Part shown: positions 1 through 64,000 of the stretch, in pieces | How positions within the stretch are numbered: position 1 is the first letter of the stretch | Layout: each line of letters opens with the position of its first letter | Assembly: GCA_002478265.1 (NCBI GenBank) | Contig: DLNC01000010.1 | Location: 7,986 to 71,985, forward strand | Direction of reading: 5' to 3' | Length of the DNA stretch: 64,000 bases | Origin: Syntrophaceae bacterium UBA7520 | GTDB lineage: Bacteria > Desulfobacterota > Syntrophia > Syntrophales > Smithellaceae | The notes under the pieces: model-generated | Database searches by the model: none | What the model saw: only the letters and a program-made list of their open reading frames with translations | Told to the model about the DNA's origin: nothing | Position numbers and translations under genes: made by a program

Positions 1-1605
1 CAGCCGCAAAACATTGTTTTTCCTGATGTTGAGCACCCGGAGATGATGCCGGCGATGCTCTCGCCGAAATTACTGGAAGAAATTTACGCCGGTAAGGAAG
101 TGTCTACTGTAGAAACAACTAATACTGGAGAAACAATAGTGGGAGTGGCGCCGGTATTTTCCTACGCCGTGCCCTCAGAGGTCATCGGCCGTATTTCCGT
201 GAATTACAATGTTCCTAAGGGGTTTGCGGAAAAATTAAGAAGCATTGCTGATGCCACGCAACAGTACGGTCAAATCAATATTTTAAAAAATCCCATAAAA
301 TTCAGCTATATATTAACGATGTCTATTGTCACGCTCATCATTATCTTTTTAGCCACCTGGTTTGGATTAACGCTGGCGGGCGGCATCACCGGTCCTATTC
401 AAAATCTTGCCAAAGCGACAAACAAAATCATCCAGGGTGATTTGGATATTCAGATTGATGTTGAGGCGGATGATGAAATAGGCCTCTTGGTAAAATCATT
501 TAATAAGATGACAAAAGATTTGAAAAAAAGCAAAGATGGTCTGCTGCAGGCAAACATAAGCCTGGAACAACGCCGTAAATATATCGAAACGATTTTAAGC
601 AATGTCTCCGTGGGGATTATCTCGCTGGATAAAGACGGCGTTATCACAACGATAAACCAGGCCGCAGAAAAAATGCTCGATATTAAAACAGAGAATGTTT
701 TATTCCGCAATTTTCGCGAATTAATGGTATCGGAGCATCTCATTCGCATTGAGGAATTTTTAAAGGAAATAAACGAAACGCAGGAAGGCGTGTTGCAAAA
801 ACAGGTGGAGCTGATATTCAAAGACAGGGCTCTTACCGTTCTTCTTACGCTTACCGTAATTAAGGAGGAAGAAGGCAAAGACGCTGGTATGGTCGTCATT
901 TTTGAGGATCTAACGCAATTACAGAGGGCGGAAAGAGCGGCGGCGTGGCGTGAAGTCGCCCGGAGAATGGCGCATGAAATAAAAAATCCGCTTACACCGG
1001 TGCAACTCTCCGCACAGAGGCTGCAGAAAAAATACGGCGACAAGCTTGGCGAAGAGGGTTCTGTTTTTAAAGAATGCACGCAGACGATTATTGACCAGGT
1101 CGATGTGCTTAAAAATCTGGTAAATGAATTTTCGCAATACGCGCGAATGCCCGTAACGACGCCATCGGTCAACGACCTGAATGAAGTTGTGGCCGAATCC
1201 GTTTTCCTTTTTCAGGACGCTCATAAAGATATAGAGTTTATTCTCAATAAAGCGATAAGTTTACCGAAATTCGAGTTTGATGCGCAGCAGATGAATCGCG
1301 TATTGATAAATCTTCTGGATAATGCGGTGGCGGCAATCGACGGCAGGGGAGGGAAAATTGAAATAACCATGAATTATGATGAGCAGACGCGCAAGGTTTT
1401 TGTTGCTGTTGCCGACGATGGCGAAGGTGTTCCGGCAAGCCATAAGGGAAAAATGTTTGAGCCTTATTTTTCGACAAAAAAATCCGGTACCGGTTTGGGG
1501 CTGGCCATTGTGAACTCGATCATCTCTGATCATCGCGGTCAGGTGACTGTCGCGGATAATTATCCGCGCGGAACAGTGATTTCATTTTATTTGCCGGTTG
1601 CCTGA
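1..1605 (+). CDS. Sensor histidine kinase, NtrY-like (5' end outside window)
   Basis: Frame 1 is open from nt 1 (no upstream stop), so the gene is 5'-truncated by the window edge. Has a TM segment, HAMP-like linker, PAS region, H-box HEIKNPLTPVQLSAQRL and ATPase G-box GTGLGLAIV. Confidence 0.85.
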   Translation, partial: QPQNIVFPDVEHPEMMPAMLSPKLLEEIYAGKEVSTVETTNTGETIVGVAPVFSYAVPSEVIGRISVNYNVPKGFAEKLRSIADATQQYGQINILKNPIKFSYILTMSIVTLIIIFLATWFGLTLAGGITGPIQNLAKATNKIIQGDLDIQIDVEADDEIGLLVKSFNKMTKDLKKSKDGLLQANISLEQRRKYIETILSNVSVGIISLDKDGVITTINQAAEKMLDIKTENVLFRNFRELMVSEHLIRIEEFLKEINETQEGVLQKQVELIFKDRALTVLLTLTVIKEEEGKDAGMVVIFEDLTQLQRAERAAAWREVARRMAHEIKNPLTPVQLSAQRLQKKYGDKLGEEGSVFKECTQTIIDQVDVLKNLVNEFSQYARMPVTTPSVNDLNEVVAESVFLFQDAHKDIEFILNKAISLPKFEFDAQQMNRVLINLLDNAVAAIDGRGGKIEITMNYDEQTRKVFVAVADDGEGVPASHKGKMFEPYFSTKKSGTGLGLAIVNSIISDHRGQVTVADNYPRGTVISFYLPVA

Positions 1606-1668
1606 GATAAGATAAATATTTAGTAAATAGTCATTGATAATATATTTAAAATTAAATACTTATAAAGC

Positions 1669-3048
1669 ATGAAAGAAAATATCCTCATTGTTGACGATGA
1701 AGAAAGCATCTGCCAGACGCTAAAAGGAATTTTGAGCGATGAAGGCTATAATGTGCTGGTGGCAGGCAGCGGTGAAGACGCGCTCAAAATAATGGAGGAC
1801 GAACTGCCGCACCTTGTCATGCTGGACATCTGGCTTCCCGGTATTGACGGTTTGGAAACACTAAAAAGGATTAAGGCGCAGTATCCTGACGTGATGGTTA
1901 TCATGATGTCGGGGCACGGCACGATTGAAACGGCGGTGAAAGCCACAAAATTAGGCGCCTTTGATTTTATCGAAAAACCACTTTCGCTGGAAAAAGTGAT
2001 AATCTTAATCAACAACGCGCTAAACGTTTTGCGCCTGGAAGCGGAAAACGTCATGCTGAAACAAAAGATAGCGCATCAGTATGAGCTAACCGGTGTAAGC
2101 AAACAGATAACGGAACTCAAAGAAATGATCAGCATCGTTGCCCCGACCAACGCCTGGATTCTCATTATGGGAGAAAACGGCACGGGCAAGGAACTGGTGG
2201 CGCGATCCATACACCACTTAAGCCATCGAGCGCATAAGCCGATTGTGGAAGTGAATTGCGCGGCGATTCCCGAAGAACTGATTGAAAGTGAATTATTCGG
2301 GCACGAAAAGGGAGCTTTTACCGGCGCAACGGAAAAAAAACGCGGAAAATTCGACCTGGCTCACGAAGGCACGATTTTTTTGGATGAAGTGGCCGACATG
2401 AGTCTGAAAGCGCAGGCAAAAATTCTGCGCATACTGCAGGAGAAGAAATTTGAAAGAGTGGGAGGCAACAAACTCATCGATATGGACGTGCGTGTGTTGG
2501 CCGCGACAAACAAAGATTTGGAAAAGGAAATGGAAGCCGGGCGCTTTCGCCAGGATCTTTATTACCGCCTGCACGTCATCCCTCTTTATGTGCCAGCACT
2601 AAGGGAAAGAAAGGAAGACATCAGGCCACTGGCGGAAAAATTTTTGCAGGACGCAGCGGAAAAAGAAGGCGAAGATCCTAAAATATTGACGGATGAAGCA
2701 CTGGCGGTGCTTATGGAACATGATTGGCCCGGTAACGTCCGAGAGCTGAAAAATATTATCGAAAGATTGGTTATCCTAACACCAGCCAGAGAAATCACGG
2801 CAAATGATATTCCGCCACTTCAGGTCAGGGATTTTGGCAAAACACCTTTTGTTATGGAAGATAATATCTCGCTGAATTTCATCAGTAATTCCCTGAAGGA
2901 CGCAAAACTGGATTTTGAAAGGCAGTTTATTCTAAAGAAACTTGAGGAAAACGAAGGCAACATTTCTAAGACCGCCGAAGCAATTGGGCTCGAGCGAAGC
3001 AATTTGCACAAAAAACTCAGAAGCATGAAATTAGTTGTGAAAGAGTAA
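1669..3048 (+). CDS. Sigma54-dependent response regulator (NtrC/NtrX/AtoC family)
   Basis: N-terminal receiver domain, AAA+ Walker A GENGTGKE, intact GAFTGA sigma54-contact motif and a C-terminal Fis-type HTH. Lies directly downstream of the kinase. Confidence 0.9.
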   Translation: MKENILIVDDEESICQTLKGILSDEGYNVLVAGSGEDALKIMEDELPHLVMLDIWLPGIDGLETLKRIKAQYPDVMVIMMSGHGTIETAVKATKLGAFDFIEKPLSLEKVIILINNALNVLRLEAENVMLKQKIAHQYELTGVSKQITELKEMISIVAPTNAWILIMGENGTGKELVARSIHHLSHRAHKPIVEVNCAAIPEELIESELFGHEKGAFTGATEKKRGKFDLAHEGTIFLDEVADMSLKAQAKILRILQEKKFERVGGNKLIDMDVRVLAATNKDLEKEMEAGRFRQDLYYRLHVIPLYVPALRERKEDIRPLAEKFLQDAAEKEGEDPKILTDEALAVLMEHDWPGNVRELKNIIERLVILTPAREITANDIPPLQVRDFGKTPFVMEDNISLNFISNSLKDAKLDFERQFILKKLEENEGNISKTAEAIGLERSNLHKKLRSMKLVVKE

Positions 3049-3079
3049 TGATTGCGGCAAATTAAATTTTGGCAGCAGT

Positions 3080-4072
3080 TTAACCATTATTAGATTTTTC
3101 ACCGTTGAGCAGAGCCTTTATCTCTTTGAAGGAGAATTTGTTGTAAGGCATAAAAAGAATGCCCAGCACAACGACAATGGCGATGGAAAGAAAATGATAA
3201 ACGACGGCGAAAGAAAATGCTTCGGATTTAGCCATGCCGAAGATACTTAAGCCTAAAATGCAGGCAAAATGCCAGTTGCCGATATAACCGGGGGCGGTGG
3301 GAATGGCGATTCCCGCAATCAGAACAATCATGAGCACCACCGCGGCCAGGAAAGGCAGACTGAAATCAAAAGCCAAAAACAGCATGTAGATTGCCAGAAC
3401 ATCGACGAACCAGATTAGCGCCGAAAGGAAAAGTAGATACAAAAGCATTCTTATATCTGTGATGATTTTGAAGCCGTCAATAAAATGATGGATCAGTTCA
3501 TCAATTTTATGCGCCAGTTTTTCCGGCAATTTACTGAAAATTCTCCGGGCAACATTCGATGCGGTTTGTCGTTTCCAGATCAGAACAATAATAAAAATCA
3601 GCAACAAAAAAGCAATAATGAAAAACAAAATACTGGATTTTATCATCCAGTCAGGCAGGCGCATAAAGGTCAGAGAAATAACCATGATGGATATAACCGC
3701 CAGGCTGTCCAGTACTCTTTCCACAAAAATCGTGCCGAGAGCGGATGAAAATTTTATTTCACTTTTCTGCGCGATTAAATAGGGGCGGGCAAATTCTCCC
3801 AAGCGAGCGGGGATGGCGGCAATAGCCAGAAACCCCACAGAGGTAATGGCAAAAAGGGTAAACTGGTCAAGTTTCTGCAGGGGTTGCAAAATGACGCCCC
3901 AACGGTAGGAGCGTAAAAACTGCATTACCAGCACTATGGCAACAAAGCCGGCAACCGGCAGCAGTTTGATATTTTTCAGACTTTCGATAGTTTCATCAAA
4001 GTTTATCCCGCGGACGGATAAGTATACCAGGACAAGGCTAAGCAATATTCCCGCGATGATCTTTTTTTTCAT
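3080..4072 (-). CDS. Polytopic membrane protein, flippase-like / lysylphosphatidylglycerol-synthase TM-region family (UPF0104)
   Basis: 330 aa with about 8 hydrophobic helices. The overall pattern resembles the UPF0104 family. Assigned from memory of family features only. Confidence 0.55.
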   Translation of the reverse strand: MKKKIIAGILLSLVLVYLSVRGINFDETIESLKNIKLLPVAGFVAIVLVMQFLRSYRWGVILQPLQKLDQFTLFAITSVGFLAIAAIPARLGEFARPYLIAQKSEIKFSSALGTIFVERVLDSLAVISIMVISLTFMRLPDWMIKSSILFFIIAFLLLIFIIVLIWKRQTASNVARRIFSKLPEKLAHKIDELIHHFIDGFKIITDIRMLLYLLFLSALIWFVDVLAIYMLFLAFDFSLPFLAAVVLMIVLIAGIAIPTAPGYIGNWHFACILGLSIFGMAKSEAFSFAVVYHFLSIAIVVVLGILFMPYNKFSFKEIKALLNGEKSNNG

Positions 4073-4119
4073 CTGGCATTAATACCCCGGCCGATATTTG
4101 TTTTGTGGCTGCCTCTGAA

Positions 4120-4521
4120 TTATTGATTGGCCAGGTGATCAGCTATTTTATCATGGAGCAATTGCGAAGAAAGCTTGTTTCCTAGTAATCCCACCCGAAT
4201 CGAAACACTGGTCAGTTCTTTTGACTTATAAGTTACTTCAATTTTCACTTTTTCGCTTTTGATGATAGCGTTTATTCTTCCCCGGGCGATTTCGCGGACA
4301 GGTTGGACATCGATGCCCCTCATATCGGCGACGGTTTTTTCGCAGGCGGTCCAGACCTGATCGAAAGAAGCGGGATAGTCTGTTTTTAATTCACCGGAAA
4401 CGTAATAATATGTTCCAACGCCTGCCCCAACAGCGGTGCCCCCGACTACCAGAGCGGCGCATCCGCATAAAAGAAATAAGCTAAAAAGCAGCGATACGGC
4501 AGAAAACAAATTTTTCCTCAT
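4120..4521 (-). CDS. Lipoprotein, DUF3568-like
   Basis: Start moved to the internal ATG at 4521, preceded by GGAGGA at 6-nt spacing. Signal peptide with lipobox LLCGC. Confidence 0.55.
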   Translation of the reverse strand: MRKNLFSAVSLLFSLFLLCGCAALVVGGTAVGAGVGTYYYVSGELKTDYPASFDQVWTACEKTVADMRGIDVQPVREIARGRINAIIKSEKVKIEVTYKSKELTSVSIRVGLLGNKLSSQLLHDKIADHLANQ

Positions 4522-4660
4522 GTTTATTCCTCCGGTGAAGTTTGTTTTTTTAAACATATCATTGATGCAATTGCAATATTAAATATTTCAGTCCACTAAC
4601 TGCTGCTTTCGCGATATTGAAAAGATTATCACAGCGGCCTTGTTCGAAGAAAATATTATT

Positions 4661-5728
4661 TTAGGCACTGTTCGTTAAGGATAGTTTCTCAAATTCTCGC
4701 AGAATGTCTTCTTGTTTTTTGCTTAAGTTTGTAGGCGTCTGCACGAAGATTTCCACAATCTGATCACCGCGGCCGTAACCACGAATATGCGGAATGCCTT
4801 TGCCTTTGAGGCGGAAAGTTTTTCCCGTTTGCGCGCCTTTGGGAATTTTTAGCTTTTCTTTGCCCTCTATTGTCGGCACTTCTACCGTCGCTCCAAGTGC
4901 GGCCTGAACAAAAGAGATTGGGATGCGGCAGATGACGTCATCACCGGAACGGGTGAAAAATTCATGATCTTCCACGTGTAAAAAAACGTAGAGGTCACCA
5001 TTTGGGCCTCCGTGGTCACCCGCCTCTCCCTCGCCGCGCAGTCTCAGGCGTGAGCCTGTTTCCACGCCGGCGGGAATCTTTAACTGAACGCTTTTGGTGA
5101 CGGTTTCCTTTCCCGAGCCATTGCATTTATCGCAAGGCTTGGTGATATATTTACCATGACCGCCGCACTGAGGACAGGTGGTACTGATCGTGAAAAAGCC
5201 ACTCGATTGTATCACCTGCCCACGGCCCTGGCAGGAACGGCAGGTCTCCGGGCGCGCGCCGGGGGCGCAGCCACTGCCTTCGCATTGGTCACAGGTTGCC
5301 AGTTTGGATATTTCGATATTTTTTGATAGCCCAAAGGCAGCATCCATGAATGAAATATTCAAATCATAGCGCAGGTCTGCGCCGGCGCGGGCATAGGAGC
5401 GGGATCTGCCTCTTGCGCCGCTGAAACCGAAAATATCTTCAAAGATATCGCCAAAGTGGGAGAAGATATCTTCAAAACCGCTGAAACCCTGAAAGCCGCT
5501 GTTGCTAAGCCCCTCATGGCCATAATGGTCGTAGATTTCTCGTTTATGGCGATCGCTCAGCACTTCATAGGCTTCAGCCGCCTCCTTGAATTTTTCTTCC
5601 GCTTGTTTGTCTCCCGGATTTTTGTCCGGGTGGCACTGCATGGCTATTTTCCGGTAACTTTTTTTTATTTCTTCTTCTGAGGCGTTCCTCTTTACGCCCA
5701 GAACCTCATAATAATCTTTTTTGATCAT
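4661..5728 (-). CDS. dnaJ: Molecular chaperone DnaJ
   Basis: J domain with HPD, G/F-rich linker, four CxxCxGxG zinc-finger repeats and a C-terminal substrate-binding domain. Confidence 0.95.
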
Positions 5729-6123
5729 TTTTCGTTTCCGTGACTTTCCGCTTCCATCATTTTTCGCAGCGCATTAAGATCTTCCTGCTTACCGGCTTTT
5801 TCCAGCGCGTGCCTGGCAAAATAATATTTTTTCTGAGTAATGGCATTTTGTCCGATTTTTTCCCAGTCGTCTTGCGCAGGTTGTTTATTCAGGGCTTTCA
5901 GGGACTGCTCGAAGAGGAAAACATCCGCGGTCTCCATCGCCAAGGATTTTATATTTTCTATCCCCTTGGAATGCCTAGCTTTTTTGTAAAACTCGAGGGC
6001 GTCAGAAAATTTCCCTTCAGCAAAAAAAAGGTCACCGTAATTAATAAGCGTTTTTTCATCAGTCGCGTCGATGTAGAGAATTTTTTGTTTCAGCCTGTAG
6101 TCAGGAAGTTTTTTGCCGCTCAA
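5725..6123 (-). CDS. Small TPR-like helical protein, function unknown
   Basis: 132-aa ORF whose stop overlaps the dnaJ ATG (ATGA), which suggests translational coupling. Helical-repeat-like sequence. Confidence 0.4.
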
Positions 6124-6198
6124 GGATAACTCCTTAATAACAGTATCAATTTACGGGCGCTAATATAATAATCAATCACGCCAAGTCAACAGTTTAAA

Positions 6199-7080
6199 TC
6201 AAGGAACCAGCCTGCGGTAGGCTTCCTCGTATTTTTCTTTTGTCTTGCTGATTATCTCAGGCGGCAGATCGGGAGCGGGCGGCTTTTGATTCCATTTTAT
6301 GGATAAAAGATAATCCCGCAGGAATTGCTTATCGAAGCTCTTTTGTCCACGTCCTTCGGCATATTCAGCGGCCGGCCAGAAACGCGAAGAATCCGGCGTG
6401 AGCAATTCGTCGATCAAAATTAGTTCGTCGCTGATGAGGCCGAATTCCATTTTTGTGTCGGCAATAATAATTCCCGCCTTCAGGGCTGATGCTGCGGCGC
6501 GTTCGTAAATGGCAATAGAAATATTTATCACTTTGTCGGTCAATTCCGCGCCGATGAGGTTTTCCATGTCTTTTTTGGTGATTGCCGTATCATGTTGTCC
6601 TTCCGGCGCTTTTGTTGTCGGCGTGAAGATCGTTTGCGGCAGTTTTGCCGATTCCTTCAGTCCTTCAGGCAGCTTAATGCCGGAAACGCTGCGGCTTTGG
6701 CAATAATCCTTCCAGCCCGATCCGGAAAGATACCCGCGCACAATGCATTCGACGGGCAGGGGTTTGGCCCTCCTCGCCAACATGCTGCGTCCTTCCAAAC
6801 TTGAGGCATAGGGAAAACATTCCGGTGGGTAATCGGCCACGTTTGTGGAAATGATGTGATTGCCGATAATGTCTTCCATTTGCCTGAACCAAAAGGCGGA
6901 CATGCGGTTTAAAATTACGCCCTTGCCGGGTATGGGATTGGGCATAATTACGTCAAATGCTGATATGCGGTCGGTAGCGACAAGCAGCAGATTATTTCCC
7001 ACCGCGTATAAATCGCGCACTTTGCCGCGGTTGAGAAATTTTAAATCAGGGAAGTTTGTTTGCGCAATTGCGTCAGACAT
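6199..7080 (-). CDS. purC: Phosphoribosylaminoimidazole-succinocarboxamide (SAICAR) synthase
   Basis: Full-length similarity to long-form PurC ([16 protein letters not shown] motifs). Confidence 0.9.
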
Positions 7081-7091
7081 TGTTTGCTCCT

Positions 7092-7721
7092 TCAGCGTAA
7101 GAAAGGGTTATATTTTTTTTCATGGCCGATTGTCGAGGTAGGCATGCGGCCGTAATTATGGCCGGGCATGACTTTGGTGTCTTCCGGCAAAGTAAAAAGT
7201 TTTGTTTTGATGGCGTTGCACATAATCTCCCAGGATCCGCCCGGCAAATCAGTTCTGCCGATCGCTTCCACAAACAGCGTATCGCCGCTGAACACGAAGC
7301 CGGGAGTGTACAGGCAGATGCCGCCCGGAGAATGCCCTGGCGTATGAATGACTTTAAGCTCCACATTGCCCGTGGAAATGGTTTGCCCGTCTTTTACCAG
7401 GATATCCGCGGGGGGAGACTGCGCCGCGCCAAACATTCTCAGCATGGCGGCGGGTGTCGCTGTAAGCATTATCGCGTCAGCTTCATGCACGATGATTTTC
7501 GCGCCGGTAAGCTTTTTCATCAAGGCATTGCCGCCGATATGGTCAACGTGTCCGTGTGTGTTGACGATGTAATTAATGCGCAGTTTGTTTTGCTGTGCCA
7601 CATGGATGATGTCTTCAACATTATCCGCCGGGTCGATAACCAGAGCGTCGCCGGTGATTTTATCCCCCACCAGATAGGCGAAAACGGCCATGTGCCCTAC
7701 CTGCATTTGCTTAACGAACAT
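7092..7721 (-). CDS. MBL-fold metallo-hydrolase (glyoxalase II-like)
   Basis: HxHxDH motif ([11 protein letters not shown]) and typical beta-lactamase-fold spacing. Confidence 0.85.
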
Positions 7722-7797
7722 AAACTGTACCTCAAAAAAATATCTGGTTACCTAGCATTATTTGATTTTATTCGTCAATTTAAATTAGGCGGGAGGA

Positions 7798-9141
7798 TTA
7801 ATTACGCCGGAGCGCCGCGGCGAAAAAGCCGTCAGTATTATGGATATGCGGATAGGTGCGATAGAATCCGTCACCGTCAAAAAGGCTTTTATCGAGGCCA
7901 GCCGGTGGAGGGCAAAGAGAGAATTCGCTGTTTTGCGCCATGAATTCTTTAACGATATTTTCATTTTCCTGCGGCAAGAGCGAGCATGTGCAGTATATCA
8001 ATTTTCCGTTGTTTTTCACCGCTCGCGCCGCTTCAGCAAGAATTTTTTTTTGCCGCCGCACAGTTTTAGGAATATCTTTGGGCTGTAGGCGCCATTTTAT
8101 TTCCGGATTGCGGCGTAGCGTGCCTGTACCGGAACATGGCGCGTCAACAAGGACAAAATCAAATCTGCCGCTTAATTTATCTGGCAGGCCGTAGCTTAAA
8201 TCCATCTTATATGCCTCAGCACAGGTTACGCCCAACCGCAGAGCTTCCTTTTTTAATTCTTCAATCATCGCGGGATTCTTATCTATTGCCAGAATTCGCC
8301 CATGATTTTTCATCAGTGCCGCCAGATGCGCAGTCTTGCCGCCGCTTCCTGCGCAGACATCAAGGACATTGCTGTTTTCTTCCGGTACAACGAGATACGC
8401 GATGCATTGGGCGCCTTCATCCTGCAGGCGAAAAAAACCGGCGGAAAATGCTTCAGTTTTTACGGCAGCCTGGATGCCTTGATGTATGATGAGGCCGTCC
8501 GGCGAATGCCTGGTCGGTGCAAGATGAAAACCATCGGCGCTGAGCTTGGCGATCAATTCAGCGCGTGATATTTTCAGCGTATTAACCCGGAGAGTCACGG
8601 GTGGTAGCTCATTGTTCGAAGCGCATAAGGATTGCGTGTTTTCGGGACCAAAAATGTTCAGCCATTCATTTACCAACCAGGAGGGATGGGAATAATTTAC
8701 GGATATGTATTTTGCCATGCCATTTTCGGGAGCAGGAAAAGGAATATTATTCCCGCGCCGCAAATAATTACGCAGCAAGGCGTTGACTAAAGAGCTTTTC
8801 TGCGGAGAGATTAAATTGCTTATTTTTACCGCTTCGTTTACTACGGCAAAAGCGGGCAGGCGGTCGCTGCTTGTTAATTGAAAAAGAGAAATGCGCAGAA
8901 TATTTTTAACAGTTTCGTCAAGATTCTCGAATTCGCCGCGATAAAGAGCCGCAATAATCCAATCAAGCCGGCCGCGATTTCTCAAAACGCCGTAAACAAG
9001 GTAAGTAAGCAACTTTCCGTCCGCCGTACCCGACAGTTGATTGGCATCCAGGCAATCGTCAAGAAGAAGAGAGGCAAACGCGTCGCTGCGATTAACCCGC
9101 GTGAGAATAACCGTCGCCAGATGCCTGATGGATTTCTTCAT
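7798..9141 (-). CDS. rsmB: 16S rRNA (cytosine967-C5)-methyltransferase RsmB
   Basis: NusB-like N-terminal domain plus SAM methyltransferase (DVCAGSGGKT, DAPCSGTG, catalytic TCS). Confidence 0.85.
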   Translation of the reverse strand: MKKSIRHLATVILTRVNRSDAFASLLLDDCLDANQLSGTADGKLLTYLVYGVLRNRGRLDWIIAALYRGEFENLDETVKNILRISLFQLTSSDRLPAFAVVNEAVKISNLISPQKSSLVNALLRNYLRRGNNIPFPAPENGMAKYISVNYSHPSWLVNEWLNIFGPENTQSLCASNNELPPVTLRVNTLKISRAELIAKLSADGFHLAPTRHSPDGLIIHQGIQAAVKTEAFSAGFFRLQDEGAQCIAYLVVPEENSNVLDVCAGSGGKTAHLAALMKNHGRILAIDKNPAMIEELKKEALRLGVTCAEAYKMDLSYGLPDKLSGRFDFVLVDAPCSGTGTLRRNPEIKWRLQPKDIPKTVRRQKKILAEAARAVKNNGKLIYCTCSLLPQENENIVKEFMAQNSEFSLCPPPAGLDKSLFDGDGFYRTYPHIHNTDGFFAAALRRN

Positions 9142-9221
9142 AGGTTCTTAGTTGATGACAAAATATAAAAAGTAATAAACAAATCACAAAGAGTCGTTTT
9201 ATGCCTGTTACGAAAAAAAGT

Positions 9222-9827
9222 TTAAGTATTCGTGGGAACCGCCGCCGGGCTCGTCAATTCAGAGCGCTTGCCTTTAACTTGCAGGTAAAAGTCGCGTATG
9301 GCGACCATGTCGCGTGCGATATCTCCGGTGGGGAATATAAGCGGCCCCGCGCCGCCGGTTTTGGTCGCGTAATCGATATAGCCAATTTGTATGGGAATGC
9401 CGGCGCCCGTGGCGATATGGTAAAAACCGGATTTCCAGTATTTTACTTTGTGACGGGTTCCTTCAGGTGCCAGGGCTAAAACAAACTCACGCCTTTTTTT
9501 GAATTCCTCGATCATTTTTTCAACGATATTGGAATGCGCGGATCGATCGGTGGCGATTCCTCCCAGCCATTCGATAACCGGCCCGAAGGGCCGGCGAAAC
9601 AATTCTTTCTTTGCCAGAAAACGGGCATCAAGTTTCAGAGCGAAAGCCAGCATTACTCCATAAAAAACATCCCAGTTGGAAGTGTGCGGCGCGACAATGA
9701 CCAGATATTTTGGCAAATTTGGCAGCGGGCCAATGGCTTTCCATCCGAGTATTTTCAATAAAGTAAGAGATAAACCGCGTAAAACAGATTTGATTACCGG
9801 CGTGGTGAAGATTGAATAACGCAGCAA
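9222..9827 (-). CDS. Lysophospholipid (1-acyl-sn-glycerol-3-phosphate) acyltransferase family protein
   Basis: HxxxxD acyltransferase motif (PHTSNWD). TTG start with GGAGG 5 nt upstream. Confidence 0.7.
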   Translation of the reverse strand: MLRYSIFTTPVIKSVLRGLSLTLLKILGWKAIGPLPNLPKYLVIVAPHTSNWDVFYGVMLAFALKLDARFLAKKELFRRPFGPVIEWLGGIATDRSAHSNIVEKMIEEFKKRREFVLALAPEGTRHKVKYWKSGFYHIATGAGIPIQIGYIDYATKTGGAGPLIFPTGDIARDMVAIRDFYLQVKGKRSELTSPAAVPTNT

Positions 9828-9944
9828 AGAAGCCTCCCCGTGAGAAATAGTGACAAATAAAAATTATTATATTTAAGATTAAAGAGCGGTGTCAAGAAAT
9901 TAAATATCGGCATGCCGCGCCGGATTGAATAATCAGGAATGATA

Positions 9945-10886
9945 TCATGAACCGAAAGCGGCATTGGTTTTAATTTGATAGCCGCGCAGGAAATCTTGCA
10001 CCGGCATCTTTTTTTTCCCGGCGAGCTGCACTTCCTTTAACAGGAGAAGACCATCGCCTGTGGCAACTTTGATTATGTCTTTGGCAACCTCAACGATTGT
10101 GCCGGGTGTTTTATTGGTTTCTTCCATCAATGGTTCCGCCACGTAAATTTTAATCATTTTCTCGTTTAAGAAGCTGTACGCGCCGGGCGCGGGGCTCAAG
10201 CCACGGATGAGATTGTAGATATTAACGGCGCTTTCGCGCCAGTTTATTTTCTCGGTTTCCTTGGTCAAACGCGGCGCAAAAGACACTGCCTCTTTATCCT
10301 GGGGACGAGGGTCAATGGCGCCGGCAATAAATTGGTCGATAGTCGAAAGAAGCAGCTGCGCCCCGAGCCTGGCCAGCCGGTCTTGCAGATGGCCGAAATT
10401 TTCCCCCGGAATGATGTCTGTTTCCTGCTGTGTCAGGATATCGCCGGAATCCATTCCTTCGTCCATCAGCATTATTGTTACGCCGGTTTTTGTTTCTCCT
10501 TTGATCAGGGTCCAGTTAATCGGCGCGGCGCCGCGGTATTTCGGTAGGAGCGAGGGATGGATGTTCAGACAACCGCGAGGGGGAATATCCAGGATTTTTT
10601 TGGGTAGGATTTGTCCAAACGCCGCGACCACAATCATCTCCGGGGATAAACTCTTAATAATTTCCACGCTTGTTTCTTCCCTGATATTCTCGGGTTGAAA
10701 AACGGGCAGCTCTAATTTTTCCGCGAGAATTTTGACCGCCGGGGCGGCGGCGATTTGTCCTCGGCCTTGGGGGCGGTCTGGCTGCGTGATGACGCCGGCA
10801 ATTTCATATCCTGCGACATGCAACATCTGGAGGGCCGGCAAGGAAAATGATGGTGTGCCCATGAAAACTATGCGTAGCGGATTCAT
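9945..10886 (-). CDS. fmt: Methionyl-tRNA formyltransferase
   Basis: Start set at MNPLRIVFMGTP (ATG 10886), with AGGAGG 7 nt upstream. Formyltransferase core with HPSLLPKYRG. Confidence 0.9.
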   Translation of the reverse strand: MNPLRIVFMGTPSFSLPALQMLHVAGYEIAGVITQPDRPQGRGQIAAAPAVKILAEKLELPVFQPENIREETSVEIIKSLSPEMIVVAAFGQILPKKILDIPPRGCLNIHPSLLPKYRGAAPINWTLIKGETKTGVTIMLMDEGMDSGDILTQQETDIIPGENFGHLQDRLARLGAQLLLSTIDQFIAGAIDPRPQDKEAVSFAPRLTKETEKINWRESAVNIYNLIRGLSPAPGAYSFLNEKMIKIYVAEPLMEETNKTPGTIVEVAKDIIKVATGDGLLLLKEVQLAGKKKMPVQDFLRGYQIKTNAAFGS

Positions 10887-11058
10887 AACCGATCCTCCTT
10901 GTTTATTGAATGAACATAATAGAGGAAAAGGCCGTAGTGTCAAGGCATCTTTTTGTTTTGAAATAATAAAAATTTTGTAGTATTAAAAACGTAACAACGT
11001 ACCTTACGGGGGGAAGGTATAGGCAACATATTAAGGATCATAGATTAAGGAGGAAATT

Positions 11059-11346
11059 ATGAAGAAGTGGTTATTAATTTTTGCCGTATTTCTTCTCTTT
11101 GGTTGTGGTGATCAGCCTGCCGTAGATTTGATTAAAGAAGACTTTCAGAAGGTATATCCGACAGGCGAAATTGTTTTGATGAACCCGCTGGAAAAAAGTT
11201 CCGATACCTACCGCGTGCAGATAAGTTTTCGCCCCGACACCAGCTATAGCACCGAGCGGGAGGGAAAATTCAAAGAAGACATTTTTCTTTATAAGAAAGT
11301 CGGCGATAAGTGGGTGTTTACCTGGAGAAGATCCAGCGGCAAATAA
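11059..11346 (+). CDS. Small lipoprotein, unknown function
   Basis: AGGAGG RBS and signal peptide with lipobox LFGCG. 95 aa. Confidence 0.5.
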   Translation: MKKWLLIFAVFLLFGCGDQPAVDLIKEDFQKVYPTGEIVLMNPLEKSSDTYRVQISFRPDTSYSTEREGKFKEDIFLYKKVGDKWVFTWRRSSGK

Positions 11347-11374
11347 TAATTCTTCATATTAGTAGCGGAAAATA

Positions 11375-11851
11375 ATGAAAAAATCGTATCCGTCTCTTTT
11401 TGCGTGTATTTTTATCACCTTGGCGGCAGGGATGATTTCCGGAGCGGTAAATCGTCCCGATTCTTGGTATGCCGCGTTGATCAAACCGTTATGGACGCCG
11501 CCCGGCTGGGTTTTTGCTCCGGTGTGGATCGTGCTTTACGTGATGATGGGCGTTGCTCTCTGGCTAATCTGGGAAAGACGCACCGCTCGTTTATCGTCTG
11601 CGGCAATCTCGCTTTTTATGATACAATTAATTTTTAATGTTGTTTGGAGCTGGTTTTTCTTCGGCATGCACAGCCCGGCGCTGGCCTTCGCCGATATTTG
11701 TATATTATGGGCGTCAATTTTGGCGACAATAATTCTTTTCGCGCGTGTTTATCGCCCCGCGGGGCTGCTTTTGATTCCTTATTTCCTGTGGGTGAGTTTT
11801 GCCGCTGTTCTTAATTTTTCCATCTGGCGCCTTAACGCGGGGATAGTTTAA
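11375..11851 (+). CDS. tspO: TspO/MBR family tryptophan-rich sensory protein
   Basis: Five TM helices and a Trp-rich sequence (WYAALIKPLWTPPGWVFAPVW) typical of TspO. Confidence 0.85.
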   Translation: MKKSYPSLFACIFITLAAGMISGAVNRPDSWYAALIKPLWTPPGWVFAPVWIVLYVMMGVALWLIWERRTARLSSAAISLFMIQLIFNVVWSWFFFGMHSPALAFADICILWASILATIILFARVYRPAGLLLIPYFLWVSFAAVLNFSIWRLNAGIV

Positions 11852-11874
11852 AGTCGGTTATAAAAAGAGCGGAT

Positions 11875-14280
11875 TTACATAAAATTTTCCGGGTCGACAT
11901 CAACGGACATTCTCACAAAGCTATTTTTATGGTCTTGCAGCAGTTCCTGCGCCAGTCGGCGCAATGTGTTTATCTGTGCGCCCTTTAAAAGCATCTGGTA
12001 GCGGTAGCGGCCGCTTAATTTAGCCAAAGGTGCGGGCGCGGGACCGATTATTTCCACCGCGTCAGAGCAGGCGCCTGCCAAACTTTTTACTTTTTTCTCC
12101 AGCTTCTGGGATGCGCAAAGCAGTTCTTCTTTTTTTGACGAAGAGAGACGGATGTTGACGATATGGCCAAAAGGCGGATATTGAAAAGTCCGGCGGAAAT
12201 CCAGCTCTTCAGCGTAGAACGATTTGTAGTCATGATGTTGCGCGTGACGCAACGCGAAGTGCTGAGGATTAAAAGTTTGAATGATTACTTTGCCCGGGTT
12301 GTTGCCGCGTCCGCTGCGGCCCGCCACCTGCGTTAGCAGTTGGAAGGTTTTTTCCGCCGCGCGGAAATCAGGCATATTCAGGGAAGTATCCGCAGCAACG
12401 ACGCCGACCAGGGTGATCAGCGGGAAATCATGTCCTTTGGCAATCATTTGTGTGCCAACAAGGATATCGATCTTCTTGTTTTGGAGAGCTTCGAGAATTT
12501 TCTCCTGTACATTCTTGCCGGAGGAGGTGTCGGCATCCATCCGCCGCACGCGAGCGGTCGGGAATATTTTTTCTATTTCTTTTTCCAGCTTCTGTGTGCC
12601 CGCGCCGTAGCTGATCACGCGGCTTCCCCGACAGGATGGGCACTGCGGGATGGCTTTCTGGCGGTAATCGCAGTAATGGCATTTAATGGTATTTTCCGCC
12701 AGATGATGTTTCAGCGAGACGGCGCAGTTCGGACAGCGGAAATTATAACCGCAATCCGCGCAGACGAGAAACGTTTCAAAGCCTCGTTTATTCAAAAAAA
12801 GCAGCGCCTGTTCATTGTTTTCCAATGTCCTGGCTATTTCATCAACCAGATTATCGGAAAGAAGGGGAGTTTTTCCCGTTTTTTCCTTTTGTTTTTTCAT
12901 ATCGATTATCTGCACAAGCGGCAGCGGCCGGTTATGCACGCGCTGCGGCAATTCCAGCAAGCGATATTTTTCCGTCCGCGCGTTGTAATAAGAGCGGATA
13001 CTGGGCGTGGCCGAGCCGAGGATTACCACGGCGTTGTTCAGTTTCGCCTTGAGGACAGCCAAATCGCGGGCATTGTAGCAAAGGCGGTCATCCTGTTTAT
13101 AGGAGGAATCATGTTCTTCATCTACGATAATCAATTTTAAATCGGGCGGTGCGGCAAAGATGGCGGAGCGCGCGCCAATTATCAGCTTTATTTTACCGCG
13201 CTTGATTTCACGCCATTGATCGTAACGCACGGATTGCGCGATGCCGCTGTGCAAAACAGCGATTTTGTCATCGTCGAAGCGGCCCGAAATTCTGGCAATC
13301 AGCTGCGGTGTCAGCGCGATTTCCGGCACGAGGTAAATGGCCGCGCCGCCGGCCTTGATGGTAAGTTCAATGGCTTTCAAATAAATTTCTGTTTTGCCGC
13401 TGCCGGTAATGCCATGGAGCAAAAACGGCGTGAAAGTTTTCTTGTTAAGACTGGCGGATATTTCCTCAAAAGCGGTTCTTTGTTGCTCATTGAGTTCATG
13501 ATTGGCCTTATCGCTCTTTATGGAAGAGGAAAGTGAAGGGCGTCGGAGTACCTCGCATGCTGAATAAGCGATCACTCTTTTTTTGTGCAGGCCACGTGAG
13601 ACGGCGGCAGATATGCCTGTCTCTCTGGTTATGTGCGCCATGGTGGACGGGCCGTTTTCTTCCAGAAAAGAAACAAGCGCCTGTTGTTTATCGGTCAATT
13701 TTATTTCGGCAATGCTTTTTTTGGTAAGACTGACAATATTTTCCGTGCGGCGTGCAAGATGCTTTTTTTGTTTTTCTTCCAGGGATAAAAGCCCCATAAG
13801 GTGCAGCCTGTTTATGGTGGCGACATTTACCGCGCCGCAGAGACCAGCCAGATTTTTCAGCGAAATTCCCTGCGGGTAAAGTTGCAGCGTATCCAGAATG
13901 CTTTTTTGCGAGGCCGAAATGAAGATATCATCAGGCAGGGGCAGGGGACTTACCCAGCGCAAGTCTTTTTTTTCCGCGCCGGCGGGAATTATTTCCGCCA
14001 GCGTTTTTCCCAGTGGGTACAGGAAATACTCCGCGATCCACCGGTAAAAGTCAAGGTCCTGGCTGTCGAAGAGAGGGTCAGCGTCGAGTATTTCCAGTAT
14101 AGTTTTTACTGCAGCCAGCTCACAATTGGGGCGAACGGTCACGATAAAACCGGTTCGTTTCCTGCTTCCGAAAGGCACAAACACACGTTTGCCGATGGCG
14201 ATTTCTTTTTCCAGCTCCGGCGGCACGGCATAGGTGAAGAGTTTATCCTGGGGAATATTTAAAGCGACATCTACAAACAT
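11875..14280 (-). CDS. priA: Primosomal protein N' (replication restart helicase PriA)
   Basis: Walker A GITGSGKT, DEEH box and a Cys-rich zinc-binding region (CxxC x4). 801 aa, with an enlarged winged-helix-like segment after the N-terminal domain. Confidence 0.95.
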   Translation of the reverse strand: MFVDVALNIPQDKLFTYAVPPELEKEIAIGKRVFVPFGSRKRTGFIVTVRPNCELAAVKTILEILDADPLFDSQDLDFYRWIAEYFLYPLGKTLAEIIPAGAEKKDLRWVSPLPLPDDIFISASQKSILDTLQLYPQGISLKNLAGLCGAVNVATINRLHLMGLLSLEEKQKKHLARRTENIVSLTKKSIAEIKLTDKQQALVSFLEENGPSTMAHITRETGISAAVSRGLHKKRVIAYSACEVLRRPSLSSSIKSDKANHELNEQQRTAFEEISASLNKKTFTPFLLHGITGSGKTEIYLKAIELTIKAGGAAIYLVPEIALTPQLIARISGRFDDDKIAVLHSGIAQSVRYDQWREIKRGKIKLIIGARSAIFAAPPDLKLIIVDEEHDSSYKQDDRLCYNARDLAVLKAKLNNAVVILGSATPSIRSYYNARTEKYRLLELPQRVHNRPLPLVQIIDMKKQKEKTGKTPLLSDNLVDEIARTLENNEQALLFLNKRGFETFLVCADCGYNFRCPNCAVSLKHHLAENTIKCHYCDYRQKAIPQCPSCRGSRVISYGAGTQKLEKEIEKIFPTARVRRMDADTSSGKNVQEKILEALQNKKIDILVGTQMIAKGHDFPLITLVGVVAADTSLNMPDFRAAEKTFQLLTQVAGRSGRGNNPGKVIIQTFNPQHFALRHAQHHDYKSFYAEELDFRRTFQYPPFGHIVNIRLSSSKKEELLCASQKLEKKVKSLAGACSDAVEIIGPAPAPLAKLSGRYRYQMLLKGAQINTLRRLAQELLQDHKNSFVRMSVDVDPENFM

Positions 14281-14305
14281 GGTATCACAAACGGAAAGAA
14301 AGTTT

Positions 14306-14336
14306 TAAAATAAAAAACGCCCCAGAGACGGAGCGT
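14306..14336 (-). terminator. Rho-independent terminator downstream of dksA
   Basis: On the minus strand: ACGCUCC-GUCUCU-GGGGCGU (7-bp stem including one G-U) followed by UUUUUUAUUUU. Confidence 0.6.
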
Positions 14337-14360
14337 TTGTGAGGTTTATGTGCTCTTAGA

Positions 14361-14741
14361 TTATTCTCCCTTGAGCTTCTCCATTTTTTCCTGCTTCGTT
14401 TTGCAGTCGATGCAGAGAGTGGTTACGGGCCTGGCCATCAGTCTTTTTTCCGATATCGGTCCGCCGCATACCTCGCAGATGCCGAAAACGCCGTCATCGA
14501 TTCTTTTGATTGCTTCTTGCATTTTAAGAATCAGCTTGCGTTCGCGGTCACGGATGCGCAATTCAAAATTTCTGTCTGCCTCCAGCGCCGCCCGGTCAGT
14601 CGGATCGGGAAAATTTTCTTTGCCGTTGGTCATTTCGGAAACAGTCTTACCTGCCTCGCTGAGCAATTCGTTTATTTTCTGGATAAGCATATTGCGGAAA
14701 ACATCAAGTTTTTCCGGTTTTATGGCTGCTTGTTTTTCCAA
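14361..14741 (-). CDS. dksA: DksA/TraR family C4-type zinc-finger RNA polymerase-binding factor
   Basis: Coiled-coil region plus CxxC-N17-CxxC (CEVCGGPI...CIDC). Confidence 0.85.
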   Translation of the reverse strand: MEKQAAIKPEKLDVFRNMLIQKINELLSEAGKTVSEMTNGKENFPDPTDRAALEADRNFELRIRDRERKLILKMQEAIKRIDDGVFGICEVCGGPISEKRLMARPVTTLCIDCKTKQEKMEKLKGE

Positions 14742-14851
14742 TATTTAGCTCCTTTAAAAAACTGAAAGTGTCTTTTACCTAATGAAAAATTTTTTGTAAA
14801 GGAAAATAATCGCTTTAAAAAGGCGCGAAAAACAAAACTATCCAGACGCTA

Positions 14852-15328
14852 TCAGCTATAATTTTTTCTGATTTTATCGATGATGTTCGTCGTGGATTTG
14901 CCAATGATTTCAGGTATTAAAGTCAATTGGCCGCCCCATTTCTTTATTTCTTCGCGTCCCACCACTTTGTCTTCTGGCCAATCCCCGCCCTTGATCAGCA
15001 CGTCGGGCTTCAGAAGCTTTATCAGCTCCAGCGGAGTTTGCTCATCAAATATAGTCACAAAATCGATAAATTCAAGGGCGGCGATAATTTCCGCTCTTTC
15101 TGCTTGGGGCACGAGCGGCCTTTTTTCGCCTTTGATTTGTCTGACCGAGGAGTCGCTGTTGAGCGCCAGAACCAGAATATCGGCGGTTTTTTTCGCTTCT
15201 TTCAGATAACGTACATGGCCGACATGCAGGATGTCGAAGCAGCCGTTGGTAAAGGCGATTTTTTTGCCTTGTTTTTTCAGCGCATCGAGTTTTTCTTTGA
15301 GAGTTTCGCGATCAAGTATCTTATTCAT
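14852..15328 (-). CDS. D-glycero-beta-D-manno-heptose 1-phosphate adenylyltransferase (RfaE domain II / HldE C-terminal type)
   Basis: Cytidylyltransferase fold with the FTNGCFDILHVGH motif. 158 aa, stand-alone. Confidence 0.8.
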   Translation of the reverse strand: MNKILDRETLKEKLDALKKQGKKIAFTNGCFDILHVGHVRYLKEAKKTADILVLALNSDSSVRQIKGEKRPLVPQAERAEIIAALEFIDFVTIFDEQTPLELIKLLKPDVLIKGGDWPEDKVVGREEIKKWGGQLTLIPEIIGKSTTNIIDKIRKNYS

Positions 15329-15341
15329 AAAAAGTTCCTGT

Positions 15342-16061
15342 TTAAATGACTCTGGCCAGCGTTAAAACCGCTATTTCTTTGGCGCCTGCCCGGCGCAGTG
15401 TTCTGGCGCATTCATTGACGGTCGCGCCGGTGGTAAAGACATCATCAACCAGAATAATATTTTTTCCTTCCGCCGCTTTTTCGTCACTTACGGCAAAAGC
15501 GCCCTTGATGTTGCCTTCGCGCTCTTTTTTCTTCAGGCCAGTTTGAGTTAAAGTAAATTTAGCGCGTTTTAGCAAGAAATAAGTTAAGGGCATGCGCCAT
15601 TTTTTTTTCAGAGCCTGCGCCAGAATGACAGCCTGGTTAAAGCCGCGTTGCCGTAGTTTTTTGATATGCAGTGGCACGGGAACAATCATATCATAGGCGC
15701 GGCAATCAAAATCTGGGAAGGGGAAATCAGCCATGAAAGAGGCCAAATGCGATCCTGTTGACAAATCGCGGCCGTACTTGAATTTCTGTATCGCTTCTAG
15801 CATGACGTTTTCGTAGGCCGCCACGGCGCGGGCCAGGGAAAAAAAAGGCTTTTGTTCGATGCAGTTGCCGCACAGGTGGCTTTCCGCTGGGCTGTCAAAA
15901 AAAGTTATGCCGCAAATAGGGCAGATGCTGCCGGTTAAAAATCTGATTTGACGGCGACAGTCTGGGCAGAAATATTTATCTTCCTCGCGGGCGAGAATTT
16001 CCTCGCAGCCCAGACACGCGGGTGGAAAGATAATATCGGCTATGTTTTTTAAGATGCCCAT
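15342..16061 (-). CDS. comF: ComF family protein (phosphoribosyltransferase domain)
   Basis: N-terminal double CxxC zinc-finger region and C-terminal PRTase motif ILVDDVFTTGAT. Confidence 0.8.
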   Translation of the reverse strand: MGILKNIADIIFPPACLGCEEILAREEDKYFCPDCRRQIRFLTGSICPICGITFFDSPAESHLCGNCIEQKPFFSLARAVAAYENVMLEAIQKFKYGRDLSTGSHLASFMADFPFPDFDCRAYDMIVPVPLHIKKLRQRGFNQAVILAQALKKKWRMPLTYFLLKRAKFTLTQTGLKKKEREGNIKGAFAVSDEKAAEGKNIILVDDVFTTGATVNECARTLRRAGAKEIAVLTLARVI

Positions 16062-16067
16062 GACGGC

Positions 16068-16502
16068 TCAGGACATATCTTTATTGAGACGCGTTATTTG
16101 CGTTTTATTTTCGTCAACGCGCATGACAGGCGCGTCCCACAGATTTTCTATGTCGTAGAACGAGCGTATATTTTCCTGAAAAATTGATATTACCACGTCG
16201 TCGTAGTCCAGCAAAACCCACTGCGCGTTATCTTCTCCCTCGACGCCCAACGGTTTGATGCCGGCTTTTTTCAGATATTCCTGAATGGCGGAGGAAATTG
16301 CCTGCACCTGCCGGTCGGTCGCGCCGGAACAGACGAGCATGTAGTCGGTGAAACTGGAAATTTTTTTTACGTTCAGAACAACAATGTCTTTGGCTTTTTT
16401 CTGCAGGGTCGCGTTGATGCACAAAAGCAGTCGCTTGCGTGTTTCGTCTTTCTTTGCCGCCAAACAAAAACTCCTTATGAAGGGATTAAGGCCAAAGGCC
16501 AA
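16068..16502 (-). CDS. rsfS: Ribosome silencing factor RsfS
   Basis: The DYMLVCSG...RQVQAI...WVLLDYDDVVISIF pattern is typical of RsfS/iojap. The exact start is uncertain. Confidence 0.85.
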   Translation of the reverse strand: MAFGLNPFIRSFCLAAKKDETRKRLLLCINATLQKKAKDIVVLNVKKISSFTDYMLVCSGATDRQVQAISSAIQEYLKKAGIKPLGVEGEDNAQWVLLDYDDVVISIFQENIRSFYDIENLWDAPVMRVDENKTQITRLNKDMS

Positions 16503-16648
16503 AGTCTTAGTTGTTCTTTTAACCTATTTTTTTTATGCTTGCCACATAAAAAATGAGGAGCAAATTCCCTTTACAGATATTTGGCGGTTGTGAAAATATT
16601 TTTGCCATGATAAATAAAAGCTATCTTTCTGACAATAAGGATTTAAAC

Positions 16649-17440
16649 ATGCAGGACGTTATCAGCAAGGTTCAGGTGCATATTCCTTATCATCTTTTGC
16701 CTCAATATGAGTCGGACATAATCGGGAATAAACTCAATCCGGAAATATATTTTAGCCAATACGCGCTAAAAGACATGGATATGGAAAGATGCAGGCAGAC
16801 GGCAGGGCTCATCAGAGATGCCGGCTTGAAGGTTACTTTTCACGCGCCTTTCATGGATCTGCGCCCAGGCGCGCTTGATGACAAAATCCGCCGCGTCAGC
16901 GTGGACAGAATGAAACAGGCGATAGAGCTCGCGCCGCATTTCCAGCCATTGCGCATTGTCTGCCACCCGATGTTTGACGATCGCTATTACGTGGATTGCG
17001 ACGATTTGTGGATGGAGGCCTCCGTCAAATCATGGACGGAGTTGATTGCTTTGGCCAAAGCGCACAATACGGTTTTATCGCTGGAAAATGTTTATGATAA
17101 GGAGCCGCGTCTGCTGCGGCGGCTTTTCGAGGCGCTGGCCTCGGATGCCGTGTGTTTTTGTCTGGATACCGGCCATTTCAACGCATTTTCCTACGCGCCG
17201 CTTAAAGCATGGCTGAGGGAACTGGGCAAATATCTGGGGCAGCTTCATCTGCACGACAATTTCGGAGAAAGAGACGAGCATCTGGCGATCGGCAAGGGCA
17301 CTTTTCCTTTTGATGAGCTTTTTGCGTGGCTGAAGAAAAACAAAAAAAAGCCCGTGCTCACGATTGAGGCGCACAATCAGAAAGAGCTCTGGAAGTCAAT
17401 CAACAGCATCAAAAAAGAAGGTTATCTGGATTTTATTTAA
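16649..17440 (+). CDS. Xylose-isomerase-like TIM-barrel protein (sugar phosphate isomerase/epimerase / AP endonuclease 2 superfamily)
   Basis: Start chosen at ATG 16649 (AAGGA 7 nt upstream); the longest ORF starts at 16553. Conserved LENV, DTGH and HLHDN metal-binding-type motifs. Confidence 0.6.
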   Translation: MQDVISKVQVHIPYHLLPQYESDIIGNKLNPEIYFSQYALKDMDMERCRQTAGLIRDAGLKVTFHAPFMDLRPGALDDKIRRVSVDRMKQAIELAPHFQPLRIVCHPMFDDRYYVDCDDLWMEASVKSWTELIALAKAHNTVLSLENVYDKEPRLLRRLFEALASDAVCFCLDTGHFNAFSYAPLKAWLRELGKYLGQLHLHDNFGERDEHLAIGKGTFPFDELFAWLKKNKKKPVLTIEAHNQKELWKSINSIKKEGYLDFI

Positions 17441-17480
17441 GCGGCACGTTTGGTCGCGAAAATACCACGGGGAGTAGCAA

Positions 17481-18455
17481 TTGCTTAAATACATCGTCAA
17501 AAGACTGATTTTTATGATTCCGCTACTTCTGGGCATCACTATTATCTGTTTCGGCGTGATGCGCCTGGCGCCCGGTTCTCCCACCGATCTGCAGATGCAG
17601 ATGAATCCCAAAGCGACTGTGGAAATGCAGGAGAGGTTGAAAGCCCTGTATGAGCTGGATAAGCCGATTCCTCTTCAGTACTGGTCGTGGCTGAAGAAAA
17701 TCATTCGTGGCGATCTGGGAACATCATTCGCCAGCGATCACCGACCGGTCGCTGATAAAATTCTGGAGCGCCTGCCGATTACTATTTCCATCAATTTCTT
17801 ATCGCTGCTGATTATCATTGCCGTGGCCATACCCATCGGCGTGCTTTCCGCCGTGCATCAGGATTCGCTTTTCGATAAAATCACGGCGGTGGTGGTGTTT
17901 ATCGGTTTTGCCGTGCCCACTTTCTGGCTGGCTCTTTTGCTGATGATTTTTTTCGGCATTCATCTGGGTTGGCTGCCGATTTCTGGACTCAGATCGCTTA
18001 ATTATGAATACTTGAGCGCCTGGGCGCAGTTTATCGATTTGATTAAACATCTGATTTTGCCCGTCTTGGTTTCCGCCTTCGGTGGGTTGGCCGGGCTTTC
18101 GCGATACATGCGGGCGAATATGCTGGAGGTAATCAGGCAGGATTACATCATGACGGCGCGCGCCAAGGGACTTTCCGAGCGCGCGGTGATTTATAAACAC
18201 GCTCTGCGCAACGCGCTTCTGCCCGTTATCACCATTTTAGGTCTTTCTATTCCAGGGCTTATCGGAGGCAGCGTGATTTTTGAAACAATTTTTGCCATTC
18301 CCGGTATGGGGCAGCTATTTTACATGGCGGTGATGGCGCGTGATTATCCGACGGTGATGGGAATTCTGCTCATCGGCGCCATTCTCACATTGTTGGGAAA
18401 TTTAATTGCGGATGTCTCCTACGTGGTGGCGGATCCGCGCATCAGAATTTCATAA
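17481..18455 (+). CDS. ABC transporter permease, oligopeptide/dipeptide/nickel (OppB/DppB) type
   Basis: TTG start after GGGGAG. Six TM helices and an EAA-loop region ([25 protein letters not shown]). Confidence 0.85.
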
Positions 18456-18486
18456 AAAATGCCTTGCGTAAACAGGCGCTAAAGAT

Positions 18487-19314
18487 ATGAACTTTTGGCA
18501 GACATTTTATAAAAACAAACTAATGGTTGCGGGCGCGGGCATTGTTTTACTCCTTTTTATTGTATCTATTTTGGCGCCGTGGCTGGCTCCCTATGATCCA
18601 GGAGAAATTAATCTGCAAAATGTTCTGGCGCCTCCTTCCTGGCAGCATCCTTTCGGCACGGATCAGTTGGGGCGCGATGTTCTCTCCCGCATGATCTGGG
18701 GCGCGCAGATTTCTCTGAAAGTCGGTTTTGTCGCCACGGGTATTGCCATCATTATCGGCACAATTCTGGGCGCCATCGCCGGTTTTTACGGCGGCTGGGT
18801 GGATGCCGCCATCATGCGTTTTGTCGATATTATGCTTTGTTTTCCGACTTTTTTTCTGATTCTCGCAGTAATTGCCTTCCTGGAGCCGTCCATTTGGAAT
18901 ATTATGATTGTTATCGGCCTTACCGGCTGGATGGGCGTGACACGCCTGGTGCGTGCGGATTTTATCTCGCTCAAGGAACGTGATTTTGTCCAGGCGGCAC
19001 GGGTTATCGGCGCGAGCGACGCGCGCATCATTTTTCTGCATATTCTGCCCAATGCTTTTGCCTCAATTCTGGTTGCCGCGACTCTGGGCATTGCCGGGGC
19101 GATTCTTACGGAATCAGCGCTGAGCTTTTTAGGCATCGGCGTGCAGCCGCCCACGCCGAGCTGGGGCAATATTTTAACCGCCGGAAAGGACAACATCGAT
19201 ATCGCCTGGTGGCTCTCTCTTTATCCGGGTCTGGCGATTCTCATCACCGTGGTGGGCTATAATCTGCTAGGCGAAGGTATCAGAGATGCGCTTGACCCCC
19301 GCCTGAAAAAATAA
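18487..19314 (+). CDS. ABC transporter permease, OppC/DppC type
   Basis: The N-terminal LAPYDP motif and the EAA loop (DFVQAARVIGASDARIIFLHILPNA) are typical of OppC/DppC. Confidence 0.85.
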   Translation: MNFWQTFYKNKLMVAGAGIVLLLFIVSILAPWLAPYDPGEINLQNVLAPPSWQHPFGTDQLGRDVLSRMIWGAQISLKVGFVATGIAIIIGTILGAIAGFYGGWVDAAIMRFVDIMLCFPTFFLILAVIAFLEPSIWNIMIVIGLTGWMGVTRLVRADFISLKERDFVQAARVIGASDARIIFLHILPNAFASILVAATLGIAGAILTESALSFLGIGVQPPTPSWGNILTAGKDNIDIAWWLSLYPGLAILITVVGYNLLGEGIRDALDPRLKK

Positions 19315-19327
19315 AAAATCTTGATAA

Positions 19328-19642
19328 ATGTCACGCAATACGTTACAAAATAGCCGTGATAAAAAATTTGCCGACAAGCATACAAAAGATTTGTATGTTA
19401 AGGGGACATCGAAAAAATTTCAGCCGGATATTATAAAAAGAGCGTTGCGTCGCTTGGAATATATTGATTTGGCAACATGCCTTGAAGACTTAAAAGTACC
19501 GCCCAGCAACAAACTTCATGCTTTGAAAGGCGACAGAGAAGGGCAATGCGCTATATCAATAAATGATCAATGGAGAATATGCTTCAAGTATGTTCACGGC
19601 CATGCATATGACGTTGAGATAACCGATTATCATTTAGGGTAA
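19328..19642 (+). CDS. higB: Type II toxin HigB (RelE/ParE superfamily, 'plasmid maintenance system killer')
   Basis: The LHALKGDREGQCAISINDQWRICF pattern is typical of HigB. Immediately followed by an XRE antitoxin gene. Confidence 0.8.
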   Translation: MSRNTLQNSRDKKFADKHTKDLYVKGTSKKFQPDIIKRALRRLEYIDLATCLEDLKVPPSNKLHALKGDREGQCAISINDQWRICFKYVHGHAYDVEITDYHLG

Positions 19643-19646
19643 ACAA

Positions 19647-19961
19647 ATGAATATTAAGTATAATGGAAAAAGAGAAATAAAGCCTACCCATCCAGGAGAG
19701 ATGTTGAGAGAAGATTTTCTTCCTGATTACAATCTGAATGTGGCCTCGCTGGCGAAAGCGATTGGTGTTTCCCGCCAGACGGTTAATGAATTATTGCGCG
19801 AGACGCGCTCCCTCACACCGCTTATGGCGCTACGCCTGAGCAGATTATTCGGCAACACTTCTGAATTCTGGTTAAACGCGCAGTGTGCGTACGATCTTTG
19901 GGAAGTCCAGCAATCACACAAATCAGAGATTAAAAAAATACAGCCGCTGAAAGCTGCGTGA
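19647..19961 (+). CDS. higA: Type II antitoxin HigA (XRE-family HTH)
   Basis: HPGEMLREDFL...LAKAIGVSRQTVNELL...LSRLFGNTSEFWLN is the canonical HigA/VapI pattern. Confidence 0.85.
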   Translation: MNIKYNGKREIKPTHPGEMLREDFLPDYNLNVASLAKAIGVSRQTVNELLRETRSLTPLMALRLSRLFGNTSEFWLNAQCAYDLWEVQQSHKSEIKKIQPLKAA

Positions 19962-19962
19962 T

Positions 19963-20349
19963 TTAGTTCTCTTCAGGGCCTGATATTTTGCTTTTCGTCG
20001 AATATTTTCTGATAAATGCCTGACTGGCGTATTTGGTGAGCGTTCCCAGATGCTGCGGCGCGTGCGCGAGCCACGCCCCCAGAATAAAAACAAGGCACGA
20101 AATAACATAAATTGTCGGCCCGCCGATAACCGCGATAAGCGGTTTTTTATACCAAACGGCCAGCGCCCCCAGCGCGGCAACGGCCGGCCAGCCGATGACA
20201 TAGCTGAAAGCCATGAGAATCCAGCCCCAGATCATCCGCTTTGTCGGGCGCTGGCGCAGTTGGCTCAAATCCACGGGGCTTTCCATCATTTTACTGATGG
20301 ATTTTTTTTGAATAAGATAGTCGGCGATTTTTCTTCTGATTGTGTACAT
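19963..20349 (-). CDS. Small membrane protein, unknown function
   Basis: 128-aa ORF with 2-3 hydrophobic helices. I recognise no family. Divergent from the GT25-like gene. Confidence 0.4.
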   Translation of the reverse strand: MYTIRRKIADYLIQKKSISKMMESPVDLSQLRQRPTKRMIWGWILMAFSYVIGWPAVAALGALAVWYKKPLIAVIGGPTIYVISCLVFILGAWLAHAPQHLGTLTKYASQAFIRKYSTKSKISGPEEN

Positions 20350-20471
20350 ATTTGATTAATACACAAGCCTTCGTATTTGCGCAACCGCTTTTGTTTGGCT
20401 GAAGCTGATCCTTGACAGGGCGAAAGGCGCGTATTATAGCTTTCCAAATAAAAAAAGTTTAGCGAGCCAAG

Positions 20472-21188
20472 ATGACGACTGAAGCAAACCCGTGGGATTA
20501 TTTTGACCGCCTCTACTGCATTTCTCTGGAGGCGCGTGAAGACCGCCGCCGCTCAGCGCGCGAGGAATTTGTCAAAGTGGGCCTGGCCGACCATGTCGAG
20601 TTTGTGATTGTTAAACATTACCCTTATGACGTCATGCAGCAGATATACGAATCGCACATGCTTTGCCTCCAAAAAGGATTGGAGGCGGGCGCGCGCAACA
20701 TCGTTGTGTTTGAAGATGACGTTGGATTTGAAGGCTTTGACCCGCGACGGCTGCAAAGTTGTGTGGAATATTTAAAGCAGAATCCAAGCTGGAAAGTGTT
20801 TCTTTTTGGCGCCTTGATTCGCGCCAGCCGCAAAACAGAAAATCCCAACGTGCAGAAAGTTCGCTATCAGAGCTTGACCCATGCGTATGCTTTAAACAGG
20901 GATTACGCGCAGACGCTGGCGTACGTGCCCTGGCAGGGTATCGCCAACGATACGCTTTTCCGGCCGCTCAAGGATGGTGTTTACGCGGCCTATCCCATGT
21001 TCGCTTTTCAGAAGGATTTTTCCTCGGATAATCTGGAATATCTTCGCCTGGAGCGTTTCAGAAAATTATTGGGGGGGCTCAAGCGCATCCAGAAAGGCAT
21101 TGAATTCTACCGCCGCCACATAGTCAGCATCTACGCCGTGCAGACTGTTTTTATTATAATTGCGGTGATTTATTTGTTTTATTGGTGA
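20472..21188 (+). CDS. Glycosyltransferase family 25-like protein with C-terminal TM anchor
   Basis: N-terminal FDRLYCISLEAREDRR and acidic FEDDV motif resemble GT25 (LPS/LOS glycosyltransferases). Hydrophobic C-terminal tail. Confidence 0.5.
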   Translation: MTTEANPWDYFDRLYCISLEAREDRRRSAREEFVKVGLADHVEFVIVKHYPYDVMQQIYESHMLCLQKGLEAGARNIVVFEDDVGFEGFDPRRLQSCVEYLKQNPSWKVFLFGALIRASRKTENPNVQKVRYQSLTHAYALNRDYAQTLAYVPWQGIANDTLFRPLKDGVYAAYPMFAFQKDFSSDNLEYLRLERFRKLLGGLKRIQKGIEFYRRHIVSIYAVQTVFIIIAVIYLFYW

Positions 21189-21200
21189 CAAAAAATAGAT
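21005..21200 (+). repeat. Direct repeat copy A (intact 3' end of the GT25-like gene)
   Basis: Aligns by eye with 21890..22083. I count about 24 substitutions and two 1-nt indels over about 184 nt. Confidence 0.85.
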
Positions 21201-21222
21201 CAATTCTACGGTATCCTAAACT

Positions 21223-21588
21223 CTATCTGCTTTTATATTTCATTTTTAGACCATCTGCAACGTGTGCCAACTTTGCATCGAATGTCCAGAGCATAACGCC
21301 GGTTAATTTAGCAGATGCCATAAGTTGAGCGTCCACATAGCTGATGCCTTTCCCCATCAGTCGGTTATTTTCAATAAACGACAATACTTCTTCGTGCTTG
21401 GCCTCAATACTTTCTGGCAGCATTTTCAGAAAGGATAGGATGCGCGCCCGGTCTTTTAGATTGCCGCAAGCCAATTCTCCGAAGATGAAGGGGTGACACA
21501 GGACTTCTCCGTTATTGAGTAAATCCGCTAATTCATCATTTCCATTTCTCAGATGCGCTACCCAAACGGATGTATCAACAAGAACCAC
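21223..21588 (-). CDS. vapC: Type II toxin VapC (PIN-domain ribonuclease)
   Basis: MVLVDTSVW start with the conserved acidic residues of a PIN domain. 121 aa, 6 nt downstream of the antitoxin gene. Confidence 0.85.
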   Translation of the reverse strand: MVLVDTSVWVAHLRNGNDELADLLNNGEVLCHPFIFGELACGNLKDRARILSFLKMLPESIEAKHEEVLSFIENNRLMGKGISYVDAQLMASAKLTGVMLWTFDAKLAHVADGLKMKYKSR

Positions 21589-21594
21589 GGGCTT

Positions 21595-21786
21595 TCATGC
21601 TCCTCTTCTTCTGGGTATTTCCTTAAGCTGTTTCTGCGAGCCGCCGAGTTTAGCTAATCTACGGGCGCTTTCCATAGCAATAAGCGCTTCCAGCCCTCGT
21701 TTAACAAGTGCTGTTTTTTCTTTAATTCCGGTAATTTTGGAAGCTTTGTCCACCAGGTTGTCGTCAATATTCAATGTTGTTCTCAT
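21595..21786 (-). CDS. vapB: Type II antitoxin VapB (DUF2191/ribbon-helix-helix-like)
   Basis: MRTTLNIDDNLVDKA start typical of this antitoxin family. GAGG RBS. 63 aa. Confidence 0.7.
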   Translation of the reverse strand: MRTTLNIDDNLVDKASKITGIKEKTALVKRGLEALIAMESARRLAKLGGSQKQLKEIPRRRGA

Positions 21787-21799
21787 CTTTTTACCTCAT

Positions 21800-21836
21800 A
21801 TAATATGTTCATATTAGTATGCATATTACATGCATA
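21800..21836 (-). promoter_or_regulatory. Putative vapBC promoter/operator (AT-rich palindromes)
   Basis: Two ATGCAT palindromes (21819-21824, 21830-21835) spaced 11 nt apart, and CATAT-A-ATATG (about 21797-21807), directly upstream of the vapB RBS. Confidence 0.35.
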
Positions 21837-21889
21837 AAAGTCAAGGGTTATCAGGTATGTTTTAAAGCTTGCTGCATGATATTAATTCC

Positions 21890-22083
21890 TTTCCAGAAAG
21901 ATTTTCCACGGATAACTTGGAATATCTTCGCCTGGAGCGTTTTAGAAAATTATTGGGGGGCTCAAGCGCATCCAGAAGGGGAGCGAATTTTACCGCCGCC
22001 ATATGATTGGCATTTACGCTGTGCAGATTGTTTTCATTTTAATTGCGGTGATTTATTTGTTTTGTAGATGATAACAATTAATA
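21890..22083 (+). pseudogene. Decayed duplicate of the GT25-like gene 3' end (direct repeat copy B)
   Basis: About 85% identical by hand alignment to 21005..21200. It has 1-nt deletions (T-run near 21905, G-run 21955-21960) that break the frame. The 82-aa ORF 21819..22067 in the track is an artefact of this fragment. Confidence 0.8.
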
Positions 22084-22230
22084 TACCAACTTGGTTTTTC
22101 CCGATATTTTTGGATATTCTACTTCCTCCCAGAAAAAAAGCAAAAAGAAAAATGTCCTTTTAAAACAAGCAATAAGCGGAATCAACTACTTGGCATTTTC
22201 TGGTAATAAAGACAAAAAACCAAGTTGGTA
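22084..22230. repeat. 147-bp element bounded by 16-bp perfect inverted repeats (MITE-like or structured RNA)
   Basis: TACCAACTTGGTTTTT (22084-22099) is the exact reverse complement of AAAAACCAAGTTGGTA (22215-22230). The arms are 115 nt apart and there is no ORF inside. Confidence 0.6.
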
Positions 22231-22257
22231 ATTTGTGATAAAAATGTCCCCCAAAAT

Positions 22258-23367
22258 TTATTTTGCCAGCCAGCCCAGGCCCTTGGCATGCAGGCTCTGA
22301 ATATATAGCTTATCTTTGGTTTCCGTCACGCCTGTTGTTTCTGGATAAGTTCCCTTGGGATTCTGCAGATCGGCAACCACCTTGCCGTCTTCGGTAAAGG
22401 CAAAGACATGGCCATACGGTTTGGGAACGGGCCAGAGCGCGCGCGGCAGGCGCAGGCTTAGTTTACGCATGAAAGGTTTGGGCATCATTTTATCAATGGC
22501 CGGGTTGCGCGGTTTAACGAGGCCCACCCAGATTTTGCCATCCATGCCCCGCATCAGGTTATCGGGATAGCCGGGAAGGTTATCAAAAACTACTTTAGCC
22601 AGTTTGCTGTCGCTGGCGATATCCAGATCGCGCAGGTTGACGGAAATTTTCCAAATGCGGTATTTGCCGGTTTCGGCCACGAAAAGCCACTGTTCATCTT
22701 CGCTTAAGGCCACGCCGTTGGCAAAACTGAATCCCTTGGCCACCACGCGGGTGATTTTCCTGGCCGGATCGTATTCCAGAATGCGACCGGTTGAGGACTG
22801 TTCCATGATATCCAGAATGCTCGCGTTAAACGTGCCGCCCCAGTCTTTGGGAGCGAAACGGGTGGAGGCGTCGCTGAAATAAATTTTGCCGTTTTTGGCC
22901 ACCACCACCGCGTCGGCATAGCGGATCGGGTCGCCATAGACTTTATCGGTGAGAATTGTCACCTGTTTATCGCGGCTGATGGAAAGAAGTCCTTTCACGG
23001 CGTCGGCGGCAATCATGTAGCCGCGCGCGTCAAAAGCAAAACCCAAAACGCGCCCGCCCGTGTTGATGAAAACTTCCTGCTTGCTGCCGTCGGGATTCAT
23101 GCGCAGAATGTTGCCGCTCTCCACCGTAGTGTAAAGCTTGTTGTCTTTGCCGATGACGATATGCTCCGGGCCCGCTTCCGCGCCCAGGGCGATTATTTTC
23201 AAGTCGGCAAGTCTCGTGTTGACCTCATGGGGACTCACATAGCCCGGAGGCATTGGCGCATCCCAGGCCACCGGCTTAATCGGCACCGGCCACATGATTA
23301 AATAAGCAATCAATGCGCAAACAATGATGATAACGACACTGACAAAAATTAACAGAGCTTTTTTCAT
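22258..23367 (-). CDS. Strictosidine synthase / SMP-30 / gluconolactonase-like beta-propeller protein, N-terminally membrane-anchored
   Basis: N-terminal TM helix and repeated beta-propeller blades (FANGVALSEDEQWLFVAET, DGKIWVG) typical of the SGL/strictosidine synthase family. Confidence 0.7.
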   Translation of the reverse strand: MKKALLIFVSVVIIIVCALIAYLIMWPVPIKPVAWDAPMPPGYVSPHEVNTRLADLKIIALGAEAGPEHIVIGKDNKLYTTVESGNILRMNPDGSKQEVFINTGGRVLGFAFDARGYMIAADAVKGLLSISRDKQVTILTDKVYGDPIRYADAVVVAKNGKIYFSDASTRFAPKDWGGTFNASILDIMEQSSTGRILEYDPARKITRVVAKGFSFANGVALSEDEQWLFVAETGKYRIWKISVNLRDLDIASDSKLAKVVFDNLPGYPDNLMRGMDGKIWVGLVKPRNPAIDKMMPKPFMRKLSLRLPRALWPVPKPYGHVFAFTEDGKVVADLQNPKGTYPETTGVTETKDKLYIQSLHAKGLGWLAK

Positions 23368-23414
23368 AACCGCCTCCTTGAAACTATTTTTTAAAAATGG
23401 TTAATGCCGCATTT

Positions 23415-24983
23415 TTACAGCGGTATGTTATTGTGTTTTTTAACCACTCTTGTTTCTTTTTTGTCTTTGAGCGCCTCCAGTAATGAGATGACGCGGATTC
23501 TCGTATCACGCGGAGCGATGATTTCTTCAATGATGCCCAGGGACGCCGCGAAATAAGGATTGTTGAATTTGTCCTCATAAGCGGCGACAAGTTCCGCTCT
23601 TTTTGCCGCGGGATCGCTGGCCGCGGAAATCTCCGCGCGATAAATTATGTTGCAGGCTCCTTCCGCGCCCATGACAGCAATTTCCGCCGTTGGCCAGGCC
23701 ATGACATAATCCGCGCCCAACTGTTTGGAACACATGCCCAGATAAGCACCGCCGTAGGCTTTGCGGATAATCACGGTAATTTTCGGCACGGTGGCTTCCG
23801 AATAGGCGTGCAGCAGCTTCGCGCCGTGGCGGATAATGCCCGCCCATTCCTGATTAGTGCCCGGCATGTAGCCGGGAACGTCAGTAAAGGTTAGAAGCGG
23901 AATATTAAAGGCGTCGCAAAAACGGATAAAGCGCGAGGCCTTGTCCGAGGCGTTCACATCCAAAACGCCTCCCATAAAGCGGGGATTGTTGGCGATCACC
24001 CCCACGGTCTGTCCCATTACGCGGATGAAGGCCACAACCATATTTTGCGCCCACATTTCCATCGGTTCGAACATCTCGTTGTTGTCGGCTATGGCTTTGA
24101 TGATCTTTTTCATGTCGTAGGCGCGATTGACTTTATCGGGCATAATGGTATCAAGCTCCGCACAGATTCTGTCGGCGCGGTCTGTGCAGTCAGCCGCGGG
24201 AAGAGGAGATTGACAACTATCCGGCAGATAGGAAAGCAGTGTTTTGATTTTTTCCAGACAGTCTTTGTCATTTTCCGTGACAAAATGGCAGACGCCGCTT
24301 TTGGTAGCGTGCGCTACCGCGCCGCCGAGTTCATCATGCGTAACTTCCTCGCCGATGACGGCTTTGATGACGTCCGGGCCGGTGATATACATGTAGGAAC
24401 TTTGTTTGACCATGAAAACCCAGTCGGTAAGCGCCGGGGAATAAACCGCGCCGCCCGCGGTAGGGCCCATGATGGCAGTAATCTGCGGAATATAGCCGGA
24501 GGCGATAGTGTTGCGGTAAAAAATTCCGCCGTAGCCTTCCAGCGCCGGCACGCCTTCCTGAATGCGCGCGCCGCCGGAATCATTGAGAGCCACAAACGGC
24601 TTGCGCGCGGCGAGAGCCATATCCATAACCTTCCAGATTTTTTTGGCGTGCATTTCGCCTAGGCTGCCGCCGGAGCTGGTGAAATCCTGCGCCGCGGCAA
24701 AAACTACCCGGCCGTTGACTTTGCCGAAGCCGGTCACGACACCGTCGGAAGGTATCTCTTTTTTATCCAGGCCGAAGAGCGTGGAACGGTGCCGCACAAA
24801 AAGCTGCACTTCTTCAAACGTACCTTTATCAAAGAGCAGATCTAGCCGCTCGCGCGCGGTAAGCCTGCCGCCTTCGTGCTGCTTGTTAACCTGCTTTTCG
24901 CCGCCCATCATCTTGATGGTCTGGCTTTTTTTCTCAAATTCATTGATTTTGTCTTTTGTTGTTTTCTGTGAGTCGTCCGCCAT
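23415..24983 (-). CDS. Acyl-CoA carboxylase carboxyltransferase subunit (PccB / methylmalonyl-CoA carboxyltransferase / MmdA family)
   Basis: 522 aa with both crotonase-like carboxyltransferase halves (FAAAQDFTSSGGSLGEMH, DVPGYMPGTNQEWAGIIRHGAKLL). Confidence 0.9.
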   Translation of the reverse strand: MADDSQKTTKDKINEFEKKSQTIKMMGGEKQVNKQHEGGRLTARERLDLLFDKGTFEEVQLFVRHRSTLFGLDKKEIPSDGVVTGFGKVNGRVVFAAAQDFTSSGGSLGEMHAKKIWKVMDMALAARKPFVALNDSGGARIQEGVPALEGYGGIFYRNTIASGYIPQITAIMGPTAGGAVYSPALTDWVFMVKQSSYMYITGPDVIKAVIGEEVTHDELGGAVAHATKSGVCHFVTENDKDCLEKIKTLLSYLPDSCQSPLPAADCTDRADRICAELDTIMPDKVNRAYDMKKIIKAIADNNEMFEPMEMWAQNMVVAFIRVMGQTVGVIANNPRFMGGVLDVNASDKASRFIRFCDAFNIPLLTFTDVPGYMPGTNQEWAGIIRHGAKLLHAYSEATVPKITVIIRKAYGGAYLGMCSKQLGADYVMAWPTAEIAVMGAEGACNIIYRAEISAASDPAAKRAELVAAYEDKFNNPYFAASLGIIEEIIAPRDTRIRVISLLEALKDKKETRVVKKHNNIPL

Positions 24984-25202
24984 AAATCCTTCTCCGTTTC
25001 CCCCTCAAAATTTTGCCGATTTTCTTAAGTGTTCAATGTTAAAAGAAATATTTGTGACGCGGGAAATCCTAGCTTTTTTGTAAAAAACTGGCAAGAAAAA
25101 ATAACACTCTGAATCGCTAAAATGAGCTCCCCAACGATTTTTTGGTAAAACTTATGCTTTATTTTTTCGGGCAAACCGCATAAATTCACCTGCGGTGAAA
25201 AA

Positions 25203-25955
25203 ATGACGGATAAAAACATACGCAATTTTAAAATAGTTGTGGAATACGACGGCAGCGCCTACCGCGGCTGGCAGAGGCAGAAAAACGGTCTATCCATACA
25301 GCAGGTGCTGGAAGAGGCGATTAAGAAAATCACGGGGCAGAAAGTTTCCGTCATCGGCTCAGGTCGGACGGATGCCGGCGTGCACGCGCTCAATCAGGTG
25401 GCGAGTTTCCGCTGCGTCACAAAATTGCCGGTAAACAGCATCTACCGCGGCGTCAACAGCGTATTGCCTGAAGATATCGTGGTGAAGGAGATGGAAGAAG
25501 TTCCTTTTGAATTTCACGCCCAGCGCGATGTTAAAAGTAAAATTTATGTCTATAAAATCTGCAATCAGAAACTCCGCCCCGCGCTGGGAAGAAATTATTC
25601 CTGGTTTGTCCGCTTTGATCTGGACTTGCCGAAAATGCGGCAGGCGGCAAAATACCTGCTCGGCACGCATGATTTTTCCTGTTTTTGCGCCACCGGCACG
25701 GACGTGCAGGACCGCGTGCGCACAATTATGAATATCGAAATAAAAAAAGTTGCACAAGGCAACATTGAAATAATTGTGGAAGCGAAGGGATTTTTAAAAT
25801 ATATGGTGCGCAATATCATCGGGACGCTGGTGGAAGTAGGGCGCGGCAAACGCCTGCCGGAAGAAATGAAAAAAATCATTGCCTCACGAGACCGGAAAAT
25901 CGCGGGAGCCACCGCGCCCGCGCACGGCCTTTTTTTGATGGAGGTTAAATACTAA
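25203..25955 (+). CDS. truA: tRNA pseudouridine(38-40) synthase TruA
   Basis: YDGSAYRGWQRQ and the catalytic GSGRTDAGVHA motif. Confidence 0.9.
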   Translation: MTDKNIRNFKIVVEYDGSAYRGWQRQKNGLSIQQVLEEAIKKITGQKVSVIGSGRTDAGVHALNQVASFRCVTKLPVNSIYRGVNSVLPEDIVVKEMEEVPFEFHAQRDVKSKIYVYKICNQKLRPALGRNYSWFVRFDLDLPKMRQAAKYLLGTHDFSCFCATGTDVQDRVRTIMNIEIKKVAQGNIEIIVEAKGFLKYMVRNIIGTLVEVGRGKRLPEEMKKIIASRDRKIAGATAPAHGLFLMEVKY

Positions 25956-25957
25956 GC

Positions 25958-26860
25958 GTGAAGATACTGCTTTTGGGACATAAAGGCATGCTGGGGTGTG
26001 ACCTGCTGGCAAAATTATCCTCAGACCATGATGTTGTCGGCATGGACAAAGATGAAATCGACATTACCTGCGAAGACGATTGCCGGAAGGCGATTGCCCA
26101 GGTCGGTCCGCAGATTGTAGTCAACGCCGCCGCGTTTACCAATGTGGACGGCTGCGAGAAGCAAAAAGAAGAATGTTTTGCCGTCAATGCCGGGGCGGTT
26201 AAAAATATCTGCGTGGCCTGCCATGGTAAAAACATTAAAATAATCCACTTCAGCACGGATTATGTTTTTGACGGTAAAAACACCCATCCGTACACGGAAG
26301 AAGATCAACCCAATCCGATTAATGTCTATGGTGAGTCAAAGCTTGCCGGAGAACAATATTTACAAGCGCTTTCCGGTGATTATTTGCTTATCCGGACCTC
26401 GTGGCTTTACGGCGTAAACGGCAAAAATTTTGTCCGTACGATTCTGGAAAAAGCTGAAGCCAAACATTTTATTCAAGATACGGCTGCCCGGGTAAAGGCA
26501 ACGCCTGATGAACCATCGTATCTTTCGGTAGTGGATGACCAGATTGGCTCTCCCACTTATACAAAAGATCTGGTCGCGGCGGTGGATTTGCTTATTTCTC
26601 AAAATCAGAACGGCATTTTTCATGTTACCAACCGCGGGCACTGCAGTTGGTATGAATTTGCTGTGCGGATTTTAAAAGAAGCGGGCATGGATGATGTGGA
26701 AGTCAGGCCGATTAAAACAAGTCAATTGCCAAGGCCGGCCATGCGCCCCGCCTACAGCGTTTTGAGCATGCAGAAATTCATCACGCTTACCGGCAAAACA
26801 CCGCAGCCCTGGCAGCTTGCCCTCCAGGATTATCTTAAAAATATCAAGAAGATGCAGTAA
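25958..26860 (+). CDS. rfbD: dTDP-4-dehydrorhamnose reductase
   Basis: GTG start 3 nt after the truA stop. The NAAAFTNVDGCE and STDYVFDG motifs are characteristic of RmlD. Confidence 0.85.
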   Translation: MKILLLGHKGMLGCDLLAKLSSDHDVVGMDKDEIDITCEDDCRKAIAQVGPQIVVNAAAFTNVDGCEKQKEECFAVNAGAVKNICVACHGKNIKIIHFSTDYVFDGKNTHPYTEEDQPNPINVYGESKLAGEQYLQALSGDYLLIRTSWLYGVNGKNFVRTILEKAEAKHFIQDTAARVKATPDEPSYLSVVDDQIGSPTYTKDLVAAVDLLISQNQNGIFHVTNRGHCSWYEFAVRILKEAGMDDVEVRPIKTSQLPRPAMRPAYSVLSMQKFITLTGKTPQPWQLALQDYLKNIKKMQ

Positions 26861-27019
26861 CGGGTAAGCAGCTCTTTTAGTAAGCCATTAAAAATACAAA
26901 AGATTTAATTCCTGTTGCAACCTGCCGCGGATTTTGTTACTTTTAAGTTGAAAGTACTTGAGTTTATATCGTTTTTAAGAAGCGTTTGAACTTCGCTGCA
27001 CGGCACAAAGGAGGCCTTT

Positions 27020-27868
27020 ATGAAGTCAAGATGCGCATTCCTGATGCTTGTCACCGGTATATTTTTAACTTTTGTCACAAACGGATTTTGCCAGGTAAAA
27101 ACATCCCCGGTGGAGTCAGTGGAAAAATACGGCCAGAGTACCATTAACTGGTCGGTGGGTTACATCGAGGCGATGGGGCTCGGCGCGTCGCCGGACAGCG
27201 CCACGGCAAAAATCCAAAACCGTCCCATAGCCCTGCGCGCTGCTAGAGACATGGCTTCACGCAATTTGGCGGAAATCGTCAGGATGGTGCAGGTAGATTC
27301 TTCGGCAAAGCTGGTAAATCTCATGGCGCAAAACAGCGCGCTCAATACTCAGGTTAACGCGCTGATTCAAAGCTCCATTGTTGCCGATCAACAATTTATG
27401 CCGGACGGCACGGTGGAAATAAGATTACGTATCGCGCTTTATCGCGAACTGGGTCAGGCGATTTACCCTTTGCTTGTAGTAACGAAACAAGAGGCAAACA
27501 CACCCGTGGCAACCGGCGCCGCGCCCGTGGCGTTTACGGGAATTGTTATTGACGCGCGCGGCACGGGCGCAAGGCCGGCAATATTCCCCAAAATTCTGGA
27601 TGAAGACGGCAAAGAAATCTACACCGCGTCAATGGTTGACAGTGATGCTTTCGCGCAGTTCGGCATGAGCGGCTATACGCGAGAAATCATGATCGGCCCC
27701 AGGCATCCGCGCGTGGCGCCCAGCGCGCTCATCATCAAGGCGATAAGAGCATCAGGCATGGGTAAGGCAGATGTCGTCATCAGCAGGGAAGACGCGCAGA
27801 AAATAAGTGCCGCGCCGCAAAGCGCCGGTTTGTTCCAGCAATGTCGGATAATGATGGTAGTGGACTAA
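27020..27868 (+). CDS. Secreted protein with LPP20-like N-terminal domain, unknown function
   Basis: Signal peptide. The AMGLGAS...ALRAARDMASRNLAEIV segment resembles LPP20-family lipoproteins. I do not recognise the C-terminal half. Confidence 0.45.
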   Translation: MKSRCAFLMLVTGIFLTFVTNGFCQVKTSPVESVEKYGQSTINWSVGYIEAMGLGASPDSATAKIQNRPIALRAARDMASRNLAEIVRMVQVDSSAKLVNLMAQNSALNTQVNALIQSSIVADQQFMPDGTVEIRLRIALYRELGQAIYPLLVVTKQEANTPVATGAAPVAFTGIVIDARGTGARPAIFPKILDEDGKEIYTASMVDSDAFAQFGMSGYTREIMIGPRHPRVAPSALIIKAIRASGMGKADVVISREDAQKISAAPQSAGLFQQCRIMMVVD

Positions 27869-27893
27869 GGAAAAAAGTAAAAAATAATTTTGC

Positions 27894-27931
27894 AGGCCGC
27901 GGTCGATGGTAAAATGACCGCGGCCTTTTTT
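27894..27931 (+). terminator. Rho-independent terminator
   Basis: AGGCCGCGGUC-(11-nt loop)-GACCGCGGCCU, an 11-bp perfect stem followed by UUUUUU. Confidence 0.8.
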
Positions 27932-28002
27932 CATGCCGGATAATATCTAGCAAGTCTTTCTGAAATGTTATAAAGAGAAAACAAATCAGCAGGAGTATTT
28001 TT

Positions 28003-29790
28003 TTGTCCCAGCATATTATTGTTTTATCCGCGGATATTGCCAGTAAAATTGCCGCCGGAGAAGTGGTGGAAAGGCCGGCATCAATTGTCAAGGAACTGTT
28101 GGAAAATTCCATTGACGCCGGAGCCGCAAATATAAATGTGGAGCTGGAAAAAGGCGGCTGCCAGTCAATCAAGGTTAGTGACGACGGCGCGGGTATTGAC
28201 ACCATTGACGTGCCGCTGGTTTTTGAAAGACATGCCACCAGCAAAATCCGCAGTTTTGAAGATATCTACAGTGTTTCTTCTTTTGGTTTCCGCGGCGAAG
28301 CCATGCCCAGTATCGCTTCCGTGGCCAGAGTGGAACTGATTACCAGAAAGGAAGGCGAAAAAGAAGGAATTAGAGCGGTAGCAGAAAGGGGCGCGGTAAA
28401 AGAGATAGCTCCCGCGGGCGCGCCGGTGGGCACGCAGATATTGGTGAGTAATATTTTTGCCCATATTCCCGCGCGCAAAAAATTTCTCAAAAAAGAAGCA
28501 ACGGAACAGGGATTGTGCATGGACGCGATAACGCGCCTGGCTTTAGCGCATCCAGAAATCCGTTTCCGTGTGTTAGTTAACGGCAAAGAAGTGTTTACCG
28601 CGCCGCAAACAAAAGATTTGAAACAGCGTGTCGCGGCCGTTCTGGGTATGGATTTTTCCGCCAGCTGCATCAGCGTGCAGGGCAGAAATGAAAATATTAG
28701 TTTGTCAGGATTTGTTTCACATCCGGAATTTACCCGCGCCAATTCCAAAAATATTTATTTTTACGTCCATAAGCGTTTTGTACGTGATAACAGCCTGTTA
28801 CATGCTGTTTTATCCGCTTACCGGCAGATCATACCGCCAAGGCGCTATCCGGCAGGCGTAATTTTTATCGAACTGCCGCCGCAGGACGTCGACGTGAACG
28901 TGCATCCGGCAAAACTGGAAGTACGCTTCAAAGACGCGCGCGCTGTTTATGAGCTTCTCTCCAATGCTGTCGCCGGTCAGCTCGCGGGGCTTTCCGCATC
29001 CAAAGGAAGTTTTGTTTATCGACTGGCGGACAAGAAAGAAGAACCGGCGGCGCAAGCGTGGACAAGACAGCAGAAATACACGGATAAAACGTCGAATTAT
29101 TCTTCCAGCGGCAGGAATGCCTCAAGTATGCTTTCGGATATAGAGACAATACCAAATGTGATCAGCTCTCAAGCCCTACCCGAAGCAGGCCAACATCAGC
29201 AAAAGCAGCTAACTTTTTCCGGCTTGAATTATTTAGGGCAGTTTGCCGGCACTTATCTGGTTTTCTCATCCACGGAAGAATTACTGCTTATCGATCAGCA
29301 TGCGGCGCATGAAAGAATCCTCCTGGAAAAACTGAAAAGAACATCAAGCGAGAAGTTACCAGCGCAGCAGTTGCTCATGCCGGAAATTGTCAGCATGCCG
29401 CCACACCAGATTGATCTGTTCGCGCAGAATATGGATTTACTCAAACAAACCGGGCTGGAAGTGGAAGTGTTCGGCAAGGACGCGCTAGCCATAAAGGCGC
29501 TGCCGGCAATATTATCCGGCGCTCAGGCCAGGGAAATAATCGCCGACATCGCTGATAAACTGAAGGAACAAAATGAGTCCGCTTCCTGGCAGGAAAAGAA
29601 AGAGGAAATATTCGCCTCGTTGGCCTGCCGCGCGGCGATTAAGGCCAATCACGAACTCTCCACGGACGAAGTAGGCGCGCTTTGCCGGGAACTGTCCGAG
29701 GCGCCTTATAACGCCACCTGCCCGCACGGGCGACCTATCACCGTTAAAATTTCTTTGAGCGAAATTGAAAGAATGTTCAAAAGAAAATAA
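28003..29790 (+). CDS. mutL: DNA mismatch repair protein MutL
   Basis: TTG start after AGGAG. GHKL ATPase N-terminus (IAAGEVVERPASIVKELLENSIDAG) and a C-terminal dimerisation/endonuclease domain (DQHAAHERI). Confidence 0.95.
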   Translation: MSQHIIVLSADIASKIAAGEVVERPASIVKELLENSIDAGAANINVELEKGGCQSIKVSDDGAGIDTIDVPLVFERHATSKIRSFEDIYSVSSFGFRGEAMPSIASVARVELITRKEGEKEGIRAVAERGAVKEIAPAGAPVGTQILVSNIFAHIPARKKFLKKEATEQGLCMDAITRLALAHPEIRFRVLVNGKEVFTAPQTKDLKQRVAAVLGMDFSASCISVQGRNENISLSGFVSHPEFTRANSKNIYFYVHKRFVRDNSLLHAVLSAYRQIIPPRRYPAGVIFIELPPQDVDVNVHPAKLEVRFKDARAVYELLSNAVAGQLAGLSASKGSFVYRLADKKEEPAAQAWTRQQKYTDKTSNYSSSGRNASSMLSDIETIPNVISSQALPEAGQHQQKQLTFSGLNYLGQFAGTYLVFSSTEELLLIDQHAAHERILLEKLKRTSSEKLPAQQLLMPEIVSMPPHQIDLFAQNMDLLKQTGLEVEVFGKDALAIKALPAILSGAQAREIIADIADKLKEQNESASWQEKKEEIFASLACRAAIKANHELSTDEVGALCRELSEAPYNATCPHGRPITVKISLSEIERMFKRK

Positions 29791-29793
29791 TTC

Positions 29794-30726
29794 ATGAGCA
29801 AAATTCCCCTGGTGATCATAAACGCGCCGACCGCAACCGGCAAAACTTCTCTGGCGATAATGCTGGCGCGGAAATTTGGCGGCGAAATCGTCAACGCCGA
29901 TTCCATGCAGGTGTACCGCCATATGGATATCGGGACAGCCAAACCGACAAAAGAGCAAAGACGCGAAGCGCCGCATCATTTAATTGACGTAGTTGATCCG
30001 GATGAAGAATTCAACGCGGCGCTCTATGCGGAGACGGCGCGGGCGGTTATCGGGGAAATTAATGAGCGAAAAAAACCGGTTTTTGTGGCAGGAGGGACCG
30101 GCCTTTACATACGCGCGCTCACCAAGGGTATCATCGATACGCCCGCTGTGGACGAAAAAATACGTAATCATTATAAAAAATTAGGTGAAACGCGCGGCAA
30201 AAACTATCTTTTCGAACTGCTTAAAGAAAAAGACCCGGCGGCGGCCTTTCGGATTAACCCCAACGACGCGGTAAGAGTCATCAGGGCTCTGGAAGTTTTC
30301 GATCAGACCGGTGAGTCTATTACTTCAAAGCAGATCCGCCACGCCTTTTCCTCAACCCCGTACCGTACGTTGAAAATTGGCTTGCGGGTTGAACGCGAAA
30401 TTTTAAAGGCGAGAATAGCAGCCAGAACAAAAGAGATGATTGCGGCAGGTTTTGTCGATGAGGTAAGAGGCCTTTTACAGCGCGGCTACAGCCAAAAACT
30501 CAAGCCAATGCAGTCGCTGGGCTATCGGCAGATTATCCGATATCTGGCCGGCGATTATGACCTGAAACAGGCCGAGCTTTTAATTGCCCGCGATACCTGG
30601 CACTATGCCAAACGTCAGATGACCTGGTTTGCCGCAGATAAAAGCATCCAATGGTTTGCCCCAGATAATGAGCCCAAAATTGAAGCGGAAGTTAAAAATT
30701 TTTTACAGGAAAATGACCTTATTTAG
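29794..30726 (+). CDS. miaA: tRNA dimethylallyltransferase
   Basis: P-loop APTATGKTS and DSMQVYRHMDIGTAKP. Confidence 0.95.
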   Translation: MSKIPLVIINAPTATGKTSLAIMLARKFGGEIVNADSMQVYRHMDIGTAKPTKEQRREAPHHLIDVVDPDEEFNAALYAETARAVIGEINERKKPVFVAGGTGLYIRALTKGIIDTPAVDEKIRNHYKKLGETRGKNYLFELLKEKDPAAAFRINPNDAVRVIRALEVFDQTGESITSKQIRHAFSSTPYRTLKIGLRVEREILKARIAARTKEMIAAGFVDEVRGLLQRGYSQKLKPMQSLGYRQIIRYLAGDYDLKQAELLIARDTWHYAKRQMTWFAADKSIQWFAPDNEPKIEAEVKNFLQENDLI

Positions 30727-30742
30727 GAGGCAGGAATATTGC

Positions 30743-30771
30743 TTGACAAGCGACAGGTTATGAAGATAATT
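30743..30771 (+). promoter_or_regulatory. Sigma70-type promoter of the valS leader
   Basis: TTGACA (30743-30748), 16-17 nt spacer, then GATAAT/ATAATT (30765-30771). Confidence 0.55.
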
Positions 30772-30917
30772 ATGCATTTTTCAAAAGACGGGTTGTGATG
30801 ATAAGGATTTTTAAAATGATCATACGGAAAAAAAGGCTAGGCAGCCAAGTAAAAAAACGGATTTTAAGCCGCCTGCTATAAGTTAACGCACTTTTTATGA
30901 AAACAAAGAGCTAAAAC

Positions 30918-30940
30918 AGGGGGCGAAGAGCCCTTTTTAT
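30918..30940 (+). terminator. Weak hairpin plus U-tract in the valS leader (possible attenuator)
   Basis: GGGC-GAAGA-GCCC (30921-30933), extendable by G-U pairs, followed by UUUUUAUUU. Lies 35 nt before the valS ATG. Confidence 0.35.
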
Positions 30941-30974
30941 TTATTAATATATGTTTGCGGAGTAAAGATTCATA

Positions 30975-33629
30975 ATGACGAGACAAGAACTAAACAAGGC
31001 ATTTGAACCGGCGGAAGCGGAAAAAAGAATCTATGATTACTGGCTGAAGAATAATTTTTTCCACGCGTTGGATGAAAGCGAGAAGAAGCCGTTTTCCATT
31101 GTTATCCCGCCGCCCAATGTAACCGGTATGCTGCACATGGGGCACGCTTTAAACAACACACTGCAGGATATAATCATCCGCTATAAAAGAATGCAGGGTT
31201 ACAACACTTTGTGGATGCCGGGCATGGATCACGCAGGCATCGCCACGCAGAATGTGGTGGAGCAGGAACTGGCGAAAGAGGGCCTGACCCGTCATGATCT
31301 GGGACGTGAGAAATTCATCGCGCGCGTCTGGCAATGGAAGGAAAAATACGGCGGTGTCATCATCAATCAGCTCAAGAGACTGGGCTGTTCCTGCGACTGG
31401 CAGAGAGAGCGCTTCACCATGGACGAAGGTCTTTCGCAGGCGGTACGGGAAGTTTTTGTCAAGTTATTTGATGACGGCCTTATTTATCAGGGGGATTACA
31501 TTGTCAACTGGTGCCCGCGATGCCACACGGCCATCTCTGATCTGGAAGTGGAATTTGTTCAGGAGGCAAGCTGCCTGTGGCACATCGGCTATCCGTATGC
31601 CGATGGCCAAGGAGAAATTATCGTCGCCACCACGCGACCGGAAACGATGCTGGGCGATACGGCGGTAGCGGTTCATCCGGCTGATAAAAGATATAAGGAC
31701 AAAATCGGCAAATTTGTTGTTTTGCCTCTGGTAAATAAAAAAATACCCATTATCGCCGATGAATACGTGACCATGGATTTTGGTTCCGGCGCGGTGAAAA
31801 TCACGCCTGGTTCCGATCCCAATGACTTTGCCATGGCGCAGAGACATAATCTGGAAATCATCAACATCATGGACGGCCGCGGCGTGATTAATGAAAAAGG
31901 CGGAACTTACAAGGGGCAGGAACGTTACGAGGCGCGGAAAAATATTATCGCCGATCTGGAAAAAGGGAAATATCTGATTAAAACAGAACCATATTCGCAT
32001 AACGTAGGCAAATGTTACCGCTGTAAAACGGATATCGAGCCGATGGTTTCCAAGCAGTGGTTTGTTAAAATTCAGCCGCTGGCCAAACAGGCAACAAAGG
32101 CGGTGGTTGAAGGAAAAACCAAACTTGTTCCTAAAAGCTGGGAGGCTACGTATTTCGAATGGATGAACAATATCCGCGATTGGTGCATTTCGCGCCAGCT
32201 GTGGTGGGGGCATCGCATTCCCGTATGGTATTGTGACGGCTGTTCTGAAGTTATTGTTTCCAAAACTGACCCGGACAAATGCCCGAAATGCGGCGCTAAA
32301 TCGCTTAAGCAGGACGAGGACGTGCTTGATACCTGGTTCAGCTCGGCGCTGTGGCCTTTTTCCACCCTGGGTTGGCCGAAGAAAACAAAAGCGCTTCAGA
32401 ATTTCTATCCCACATCTTTATTAATCACCGGTTTCGACATTCTTTTTTTCTGGGTAGCCCGCATGATGATGATGGGGCTCTACGTGATGAAGGATGTGCC
32501 GTTCAAGGACGTTTATCTGCACGCGCTGGTGCGCGACGAAAAGGGAGAGAAGATGAGCAAGTCCAGCGGCAATATCATTGATCCGCTGGTGATGATCGAA
32601 AAATACGGCACGGATGCGTTTCGTTTTACATTGGCGGCTTACACGGCGCAGGGTAGAGATGTGCGCATGTCGCCGGAAAGAATCGAGGGATATAAGTTCT
32701 TTGTCAATAAAATCTGGAACGCCGCTAAACTGGTAATGAATAATCTAAATGATTATGATGCTCAAAGCGCTGCCAAAGCAAAGGATGCTCTTCCCGACAA
32801 ATGGATTAAGTCCAGATTAAACCTGGCGATCGAGGCGGTTAATCAGAACCTTGAAGAGTACCGCTTCAATGAAGCCGCCGCTGCAATTTACCGCTTTGTC
32901 TGGCATGAATTCTGTGACTGGTACCTGGAACTCATCAAGCCCGCGCTTTACGGCAAAAAAACGGCGCAGCGCGCCGCCGCCCAGAAAACAATGCATGATG
33001 TTTTCAAAACTGTTCTGCAACTGCTGCATCCATTCATGCCTTTTGTTTCCGAAGAACTCTGGCAGGCGCTCACCCAGGCGCAAGAAGGATCGGTTATGAT
33101 AAGCGCGTTTCCGCAACCGGTTAAGGCAAGGAAAAACACCAAGCCGGAAAGGGATATGCAGTATATCATGGATGTTATAGCGAGCGTGCGCAATATACGC
33201 GGTGAAATGCAAATTTCTCCGGCAAAAAAGTTAAAGGTTTTAATATCCGTACCCGATGCCTCTTGTCAGAAAGTAATCAATGCTGGGAAAAACTATATAG
33301 TCAACCTGGCCAACGCCGAGGAATTGAAGGTTGATATTAATCTGGACGAGCCAAAAGGCGTCGCCACGGGCGTGATAAATTCCACAAAAGTGTTTGTTCC
33401 TGTGGCGGGCATTGTGGATATCGCGGGTGAAAAATTACGCCTGCAAAAAGAACTGACTAAAGTGGAAAAAGACCTGCAGCAGAGCGCGAAAAAACTCGCC
33501 AATAGCGATTTCATGGAAAAAGCGGCGGCGGCGGTCATAAAGAAGGAAGAGGAAAAATTAAGAGAGTTTCAGGAAAGACATGCTGCGCTGGAGAGCGCCT
33601 TAAACAAACTAAATGAGATTCATGTGTAG
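30975..33629 (+). CDS. valS: Valine--tRNA ligase
   Basis: HIGH (PNVTGMLHMGHA), KMSKS (EKMSKSSGN), editing domain and C-terminal coiled coil. 884 aa. Confidence 0.97.
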   Translation: MTRQELNKAFEPAEAEKRIYDYWLKNNFFHALDESEKKPFSIVIPPPNVTGMLHMGHALNNTLQDIIIRYKRMQGYNTLWMPGMDHAGIATQNVVEQELAKEGLTRHDLGREKFIARVWQWKEKYGGVIINQLKRLGCSCDWQRERFTMDEGLSQAVREVFVKLFDDGLIYQGDYIVNWCPRCHTAISDLEVEFVQEASCLWHIGYPYADGQGEIIVATTRPETMLGDTAVAVHPADKRYKDKIGKFVVLPLVNKKIPIIADEYVTMDFGSGAVKITPGSDPNDFAMAQRHNLEIINIMDGRGVINEKGGTYKGQERYEARKNIIADLEKGKYLIKTEPYSHNVGKCYRCKTDIEPMVSKQWFVKIQPLAKQATKAVVEGKTKLVPKSWEATYFEWMNNIRDWCISRQLWWGHRIPVWYCDGCSEVIVSKTDPDKCPKCGAKSLKQDEDVLDTWFSSALWPFSTLGWPKKTKALQNFYPTSLLITGFDILFFWVARMMMMGLYVMKDVPFKDVYLHALVRDEKGEKMSKSSGNIIDPLVMIEKYGTDAFRFTLAAYTAQGRDVRMSPERIEGYKFFVNKIWNAAKLVMNNLNDYDAQSAAKAKDALPDKWIKSRLNLAIEAVNQNLEEYRFNEAAAAIYRFVWHEFCDWYLELIKPALYGKKTAQRAAAQKTMHDVFKTVLQLLHPFMPFVSEELWQALTQAQEGSVMISAFPQPVKARKNTKPERDMQYIMDVIASVRNIRGEMQISPAKKLKVLISVPDASCQKVINAGKNYIVNLANAEELKVDINLDEPKGVATGVINSTKVFVPVAGIVDIAGEKLRLQKELTKVEKDLQQSAKKLANSDFMEKAAAAVIKKEEEKLREFQERHAALESALNKLNEIHV

Positions 33630-33664
33630 AAACGCACGTTTTTAATAAAAAGTTACGGCTTATT

Positions 33665-34516
33665 ATGAAAAATAAAAACGCGGCGGAGCAAATTAAAAAG
33701 ATAATCACAAACGCCTTGAGGGAGGATATTGGCACGGGGGATATAACAACGCGGGCCACAGTGCCGCCCCAGGCAAAAGGCGTCGCGCAAGCGTTGGCAA
33801 AGGATGATTTTGTCGCGGCGGGAATGGGCGTTTTTAAGAAGACCTTTCTTCTTCTGGATAAAAGAATAAAGGTTAAAAGTTTTGTGACTGACGGAGAACC
33901 GGTAAAAAAGGGAGATATTATCGCGCGCGTGGAAGGGCCGCTGGCATCGATATTACAGGCGGAACGCGTTGCCCTGAATTTGCTGCAGCGGATGAGCGGC
34001 ATCGCCACGCGGACAAACAAATTCGTGAAGGCGATTGCAGGAACCAAAGCCAGAATTTTAGATACGCGCAAGACAGCGCCGGGTTTGCGCCTGCTCGATA
34101 AAATGGCCGTTAAGGCCGGCGGTGGTTGTAATCATCGCATGGGGCTTTATGACGCCGTATTGATTAAAGACAACCATATCACGGCGGCGGGCGGTATCAC
34201 CCAGGCGCTGACCAGACAGAAAAAAGCGCTGCGCAAAAAAACGGCTATTGAAGTGGAAACAAAAAATCTGGGGGAAGTCGCGCAAGCCCTGAATTGCGGC
34301 GCAGACATCATCATGCTCGATAACATGCCGCTTGAAGAAATGGAAAAAGCGCTGAAAATTATCGGCGGGAAAGCGCTGGTGGAGGCTTCCGGCAACGTCA
34401 GCTTGGATAATGTTGCGGATATCGCGCGAATCGGCGTGGATTTTATCTCTGTAGGCGAAATCACGCACTCAGTGCGCGCGGCGGATATCTCCCTCAAGAT
34501 TAATAATAAAAAATAA
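33665..34516 (+). CDS. nadC: Nicotinate-nucleotide diphosphorylase (carboxylating)
   Basis: The AERVALNLLQRMSGIAT, LDTRKTAPGLR and IMLDNM motifs. Confidence 0.9.
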   Translation: MKNKNAAEQIKKIITNALREDIGTGDITTRATVPPQAKGVAQALAKDDFVAAGMGVFKKTFLLLDKRIKVKSFVTDGEPVKKGDIIARVEGPLASILQAERVALNLLQRMSGIATRTNKFVKAIAGTKARILDTRKTAPGLRLLDKMAVKAGGGCNHRMGLYDAVLIKDNHITAAGGITQALTRQKKALRKKTAIEVETKNLGEVAQALNCGADIIMLDNMPLEEMEKALKIIGGKALVEASGNVSLDNVADIARIGVDFISVGEITHSVRAADISLKINNKK

Positions 34517-34533
34517 TTATTTGGAGTTAGTAT

Positions 34534-35040
34534 ATGGCGATTGAACAAACTTTAATTCTGATTAAACCGGACGGACTTGTCAAATCCCTGACCGGTAACG
34601 TTATTTCCCGTCTATCGGAAGCTAAGCTGACGATCATGGGCGCGAAAGTAGTGCGCGTGAGCAGAGAGCTTGCGGAAAAGCACTACGAACATCTCAAGGA
34701 TAAGCCTTTTTTTGAAGAACTGATCGAATACATCATGGGAGATGTGCATAAAACTCACCGTGTGCTGGCGCTTGTTTATCAGGGAGAGGACGCGATCACC
34801 AAAATAAGAGATATTGTCGGCGATACGGATCCGGAAAAAGCAAATCCTGTTTCCATCCGCGGGGCATACGGCCGCGTGACCAGAGCAGGCGTGTTTGAAA
34901 ACGTTGTGCATGCTTCTTCAAGCCCGGAAGATGCCGAAAAAGAGATAAAACTCTGGTTTATGCCGGATGAAGTAGTGGAAGACCTATATCCGGTAAAAGA
35001 GGCGATCTTCAAAGAAGTCAAGAGATTGGTTTGGGCTTAA
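34534..35040 (+). CDS. ndk: Nucleoside-diphosphate kinase (long form with C-terminal extension)
   Basis: MAIEQTLILIKPDG start and active-site region NVVHASSS. About 25 aa longer than canonical Ndk. Confidence 0.8.
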   Translation: MAIEQTLILIKPDGLVKSLTGNVISRLSEAKLTIMGAKVVRVSRELAEKHYEHLKDKPFFEELIEYIMGDVHKTHRVLALVYQGEDAITKIRDIVGDTDPEKANPVSIRGAYGRVTRAGVFENVVHASSSPEDAEKEIKLWFMPDEVVEDLYPVKEAIFKEVKRLVWA

Positions 35041-35074
35041 TTTGTTTTAAGCATATTTCCCCATTTGATGATTT

Positions 35075-35887
35075 ATGGATTTTTGTCTGCCCGAGCTTGA
35101 AAGAAGTCTTGCCGGAGAAATAATCGGCCATAAAATATACTATTATGAGGAAATCGGCTCAACTAACGATGAGGCGTATCGTCTGGGGCGACAGGGTCTG
35201 CCGGAGGGCAGTGTTGTAATCGCTGACGAGCAGAAGGCGGGTAAGGGCAGGCTGGCGAGATCATGGCATTCGCCGCCGAAAGCGAATATCTATACTTCAA
35301 TATTATTAAGGCCGAATTTTGCGCCTGCCGCCGCGCCGCGCCTGACCATCATGGCGGGTCTGGCGGTAGCAGAAACATTGAAAATATTCTGTCCCGAAAT
35401 AATTCAGCTCAAATGGCCCAATGATATTTTGATAGGCAGGAAAAAAGTATGCGGCATTCTGGCGCAGATGCAGGCGGAGGCTGGTAAGATAGATTTTATT
35501 GTTTTGGGCATCGGCATTAACGTTAATATGAGCGACAATGATTTGCCGCCGGATATTGAAAAAAGCGCGACTTCGCTCATGATGCTAACCGGAGCAGCGC
35601 TCTCGCGCGGGGAGATTTTAATAAATCTGTATAAAAATCTTTCAAAATGGTATAAAAAACTGATTGATGGCGGCTTTGAGGAAATCAGACAAAAATGGAC
35701 ACAAGGCGCGATGCTTATCGGCGGCGAGGTTCAGATAAATTACCACAAAGAGATCATCAGGGGAATAGCGCAAGGCATAGACGAAGATGGGGCGCTGCTT
35801 GTAAAGCCAGCGGAAGGCAAAGAAATCAGGGTTATGGCCGGAGATGCATCGATCATAAAGGAGAATAAAAATGCTGCTGGTAATTGA
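35075..35887 (+). CDS. birA: Biotin--[acetyl-CoA-carboxylase] ligase (class I, no HTH)
   Basis: GSTNDEA and [13 protein letters not shown] motifs. No N-terminal DNA-binding domain. Confidence 0.85.
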
Positions 35888-36647
35888 TGTGGGCAATACC
35901 AACACCGTTTTAGGCCTTTTCGACGAAGATAAGCTCATCCATGACTGGCGCATACGCACCGAGACGGACCATACGGTGGATGAATACGGCATGCTGATTT
36001 TTAATTTATACCAATCAAGCAGAATTAAGACAGAAGAAATAAAAGAAATAAAAGCGATTATTATCTCCTGTGTTGTGCCGCCGATGCTGAATATCCTTGA
36101 GCCGCTTTGCATAAAATATTTCAACGTCAAACCGATGATCGTCGGGCCGGGCATAAAAACCGGCATGCCTATCTATTACGATAATCCCAAGGAGGTAGGC
36201 GCGGACAGAATTGTCAACGCGGTCGCCGCTTATAATAAATACCATAAGGCGGCAATCATTATTGATTTCGGCACGGCCACGACCTTTGATTATATTTCAC
36301 CGAAAGGCGAGTATATGGGCGGATGCATCGCGCCGGGTATTTTCATTTCCAGTGAAGCGCTTTTCCAAAAAGCCGCAAAACTGCCACGCGTGGAATTCAG
36401 CAAGCCCAAGGCGGTAATCACCAAGGACACGGTAAGCGCGATGCAGGCGGGTATCATGTTTGGTTACGCCGGCTTGATTGATGGTATCGTAGAGAGGATG
36501 AAGAAAGAAGCGAAGACCAATCCTATGGTTATTGCCACCGGTGGGCTGGCTGCCGTGGTCGCTCCGGAGACAAAATCAATTGAAAAAGTCGAGGAGATGC
36601 TGACCTTGGAAGGCCTGCGTATAATCTATGAATTAAACTGCAAATGA
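35871..36647 (+). CDS. coaX: Type III pantothenate kinase
   Basis: [24 protein letters not shown] and DFGTATTFD motifs. Overlaps the birA end by 17 nt. Confidence 0.9.
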
Positions 36648-36709
36648 ACTGTATTTGCGGTGTTTGGATTGTGATAAATATTTTTCGTAATTAAAAGAGT
36701 GCTCTGATT

Positions 36710-37345
36710 ATGCTTAATGTCGGATTAACGGGAGGGATAGCCTGTGGAAAATCAACAGTGGCGGAGATGTTTGTCCGGCGCGGAGCTTATTTGATCGACT
36801 TTGACACTCTGGCTCATGAAGTGCAGAAACCCGGCCGGGCGGCATGGGAAAAGGTAGTCGGATATTTCGGGCAAGACATTTTGCTCACGGATAAGCGTAT
36901 TGACCGGGGAAAGCTTGCCGGAATTGTTTTTTCCGATCCCCGAAAGCGGGAAATTCTCAATGAGCTTGTCCATCCCTATGTTTTTTTGGAGTGGCACGAC
37001 CATCTCGAAAAAATCGCACGTCAGCAAAAAAACGCCATAATAATCGCTGCCGTACCGCTTTTGTTTGAAGTAAAAAGAGAGCATCTTTTTGATGTAACCG
37101 TGCTGGTTTTGGCCACAGAGGAAGATCAGTTAAAAAGATTGATGACGCGCAACAATTTGAGTCGCGAGGAAGCGCAAAAAAGAATTCAAAGTCAGATGCC
37201 CATCGCTGAAAAAGTGGCGCTGGCGGATATTGTTATTGATAATCGGTCAGGTCTGGCGGAAACGGAAAAAAGTGTGGAAGAAGTATGGCAGCGACTTTTG
37301 GAAATGGAAAAGAAACCGATTAAAAAAAGTAAGACACGCTCATAA
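36710..37345 (+). CDS. coaE: Dephospho-CoA kinase
   Basis: P-loop GLTGGIACGKST, then PLLFE. Confidence 0.9.
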   Translation: MLNVGLTGGIACGKSTVAEMFVRRGAYLIDFDTLAHEVQKPGRAAWEKVVGYFGQDILLTDKRIDRGKLAGIVFSDPRKREILNELVHPYVFLEWHDHLEKIARQQKNAIIIAAVPLLFEVKREHLFDVTVLVLATEEDQLKRLMTRNNLSREEAQKRIQSQMPIAEKVALADIVIDNRSGLAETEKSVEEVWQRLLEMEKKPIKKSKTRS

Positions 37346-37372
37346 TCCGATAAAATATTTACGGAGGAAAAA

Positions 37373-37990
37373 ATGATTCATAAAAACGTTAAAACAGATT
37401 TCAGCCAGCAGGTATTGGAGCCAATTATTGACGCGTCCGCCTATGTGCATCCGCTGGCAGCCGTAATCGGCAATGTGATCCTGGGGAAAAATATCATGGT
37501 GGCGCCCACGGCCTGCGTGCGCGGCGATGAAGGACAGCCCATTTATGTGGGAGATGATTCCAATATTCAAGACGGTGTGGTCATCCACGCGCTGGAGACG
37601 GAAACTGATGGAAAACCAGTCGAAAAAAATCTGATGGAAGTAAATGGGAAGAAATACGCTGTATATGTCGGCAGCCGCGTGTCTTTGGCGCATCAGGTGC
37701 AGATTCACGGACCAGCCGTGGTTATGGACAATACCTTTGTCGGGATGAAAGCGCTGGTATTTAAATCTTTTGTCGGTAAAAATTGTGTCATTGAACCGGG
37801 TGTCATTCTGATGGGCGTGAAAGTGCCAGACGGCCGCTATGCTGAAGCGGGAGCGATTATAAAGAATCAACATGACGCGGATAATCTGCCGGCTATTACG
37901 GATAATTATCCCCTGAAAGACATGAATAATGGTGTTGTCCATGTCAATGTTTCCTTGGCGAGGGAATATCTTAAAGCGAATATAAAATAG
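37373..37990 (+). CDS. cam: Gamma-class carbonic anhydrase, Cam type (left-handed beta-helix)
   Basis: Collinear with my recollection of Methanosarcina thermophila Cam: RGDEGQPIYVGD, QDGVVIHALET, VSLAHQVQIHGP. The three His ligands and both catalytic Glu equivalents are present. Confidence 0.8.
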   Translation: MIHKNVKTDFSQQVLEPIIDASAYVHPLAAVIGNVILGKNIMVAPTACVRGDEGQPIYVGDDSNIQDGVVIHALETETDGKPVEKNLMEVNGKKYAVYVGSRVSLAHQVQIHGPAVVMDNTFVGMKALVFKSFVGKNCVIEPGVILMGVKVPDGRYAEAGAIIKNQHDADNLPAITDNYPLKDMNNGVVHVNVSLAREYLKANIK

Positions 37991-37999
37991 AAAATATTT

Positions 38000-38016
38000 A
38001 TGACTAAAATAGTCAT
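38000..38016. repeat. 7-bp perfect palindrome after cam
   Basis: ATGACTA-AAA-TAGTCAT with no adjoining U-tract. Function unknown. Confidence 0.4.
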
Positions 38017-38039
38017 GTCGGATGAAATAAGTAAAATAG

Positions 38040-38765
38040 ATGTCAGCCTCCAAAGCAGTATCGATTAAACATAAAACAAAAAAGAACTTTTGTCTTTCCT
38101 GTGGAACAACGGAAAACATAAATAATCGTCGTTATTGTTCGATACGCTGCCGCCAGATTCTACGCCAAAGGCTCAATGCCAGGAACGGTCTCTTGGAAGC
38201 GCTAAACACGCGCTGGGCGGCTTTCTATTTTTCCGACAGCATGATTTATCTGGACATAGCCGCCGGCGGGTATAAAGAGATTTTCCGTTTTTCTTATCAG
38301 CGCAACCGGGGGCATAAACCGTCGGAAGATTTCGGCAGAATGGCTAATGAATTGGGGAAGGCCTGGTGGGAAGAGGAGAAAAAATCGCAGAAGAAATATC
38401 TGGCTTCGCGTCATGTGCTAGGTCTGGCTCAAAAATCCCCGATGATCGCTGCCGCGCGTCCTAAAGTACTGACGGATTATTACATACAGAAAAGTTCTTT
38501 ATCCTGCCTGGGAATAAATAAAGCCGACCTGGAATCAAAGCATCTCAAAACGATTATCAAAAATGCCTACCGGCGTCAGGCAAAATTACATCATCCCGAC
38601 CTCGGGGGGTACGCGGCTTCTTTCCGTAAAATCAACAATGCGTACAAGGAGCTGCTTCGCTGGGCGGAAAATCCGCACTTCATTAAAAGAAAAGGGTTTG
38701 CCGACAGATGGTTTTATGACAGTGAAAACAAAAAGTGGGTGCAACCGCTTCCTTTAAGGAAATAA
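38040..38765 (+). CDS. J-domain protein with N-terminal zinc-ribbon
   Basis: N-terminal CLSCG...CSIRC and a C-terminal J domain with HPD (AYRRQAKLHHPDLGG...INNAYKELL). Confidence 0.6.
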   Translation: MSASKAVSIKHKTKKNFCLSCGTTENINNRRYCSIRCRQILRQRLNARNGLLEALNTRWAAFYFSDSMIYLDIAAGGYKEIFRFSYQRNRGHKPSEDFGRMANELGKAWWEEEKKSQKKYLASRHVLGLAQKSPMIAAARPKVLTDYYIQKSSLSCLGINKADLESKHLKTIIKNAYRRQAKLHHPDLGGYAASFRKINNAYKELLRWAENPHFIKRKGFADRWFYDSENKKWVQPLPLRK

Positions 38766-38795
38766 CACCTTAAGATATTACTTTGAACCGTATTT

Positions 38796-39386
38796 TTATT
38801 GCCCCAGCCTGAGTTTGTCCAGTTCTCTGGGGGTGTTTATGTTTAAAAAAGTTTTTCCATCTTCGTTGAAGGGCTGAAGTTTTTCTTCCGTAACCGTTAA
38901 AACACGCAATCCTTTATAAAAACCGGTGATTTTCAGTTTATCCGCTTCGAGATTCTTTTTGATGGGCGCCAGGCAATTTTTGGAATAAACGGCATGCAGA
39001 GGCTGCATCCCGTCCGCTCCCTGTGGCACGACAATATCATAATTAGCCGCCAGACCCGCCAGGTGAGCAATCAGGTCTTTGTTGATAAACGGCATATCAC
39101 AGGCGGTAATAAAAGCGTGATTTTCGGAGGCGAAGAACAGCCCCGCGTAAATTCCTCCCAGCGCTCCTTTGTTTTTGTAGATATCCGTGACAATGACCGC
39201 GGAAAAAAGGCGGGTGTAAGACAAAGGGTCATTGGTCACGATAATTATTTCCGGAAATAATTCGTTTAAAACGGCTTTGATCCGTTCAATGAGAAGTATG
39301 CCGTCCAGTTTAAGAAAAGCTTTGTTTGTGCCCATGCGAGAGTTTTTTCCGCCCGCGAGAATTATTCCCGTCATTTTAAATTTCAT
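38796..39386 (-). CDS. mobA: Molybdenum cofactor guanylyltransferase
   Basis: GIILAGGKNSRMG signature plus DMPF. 196 aa. Confidence 0.8.
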   Translation of the reverse strand: MKFKMTGIILAGGKNSRMGTNKAFLKLDGILLIERIKAVLNELFPEIIIVTNDPLSYTRLFSAVIVTDIYKNKGALGGIYAGLFFASENHAFITACDMPFINKDLIAHLAGLAANYDIVVPQGADGMQPLHAVYSKNCLAPIKKNLEADKLKITGFYKGLRVLTVTEEKLQPFNEDGKTFLNINTPRELDKLRLGQ

Positions 39387-39400
39387 TGGGGTTTACCGAA

Positions 39401-42400
39401 TCATCTGATTATTTTTCTGTTAATGGCGATATTTTCCGTTCCTTCTCTTTCGACCATGGTATGGGCCTCCGCGCCGCTTTTAAAGCGCAAAACATTGAGC
39501 ATAAATATTTCCAGTTTGCTCAAGACATTGGGCGGCAGCAAATTGCCGTCAATTTCTATGGATATTGTTGGGTATCTGTTTTCTCTGGCCCACGGGGTGA
39601 ATAATCCTTCTATCACCCGGCCAATCAGACAGGCGAAAGGAGAAATATTAACGATGCCCGAATAGCCGTCCATCATTGCGGTGGCGGCAACGCCGCTGGA
39701 GATGCTGATTTCCGAATAAAGCTCGTGACTAACAAAATGTTTTTGCGTGTTGGCCATTATTTTTTGCATATCGTGCGGGGAGGAGGGAATCAAACCAGTA
39801 ACGCCGAGCGCAGAGCGCACATTTTTTTCCACTTTGTTTTTATACATTTGTTCGATGTTCCAGTTAATTAAATCCATGAACTCCGAAGCAAAGACGCGGC
39901 GATACCAGGGAATAAGTCCCAATCTTTTTTTCAGATCGTGATGGCGTACGAAATCGCAGTAGTAAATCCATTCGGCGACATTAGAAATTTTACCGATAAT
40001 GCCGCGGCGGCTGAAATGCTGAATTAGTTCCTCGACAGCAAAATCGTCTCTTCTTACATAAATTTCACCAACAATCAGCACTTTCGGACACTGCTCAATC
40101 GATTTTTTAAGAGGAATGCTGGAAATTTCCGCTGCGATTTCTTTTAGAGTGGGCAGAACTTGTGTAATATCTTTTTCCGCCACGTCAATCATTTTATGCC
40201 ACAAATCATCGTAAATTTTCATGGCGGAAACCGGGTCGGCGGCACAAGTGCGCAGCGATGTTTCCACGTCTTTCATGTAATCGCCGATAATCACCGCCCA
40301 CCAGGCGTGCTTGGAAAACTCCGCGCCCAGCTCATTGTAGGAGTTATCCGAATCCAGCGTGAAGACCAGGACGTTTTCCAGGCGTAGATCACGGAAAAGA
40401 TTTTCATAAAAAACAAAATACTGGCCGGTGCGGCAGGGCCCCGTCGTGGTCGGAACAAAGAGAATATATATTTCATCTTTGCGGTATTTATCGGAGGAAA
40501 GGTATTTAAGGGCGCTGCCTAATACCAGATGTGAGGGCAGGCATTCTTTTCCCGATGCGTGGTTGCGCGCCATTTGCAGCGTGTAGATATCCGGGACAGG
40601 CATGGTTTCGGCGTTGATGCCCAGGCCGCGGATGGTCGCACCAATCAGTTCCGCGGAAAGCCGTCCCATGTTGGAAAGCAAAAGTTTAACCCGTGGATTG
40701 TCTTTCACGGGTATCTTTTCACCCGTATGAATATTGGCGATATAAATATCTTCGGCGCGGTTATTGATGAACCTCAAGCCGTTATCATATCTTTCTTCGC
40801 GAAGGGAGGAGATTTTCGCGCGGTACCCCTCAATGATATCAAGAAAAGCCTCAATGCGCGTATCCACGCCGGCATCCGCGGTGTGTGAATCAAGTTCCAG
40901 AATAAGAAAAGGCTTGGTTCCCATCATCCATTTTAGATAGTGCAGCATGAATGAATCCGGCGCGCAGGAGAAATTGGAAATATAGGTGATAAAAATATTG
41001 TCTTCTTTCTTTAAAAACGCGCCCGCTTTCATGTCCTGCTGGCCGTAATACCAGTACATATTGGGATAAATCGTTTCATCAGTGAAAGGCAAAATATCGA
41101 AAGGAACAACGCTATAGCCGCGGGTGCTAAATTTGCGTGGAATGCCCATGTTGGCATCAGTGGTGAAAGCGTTGTAGGGTCGACCAAGAATGGCGATAAC
41201 CGGCCGCTGCGAGAGGCGCGCCTGCGTGATCGCGGTTTTACCCAGTTCGGAAAACTTTTTGAAGCATTCCATCTGCTTTTCATAAGCCTCGAAGAATGCT
41301 TTTCTGGCGTCTCTTTCACTGAAGCCTAATTGCAGCGCCATTTCCATGAAGGGCTCTGCGGCCTTTTCTTTGCCGTACATAAAACTGACCACCGGGGCCA
41401 AATATTTGCTGTCCGGGATTTCCGGAAAGGCCTTTTTAATGTAATAGGGAAGGGCCTGTGTTATCGGGCAGAAGTTAGCCGGTGTTTCCTCTTCGTAGCT
41501 TTCCATATCGCGGAAATGCGGCAGAAAAATGTAATCGGGGTTTCTGTCAAAAATATCCTGAACGGCGCCATGTGCTATTTCCGCAGGGAAGCAGTAACTG
41601 CTTTCCACCCGCGCGGTGCCTTCGCCGGAAATGTTTTTGGAAACAACAGTTTCCACGCCCAGGTTATAAAAAAACCAGCTGTAAAGCGGCCATAAAGTGT
41701 AGAAGGAAAAACAACGCGGAATTCCGACCACAACATCTTTTTTCCTGACAAAAGTTTCTGGATCCGGCGCGCATTCCTCGAAAAGTATTTCATTGCGCTT
41801 TTCGATATAGTCGAACACTTCATTTTCATTGATAGTTTTTTTCTTGCGAATGTTGGCGTACTTGTTACAGCGACCTCCGAACATGTATTTATGATTATTG
41901 ACATTGAGAATTCTGATCGGGCAGAAATTGTCACAGGCTTTGCAGATAAACTCTTTCTCATAAATAATGTTGGTCGCCAAAATGTTGTCTATATCAAAAG
42001 AACTTTTGACCAAAAATCCTTCTTGGAGCTTTTGCCTCGCTAGAATTCCGACGCCGAAGCAGCCCATCAGTTCCGGATCGGGCGGAACGAGAATGTCTTT
42101 ATTGAGCAGCATGGCAAAAGCGAGCGGGACGGCTTTGTTTTTCGCGACTCCTCCCTGTAAAACGATATTTTGCCCGATCGTCCTGTTCCCCACGACTCTG
42201 TTGAGATAATTGGAGACGATGGAGGTGACGATTCCGGCGGTAATGTCTTCACGTGATGCTCCCTGCTGGATGGCGTTGCGGATGTCAGAATTAATAAAAG
42301 CGGAACAGTGCTCGCCGAATTTTAAAGGCGCTTGGGCGGCTATAGCGATATCGCCGATTTCTTCAGCGCGCGCGATATTCAAATCTCCCTGCGCCGATTC

Positions 42401-43717
42401 CTCGAGAAATGAACCTGTTCCGGCGGAGCAGGCTTCATTCATGGCGTAATCAATTGGCACCTTGTTTTTCAGGAATACATATTTGGCGTCTTGTCCGCCG
42501 ATTTCGAATATCGTGTCGATATCTTCACGGTAAAATGTAGTGCCGACGGCATGGGCGATAATTTCATTGTAAACAGCGGGTGTTTCCAAGAAAACGCCCA
42601 AAATTTCGCGCGACGAGCCGGTGGTGGCGGCCAGGGTTATGCTTATTTTCCCATCGCCAATATCTTCACTAATTTGTTTTTTAATTTCGCTCAGGCAAAA
42701 TTTAAGAGCAGCCACCGGGTCGCCGTGCGTGCGACCGTAATAGGAAGCGGTGATTTCATTTGTTTCGATATCAATCAGACATGCTTTAGTTGTTGTGGAA
42801 CCTCCGTCCACGCCTAAAATGTATTCTCGTCCCGCGACAACCTTGCCTTTCTGAGAAGGAAGATACGTCACCCGGCCGACGGCGCTTTTCAGATTATTAA
42901 ACCGTTTAAATTGAATGCGGCTTTTTTTAAAAAGAGAGTTCAGCGGCGGCAGGATGCTGCCGGATTTTCTGGCTAAAAGAGCCGCGCCGTACGCTTCGAA
43001 AAACGGCGACTGAGCGGGTATGATCAGTTCAATTTCCGGCAGTCTCTGGCGGATAAAACGGATAATGTGCGGATTCTGGGTAACGCCGCCCACCAGCATG
43101 ATTTTGCCGCTGCTAATTCTGGCGCGCTTGAGGAAATCAATAACTTTGATGGCCATGACATCGCTGAGAGATAAAACGATATCCCCCTTGGTGGCTTCCC
43201 CCTTGTTCAGGCGGTGTGTGCAGTCGCTTTTCATGAAAACGGAACAACGAGAGGAAAGCTTGAAGACACAGCAATTATCTTCGAGCGAGTTGATGTCACC
43301 AAGCTTCATGTTCATTCGGGCCAGCTGCTGCTTGAAAAATTCTCCCGTGCCGGAGGCGCATTTATTGCCGGAAAAGCTGTTGATAATTTTTTTGTTCTTA
43401 TCAATGGTGTAAACAACAAGGTCTTCGCCGCCGAGAGAAACCACAGCATCGATGTTTTGATTGAGGCGTTCAAGCGCCTCCTCGATGCAAAGCGGTTCGA
43501 TCACGCTGTTTATATTTAGCAGGCGGCGGCCTTCCGTGCCGGTAGCCAGCGATTTTACATCGGCGGGCAAGGGATGTAAGGATAATATATTTTTTAAAGT
43601 GTGTAGAAAATTGCCTTCATGCGGCTCGACAGCGCTCCATAATATATTATTGCCTTCCAGCATGGTCGCTTTAACGTTGGAAGAGCCGATATTGATTCCT
43701 AAGCTATACATTTCCAC
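39401..43717 (-). CDS. Giant fusion: two BcrAD/BadFG-type activase ATPase domains plus DUF2229/2-hydroxyacyl-CoA-dehydratase-like Cys-rich modules
   Basis: aa 1-260 and about 300-560 each carry ASKHA phosphate loops (GINIGSSNVK; GVDGGSTTTK) and the activase cluster-Cys pair (NKCASGTGEF/SSRCSVFMKSD; NEACSAGTGSF/GEHCSAFINSD). The C-terminal ~870 aa has CxxCxxxC...C, GIPRCFSFYTLWP, NFCPITQ, NFSCAPDSF, ELDSHTADAG and TGPCRTGQY motifs. Confidence 0.85.
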   Translation of the reverse strand: MEMYSLGINIGSSNVKATMLEGNNILWSAVEPHEGNFLHTLKNILSLHPLPADVKSLATGTEGRRLLNINSVIEPLCIEEALERLNQNIDAVVSLGGEDLVVYTIDKNKKIINSFSGNKCASGTGEFFKQQLARMNMKLGDINSLEDNCCVFKLSSRCSVFMKSDCTHRLNKGEATKGDIVLSLSDVMAIKVIDFLKRARISSGKIMLVGGVTQNPHIIRFIRQRLPEIELIIPAQSPFFEAYGAALLARKSGSILPPLNSLFKKSRIQFKRFNNLKSAVGRVTYLPSQKGKVVAGREYILGVDGGSTTTKACLIDIETNEITASYYGRTHGDPVAALKFCLSEIKKQISEDIGDGKISITLAATTGSSREILGVFLETPAVYNEIIAHAVGTTFYREDIDTIFEIGGQDAKYVFLKNKVPIDYAMNEACSAGTGSFLEESAQGDLNIARAEEIGDIAIAAQAPLKFGEHCSAFINSDIRNAIQQGASREDITAGIVTSIVSNYLNRVVGNRTIGQNIVLQGGVAKNKAVPLAFAMLLNKDILVPPDPELMGCFGVGILARQKLQEGFLVKSSFDIDNILATNIIYEKEFICKACDNFCPIRILNVNNHKYMFGGRCNKYANIRKKKTINENEVFDYIEKRNEILFEECAPDPETFVRKKDVVVGIPRCFSFYTLWPLYSWFFYNLGVETVVSKNISGEGTARVESSYCFPAEIAHGAVQDIFDRNPDYIFLPHFRDMESYEEETPANFCPITQALPYYIKKAFPEIPDSKYLAPVVSFMYGKEKAAEPFMEMALQLGFSERDARKAFFEAYEKQMECFKKFSELGKTAITQARLSQRPVIAILGRPYNAFTTDANMGIPRKFSTRGYSVVPFDILPFTDETIYPNMYWYYGQQDMKAGAFLKKEDNIFITYISNFSCAPDSFMLHYLKWMMGTKPFLILELDSHTADAGVDTRIEAFLDIIEGYRAKISSLREERYDNGLRFINNRAEDIYIANIHTGEKIPVKDNPRVKLLLSNMGRLSAELIGATIRGLGINAETMPVPDIYTLQMARNHASGKECLPSHLVLGSALKYLSSDKYRKDEIYILFVPTTTGPCRTGQYFVFYENLFRDLRLENVLVFTLDSDNSYNELGAEFSKHAWWAVIIGDYMKDVETSLRTCAADPVSAMKIYDDLWHKMIDVAEKDITQVLPTLKEIAAEISSIPLKKSIEQCPKVLIVGEIYVRRDDFAVEELIQHFSRRGIIGKISNVAEWIYYCDFVRHHDLKKRLGLIPWYRRVFASEFMDLINWNIEQMYKNKVEKNVRSALGVTGLIPSSPHDMQKIMANTQKHFVSHELYSEISISSGVAATAMMDGYSGIVNISPFACLIGRVIEGLFTPWARENRYPTISIEIDGNLLPPNVLSKLEIFMLNVLRFKSGAEAHTMVEREGTENIAINRKIIR

Positions 43718-43828
43718 CTCGGATATATTAAAAAATCATGTGCTAGATATTACGATTAAGGCAAGACGTCAAGTATGATGTTGATTATTCTGTAATTTCA
43801 TTTTGCTAAAATATCCTGACAGGACGCG

Positions 43829-43866
43829 AAAATAAAAACAGCTGGCAGCATCATTGCTGCCAGCTG
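43829..43866 (-). terminator. Rho-independent terminator downstream of atpB
   Basis: On the minus strand: CAGCUGGCAGCA-AUGA-UGCUGCCAGCUG (12-bp perfect stem) followed by UUUUUAUUUU. Confidence 0.85.
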
Positions 43867-43923
43867 TGGTTAAATTTGAGTTATCCCGCGCCGTATCGCG
43901 CAACGACAGCGGCAATGATCAAA

Positions 43924-44577
43924 TCAGTGCGCTTCTTCCTCTGCTCCGGCGATATACATCATGGCTAGCAAGACAAAAACCAGCGTTTGCACCAGATAGA
44001 CGAAAAGCTTCAGCGCCATGATCGGCAGCGGCACAAGCATGGGCACCAGAATCAGCAGAATTATCAAGACCAGGTCTCCGCCTTTAATATTTCCGAAAAG
44101 ACGAAAAGACAAAGAAAGCGGGCGGGAAAGATGGCTGACGATTTCAATGGGAATCATCAGCGGAGCAAGCCAACCGACCGGGCCCATGAACTGCTTGAGG
44201 TATTTTAAACCGTGTGTTTTCACGCCGACAACGTGCGTGGAAAAAAAGACGACAAGCGCCAGCGCCGCCGTGGTGTTGATGTCTGAAGTGGGTGACTTGA
44301 ATCCGGGAAAAGCGCCCATCAGGTTGGATAAAAAAATAAAAAGTCCCAAAGTGGCGACAAGCGGAAAATATTTGCGGCCCTTGGGCCCCATGATTTCATT
44401 AAGCAACGCGTCAAAGCCACCGATGACAACCTCCATGAAATTCTGCAATCTGCCCGGATAAACCTGAAGACTTCTTGAGGCAAGAAAGGCCAGGACAATC
44501 AGGACAGCGGCCAAAAGCAGGGTGTAAGCGACGTGCGCGGGAATATAGGGATTTTCCAGAAAATAAATGGGGTGCAT
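43924..44577 (-). CDS. atpB: F0F1 ATP synthase subunit a
   Basis: Five TM helices with the conserved [14 protein letters not shown] (essential Arg) motif. Confidence 0.9.
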
Positions 44578-44582
44578 ATTTA

Positions 44583-44975
44583 TTAACTCTCCTCAATAAA
44601 GTTTTTTTTTGAAAATGTAATCAAGACCGTCAAAACAACAGTCACCATCACCACGGAAAGGCCGATAATCAGACCAATGATATTCACCGTTTGCGCGGAA
44701 ATGAGAAAATACAGAACAATCGCGCTCAATACTAGGCGCAGAAAATACTTCAAAACAACGTTGGATTTGATGCTGGTGGATTTTTTATTAAAAGCGTGGC
44801 GCAACGAATGTCCCATCCAATAAAAATTGACGATACAGATGAACCCGCCGATTAAAACGCCCATGGAAAATTTTAACGTGCCGAAAATTAAGGAGGGAAT
44901 GAAAACGACGGCGAGAACAATCCAGTTGTTGATTTCAATTCTTCTTTGGAGCGGGTCTTTGGCGATGAGGTTCAC
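44583..44975 (-). CDS. atpI: ATP synthase protein I (AtpI family)
   Basis: 130 aa, four hydrophobic helices, directly upstream of atpB. Overlaps the preceding ORF by 41 nt, so the start is uncertain. Confidence 0.6.
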
Positions 44976-45219
44976 TTTTAAAGCTCTTGATTATCGGTTC
45001 GTCATCAGTAAAAGTTCTTTTTATCAGAACATAGAGGTTGCGAAATCCGGCCGCGATACCGATGATTAAAAAAATAAAGGTAAAAACATTGCCGGAGTCA
45101 AATTTTCTGTCTAAATAAACTCCTAAAATCAGACACCCAAAAATCGCCAGAACCATAGCGATGCCGATGCTGCTGGCATAGGCCATTTGAATGGCGCTTT
45201 TTTTGACGTCCTTATCCAT
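44935..45219 (-). CDS. AtpZ/AtpI-family small membrane protein (putative F0F1 accessory subunit)
   Basis: 94 aa with two TM helices (IGIAMVLAIFGCLILGVYLD...FIFLIIGIAAGF), first gene of the atpZ-atpI-atpB unit. Confidence 0.55.
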   Translation of the reverse strand: MDKDVKKSAIQMAYASSIGIAMVLAIFGCLILGVYLDRKFDSGNVFTFIFLIIGIAAGFRNLYVLIKRTFTDDEPIIKSFKSEPHRQRPAPKKN

Positions 45220-45282
45220 TCAACAAAAGAGTCCTTAACACCGCGTAATATTAATGTCAATAAAAAAATGACCGGCGTTCAT

Positions 45283-47275
<1,993 letters not shown>

Positions 47276-47358
47276 TTCACCCCCGCCGGTAATTTCCGGT
47301 GCATGACGTAGTTTGTGCAGCAGATTACAGTAAGGCCCGCGCGATGTCAATCAGCAGG

Positions 47359-48642
47359 TCATAAGGATTTCAACGCCTTCGCACAAGCATCCAGCGTAAA
47401 AGATAAGTCGTTCCTGCTGTGCGCGAAGGAAACAAATAAAGCTTCAAATTGTGAAGGCGCCAGCCACACGCCATTTTTGAGCATGGCGTGAAAAAACCGA
47501 GCGAAAAGTTTTGTGTCGGATTTTTGCGCGTCAGCTAAATTATTTACCGGCCCCTCCTGGAAAAAAATTGTAAACATGGAATTAACGCGGTTAATGCAGG
47601 CATTAAATCCTTTTTTTTCAAACAATTTTTTCATTTCCGAACATAAAAATTCGGCTTGACGCGACAGACGGTTATATTCGTCTTTTTTTTCCTTAAGCAG
47701 AGTAAGTGTTGTTAAGCCGGCACTAACGGCTAGCGGATTTCCGGAAAGAGTTCCGGCCTGATAGATTTCACCGCTGGGAGCGAGTCTTTCCATGATATCG
47801 CGCCGGCCGCCGATCGCGCCTACAGGCAGTCCGCCGCCGATGATCTTTCCCAAACACGTAAGATCAGGCTTGATGTTTATTAAATCCTGATAGCCGCCAA
47901 AAGTAAAGCGGAAGCCGGTGATTACTTCATCGAAAATCAGAAGTATTTTTTCCCGAAAGGTGAGTTCGCGCAATGTTTCGAGAAAACCCGTCTGTGGCGC
48001 AACAACGCCCATATTTCCGGCAACGGGCTCGATAATAACGGCGGCAAGGTCAGAACTATATTTTTCGATAGCGGCGCGCGCTGTCGTTAAATCGTTGTAG
48101 GGCAAAGATATAGTAAGATGAGCTGTTTCTTCAGGGATTCCCGGTGAGCCGGGTATGCCCAGTGTAGTCACACCAGAACCGGCTTTAACAAGCAATGAAT
48201 CGGCATGACCATGATAGCCGCCATCGAATTTGATGATTAATTTTTTACCAGTAAAACCGCGCGCGAGACGGATTGCCGTCATGGCCGCTTCCGTGCCGGA
48301 ACTGGTCATGCGCACAAGCTCTAAGGAGGGAATCGCCTCAGAGAGCAACTGCGCGATCTTTGTTTCCGCTTCCGTCGGCGCGCCGAAACTTGTTCCTTTT
48401 CTGGAAGATTTATTGATGGCCTCGATAACTTGCGGATGGGCGTGTCCCAGTATCATCGGCCCCCAGGACAGGACATAATCAATGTATTTTTTGCCGTTAG
48501 CGTCGTAAATTTTGGAACCTTTTGCCCGGCTCGCGAAAAGAGGTTCGCCGCCCACGGCGCGCCACGCGCGCACGGGACTATTAACGCCGCCGGCAATGAA
48601 TTTCTTCGCACGGGAAAAATAATCACACTTTTTTACGCGCAT
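47359..48642 (-). CDS. hemL: Glutamate-1-semialdehyde 2,1-aminomutase
   Basis: GGVNSPVRAW, the PLP lysine region GKIIGGGLPVGA and DEVITGFR. ATG 48642 overlaps the upstream stop (TGATG). Confidence 0.95.
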   Translation of the reverse strand: MRVKKCDYFSRAKKFIAGGVNSPVRAWRAVGGEPLFASRAKGSKIYDANGKKYIDYVLSWGPMILGHAHPQVIEAINKSSRKGTSFGAPTEAETKIAQLLSEAIPSLELVRMTSSGTEAAMTAIRLARGFTGKKLIIKFDGGYHGHADSLLVKAGSGVTTLGIPGSPGIPEETAHLTISLPYNDLTTARAAIEKYSSDLAAVIIEPVAGNMGVVAPQTGFLETLRELTFREKILLIFDEVITGFRFTFGGYQDLINIKPDLTCLGKIIGGGLPVGAIGGRRDIMERLAPSGEIYQAGTLSGNPLAVSAGLTTLTLLKEKKDEYNRLSRQAEFLCSEMKKLFEKKGFNACINRVNSMFTIFFQEGPVNNLADAQKSDTKLFARFFHAMLKNGVWLAPSQFEALFVSFAHSRNDLSFTLDACAKALKSL

Positions 48643-49100
48643 CAAAAATACTCCGGCGATGATTTCTTGTATTCCTGCAAGCTTTTTAAAATCATAAAAT
48701 TGCCAATCCCGGATAAAAATGACATGGAAGAGACGAGGGCGCGAATATCTTTATCGCGGCTGTGCACCATGGTAAAAAGATTATACCTTCCCGCGAAAGC
48801 GGGGTTTCTTTCATAGCAATGTGAAACAAACGGCAACGATGCGAATGCTTCCCCGATTTTGTTTATCTGAAGCTCAGGAACGGACCAAATAACCAGGGCG
48901 TTTTTATTAAAGCCCGCCTTTTGGTGGCGTAAAACGGCGCCGAATTTTCTGATCAGTCCCTCCGAGCAAAAATAATTTATAATATCAATAATTTGTGCCT
49001 CAGGAAGGTTCAGTTCTTTGGCAATTTTTTCAAAAGGCCGTGATGTAATTTCTATTTCTTTCTGGACAATTTGCGCCACACTTAATTCTAAGTCGTTCAT
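48642..49100 (-). CDS. AsnC/Lrp-like protein of the siroheme decarboxylase (AhbA/AhbB, NirD/L/G/H) family
   Basis: The RPF...IA, IRKFGAVLRHQKAGFNKNALVIWSVP, VSHCYER and YNLFTMVH pattern is characteristic of Ahb/NirDL proteins. Translationally coupled to hemL. Confidence 0.7.
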   Translation of the reverse strand: MNDLELSVAQIVQKEIEITSRPFEKIAKELNLPEAQIIDIINYFCSEGLIRKFGAVLRHQKAGFNKNALVIWSVPELQINKIGEAFASLPFVSHCYERNPAFAGRYNLFTMVHSRDKDIRALVSSMSFLSGIGNFMILKSLQEYKKSSPEYF

Positions 49101-49310
49101 ACGAATCTAATATCTTGCCTGCTTGATAAAATCAAGAAATGTGTTTGTTGGTGTGATGATCCGAAAATTTACTTGACTATCCACAAAAAATGACCGATAG
49201 TCTAATAAATTTTACGGCAGAGAAAGGAGGTCGAAAGTATTAAAGTTTGCCGTTGTCGTTTAGTTGGTTCATAGTTTAATGGCAGTTAATTTTTTACAAG
49301 GAGAATTACC

Positions 49311-49670
49311 ATGAAGAAAAGTTTACTTTACACGATGTTGGTTATGTTGTTGACGGTTGCATTCGCGCCTTTTGCCTACGCGGCACCTGAAGCGGCGGCG
49401 GTTGATTACACGAAAGCGATTGTTGTGGGTCTTTCCGTTTTTGGAGCGGGCTTCGCGATTGCTTTGGGCACTATCGGCACCGGCCTGGGCATGGGCAACG
49501 GCTTAAACGGAGCGACCAATGCCGTGGGCAGAAATCCGGAAGCGCAGGGCAAGGTTCTTCTGACCATGATGGTTGGTCTGGCAATGATTGAATCACTGGC
49601 GATTTACGCGCTGGTTGTGGCGCTGATTCTGCTTTATGCAAATCCGCTTTTGAAGGTTATCGGCGCATAG
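49311..49670 (+). CDS. atpE: F0F1 ATP synthase subunit c with N-terminal signal-peptide-like extension
   Basis: The C-terminal 80 aa form a canonical c-subunit hairpin (GRNPEAQGK loop, [21 protein letters not shown]). The first ~25 aa look like a Sec signal (MKK, hydrophobic core, AYA/AP). GGAGA RBS. Confidence 0.9.
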
Positions 49671-49702
49671 TAACAAACAAAAAATTGTCATAATAAAAAT
49701 CA

Positions 49703-49741
49703 GGGAGGGGAAGCGTGCATCGACTTTCACTCCCTTTTTTT
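49703..49741 (+). terminator. Rho-independent terminator after atpE
   Basis: The GGGAGGGGAAG...CUUUCACUCCC imperfect stem followed by UUUUUUU. Confidence 0.6.
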
Positions 49742-49790
49742 ATGAGCAGAAGCTAATTTTAATCAAATGCAGCAAAGTTGAGTAAATTTT

Positions 49791-50198
49791 CTATTCGTGC
49801 GGGATAATTTTCCCGCGCAGTGCTTTTGTTTCCGATCTTTTGCGTTTGGTGGCGAGAATTTTTTCCTTGGCTCTTTTGCTTCTCTTTCTTTTTTGTCGGC
49901 GGATTTTTTCCTGAGCTTTCCTTTTTTCTTCTACAAAACCTTTTTGGCGCGCCTCAATTTTATCCAGGAGCAATCGTCGCGCCAGGAATCTGTTCAGGCT
50001 CTGTGAGCGTTCACGCTGGCACTTTACGGAAAGGCCGGTGGGCAAATGAATGAGATGCACGCGCGTCGCGCTTTTGTTGACTTTTTGGCCCCCTGGACCT
50101 GAGGAATGGATAAAAGATTCCACGAGATCTTTTTCGGCAACGCCTAAAGAGGCCATCCTGTCGGCCAGCGCTTTTACTTTTTCGGCGGATACGGGCAT
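49791..50198 (-). CDS. RF-1-domain peptidyl-tRNA hydrolase (ArfB / ICT1-like ribosome rescue factor family)
   Basis: GGQ motif (SGPGGQKVNK) followed by a very basic C-terminal tail. 135 aa. Confidence 0.75.
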   Translation of the reverse strand: MPVSAEKVKALADRMASLGVAEKDLVESFIHSSGPGGQKVNKSATRVHLIHLPTGLSVKCQRERSQSLNRFLARRLLLDKIEARQKGFVEEKRKAQEKIRRQKRKRSKRAKEKILATKRKRSETKALRGKIIPHE

Positions 50199-50207
50199 GA
50201 AAAAAAA

Positions 50208-50639
50208 TTATGGTATGGCGTAAATTTCTTCATCAATGAGGGAAATCCAGTTTTGCTTCAAAATTTCCCTGGCTTCGTCAATTTTGTCCACACCGAGAAT
50301 AACTATGGTTTCCTTGCCGATGCGGTTGATGGTGGTGTAGAGGTAATGAATGTTGATGTCGCCTTTCGCCAACGGTTTGAGGATTGCGTTCATACCGCCG
50401 GCGTGTAGCGGTACTTCCGCGGCCAGCACGGGAGTCACTTCAAAATTGAAATTATAGCTCTTCAATACCGCGGCGGCGCGGTCGGGATCATTGACGACCA
50501 GGCGCACCGTGCTGTCTTCAGCGGTGCTGGCGGCGGAGACGGCTTTGGTGCTGATGTCTTCCGAATCCAGAATGTGCGTGAGCCGCGCGAAAGAACCAGG
50601 TACATTGCCCAGCAGTACGGAAATTTGTTTTACAGACAT
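50208..50639 (-). CDS. ACT-domain protein
   Basis: Two ACT-like ferredoxin-fold halves. 143 aa. Positioned directly after the oxidoreductase gamma subunit gene. Confidence 0.55.
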   Translation of the reverse strand: MSVKQISVLLGNVPGSFARLTHILDSEDISTKAVSAASTAEDSTVRLVVNDPDRAAAVLKSYNFNFEVTPVLAAEVPLHAGGMNAILKPLAKGDINIHYLYTTINRIGKETIVILGVDKIDEAREILKQNWISLIDEEIYAIP

Positions 50640-50656
50640 ACCTGCATCCCTTTTTT

Positions 50657-51196
50657 TCAGTTTTTCAGATAATCAAAGCCGGTGGAAAAGGCGCGACGGT
50701 TGATTTCCGCGGCGGATTTTTTTTTGCTGCCCAGAATCGACTCTAGGCTCTGGAGATATATCTCCGCAGTGACAATGCCTGTTTTTTTAATAAAGGCGCC
50801 CATCATGATGATATTGGCCACGCGGCTGTTGCCCATCTCTTCAGCCAGTTCCGAGCAGGGCACGGAACATATATCCACATCTGGTCGGTTTGGATGATCT
50901 TTGATGATGGAAGAGTTCAAGAAAATCACGCCGCCCGCGGTTATTTTGTTCTGAAAAGTAAAAAGAGAAGGTGAGTTCATCGCCACTAGGTAATCAGGTT
51001 CGGAGGCGACCGGCGAGGCGATTTCTTCTTCGGCAATCGCCACGGTGCAGTTGGCGGTTCCGCCTCTGACTTCCGCGCCGTAAGAGGGAAGAAACGTTAC
51101 ATGATAGCCTTTGTTCATGGCGCTGTGCGCCAGACTGTAACCCATCATTAATACGCCTTGTCCCCCAAAACCGGAAAATATCGCTTTAGTGGCCAT
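50657..51196 (-). CDS. 2-oxoacid:ferredoxin oxidoreductase, gamma subunit
   Basis: GFGGQGVLMMG start typical of the OFOR gamma domain. Confidence 0.85.
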   Translation of the reverse strand: MATKAIFSGFGGQGVLMMGYSLAHSAMNKGYHVTFLPSYGAEVRGGTANCTVAIAEEEIASPVASEPDYLVAMNSPSLFTFQNKITAGGVIFLNSSIIKDHPNRPDVDICSVPCSELAEEMGNSRVANIIMMGAFIKKTGIVTAEIYLQSLESILGSKKKSAAEINRRAFSTGFDYLKN

Positions 51197-51199
51197 TAT

Positions 51200-51970
51200 T
51201 CACACAGCCTCCGTATTTTTTTGCGCAGCTGGGGTAATGTCTTTGAATACGTCCAGCGGGAATTCTTTGCTCATTACTTCATCAATCCACTTGCAGGCAT
51301 CAATTGGGCTCATTTTCCAGTTTGTCGGGCAGGGTGAAAGAATTTCCACAATGGAAAAACCCAGCGCATCTTTCTGGCACTGAAAGGCTTTGCGGATCGC
51401 TTTTTTTGTTTTATTAACCTGCGCGGGAGAAGTCAAGGTACAGCGCTGCGCGTAGGCAACGCCTGGCAGTTGCGAAAGTAGCTCGCAAACTTTAACCGGA
51501 TAGCCGTCGAGCGTTTTGTGCCTGCCGGCGGGAGTGGTGGTTGTTCGCTGCTCCAATATGGTCGTCGGCGCCATCTGCCCGCCCGTCATACCGTAAACCG
51601 CGTTGTTGATAAAGAAGACAGTGATGTTTTCGCCGCGGTTGGCGGCATGGAAACTTTCCGCGATGCCGATAGCGGCTAAATCCCCGTCACCTTGGTAGGA
51701 AAAGACAAAACGGTCGGGCAAGGTGCGTTTAAGACCCGTAGCCAGCGCAGGGCCTCTGCCGTGCTGGGCTTCAATCATATCCAGATCAAAGTAATTATAT
51801 GCCAGTACGGCGCAGCCTGCCGGCGGCACGCCGATGGTTATTCCCCTGATGCCCATTTCCTCGATCACTTCCGCGATCAGCCGGTGCGCGATGCTGTGTC
51901 CGCATCCGGGACAATAATGAAAAACATTTTCCTTGAGATATTTAGGGCGTTGAAAAATTACTTTGGCCAT
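51200..51970 (-). CDS. 2-oxoacid:ferredoxin oxidoreductase, beta (TPP-binding) subunit
   Basis: YCPGCGH, GDGD and FFINNAVYGMTGGQ motifs. Confidence 0.9.
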   Translation of the reverse strand: MAKVIFQRPKYLKENVFHYCPGCGHSIAHRLIAEVIEEMGIRGITIGVPPAGCAVLAYNYFDLDMIEAQHGRGPALATGLKRTLPDRFVFSYQGDGDLAAIGIAESFHAANRGENITVFFINNAVYGMTGGQMAPTTILEQRTTTTPAGRHKTLDGYPVKVCELLSQLPGVAYAQRCTLTSPAQVNKTKKAIRKAFQCQKDALGFSIVEILSPCPTNWKMSPIDACKWIDEVMSKEFPLDVFKDITPAAQKNTEAV

Positions 51971-51984
51971 TTTTATTTAAATTT

Positions 51985-53031
51985 TTAATCCTTTTTTTCG
52001 TAATAGCGTGCGATAACGTTGGCCAGTTCCGCCGGCGTGGGCACGGCGCCGCCGGGACGTCCATGAAAACCGATATCGGCATATCCCTGCAGCGACAGAC
52101 GTACATCCTCAAGCATCTGTCCGGTGCTCATTTCAAAGACAAGAAAGTCCTTGATTTTGCCGGAAAGCGAACGTAGCTGAGTCTCCGGAAAAGGCCACAG
52201 CGTGATCGGGCGGAAAAGGCCAGCTTTCACTTTGTTATGTTCGCGCAGCCGTTTGATCGCTCCTTTGGCGATGCGGGCAGCCGTTCCGTAAGCCACAACA
52301 ACCAGTTCAGCGTCGTCAGTTTGATAAGTTTCGTAACGGATTTCGCTTTTGGTTATAACCTCATATTTGCGGGCCAGTTTCCAGTTGTGTTCTTCCATAT
52401 CGATGGCATCCAGAATAAGGCCGCGGATAATTTTACTCTTGCCGTCACCCGCGCCGCGCAGCATGAAATTTTCGCTATATTGGCGCGGCTTTGGTTTCTT
52501 GAAGATAACCGGTTCCATCATCTGACCCATCATGCCGTCGGCGAGAATCATCACCGGTGTGCGGTATTTATCGGCCAGATCAAAGGCATCCATTGTCAAA
52601 TCCGCCAGTTCCTGACAGGTGGCGGGACCGAAAACAATGGTGCGGTAATCTCCGTGCCCGCCCCCGCGCGTGGCCTGAAAATAGTCGCCCTGCGCTGGGC
52701 GGATATTGCCGAGGCCGGGACCGCCGCGCATAATGTTAACAATAACACTGGGAAGTTCGCAGGCCGCGAGGGAAGAAATGCCCTCCTGTTTCAGCGAAAT
52801 ACCGGGACTGGAAGAAGAAGTCATAACCCTGGCGCCGGCGGCCGCCGCTCCGGTAATCATATGTATCGCGGCGACTTCACTTTCGGACTGAATAAAAACG
52901 CCGCCTTCGGCATTGCGCATGTGCTCGGCCATGTATTCGGTAAGCTCATTCTGCGGCGTAATCGGGTAACCGGCGTAAAAACGGCAGCCGGCACGAATCG
53001 CGGCCTCGCCGATTATATTATTGCCGGACAT
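51985..53031 (-). CDS. 2-oxoacid:ferredoxin oxidoreductase, alpha subunit
   Basis: Start set at MSGNNIIGEAAIRAGCRFYAGYPITP (ATG 53031, 7 nt after the delta stop). The track's longer ORF overlaps the delta gene. Confidence 0.9.
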   Translation of the reverse strand: MSGNNIIGEAAIRAGCRFYAGYPITPQNELTEYMAEHMRNAEGGVFIQSESEVAAIHMITGAAAAGARVMTSSSSPGISLKQEGISSLAACELPSVIVNIMRGGPGLGNIRPAQGDYFQATRGGGHGDYRTIVFGPATCQELADLTMDAFDLADKYRTPVMILADGMMGQMMEPVIFKKPKPRQYSENFMLRGAGDGKSKIIRGLILDAIDMEEHNWKLARKYEVITKSEIRYETYQTDDAELVVVAYGTAARIAKGAIKRLREHNKVKAGLFRPITLWPFPETQLRSLSGKIKDFLVFEMSTGQMLEDVRLSLQGYADIGFHGRPGGAVPTPAELANVIARYYEKKD

Positions 53032-53038
53032 TAAAAAT

Positions 53039-53248
53039 TTATTCACGGTAGACCTCGATGGCAATGTCCGGACACATCGTCGCGCAAAGAGCGCAGCCGT
53101 TACATTCCCTGTCTTCGCGGGTGCAGACCGGGCGATATCCCTGCGCGTTATATTCTCTTCCGGCGATGATGTGTCCTTTCGGGCAGGCAACAATGCACAA
53201 ATGGCATTCCTTGCAGAGCACCTTATTTATTTTGATAAATCCTTTCAA
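53039..53248 (-). CDS. 2-oxoacid:ferredoxin oxidoreductase, delta subunit (2x[4Fe-4S] ferredoxin)
   Basis: Two CxxCxxCxxxCP motifs in 69 aa. The delta-alpha-beta-gamma order matches Kor/Oor-type operons. Confidence 0.85.
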   Translation of the reverse strand: MKGFIKINKVLCKECHLCIVACPKGHIIAGREYNAQGYRPVCTREDRECNGCALCATMCPDIAIEVYRE

Positions 53249-53276
53249 AATCTGTTCCTAAAAATATATTTTTCCG

Positions 53277-53294
53277 GCGCAAGCTATCTTGCGC
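53277..53294. promoter_or_regulatory. Perfect 7-bp palindrome between ribD and the oxidoreductase operon
   Basis: GCGCAAG-CTAT-CTTGCGC about 30 nt upstream of the delta-subunit start. No adjacent U-tract, so it may be an operator or an RNA hairpin. Confidence 0.3.
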
Positions 53295-53359
53295 ATAATA
53301 GTCGGAATGTCAAGTATTTTGAATACAATATTCACGATTATTATCCGAAAATTCAATCC

Positions 53360-54445
53360 TTAATTCAGACGGCTGTCGATAATTATATCCTGTCCGCTTT
53401 TCCATATCTTTTTCACGGATAGTATTTTCGCCTTATTCAGTTGGCGAATATTCAGGTCGCCTACCGCCTGTGTTCCCGTGCCGATAATTTTGGGAGCAAT
53501 GACCACAACCAGGCGTTGCGCGAGATTTTCCTTGAGAGCCGAAGTGATGATGCGCGAGCCGCCCTCGATCATGATAGAAGAAATATTTCGCGCGGCCAGT
53601 TTTTTGAATAAATCTTTCAGATTAACCTGCCCTTGTTTGGTGGCGCGGCACGATAAAACGATAACTCCGGTGGCGGAAATTTTTTTAAAAGCGGTATCTG
53701 TTGGTTTTTTTGTTGTAGCGATTAATGTTTTTACTTTACTCGGATTTTGCAGAACTTTCGCTTTGAGAGAAATTTTTAATTTAGAATCAACCACAACACG
53801 CAGAGGATTACGACCGCGTACACGCCGGACCGTGAGCTCGGGGTCGTCTTTAATCACTGTATTGATTCCGACTAATATCGCGTCATGCTCAGCGCGCAGT
53901 TTATGCACGTAATTTAAAGATTCAGTGCAACTGATCCATTGAGATTTGCCAGATGATGTGGCAATGCGTCCGTCGAGCGTCTGCGCGTATTTTAAAGTCA
54001 CAAACGGGAGTCCCGTTTCCATGTAGTGGAAGAAGATTTCATTAAGTTCGCGGCATTCTTTTTCCAGCACGCCGCTTTTTACCTCGATGGCGTTTGCTCT
54101 AAGAAAATCTATGCCCCGGCAGGATACCAGCGGATTGGTATCTATGGCGCCGACCACAACACGGCTGATTTTATTTTGCAGTATAAAATCAGTACAGGGA
54201 GGCGTTTGTCCGTGGTGACAACATGGCTCCAGCGTCACATAAAGAGTTGCGCCTCTGGCTTCAGGCCCGGCTTTTTTTAAAGCGTTAACTTCCGCATGCG
54301 CCGAACCGCAACGCCGATGATAACCTTCGCCCACAATGCGGCCGTCTTTTACCACCAACGCGCCTACCATCGGATTGGGGCTGACATAGCCCTTTCCCTT
54401 GCGGGCGAGTTGCAATGCCCGGCGCATGTAATCTTCGTCATTCAT
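53360..54445 (-). CDS. ribD: Bifunctional diaminohydroxyphosphoribosylaminopyrimidine deaminase / 5-amino-6-(5-phosphoribosylamino)uracil reductase
   Basis: Deaminase zinc motifs HAEVNA and PCCHHGQTPPC, plus a C-terminal reductase domain. Confidence 0.95.
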   Translation of the reverse strand: MNDEDYMRRALQLARKGKGYVSPNPMVGALVVKDGRIVGEGYHRRCGSAHAEVNALKKAGPEARGATLYVTLEPCCHHGQTPPCTDFILQNKISRVVVGAIDTNPLVSCRGIDFLRANAIEVKSGVLEKECRELNEIFFHYMETGLPFVTLKYAQTLDGRIATSSGKSQWISCTESLNYVHKLRAEHDAILVGINTVIKDDPELTVRRVRGRNPLRVVVDSKLKISLKAKVLQNPSKVKTLIATTKKPTDTAFKKISATGVIVLSCRATKQGQVNLKDLFKKLAARNISSIMIEGGSRIITSALKENLAQRLVVVIAPKIIGTGTQAVGDLNIRQLNKAKILSVKKIWKSGQDIIIDSRLN

Positions 54446-54565
54446 GAGAAATAATTACCTTATTAGCCAAGCAGCTGTAAAGAATTTTGTTGTTTATGCA
54501 GATCAGGATATGTTATGCAAAAAAAAGATTTATTAATAAAATGAGTGAAAAATTAAGGAGATAAC

Positions 54566-55294
54566 ATGAAGGGCGTAGTTTTAGCCGGAGGGTTGGGCAG
54601 CCGGCTTTTTCCCCTGACGAAAGTAACTAACAAACATTTGCTTCCCGTATACAATGAGCCGATGATCTATTATCCTATTCGCACGCTGGTAAACGCGGGA
54701 ATCAATGAAATTTTGATTGTTACGGGAGGCAATAACGCCGGAGATTTTTTACGCCTTCTGGAAAACGGCAAGGATTTCGGATTGAAGCACATCAACTACA
54801 CCTATCAGCAGGGCGAAGGAGGCATTGCCGCGGCGCTTGGTCTGGCGGAGCATTTTGCTGATAGGGATAAAATTGTCGTTGTTCTAGGAGACAACATTAT
54901 CGAAAAGAATATTAAGGTGGCGGCGGATAAATTCCGCGCGCAAAAAGAAGGTGCGCGCATTTTGCTCAAGGAAGTGATGGATCCGCAACGATTCGGCGTG
55001 CCCGTTTTTGACGGAAAAAAAATTGTTCGCATTGAAGAAAAGCCCAAGCAGCCGGCGTCAAATTACGCGGTCATTGGTATCTACATGTATGACTATCGTG
55101 TTTTTGAATTTATCAAATCACTAAAGCCATCACAGCGCGGCGAGCTGGAAATCACGGACGTCAACAATTTTTACATTAATGAAGGAAAAATGGAATGGGA
55201 CGTTCTGGACGGCTGGTGGTCGGACGCCGGTACTTTTGAATCACTGCAGGCGGCCGGACAAATGGTGGCGCAGACAGGAGCGAATAAATTATGA
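54566..55294 (+). CDS. Sugar-phosphate nucleotidyltransferase (short-form glucose-1-phosphate thymidylyltransferase-like)
   Basis: GVVLAGGLGSRLFPLT signature. 242 aa. Confidence 0.8.
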   Translation: MKGVVLAGGLGSRLFPLTKVTNKHLLPVYNEPMIYYPIRTLVNAGINEILIVTGGNNAGDFLRLLENGKDFGLKHINYTYQQGEGGIAAALGLAEHFADRDKIVVVLGDNIIEKNIKVAADKFRAQKEGARILLKEVMDPQRFGVPVFDGKKIVRIEEKPKQPASNYAVIGIYMYDYRVFEFIKSLKPSQRGELEITDVNNFYINEGKMEWDVLDGWWSDAGTFESLQAAGQMVAQTGANKL

Positions 55295-55746
55295 TTGACG
55301 GCGTGATTGTTAAAAAGCTTAGAGTAATTCCAGATGAGCGAGGCCGGCTGATGGAAATATTCCGGTCGGACGATGAATTTTTTCAGAAATTCGGTCAAGT
55401 TTATCTGACTACAGCTTATCCCGGCGTGGTCAAAGGCTGGCATTACCACAAAAAACAGGCTGACAATATGGCCGTGGTTCAGGGAATGATGAAAATAGTT
55501 TTATACGACAGCCGTAAAGATTCAACGACACACGGCCAGATAAATGAGATTTTTGCCGGTGTCCATAATCCTGTTTTAGTGCACATTCCGCCGCTGGTCT
55601 ATCATGGCTTTAAATGCATATCAAAAGAGGAAGCGCTGGTTATCAACACGCCCACGGAAGCATATAATTACGACGCGCCTGATGAATACCGCCTGCCGGC
55701 GCACGGCAGTGAAATTCCCTATGATTGGTCAAGAAAAGACAGCTGA
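55291..55746 (+). CDS. dTDP-4-dehydrorhamnose 3,5-epimerase-like cupin
   Basis: DERGRLMEIF and KGWHYH motifs. 151 aa. Overlaps the upstream gene by 4 nt. Confidence 0.7.
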   Translation: MIDGVIVKKLRVIPDERGRLMEIFRSDDEFFQKFGQVYLTTAYPGVVKGWHYHKKQADNMAVVQGMMKIVLYDSRKDSTTHGQINEIFAGVHNPVLVHIPPLVYHGFKCISKEEALVINTPTEAYNYDAPDEYRLPAHGSEIPYDWSRKDS

Positions 55747-55776
55747 AATCAGATAGTTATCGCGACAATAATATTC

Positions 55777-55804
55777 TTGACTTTAGGGGAAAAAAGAGTA
55801 AAAT
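55777..55804 (+). promoter_or_regulatory. Sigma70-type promoter driving the riboswitch-pilD transcript
   Basis: TTGACT (55777-55782), 16-nt spacer, TAAAAT (55799-55804). Confidence 0.6.
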
Positions 55805-55810
55805 TTTAAA

Positions 55811-55914
55811 CATCGAAAAGATGAGCAAACCGTTTGAAAAAACGGGGCGCAAAGTTACTGGCCTAAGTCTTGGGAAATGGGGGATAGGGCGGCAGAACTG
55901 CCGATAGTCACATC
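55811..55914 (+). promoter_or_regulatory. GEMM-I cyclic-dinucleotide riboswitch aptamer (A at the Vc2-G20-equivalent position, so GEMM-Ib-like)
   Basis: Blocks A-GCAAACC, hairpin CCGUUU-GAAA-AAACGG (55830-55845), GGCGCAAAG (55846-55854), CCUAAG receptor half (55862-55867), AUAGG and GCGG...CCGAU. Same order and spacing as the V. cholerae Vc2 aptamer as I remember it. Confidence 0.7.
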
Positions 55915-55966
55915 AGGTTTTCATTGAATCTCATCTGTCACCCTAAAAGATAATAACGGAAAAAAA

Positions 55967-56731
55967 ATGATGATTTGTAATTTTTTTGCCTTTATTTTTG
56001 GCGCGGTTGTGGGAAGTTTTCTCAACGTATGCATCTATCGCCTGCCGGATAAAACATCTATCATCAAACCGTTATCGCGTTGTCCACACTGTGAAAAGCC
56101 TATTCGTTTCTATGATAATATTCCGATTATCAGTTTTTTTATTTTAAAAGGCAAATGCCGTGATTGCGGCGGAAAAATTTCCTGGCGCTATCCGTTGGTG
56201 GAATTGCTCACGGGAATATTAGCTTTATTGCTTTTCTTGAAATTTGGCTTGAGTTTAAAATTTCTGGCCGCCTTTGTTTTCGCGGCGGCTCTGGTTGTTA
56301 TAACCTTTATTGACCTTGATCATAAGATTATTCCTGACATTATCACTTTGCCCGGGATTCCGATATTTCTTTTGGCGGGTATCTTTATCATGAAGGTTCC
56401 CTGGCCGGAAGCGCTTATCGGAGTTTTGGTGGGCGGCGGTGTGTTGTTTGCCATTGCCTTTGTATATGAAGCGCTTACCAAGCGAGAAGGAATGGGAGGA
56501 GGAGATATCAAGCTTTTGGGGATGATTGGCGGATTTTTCGGCTGGAAAGCGCTTATATTTATTTTACTGGCTAGTTCTTTGACCGGAGCGCTGATAGGAA
56601 TCGCTGCCATGATTATAAAAAAACAGGATATGAAATACGCCTTGCCTTTTGGCCCTTTTTTGGCCGCGGCGGCGATTGCTTATTTCTTCTGGGGAGACGC
56701 CTTCATGCGGTTTGTTTTTATGAGTTATTAG
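55967..56731 (+). CDS. pilD: Prepilin peptidase / N-methyltransferase (A24 family)
   Basis: N-terminal CPHC...CRDCG zinc motif, 8 TM helices and catalytic Asp regions (IDLDHKIIPD; GGGDIKLLGMIG). Confidence 0.9.
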   Translation: MMICNFFAFIFGAVVGSFLNVCIYRLPDKTSIIKPLSRCPHCEKPIRFYDNIPIISFFILKGKCRDCGGKISWRYPLVELLTGILALLLFLKFGLSLKFLAAFVFAAALVVITFIDLDHKIIPDIITLPGIPIFLLAGIFIMKVPWPEALIGVLVGGGVLFAIAFVYEALTKREGMGGGDIKLLGMIGGFFGWKALIFILLASSLTGALIGIAAMIIKKQDMKYALPFGPFLAAAAIAYFFWGDAFMRFVFMSY

Positions 56732-56873
56732 ATGTGAAAATAACTGATTAGCTATGGATTTTAGGCGAAAAAGACAAAAGAGAGAAAAGAATAAGTAATT
56801 GACAGGATTTTTTTTAAGGCGTAATTTATCGGTAAATAAAAGTTTTTTAGAAATTTAGTATAAGTCAGATTAT

Positions 56874-56889
56874 TGGCATATAAGTTGCT
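56874..56889 (+). promoter_or_regulatory. Sigma54 (-24/-12) promoter upstream of the minor pilin operon
   Basis: TGGCAT-ATAAG-TTGCT has correct GG/GC spacing to the consensus TGGCAC-N5-TTGCW. It lies about 30 nt upstream of the first pilin-like start. A possible sigma70 promoter (TTGACA 56799, TAATTT 56822) lies further upstream. Confidence 0.55.
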
Positions 56890-56919
56890 GATATTAAAAA
56901 CTAATTGACGGTGGAAGCT

Positions 56920-57396
56920 GTGAGAATCACCAAAAACAAAGGAATGACTTTAATCGAACTGATTATGGTGGTGGCCATTCTTGGTATTGTTTTGGCCATT
57001 GCTTCGCCGAATTTTATGCGCTATCGGCAGAACACAAATTTGCGAGAGACAGCGGAAGATTTCACGGCCCAAATTGCTCTTTACAGGCATAGAGCTATGG
57101 CAGAAGACATTAGATACAGGATTGCAATTAATCTGGCCGCTGGTGAATATTCGGTAGAAAGAAATCCATTGCCGGAAAACCCTGATGTATATGTTCCGCT
57201 GGTTCCTGCCGTGACAAAGAGATTCAACGAGTACAGTCCACAAATTACGCTTGTTTCCGCGCCGGTAAGTTTTGTCATGCAACCGAGAGGAACGCTCACT
57301 GCGGGGACGCTTACATTACAGCACAGCGGAACGCAGAGAAGAGCAATAATTATCACACATTTATCCGGAAGAGTGAATTTGCGATATGAAGATTAA
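56920..57396 (+). CDS. Type IV minor pilin / pseudopilin, GspH/FimT-like
   Basis: Prepilin leader MRITKNKG followed by MTLIELIMVVAILGIV (cleavage/methylation motif with E5). The alternative upstream TTG at 56905 is in frame. Confidence 0.7.
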   Translation: MRITKNKGMTLIELIMVVAILGIVLAIASPNFMRYRQNTNLRETAEDFTAQIALYRHRAMAEDIRYRIAINLAAGEYSVERNPLPENPDVYVPLVPAVTKRFNEYSPQITLVSAPVSFVMQPRGTLTAGTLTLQHSGTQRRAIIITHLSGRVNLRYED

Positions 57397-57802
57397 CAAT
57401 GAAAAAGGCATCACCATTGTCGAAGCGCTGATTGCTTTTTTCCTCACATTCGTTGCTATCGCCTGGCTGATGCCGATGCAGAGCACTTCTTTAAACACCG
57501 GCTTCCGGGCCGATTATCTTGGGCGCGCAACCTATATTATGCAGACGGAATTGGAAACGAGAGAATATATGATAATGAATCCTAATATACCCGTTGCGGT
57601 GGGCACTTTCCCACAAGTAATTACCGCAAGCGGTACAATGGGAGGACCGGAAGGCGACGCGGTGTTTGATGTTGTCACAACAATAACGCCTGTTGCCGGC
57701 ACGACAAATTCCTGGCTGGTGAATGTCCGTGTCAGATGGGCGCGCGGACCGGCAAACGGCATCACCAGCTCGATTATCGCCACACGGCATTTCAATTTTT
57801 GA
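57386..57802 (+). CDS. Type IV minor pilin, PilV-like
   Basis: Leader MKINNEKG followed by ITIVEALIAFF. 138 aa. Overlaps the upstream gene by 11 nt. Confidence 0.65.
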   Translation: MKINNEKGITIVEALIAFFLTFVAIAWLMPMQSTSLNTGFRADYLGRATYIMQTELETREYMIMNPNIPVAVGTFPQVITASGTMGGPEGDAVFDVVTTITPVAGTTNSWLVNVRVRWARGPANGITSSIIATRHFNF

Positions 57803-57807
57803 TTTTT

Positions 57808-58611
57808 ATGCGTAAAATTTTAAAAAAGAAAAAAAATGGTTTTACATTAGTTGAGCTGCTGATTGCAATTCTGGTGGGCGGGCTGGTCATGCTTGCGGTT
57901 TACATGGCCATGGTCATGTCCCAGCGCACGTCGGCTGGCGTGGGCAGAAAAGTTATCACGCAGCAGGACACGCGCGCGGTGCTGGATATCATGGCCTCAG
58001 AAATAGCGATGGCTTCATTCAATCCGCTGGTGCAGCCGACAACATGGACAGGCGATAGTATAGTGAATTTGAACAATTGTGGCATTCCGGTTGTCGTGGC
58101 CAATCCCTTAAATAAGGGCATTTTCATTGCTGATGCCAACAATATGTATATTGCCATGGATTTAAACGCAGATGGCGTTATCGGTTGCGCTTGCGCCAAT
58201 CCTGCTGACTGCTCTAATGATGTACCCTGCGCCGGACAAAATGAATTTATATTGTACTCATATAATCCAGCGATCAGGGCAATCACACGCCGCGTTTCTT
58301 GCGGTCAACCTGTATCTATATTAGGTAATACTGCGCTAGGTAGTAATGTTATAAATCAAGATGCGGGAATTCCCCTGTTTCAATATTTTGACCGCTTTGG
58401 GCAGCCCTTGCCTTTGCCGATAAATATACCGGCAGTAAGGCGCGTTAAGGTAACCATTGTGGCGGAAACCGCGGATATTGACCTTAATACAAGACAACGT
58501 AAAAGAATGATTTATTCCACGGATGTTATAGTGAGAAACCATGCAGCTTTTTCGCCGAATACTGGAGCAGGGGGAGCAGGGGGAGGAGGTGTAGTTGTTG
58601 TTGGACCATAG
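57808..58611 (+). CDS. Type IV minor pilin, PilW-like
   Basis: Start set at ATG 57808. Leader MRKILKKKKNG followed by FTLVELLIAILVGG. Gly-rich C-terminal tail. Confidence 0.65.
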   Translation: MRKILKKKKNGFTLVELLIAILVGGLVMLAVYMAMVMSQRTSAGVGRKVITQQDTRAVLDIMASEIAMASFNPLVQPTTWTGDSIVNLNNCGIPVVVANPLNKGIFIADANNMYIAMDLNADGVIGCACANPADCSNDVPCAGQNEFILYSYNPAIRAITRRVSCGQPVSILGNTALGSNVINQDAGIPLFQYFDRFGQPLPLPINIPAVRRVKVTIVAETADIDLNTRQRKRMIYSTDVIVRNHAAFSPNTGAGGAGGGGVVVVGP

Positions 58612-59068
58612 CAAAAAGAAACTTGCGTCACAGGACGGCTTTGTTCTCGTCGCGGCGATTATGGCGCTGATGATTTTTATCGCGGTCGGCTTTTATGCTT
58701 TGACGGTCACCACGCAGGATCTGCGCGTCAGCGCCAGGCTCGTCGGCGAAAGAAAAGCTTTTTCCGCGGCCGAAGCCGGAGTTAGTGTGATAAGCAGAAC
58801 ATTGAATCCCACATCTCCATCTACGCCTATAATAGGGCAAAAAGTAGACCCGGTGAATGACCCTAAGGCGGAATTTGACGCGACTGCTTTAGTGCAAGAC
58901 ACAAACATTCCAGATATGTGGTTTCCCGGCTTCAGCCCCTCGCAACGTTCCGCTGTATTTCGCTCAACCGTTACCGGCAGGGATACCGCCTATGGTTCGC
59001 GCGTGAGACTTTCCGTGGGCATTGCCAGCGCGCCTGTCTCCACAGGAACAGAGCAGGGGCCGTTTTAA
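58595..59068 (+). CDS. PilX-like pilus assembly protein (PilX N-terminal domain)
   Basis: TTG start 5 nt after GGGAGGAGG. DG/FVLVAAIMALMIFIAVGF hydrophobic N-terminus without E5, as in PilX-type proteins. Confidence 0.55.
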   Translation: MLLDHSKKKLASQDGFVLVAAIMALMIFIAVGFYALTVTTQDLRVSARLVGERKAFSAAEAGVSVISRTLNPTSPSTPIIGQKVDPVNDPKAEFDATALVQDTNIPDMWFPGFSPSQRSAVFRSTVTGRDTAYGSRVRLSVGIASAPVSTGTEQGPF

Positions 59069-59121
59069 TTTTAAAAGGTAAGTGGCTAAGATTGTGTTTA
59101 ATTGTCTAGGGGGTATTTGTT

Positions 59122-59274
59122 ATGTTGAAAAAAAAGAAATTTATGGTTTTTGTCGCGATCATCACCATCTTAATATTTTTATGTTTGCCGGTTTTCGGCG
59201 CGACGAAAGACGAGAATAAGCCGCCGGAAGATGATGAGCAGGTTCCCACCGTCACCGGCACAATAAACTACTGA
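59122..59274 (+). CDS. 50-aa secreted peptide ORF, paralogous to the pilY1 5' end (could be a gene remnant)
   Basis: Not in the ORF track because it is under 60 aa. AGGGGG-N8-ATG like pilY1, a signal peptide, then KPPEDDEQ versus pilY1 LPPDNDEQ. Nucleotide-level similarity to 59300..59420. Confidence 0.35.
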   Translation: MLKKKKFMVFVAIITILIFLCLPVFGATKDENKPPEDDEQVPTVTGTINY

Positions 59275-59299
59275 TGTTTTATTCAGGGGGAGATAAATT

Positions 59300-62200
59300 A
59301 TGCAAAGCAACAAGATTATTTTACGCTTTGTCTGTATAATTACGCTGGTAATTTTTCTTGCACTGCCGGGATTTGTCCGGGCGGATGACCCGGAACTGCC
59401 GCCGGACAATGACGAGCAGGATACCTTTGCCGATGTGAGTCCCGACGCGCTCATCGTGCTGGATTTATCCGGTTCGATGCTCTGGACGCCGGCAGGAAGT
59501 AAAATGTATGTCCAGAGCGCCCAAAGTTGTTTGGGGAGTGGCGTTCCTCATTATGCAACGCAGGGTTCAGGAATGAAGCTATGTACAATTGATCCCTATG
59601 GAACAGTGCCTAAATATTCAAATTCGTCTTGTTCGGGCCCGTTTTACACGACGGCACAGACCGGTTATGCCACCAACTGCTCCCGCGTCGCGATCGCCAA
59701 AAGGGCGCTTTTTGCCGTGCTGGATGACAACAGCGACGGTAAAGTGGATAAATACGATGCTGAAACCCTCGGCATCAGAATAGGGTATATGCGTTTCCGC
59801 GGCGGCAATGACACGGGAGGTGATTACGCCTCCGGCAACAATCAGTTGATTAAGGAAATAAGCAAGCTTGGTTCCATGACCGGCACGTCTTATCAGTATA
59901 CTTATTGCGGTAAGACCGGTTCTACATCTTCGTGTATTATTACTGATACCTGCAGCGCGAACGTTAACTGCATCGCGCGTTCCGAAGCAGAAGCCACCGG
60001 AGGTACGCCGCTGGTTTATTCGCTCAAGGAAGCAAAAAAATATTTTGATATACATAAAGATAGAGACCCGGCCAAGGAATGCCGTCAGAAATTTGTTATT
60101 TTTGTATCCGACGGCGCGGATACATATGTTTGCGATGGCGGAGGGGCGGAATGCCAAACGCACATGTATAAACGCCGTAGGGAAAGCGTGGCAGCCGCCA
60201 AAGCGCTGGCTGACGCCGGTTATCGTGTGTTTGTTGTCGGATTCGGCGCCGACATGCCCGCTTATTTAAAGAACACGCTCGAGTGGATGGCTTATTACGG
60301 CGGCACAAACAACCCGCGCGTTCCTGACAGCGGCAATACGCAATCATATAACTTGCCGGTAGGTTGCAACTCCGAACCGCCCGTTGCTGGTGCTTGTTGT
60401 ATCTTTCCCGCCAGCGCCACCGGCGCGTCAACTACTCCGGCTGCCTGCTATCCGGATGGGATGTCATCATGCGCAGATTTACCGGCAACATCCGATACTG
60501 CCTATTGTACAGAAACAAGCTCTCCAACCTTCAGGACAACCACCGCGGGTACAGATCCCGGTTACGAAACGCTCAGCGGCTATGCGTTTCTGGCGCAGGA
60601 TGGTGATGAATTAACGGCGGCATTAAAGAGCGCTATTTCCACCATCCGTGAAACCACTTATTCTTTCACGCAGGCATCGATTCAGGCTATCCGCACGGCT
60701 GATGAAAATTTCATTTATGAGGCGTCTTTTGAACCGGTAAGTTTTTGTCCCTTCTGGCTTGGTTATCTAAAAAGGTATAACTTGGATGCGGCCGGTAACC
60801 TCATCGTCCCTACCAACTGGGACGCGGGAGCGGTTTTGTCCAACCAAAGCGCCAGCGGCAGAAATATGTTTACCTTAATCGGAAACGCCCGAGAGGAATT
60901 TAGCGTATTTAATTCGAGCATTACCGAGGCCCACTTGAATGCCAATTCTTCCACGGAAAGAAACATGATTATCAATTATTTCCGTGGTGGCGAAAAGATT
61001 TCCGAAGATCCTTTAAAATATTGGCGTTTGGGGGATATCTTCCATTCTTCGCCTCTGTCTATCGCTACGCCCAATTTGCTCTTCTACGATCGGTGGGATA
61101 AAAGCTATCCAAAAGCATATAACGAATTTCGTGACGATCATATCCGCACGTCGGCCAATGGCAAACGCCTGATGATTGTGGGCGCCAATGACGGCCAGCT
61201 CCATGCTTTTCGCACGGGAGAGCTGGGTGATGGCGGTGGTACGGAAATGTGGAGCTTTATCCCGCCTAACCAGTTACGTCGGCTTAAACTAATTGCCCAT
61301 CCTTCACACCCGACTTCCTTAGTGCGTCAGTATTATGTGGATGGGCCGACCAGCGCCGCCGAAATTTGGATAAAGAACGGCGCGGCGACAACTATTGATA
61401 ATACCTATAAGTCAAAAGAAGAATGGATGACTTTATTAGTGACCTCGCAGGGCCGCGGCGGCATGACCACGCTATGGAGTTCATCGACCGGCTGTGATTC
61501 CGGTTTCAGTCCCGATTATACGACGACCTATAATAATTATTGCGGTTATTACGCCTTTGACATTAGCGATACGGCAAGTCTCCCTATTTACAAATGGCGT
61601 ATCGGCGGTAATGCCGGATTAACGGCGCTGCACGGCAAGCACCTGGCTCAGCCCTGGAGCAAGATGACTATGGGGCGTGTGCGCATTAACAATACGGAAA
61701 GATGGGTAGGATTGATCGGCGGCGGATATTCCGGCTGCGGACGTGTTGTCGGACAATGCGATGAGCGCGGCAAATCCTTTTATGTCATCGATTTAAAGGA
61801 CGGTTCAATTCTCTGGACGTATAATTACGCGACCGACGCGACGATGAATTATGATCTTGTAGCTGGGCCCACGGCCGTGGATTCCGACAATGACGGTTTT
61901 TGGGATACGGCTTATGTCGGCGATTTGGGTGGCAACATCTGGCGGTTTAAATTCTGCACAAAAACTGAAGCGGAAGCAACGGGAGGTTGCGGCATTGCCA
62001 ATTGGAGCGGGAAAAAATTGCTGAATGAACCTGCGCAATCGACCATCAGGCCTATTTACACTTCTGTAACTGTGGCGGTTGACCCGGAATTTAATCTGTG
62101 GGTTTATGTTGGAACAGGAGACAAGACTAATCCCACCGCCCCCAATGCCCAGGAAAGGTTGTACGCGATTAAGGACGCCGATCGGACGAGTACTTACACC

Positions 62201-62647
62201 ATAGCGGATCTGCTGAATTTAGGTTCCTCCGGCGTGTATGACCCCAATGATCCGGGCGGACAGATTGGCTGGTATATTACTTTTTCCGGGTCGGAGAAAG
62301 TATTGGCGGAACCGGTTGTTTATCAAGGAAACGTTTATTTTACCACTTATGTGCCGAACAAAGGTGGCTCAGATCCCTGTAATACGGCCGGGCAGGCATT
62401 GGTTTATAATCTGGATTATATAACCGGCGCGGGGCAATGGGAAGGTGGAGCCAGATCGATCAGTTTAGGAGAGGGCAGCGGTGTGCCGTCAGCGGTGGTT
62501 GTGTCTGTCAGTCCCGAAGGAGATGTAAATCTTTATGTTTCAACCAGTGTGGCCAGAGGTGGGGCGCATGGAACGCCAATAGCGGATCCAAGCCTACAGC
62601 CGGCTTCAGGCAGTTTAATTTACTGGCAGGATATGCGTATTCGCTGA
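59300..62647 (+). CDS. pilY1: PilY1-like type IV pilus tip adhesin with N-terminal von Willebrand A domain
   Basis: Signal peptide and vWA MIDAS motif (VLDLSGSM, GGTPL, FVSDGADT). C-terminal PilY1 beta-propeller motifs (GANDGQLHAF, DSDNDGFWDTAYVGDLGGNIWRF). 1115 aa. Confidence 0.85.
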   Translation: MQSNKIILRFVCIITLVIFLALPGFVRADDPELPPDNDEQDTFADVSPDALIVLDLSGSMLWTPAGSKMYVQSAQSCLGSGVPHYATQGSGMKLCTIDPYGTVPKYSNSSCSGPFYTTAQTGYATNCSRVAIAKRALFAVLDDNSDGKVDKYDAETLGIRIGYMRFRGGNDTGGDYASGNNQLIKEISKLGSMTGTSYQYTYCGKTGSTSSCIITDTCSANVNCIARSEAEATGGTPLVYSLKEAKKYFDIHKDRDPAKECRQKFVIFVSDGADTYVCDGGGAECQTHMYKRRRESVAAAKALADAGYRVFVVGFGADMPAYLKNTLEWMAYYGGTNNPRVPDSGNTQSYNLPVGCNSEPPVAGACCIFPASATGASTTPAACYPDGMSSCADLPATSDTAYCTETSSPTFRTTTAGTDPGYETLSGYAFLAQDGDELTAALKSAISTIRETTYSFTQASIQAIRTADENFIYEASFEPVSFCPFWLGYLKRYNLDAAGNLIVPTNWDAGAVLSNQSASGRNMFTLIGNAREEFSVFNSSITEAHLNANSSTERNMIINYFRGGEKISEDPLKYWRLGDIFHSSPLSIATPNLLFYDRWDKSYPKAYNEFRDDHIRTSANGKRLMIVGANDGQLHAFRTGELGDGGGTEMWSFIPPNQLRRLKLIAHPSHPTSLVRQYYVDGPTSAAEIWIKNGAATTIDNTYKSKEEWMTLLVTSQGRGGMTTLWSSSTGCDSGFSPDYTTTYNNYCGYYAFDISDTASLPIYKWRIGGNAGLTALHGKHLAQPWSKMTMGRVRINNTERWVGLIGGGYSGCGRVVGQCDERGKSFYVIDLKDGSILWTYNYATDATMNYDLVAGPTAVDSDNDGFWDTAYVGDLGGNIWRFKFCTKTEAEATGGCGIANWSGKKLLNEPAQSTIRPIYTSVTVAVDPEFNLWVYVGTGDKTNPTAPNAQERLYAIKDADRTSTYTIADLLNLGSSGVYDPNDPGGQIGWYITFSGSEKVLAEPVVYQGNVYFTTYVPNKGGSDPCNTAGQALVYNLDYITGAGQWEGGARSISLGEGSGVPSAVVVSVSPEGDVNLYVSTSVARGGAHGTPIADPSLQPASGSLIYWQDMRIR

Positions 62648-62735
62648 TAATAGTAGAAAAGGACTTGACAGCGAAAAATCATCTGTATAAAGTGTCGCGC
62701 AAAGGTAGTAGAAAGCGGGAAGGATTTTTAGATAA

Positions 62736-62909
62736 ATGAGTTCGGAAAAAAAATATTGCGCGATTTGCGCCTGGCGCGTGGGATGCCAGAAACGTTTCAG
62801 CGTGGTTACCGATTCCCAGGGATGCGTGCGCTGCCCTGATTATTCCCGGGATTTGTCCATTAAAGACAGCGATATCGAGGAAGCAGTGAAAAAAGATCAG
62901 CAGGCCTGA
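62736..62909 (+). CDS. 57-aa zinc-ribbon-like small protein
   Basis: Not in the ORF track. CAIC...C...CVRC cysteine pattern. Possible promoter TTGACA 62665 / TATAAA 62686. The stop lies inside the terminator loop. Confidence 0.35.
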   Translation: MSSEKKYCAICAWRVGCQKRFSVVTDSQGCVRCPDYSRDLSIKDSDIEEAVKKDQQA

Positions 62910-62926
62910 AGTCCTTGCTGATCTTT
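62889..62926. terminator. Bidirectional Rho-independent terminator between the zinc-ribbon ORF (+) and the PilZ gene (-)
   Basis: AAAGAUCAGCA(.)GG - 8-nt loop - CCUUGCUGAUCUUU, a 13-bp stem with one bulge. U6 tract on the minus-strand side and a U-rich stretch on the plus side. Confidence 0.7.
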
Positions 62927-62944
62927 ATCATTGGTTTTCATATT

Positions 62945-63514
62945 TTAGTAAATATATTTGCTGATAGTATTATCCTCGTCAAAAACAACGGCCACGTGCT
63001 TGCGGTGAAATTCGTCGTCCCATCGGCGCAGAATTTTTCCTTCCACGCAAACTTCTGCCTCATCAAACTGAAACTTCAGGTTGACGTTAGTGCCAATCTT
63101 AACGGAATGATCAGCTTCATACATAATCAGGTGGGCGCCGTTGCTGGAAATATCCACGACCTGGGTTTCTTTTTTCTGGCATCTGACGCGGACTTTCGGC
63201 AGCAGGTTTTTTTTGATCCGCGGCCAGCGGCGCAACTCGCACGGCGCCGGATCGTTTAATTTGTAAAGTATCAGCCGTCCTTCGGCGGTAATGGCTTTTA
63301 TTCGGGCTTCGAAACCGATTCGGCCGGTTTTCCCGTCGTCGATAAAATAAGTAACAAAAATAATCTCGTTCAAGTGTTCTTGGGTTATGGCAGGTTTAGT
63401 CTGGTCTACTGAAATATATTCGTTGGGAAGCTGTTGCTGAAAGCGGGAAATTCTGATCTCTTTCTTGTTTAAGATAAGGTATATTTTTTGTTCAGGTCGT
63501 ATATTCAGATGCAT
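62945..63514 (-). CDS. PilZ-domain protein (YcgR-like two-domain c-di-GMP receptor)
   Basis: C-terminal RRxxxR-type motif (LRRWPRIK) and DxSxxG (DISSNGAHL) at the correct spacing for a PilZ domain. Confidence 0.7.
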   Translation of the reverse strand: MHLNIRPEQKIYLILNKKEIRISRFQQQLPNEYISVDQTKPAITQEHLNEIIFVTYFIDDGKTGRIGFEARIKAITAEGRLILYKLNDPAPCELRRWPRIKKNLLPKVRVRCQKKETQVVDISSNGAHLIMYEADHSVKIGTNVNLKFQFDEAEVCVEGKILRRWDDEFHRKHVAVVFDEDNTISKYIY

Positions 63515-63719
63515 ATTTATTCATCATTCTCGTAAGTGATAAATGAAGAGAAAAGCAAAAAACCTAAACTAATTAGAATTTAAGATATATAAATATCATT
63601 AGTCAAGTAATTTTCCGAGTTAATCCTTGCATTGCCGCTTGCGAAAAGACAGAAAATGTAATAGGAGAGCGCTCATTAAAACATTCATCAAAGATTATAT
63701 TTAGGGAGGATTTATTAAA

Positions 63720-63893
63720 ATGCCCCAGAAAGACAGCACTCAGGCACTGCAACATGACAAACGCATTATTTCCCGCCGTCTCCTGTCCGGTGAATTATCT
63801 GAAAAAGAACTTGGCTCTTTGTTGAAAAAGCTTCCTGATGTGGCGGAAAACGCTGAAGAAATCTCCTTCGAAGAAGCTGAAGATAAGCAATAA
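63720..63893 (+). CDS. 57-aa acidic small protein, unknown function
   Basis: AGGGAGGA RBS 9 nt upstream. The stop overlaps the tatD ATG (TAATG). Confidence 0.3.
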   Translation: MPQKDSTQALQHDKRIISRRLLSGELSEKELGSLLKKLPDVAENAEEISFEEAEDKQ

Positions 63894-64000
63894 TGCTCAT
63901 TGACGCCCACGCCCATCTGGAAATGAAGGAGTTTGACGCGGACCGTGAGGCAGTTCTCGGACGGGCGGCGGCGGCGGGCGTTGATTATATTATCACCGTT
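63893..64000 (+). CDS. tatD: TatD-family metal-dependent hydrolase (3' end outside window)
   Basis: MLIDAHAHLEM start (HxH metal motif). The ORF runs off the window edge. Confidence 0.7.
   Translation, partial: MLIDAHAHLEMKEFDADREAVLGRAAAAGVDYIITV

Follow-up and report, generated by a model that had tools for sequence, protein, structure and literature searches.

The locus and the question it raises

How does a toxin-antitoxin pair without mobility genes come to lie between two copies of the 3' end of a glycosyltransferase gene? This arrangement occurs in the 64-kb stretch of Syntrophaceae bacterium UBA7520, a member of the Smithellaceae/Syntrophales, analysed here (64,000 nt; hereafter the window). 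The host gene, taken from the list of open reading frames (20472-21188, plus strand), is intact and encodes a GT25-like glycosyltransferase of 238 aa (Pfam PF01755, E=4e-6, passing the curated cut-off) with 488 homologues, mostly of 237-250 aa. Local alignment matched its working 3' end, copy A (21000-21197, plus strand; codons 177-238 and the stop), with an orphan gene end, copy B (21886-22080, plus strand), over 198 columns, of which 168 are identical (85%), 27 are substitutions and three are 1-nt gaps. Each gap is a deletion from B, which lacks G21003 and is one base shorter in each of two runs, the T-run near 21018 and the G7 run at 21070-21076. B is out of frame, with its own TGA followed by TAA. 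The homology stops at, or a few bases from, the GT25 stop codon; among the next 9 bases the copies match at 6, which is not significant.

The preliminary description, made by hand alignment, had reported this repeat at coordinates no more than 5 nt from ours, and it had rightly placed copy B out of frame. Its count of about 24 substitutions is exact for the coding part and falls short of the 27 in the whole alignment, while its two deletions in B are real but number three. The identity of the copies is significant (alignment score 240 against 18.8 +/- 2.6 for shuffles, with a shuffle maximum of 31), and a repeat search and whole-window self-BLAST found no other repeat at E<=1e-10 in the 64 kb. 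Since the sequence derives from a metagenome assembly, and repeats are prone to misassembly, an artefact might be suspected. However, the same arrangement recurs base for base in independent JGI, ENA and Logan assemblies from at least five runs or sources, and single contigs span copy A, vapBC and copy B at 116x, so that it is not a product of assembly. It is also present in a 93%-identical sister lineage, and the alignment score lies far beyond that of every shuffle; we therefore give an artefact or chance similarity practically no credence.

The interval between the copies (688 bp) contains vapC, vapB and a promoter only, and is lower in GC content than the window (0.416 vs 0.473). The vapC gene (21223-21588, minus strand, GTG start) encodes a PIN-domain protein of 121 aa (PF01850, E=2.6e-9, covering model positions 1-119 of 120) whose translation includes all of the predicted acidic active-site residues D5, E38, D86 and D104; it has >4000 homologues, and the best non-self matches, about 80% identical, come from Syntrophales. 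Six nt upstream of vapC lies vapB (21595-21786, minus strand), for an antitoxin of 63 aa (PF09957, E=6.8e-16). The promoter/operator block, delimited by a promoter scan and family conservation, forms the left cargo end (21787-21885, minus strand), with a predicted sigma-70-like -35 box TTGACT at 21844-21839 and -10 box CATACT at 21821-21816. This block, including two ATGCAT hexamers (21819-21824 and 21830-21835), is kept across the vapBC family, and the cargo ends at 21885, at the junction with copy B. These domain and promoter predictions identify the cargo as a putative VapBC-type toxin-antitoxin system (type II), with a PIN toxin, an upstream antitoxin and its own promoter.

Copy B and the native downstream sequence

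Copy B is followed by an element (22070-22245, no strand assigned; defined by repeat search and by colinearity with the related locus L002) with perfect 16-nt inverted repeats at 22084-22099 and 22215-22230. Beyond it, a Strictosidine-synthase-like/SGL gene (22258-23367, minus strand), recognised by Pfam and by synteny in relatives, forms the conserved right border of a variable site. In about 30 vapBC-free relatives a single GT25 3' end was found, with different cargo directly after it; a second end was present only in two vapBC-bearing lineages, that of the window (L014-L019) and the sister lineage (L020-L024). This comparison, which the preliminary description had proposed, links the duplication to vapBC, as the one occurs only together with the other. 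Copy B and the inverted-repeat element are contiguous in the same way in the vapBC-free relatives of the L002 group (L002 6535-6877 matches window 21891-22234), and since the sequence beyond B is shared with these relatives, B is best regarded as the native, displaced end. The earlier suggestion, that a replacement 3' end came in and the native one was left stranded, thus finds support in copy number and colinearity here and in codon positions and a mosaic structure, described below. Tandem GT25 paralogues followed by deletion were also considered as a source of the two ends and rejected, two GT25 copies being present in no relative.

Divergence between the window and L020 is uneven, running along 5 kb from 0-1% to 20-29%, 3%, 13%, 2% and 8-10%, and the right part of copy B in L020 is A-like (91-92% identical to window A). 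Recombination is accordingly rife around the locus, and the window and sister lineages recombine. Between these lineages, vapB has a dN/dS of 0.10, and vapC shows five nonsynonymous and no synonymous differences.

Alleles and decay

Copy B was initially described as decaying. Decay accounts for its three frameshifts and for the smaller part of the substitutions; most of the differences between the copies are allelic, and the divergence is mosaic. The substitution statistics, which have about 190 nt and 24 coding substitutions as their basis, gave 6/3/15 changes at the three codon positions and a dN/dS of 0.13, equal to that of GT25 orthologs (0.14). Simulations with both copies under purifying selection fitted these data (P 0.73-0.94), whereas copies identical at origin, with B neutral thereafter, were disfavoured (P 0.004-0.04).

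The mosaic is apparent when the halves of the copies are compared with relatives. In the left half (to about 21092) the copies are sisters in 99% of bootstraps and differ by 6.7%, against at least 16% from any relative, with five of the six differences synonymous. In the right half (21093-21185), where copy A is a distinct allele, they differ by 19.4%, compared with 13-15% between A and relatives and 16-19% between B and relatives; they are unrelated alleles there, sisters in at most 3.4% of bootstraps and at least as distant from each other as from other species. From the last left-half difference (21059) to the first right-half one (21095), the only difference is the 1-nt deletion in the G-run. 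For the right half of copy A, at least, the sequence is that of an allele other than B, and its divergence bears the mark of purifying selection. This agrees with the proposal of a replacement end brought in along with the cargo. A four-sequence site-pattern analysis had pointed to near identity of A and B at origin; this was revised when gene conversion became apparent in copy B of L020 and each half was analysed on its own.

A probable recombination between two alleles of a variable site

We lean towards regarding the locus as the fossil of one recombination that joined two alleles of the variable site just past the GT25 stop codon. In this best reading, the event was one-off, the GT25 3' end served as homologous anchor, and what remains is a scar left by gene exchange rather than an element that moves by itself. 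The incoming allele would have come from another strain of the same group in which vapBC lay directly behind its own GT25 stop codon, the normal cargo position at this site, and the recipient allele would have consisted of GT25 followed by the inverted-repeat element. The incoming GT25 3' end, vapC, vapB and promoter would then have recombined with GT25 3' end as the sole homology, either as a linear fragment with one homologous and one illegitimate junction (homology-facilitated illegitimate recombination) or, equivalently, as a circularised fragment through a single Campbell-type crossover. Both routes would yield the 5' part of GT25, copy A, vapBC, copy B and the native downstream sequence in that order, with GT25 kept intact by copy A and copy B as the displaced native end. 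The structure would later have been stably inherited in two lineages, or have spread in them by flanking homologous recombination, while B would have gained its three frameshifts and exchanged sequence with A by gene conversion, occasionally from A to B. As an addiction module, vapBC would disfavour its own loss by deletion between A and B.

The much greater similarity of the left halves than of the right halves counts against this reading. Given this contrast, the simple donor and recipient model needs either close relatives that differ only from about 21093 on or later gene conversion of the left half. No donor-type allele, with GT25 followed by vapBC and no duplication, was found in about 35 related loci or in the contexts of 8 related VapC proteins, the search having covered GT25 genome and metagenome scans in addition to those contexts; viral contigs scanned with VapC gave one weak, irrelevant match only.

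The similarity of the left halves, sisters at 6.7%, would also be consistent with an in-situ duplication, the copies being identical at first and later allelic homologous recombination replacing the right half and neighbouring sequence of one copy. Allelic replacement within GT25 demonstrably happens, and restriction-modification systems without mobility genes insert with target duplications of 46-423 bp (PMC2853133). However, this explanation needs at least two events where one suffices, and it requires a replacement tract that stops either at the stop codon or within homologous vapBC cargo. The five synonymous changes among six left-half differences would also be unexpected had the copies started out identical and B evolved neutrally ever since. 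We consider it rather unlikely.

The locus is nonetheless close to a known kind of event, the insertion with long target duplication described for restriction-modification gene complexes, which lie between direct repeats of 46-423 bp (Nobusato et al. 2000; Furuta, Abe & Kobayashi 2010, PMC2853133). That class is defined by a lack of mobility genes and by direct repeats >30 bp, both of which map to a single position in an empty-site genome (PMC2853133), and the window shows both features, its two repeats aligning to one site in empty-site relatives. Like the restriction-modification insertions, it has an addiction-type pair without integrase or transposase between long direct repeats that match single-copy sequence in relatives, and some of the restriction-modification repeats similarly extend over the 3' end of an adjacent gene. 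It differs in that its cargo is a type II toxin-antitoxin pair and in that its repeats are not both the recipient's own target, the left halves alone being compatible with this. The repeats are not simple target duplicates, because the right halves are distinct alleles (as measured above) and both copies show purifying selection. Another chromosomal toxin-antitoxin pair adjoining a host gene between long direct repeats, a ParE/ParD-like module, is known from Microcystis aeruginosa PCC 7806 (Klemencic et al. 2021, PMC7935541), but there the 152-bp repeats are identical and intergenic, with inverted repeats, and represent neither a duplicated gene end nor two alleles.

The preferred recombination between alleles has counterparts in other toxin loci. 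Kirchberger et al. reportedly described, in 2017, the displacement of T6SS effector and immunity modules by recombination anchored in the conserved upstream coding region, and in CDI and Rhs loci the displacement of toxin-tip modules leaves orphans. In these systems, as in the window, a module enters through homology in a conserved gene end and the old end is pushed downstream as an orphan. The exchanged part there is a functional toxin tip with its immunity gene, whereas the host gene in the window is an unrelated glycosyltransferase and the cargo an independent toxin-antitoxin operon on the opposite strand.

Mobility of the cargo

Islands and prophages at the 3' ends of tRNA or protein genes can carry a replacement end, as in the vap regions of Dichelobacter nodosus, after which the vap genes were named, and toxin-antitoxin pairs tend to outlast the decay of islands. 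The window could accordingly be the remnant of a larger island, site-specific for the GT25 3' end, that has lost its integrase and other cargo and left the addictive vapBC. The restored gene end and displaced partial copy form the classic island footprint at such sites: incoming DNA supplies a new end that leaves the target intact, the old end persists as a partial direct repeat beyond the cargo, and relatives show the single-copy empty site. However, no integrase was found between the repeats, where vapB and vapC are the only genes, or at the GT25 site in any relative. The two ends share no identical att core, the repeat being 85% identical and mosaic, and the junction on the vapB side has no features of a recombinase site and looks illegitimate. 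The small cargo comprises precisely the promoter, vapB and vapC; it shows no scar sequence, its margins measure about 35-45 nt, and the cargo of the sister lineage has the same size. These observations speak against the island-type integration put forward in the preliminary description, and we consider an island remnant improbable.

A self-mobile cassette that replaces gene ends, also suggested initially, is not supported by the comparison, as the event was seen once, common to two recombining lineages. Long flanking repeats occurred in two of nine distinct contexts of the window vapBC family, the window type and L046, and the seven others had no such repeats. L046 is a complex rearrangement in which the 5' part of membrane-protein gene X is duplicated and partner gene Y is truncated, followed by an inverted fragment; its geometry is different, and because its orientation relative to vapBC also differs from that in the window, it lends no support to a fixed mechanism or to island-type integration. 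Excision through the direct repeats had been raised as a possibility as well, but the Logan contigs contained no excision variant or deletion between A and B. One low-depth joint in run X2 that goes back 887 nt is explained by an L020-like mosaic B copy, not by a circle.

A cassette-end element at the GT25 stop codon

In relatives of the window vapBC, the vapC stop codon is immediately followed by a conserved ~55-nt element (TGATAAC...TTTTCG/TTATCA, the slash marking the join) with AAC/GTT inverted ends; cassette homology starts exactly at TTATCA. In L001 and L030 the end of this element coincides with the GT25 stop codon, and in L025 the element is found within the cargo. The window has a 34-nt spacer between the GT25 and vapC stop codons (21189-21222, minus strand), which, from by-eye comparison with the element in relatives, may be a degenerate remnant of it (...TTGATCTATTTTTTG followed by TCA); this is a weak call because nhmmer finds no such element in the window. 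The last G of the spacer adjoins the complement of the GT25 stop codon, so that the join of copy A and cargo is G/TCA, exactly at the stop codon, as it is for other cargo in L001, L004, L030 and L033. On the minus strand, TT stands at the start of the window cargo and G at its end.

These features recall toxin-antitoxin cassettes of chromosomal integrons and CALINs, which are likewise small, promoter-bearing pairs; the element of the family is an imperfectly palindromic 3' element that overlaps a stop codon, and different cargo genes at one site share it. An integron-type cassette with an attC-like 3' element, inserted at a secondary site by an integrase acting in trans and duplicated through aberrant replicative resolution, would account for the element and its AAC/GTT ends, the start of homology at TTATCA, the positions in L001, L030 and L025 and the terminal bases of the window cargo. 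However, the window element is degenerate, RNAalifold gave no consensus structure for the ~55-nt element, and its single-strand folds are weak (z about 0 to -4.8), with the terminal stem in only about half. No integron integrase or attI was found within the cargo or at the GT25 site, nor an integrase near any copy of the element; Rfam gave no matches for the window region or for three element-bearing loci. Integron insertion, moreover, does not yield a 195-bp duplication, and we regard this origin as very improbable.

A broader possibility, which we raise tentatively, is that the GT25 stop codon may be a docking point in Smithellaceae/Syntrophales for a family of small cassettes, comprising vapBC and assorted unknown genes, that share the ~55-nt 3' element with AAC...GTT ends and would be moved in trans with no recombinase nearby. 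If so, the A/B duplication would represent two alternative alleles of the cassette site kept in cis, and cassettes could also spread together with the host-gene end through homology-anchored recombination.

Implications

The locus would provide a clean, datable case of a toxin-antitoxin pair entering a chromosome on a conserved host-gene end without mobility genes, with the displaced native GT25 end persisting as a fossil. It would extend to a toxin-antitoxin system the footprint of long flanking duplication described for restriction-modification systems, and tests of codon position and mosaic structure can tell whether such repeats are genuine duplicates of a target or two alleles in tandem. 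Two further features of syntrophic bacteria from digesters and hydrocarbon-degrading communities come to light as well: the site at the stop codon of a glycosyltransferase gene is variable, and there is a conserved element at cassette ends.

Structure of the vapBC locus

The GT25-like gene (20472-21188, plus strand; 238 amino acids, PF01755) is intact and full length against 488 homologues. It is followed on the minus strand by vapC (21223-21588), which encodes a PIN domain with D5, E38, D86 and D104 present and whose stop codon falls 34 bases past the GT25 stop, and, six bases upstream of vapC, by vapB (21595-21786; PF09957). Upstream of vapB is a promoter-like site on the same strand, with a -35 box (TTGACT, 21844-21839), a -10 box (CATACT, 21821-21816) and two ATGCAT hexamers. 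The second GT25 3' end reported beyond this pair in the preliminary description exists as described there, and the exact pairwise alignment that it called for placed the match far above chance: local alignment of copy A (21000-21197), the working gene end, with copy B (21886-22080) gave 168 identities in 198 columns (85%), with 27 substitutions and three single-base gaps, every one a base absent from B, and a score of 240 against 18.8 ± 2.6 in shuffles. The homology ends at the GT25 stop codon, and copy B is out of frame through its three deletions. A repeat search of the window recovered the pair as two ungapped pieces, and self-BLAST found no other repeat at E ≤ 1e-10 in the whole 64 kb. The same structure, from copy A through vapBC to copy B, is identical in independent JGI, ENA and Logan assemblies, which rules out an assembly artefact.

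The 688 bp between the copies (21198-21885; GC 0.416 vs 0.473 for the window) hold vapC, vapB and the promoter-like site and nothing further. Adjoining the GT25 stop of copy B is an AT-rich inverted-repeat element (22070-22245; GC 0.32) with perfect 16-nt inverted repeats (22084-22099 and 22215-22230), which is kept in the vapBC-free L002 group of relatives; a minus-strand gene resembling strictosidine synthase comes after it. One metagenome contig lacks 76 nt of this element (22111-22186).

A variable site behind the GT25 stop codon

The window organism, a Smithellaceae/Syntrophales bacterium, occurs in hydrocarbon and digester metagenomes. A sister lineage (L020-L024, one of them a Smithellaceae MAG), ~93% identical over the locus, has vapBC, the junctions and the second GT25 copy all as in the window. 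Genome and metagenome scans of ~30 more distant relatives, the comparison proposed in the preliminary description, revealed conserved flanking genes and a single GT25 3' end, and among the relatives compared the second end occurs only together with vapBC. Directly 3' of the GT25 stop, these relatives carry differing cargo, always on the minus strand (DUF6680, DUF6429, DUF4124, a TOBE protein and unknown ORFs; two of these loci also include transposases), and the region is therefore a variable hotspot. The site is almost empty, at ~80 nt, in the distant relative L037. Transposase genes lie downstream of GT25 in L005 (1446-2630) and L011 (2449-2835), and L001 has two strictosidine-synthase-like paralogues at the site (7408-8514 and 9311-10405). 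In the L002 group, the GT25 end and the stretch after it run colinear with copy B plus 22081-22234, which indicates that copy B is the GT25 end belonging to the right-hand flank.

VapC has thousands of relatives, the closest outside the window's own cluster being ~80% identical and mostly from Syntrophales. Eight other genomic contexts of vapBC were inspected; homology to the window cassette starts shortly before the -35 box in all eight, and in most it runs beyond the vapC stop into a conserved ~55-nt element (TGATAACAAAATCAAT..CCGATCGCT.CGCTCCGGCTGATTTTTTCG, then TT). Minus-strand copies of this element also stand after unrelated cargo at the GT25 hotspot: in L001 (6715-6755; E = 1e-6) the copy reaches precisely to the GT25 stop codon, in L030 (1734-1778) it stops two bases before, and in L025 (3323-3378; E = 6e-10) it lies inside the cargo, with further examples recognised by eye in L004, L010 and L033. 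Only a degenerate piece, recognised by eye, appears to remain in the window (...TTGATCTATTTTTTG, then TCA), likewise adjoining the GT25 stop codon. Copy A with vapBC therefore has the junction usual at this hotspot, a cassette placed directly after the stop codon, and copy B with the inverted-repeat element is the alternative allele. In Syntrophales contigs, the element (TAACAAAATCAAT..CCGATCGCT.CGCTCCGGCTGATTTTTTCGTT) follows the stops of small genes that are unrelated to one another, vapC included, and in several relatives it ends at the GT25 stop; further copies lie in L074 (2181-2235 and 2864-2918), L094 (2860-2917), L054 (4360-4431) and L046 (4360-4429).

The AAC/GTT inverted ends, bulged base and stop-codon overlap of this element resemble an integron attC site. 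Its folding support for such a form is weak and no integrase was seen with it, so the likeness is taken as a lead only; no Rfam family matched in the loci searched (L074, L025 and L092). Insertion by an integron integrase is a possible account of the locus, as is the decay of an integrase-bearing island, and positive evidence was found for neither.

A related vapBC cassette in L046 lies between 178-nt direct repeats of 98% identity (3281-3458 and 4419-4596), formed by the 5' part of gene X, which encodes a 98-aa membrane protein; its partner gene Y breaks off after five codons, and the second copy is succeeded by 47 nt of the ancestral locus in inverted orientation. Set against relatives of the neighbour gene, this is a complex rearrangement whose orientation differs from that of the window. 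No long flanking repeat was found in the other seven vapBC contexts.

Divergence of the two GT25 ends

A copy of A that had decayed since duplication would be expected to show ~60-70% amino-acid-changing differences, spread evenly over codon positions. The 24 coding substitutions between A and B fall 6/3/15 on codon positions 1/2/3, with a dN/dS of 0.13, compared to 0.14 for working GT25 orthologues. Simulations with transition/transversion ratios of 1-8 fit purifying selection on both copies (P 0.73-0.94) and disfavour copies that were identical at origin with B neutral thereafter (P 0.004-0.04). Across the left half of the repeat (21000-21092), A and B are 6.7% apart, vs at least 16% to any relative, and mutually closest in 99% of bootstraps; across the right half (21093-21185) their distance is 19.4%, vs 13-19% to other species-level relatives, and are sisters in at most 3.4% of bootstraps. 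Differences become abruptly denser between 21060 and 21095, around the G7 run. Given the selective pattern and these mosaic halves, the right halves, at least, represent two alleles, which grew apart in separate genomes while each still coded a working protein. The decay ascribed to copy B in the preliminary description stands for its three frameshifts, the only clear decay apart from a TAG lying in frame in the B copy of the sister lineage, and would explain no more than a minority of the substitutions.

Origin of the duplication and later exchange

The evidence best supports a single recombination event that brought two hotspot alleles together. The incoming DNA would have been another strain's GT25 3' end with vapBC directly behind, and the recipient a genome of the inverted-repeat type, with recombination passing through the GT25 3' end, the sole sequence shared on that side. 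The far end may have been closed by illegitimate joining, or the fragment may have circularised and then integrated by one crossover; either route would account for the order seen, with a single non-homologous junction at 21885/21886. That the left halves are so alike calls for a further assumption in this model: donor and recipient may have been close relatives whose alleles differed only from ~21093 onward or, alternatively, gene conversion may have homogenised the left halves later. The main rival is duplication in situ, either as a long target duplication as described for restriction-modification (R-M) systems (PMC2853133) or as a tandem duplication (PMC3457768), after which one right half would have been replaced by a different allele. 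This sequence of steps requires more events than the single recombination and fits poorly with the mostly synonymous differences of the left half.

Gene conversion of the kind invoked for the recombination model is seen in the sister lineage, where the left part of the B copy is B-like, with deletions in common with the window's B, and the right part is 91-92% identical to the window's A. This pattern indicates A-to-B conversion, with part of that lineage's own A swapped for an outside allele. Divergence between the window and the sister lineage is strongly mosaic along the region (0-1% across higBA and surroundings, 20-29% in the promoter and first third of GT25, then ~3%, 13% in copy A, ~2% in vapBC, 8-10% from copy B through the inverted-repeat element, and ~5% in the gene beyond), so homologous exchange among these lineages is frequent. 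Compared with L020, the window differs by 15-29% at positions 20400-20700 (the promoter and first third of GT25; dS 0.77) and by 0-1% in the 1.2 kb upstream, which points to allelic replacement inside this surface-glycosyltransferase gene. Between vapC (21223-21588) and its L020 counterpart (6752-7117) there are five nonsynonymous and no synonymous differences, with dS of 0.1-0.2 in neighbouring genes; this would be explained either by recent sharing of the cassette between the lineages or by relaxed or positive selection on the toxin. A second toxin-antitoxin (TA) pair, HigB/HigA (19315-19999; higB 19328-19642, higA 19647-19961; GC 0.418), is an insertion/deletion polymorphism, carried by the sister lineage and, further away, by L004, L030 and L034, and missing from L001, L002, L003, L010 and L011, where 19314 is joined to ~19992-20000; no flanking repeat was found around it.

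The vapBC pair itself shows no evident means of moving. From established TA biology, its likely role would be to select, post-segregationally, against cells that lose the segment through A × B recombination. The excision envisaged in the preliminary description was not borne out in the contigs of four metagenomes, which contained no A × B deletion form at contig level, where rare excision may go unseen; one low-depth "goes back" joint among the contigs is accounted for by a mosaic B copy like that of the sister lineage.

Like R-M systems, the locus has an addiction module inserted without mobility genes between long direct repeats, and with islands and T6SS/CDI/Rhs module displacement it shares a replacement gene end and a stranded old end. 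With neither an integrase nor a core site, it does not fit a site-specific island, and with right halves of differing alleles it does not fit a strict long target duplication. The locus is a TA example of a footprint combining two known things, informative since both lineages of the recombination event survive; the GT25-stop hotspot and its conserved cassette-end element are the more open lead.
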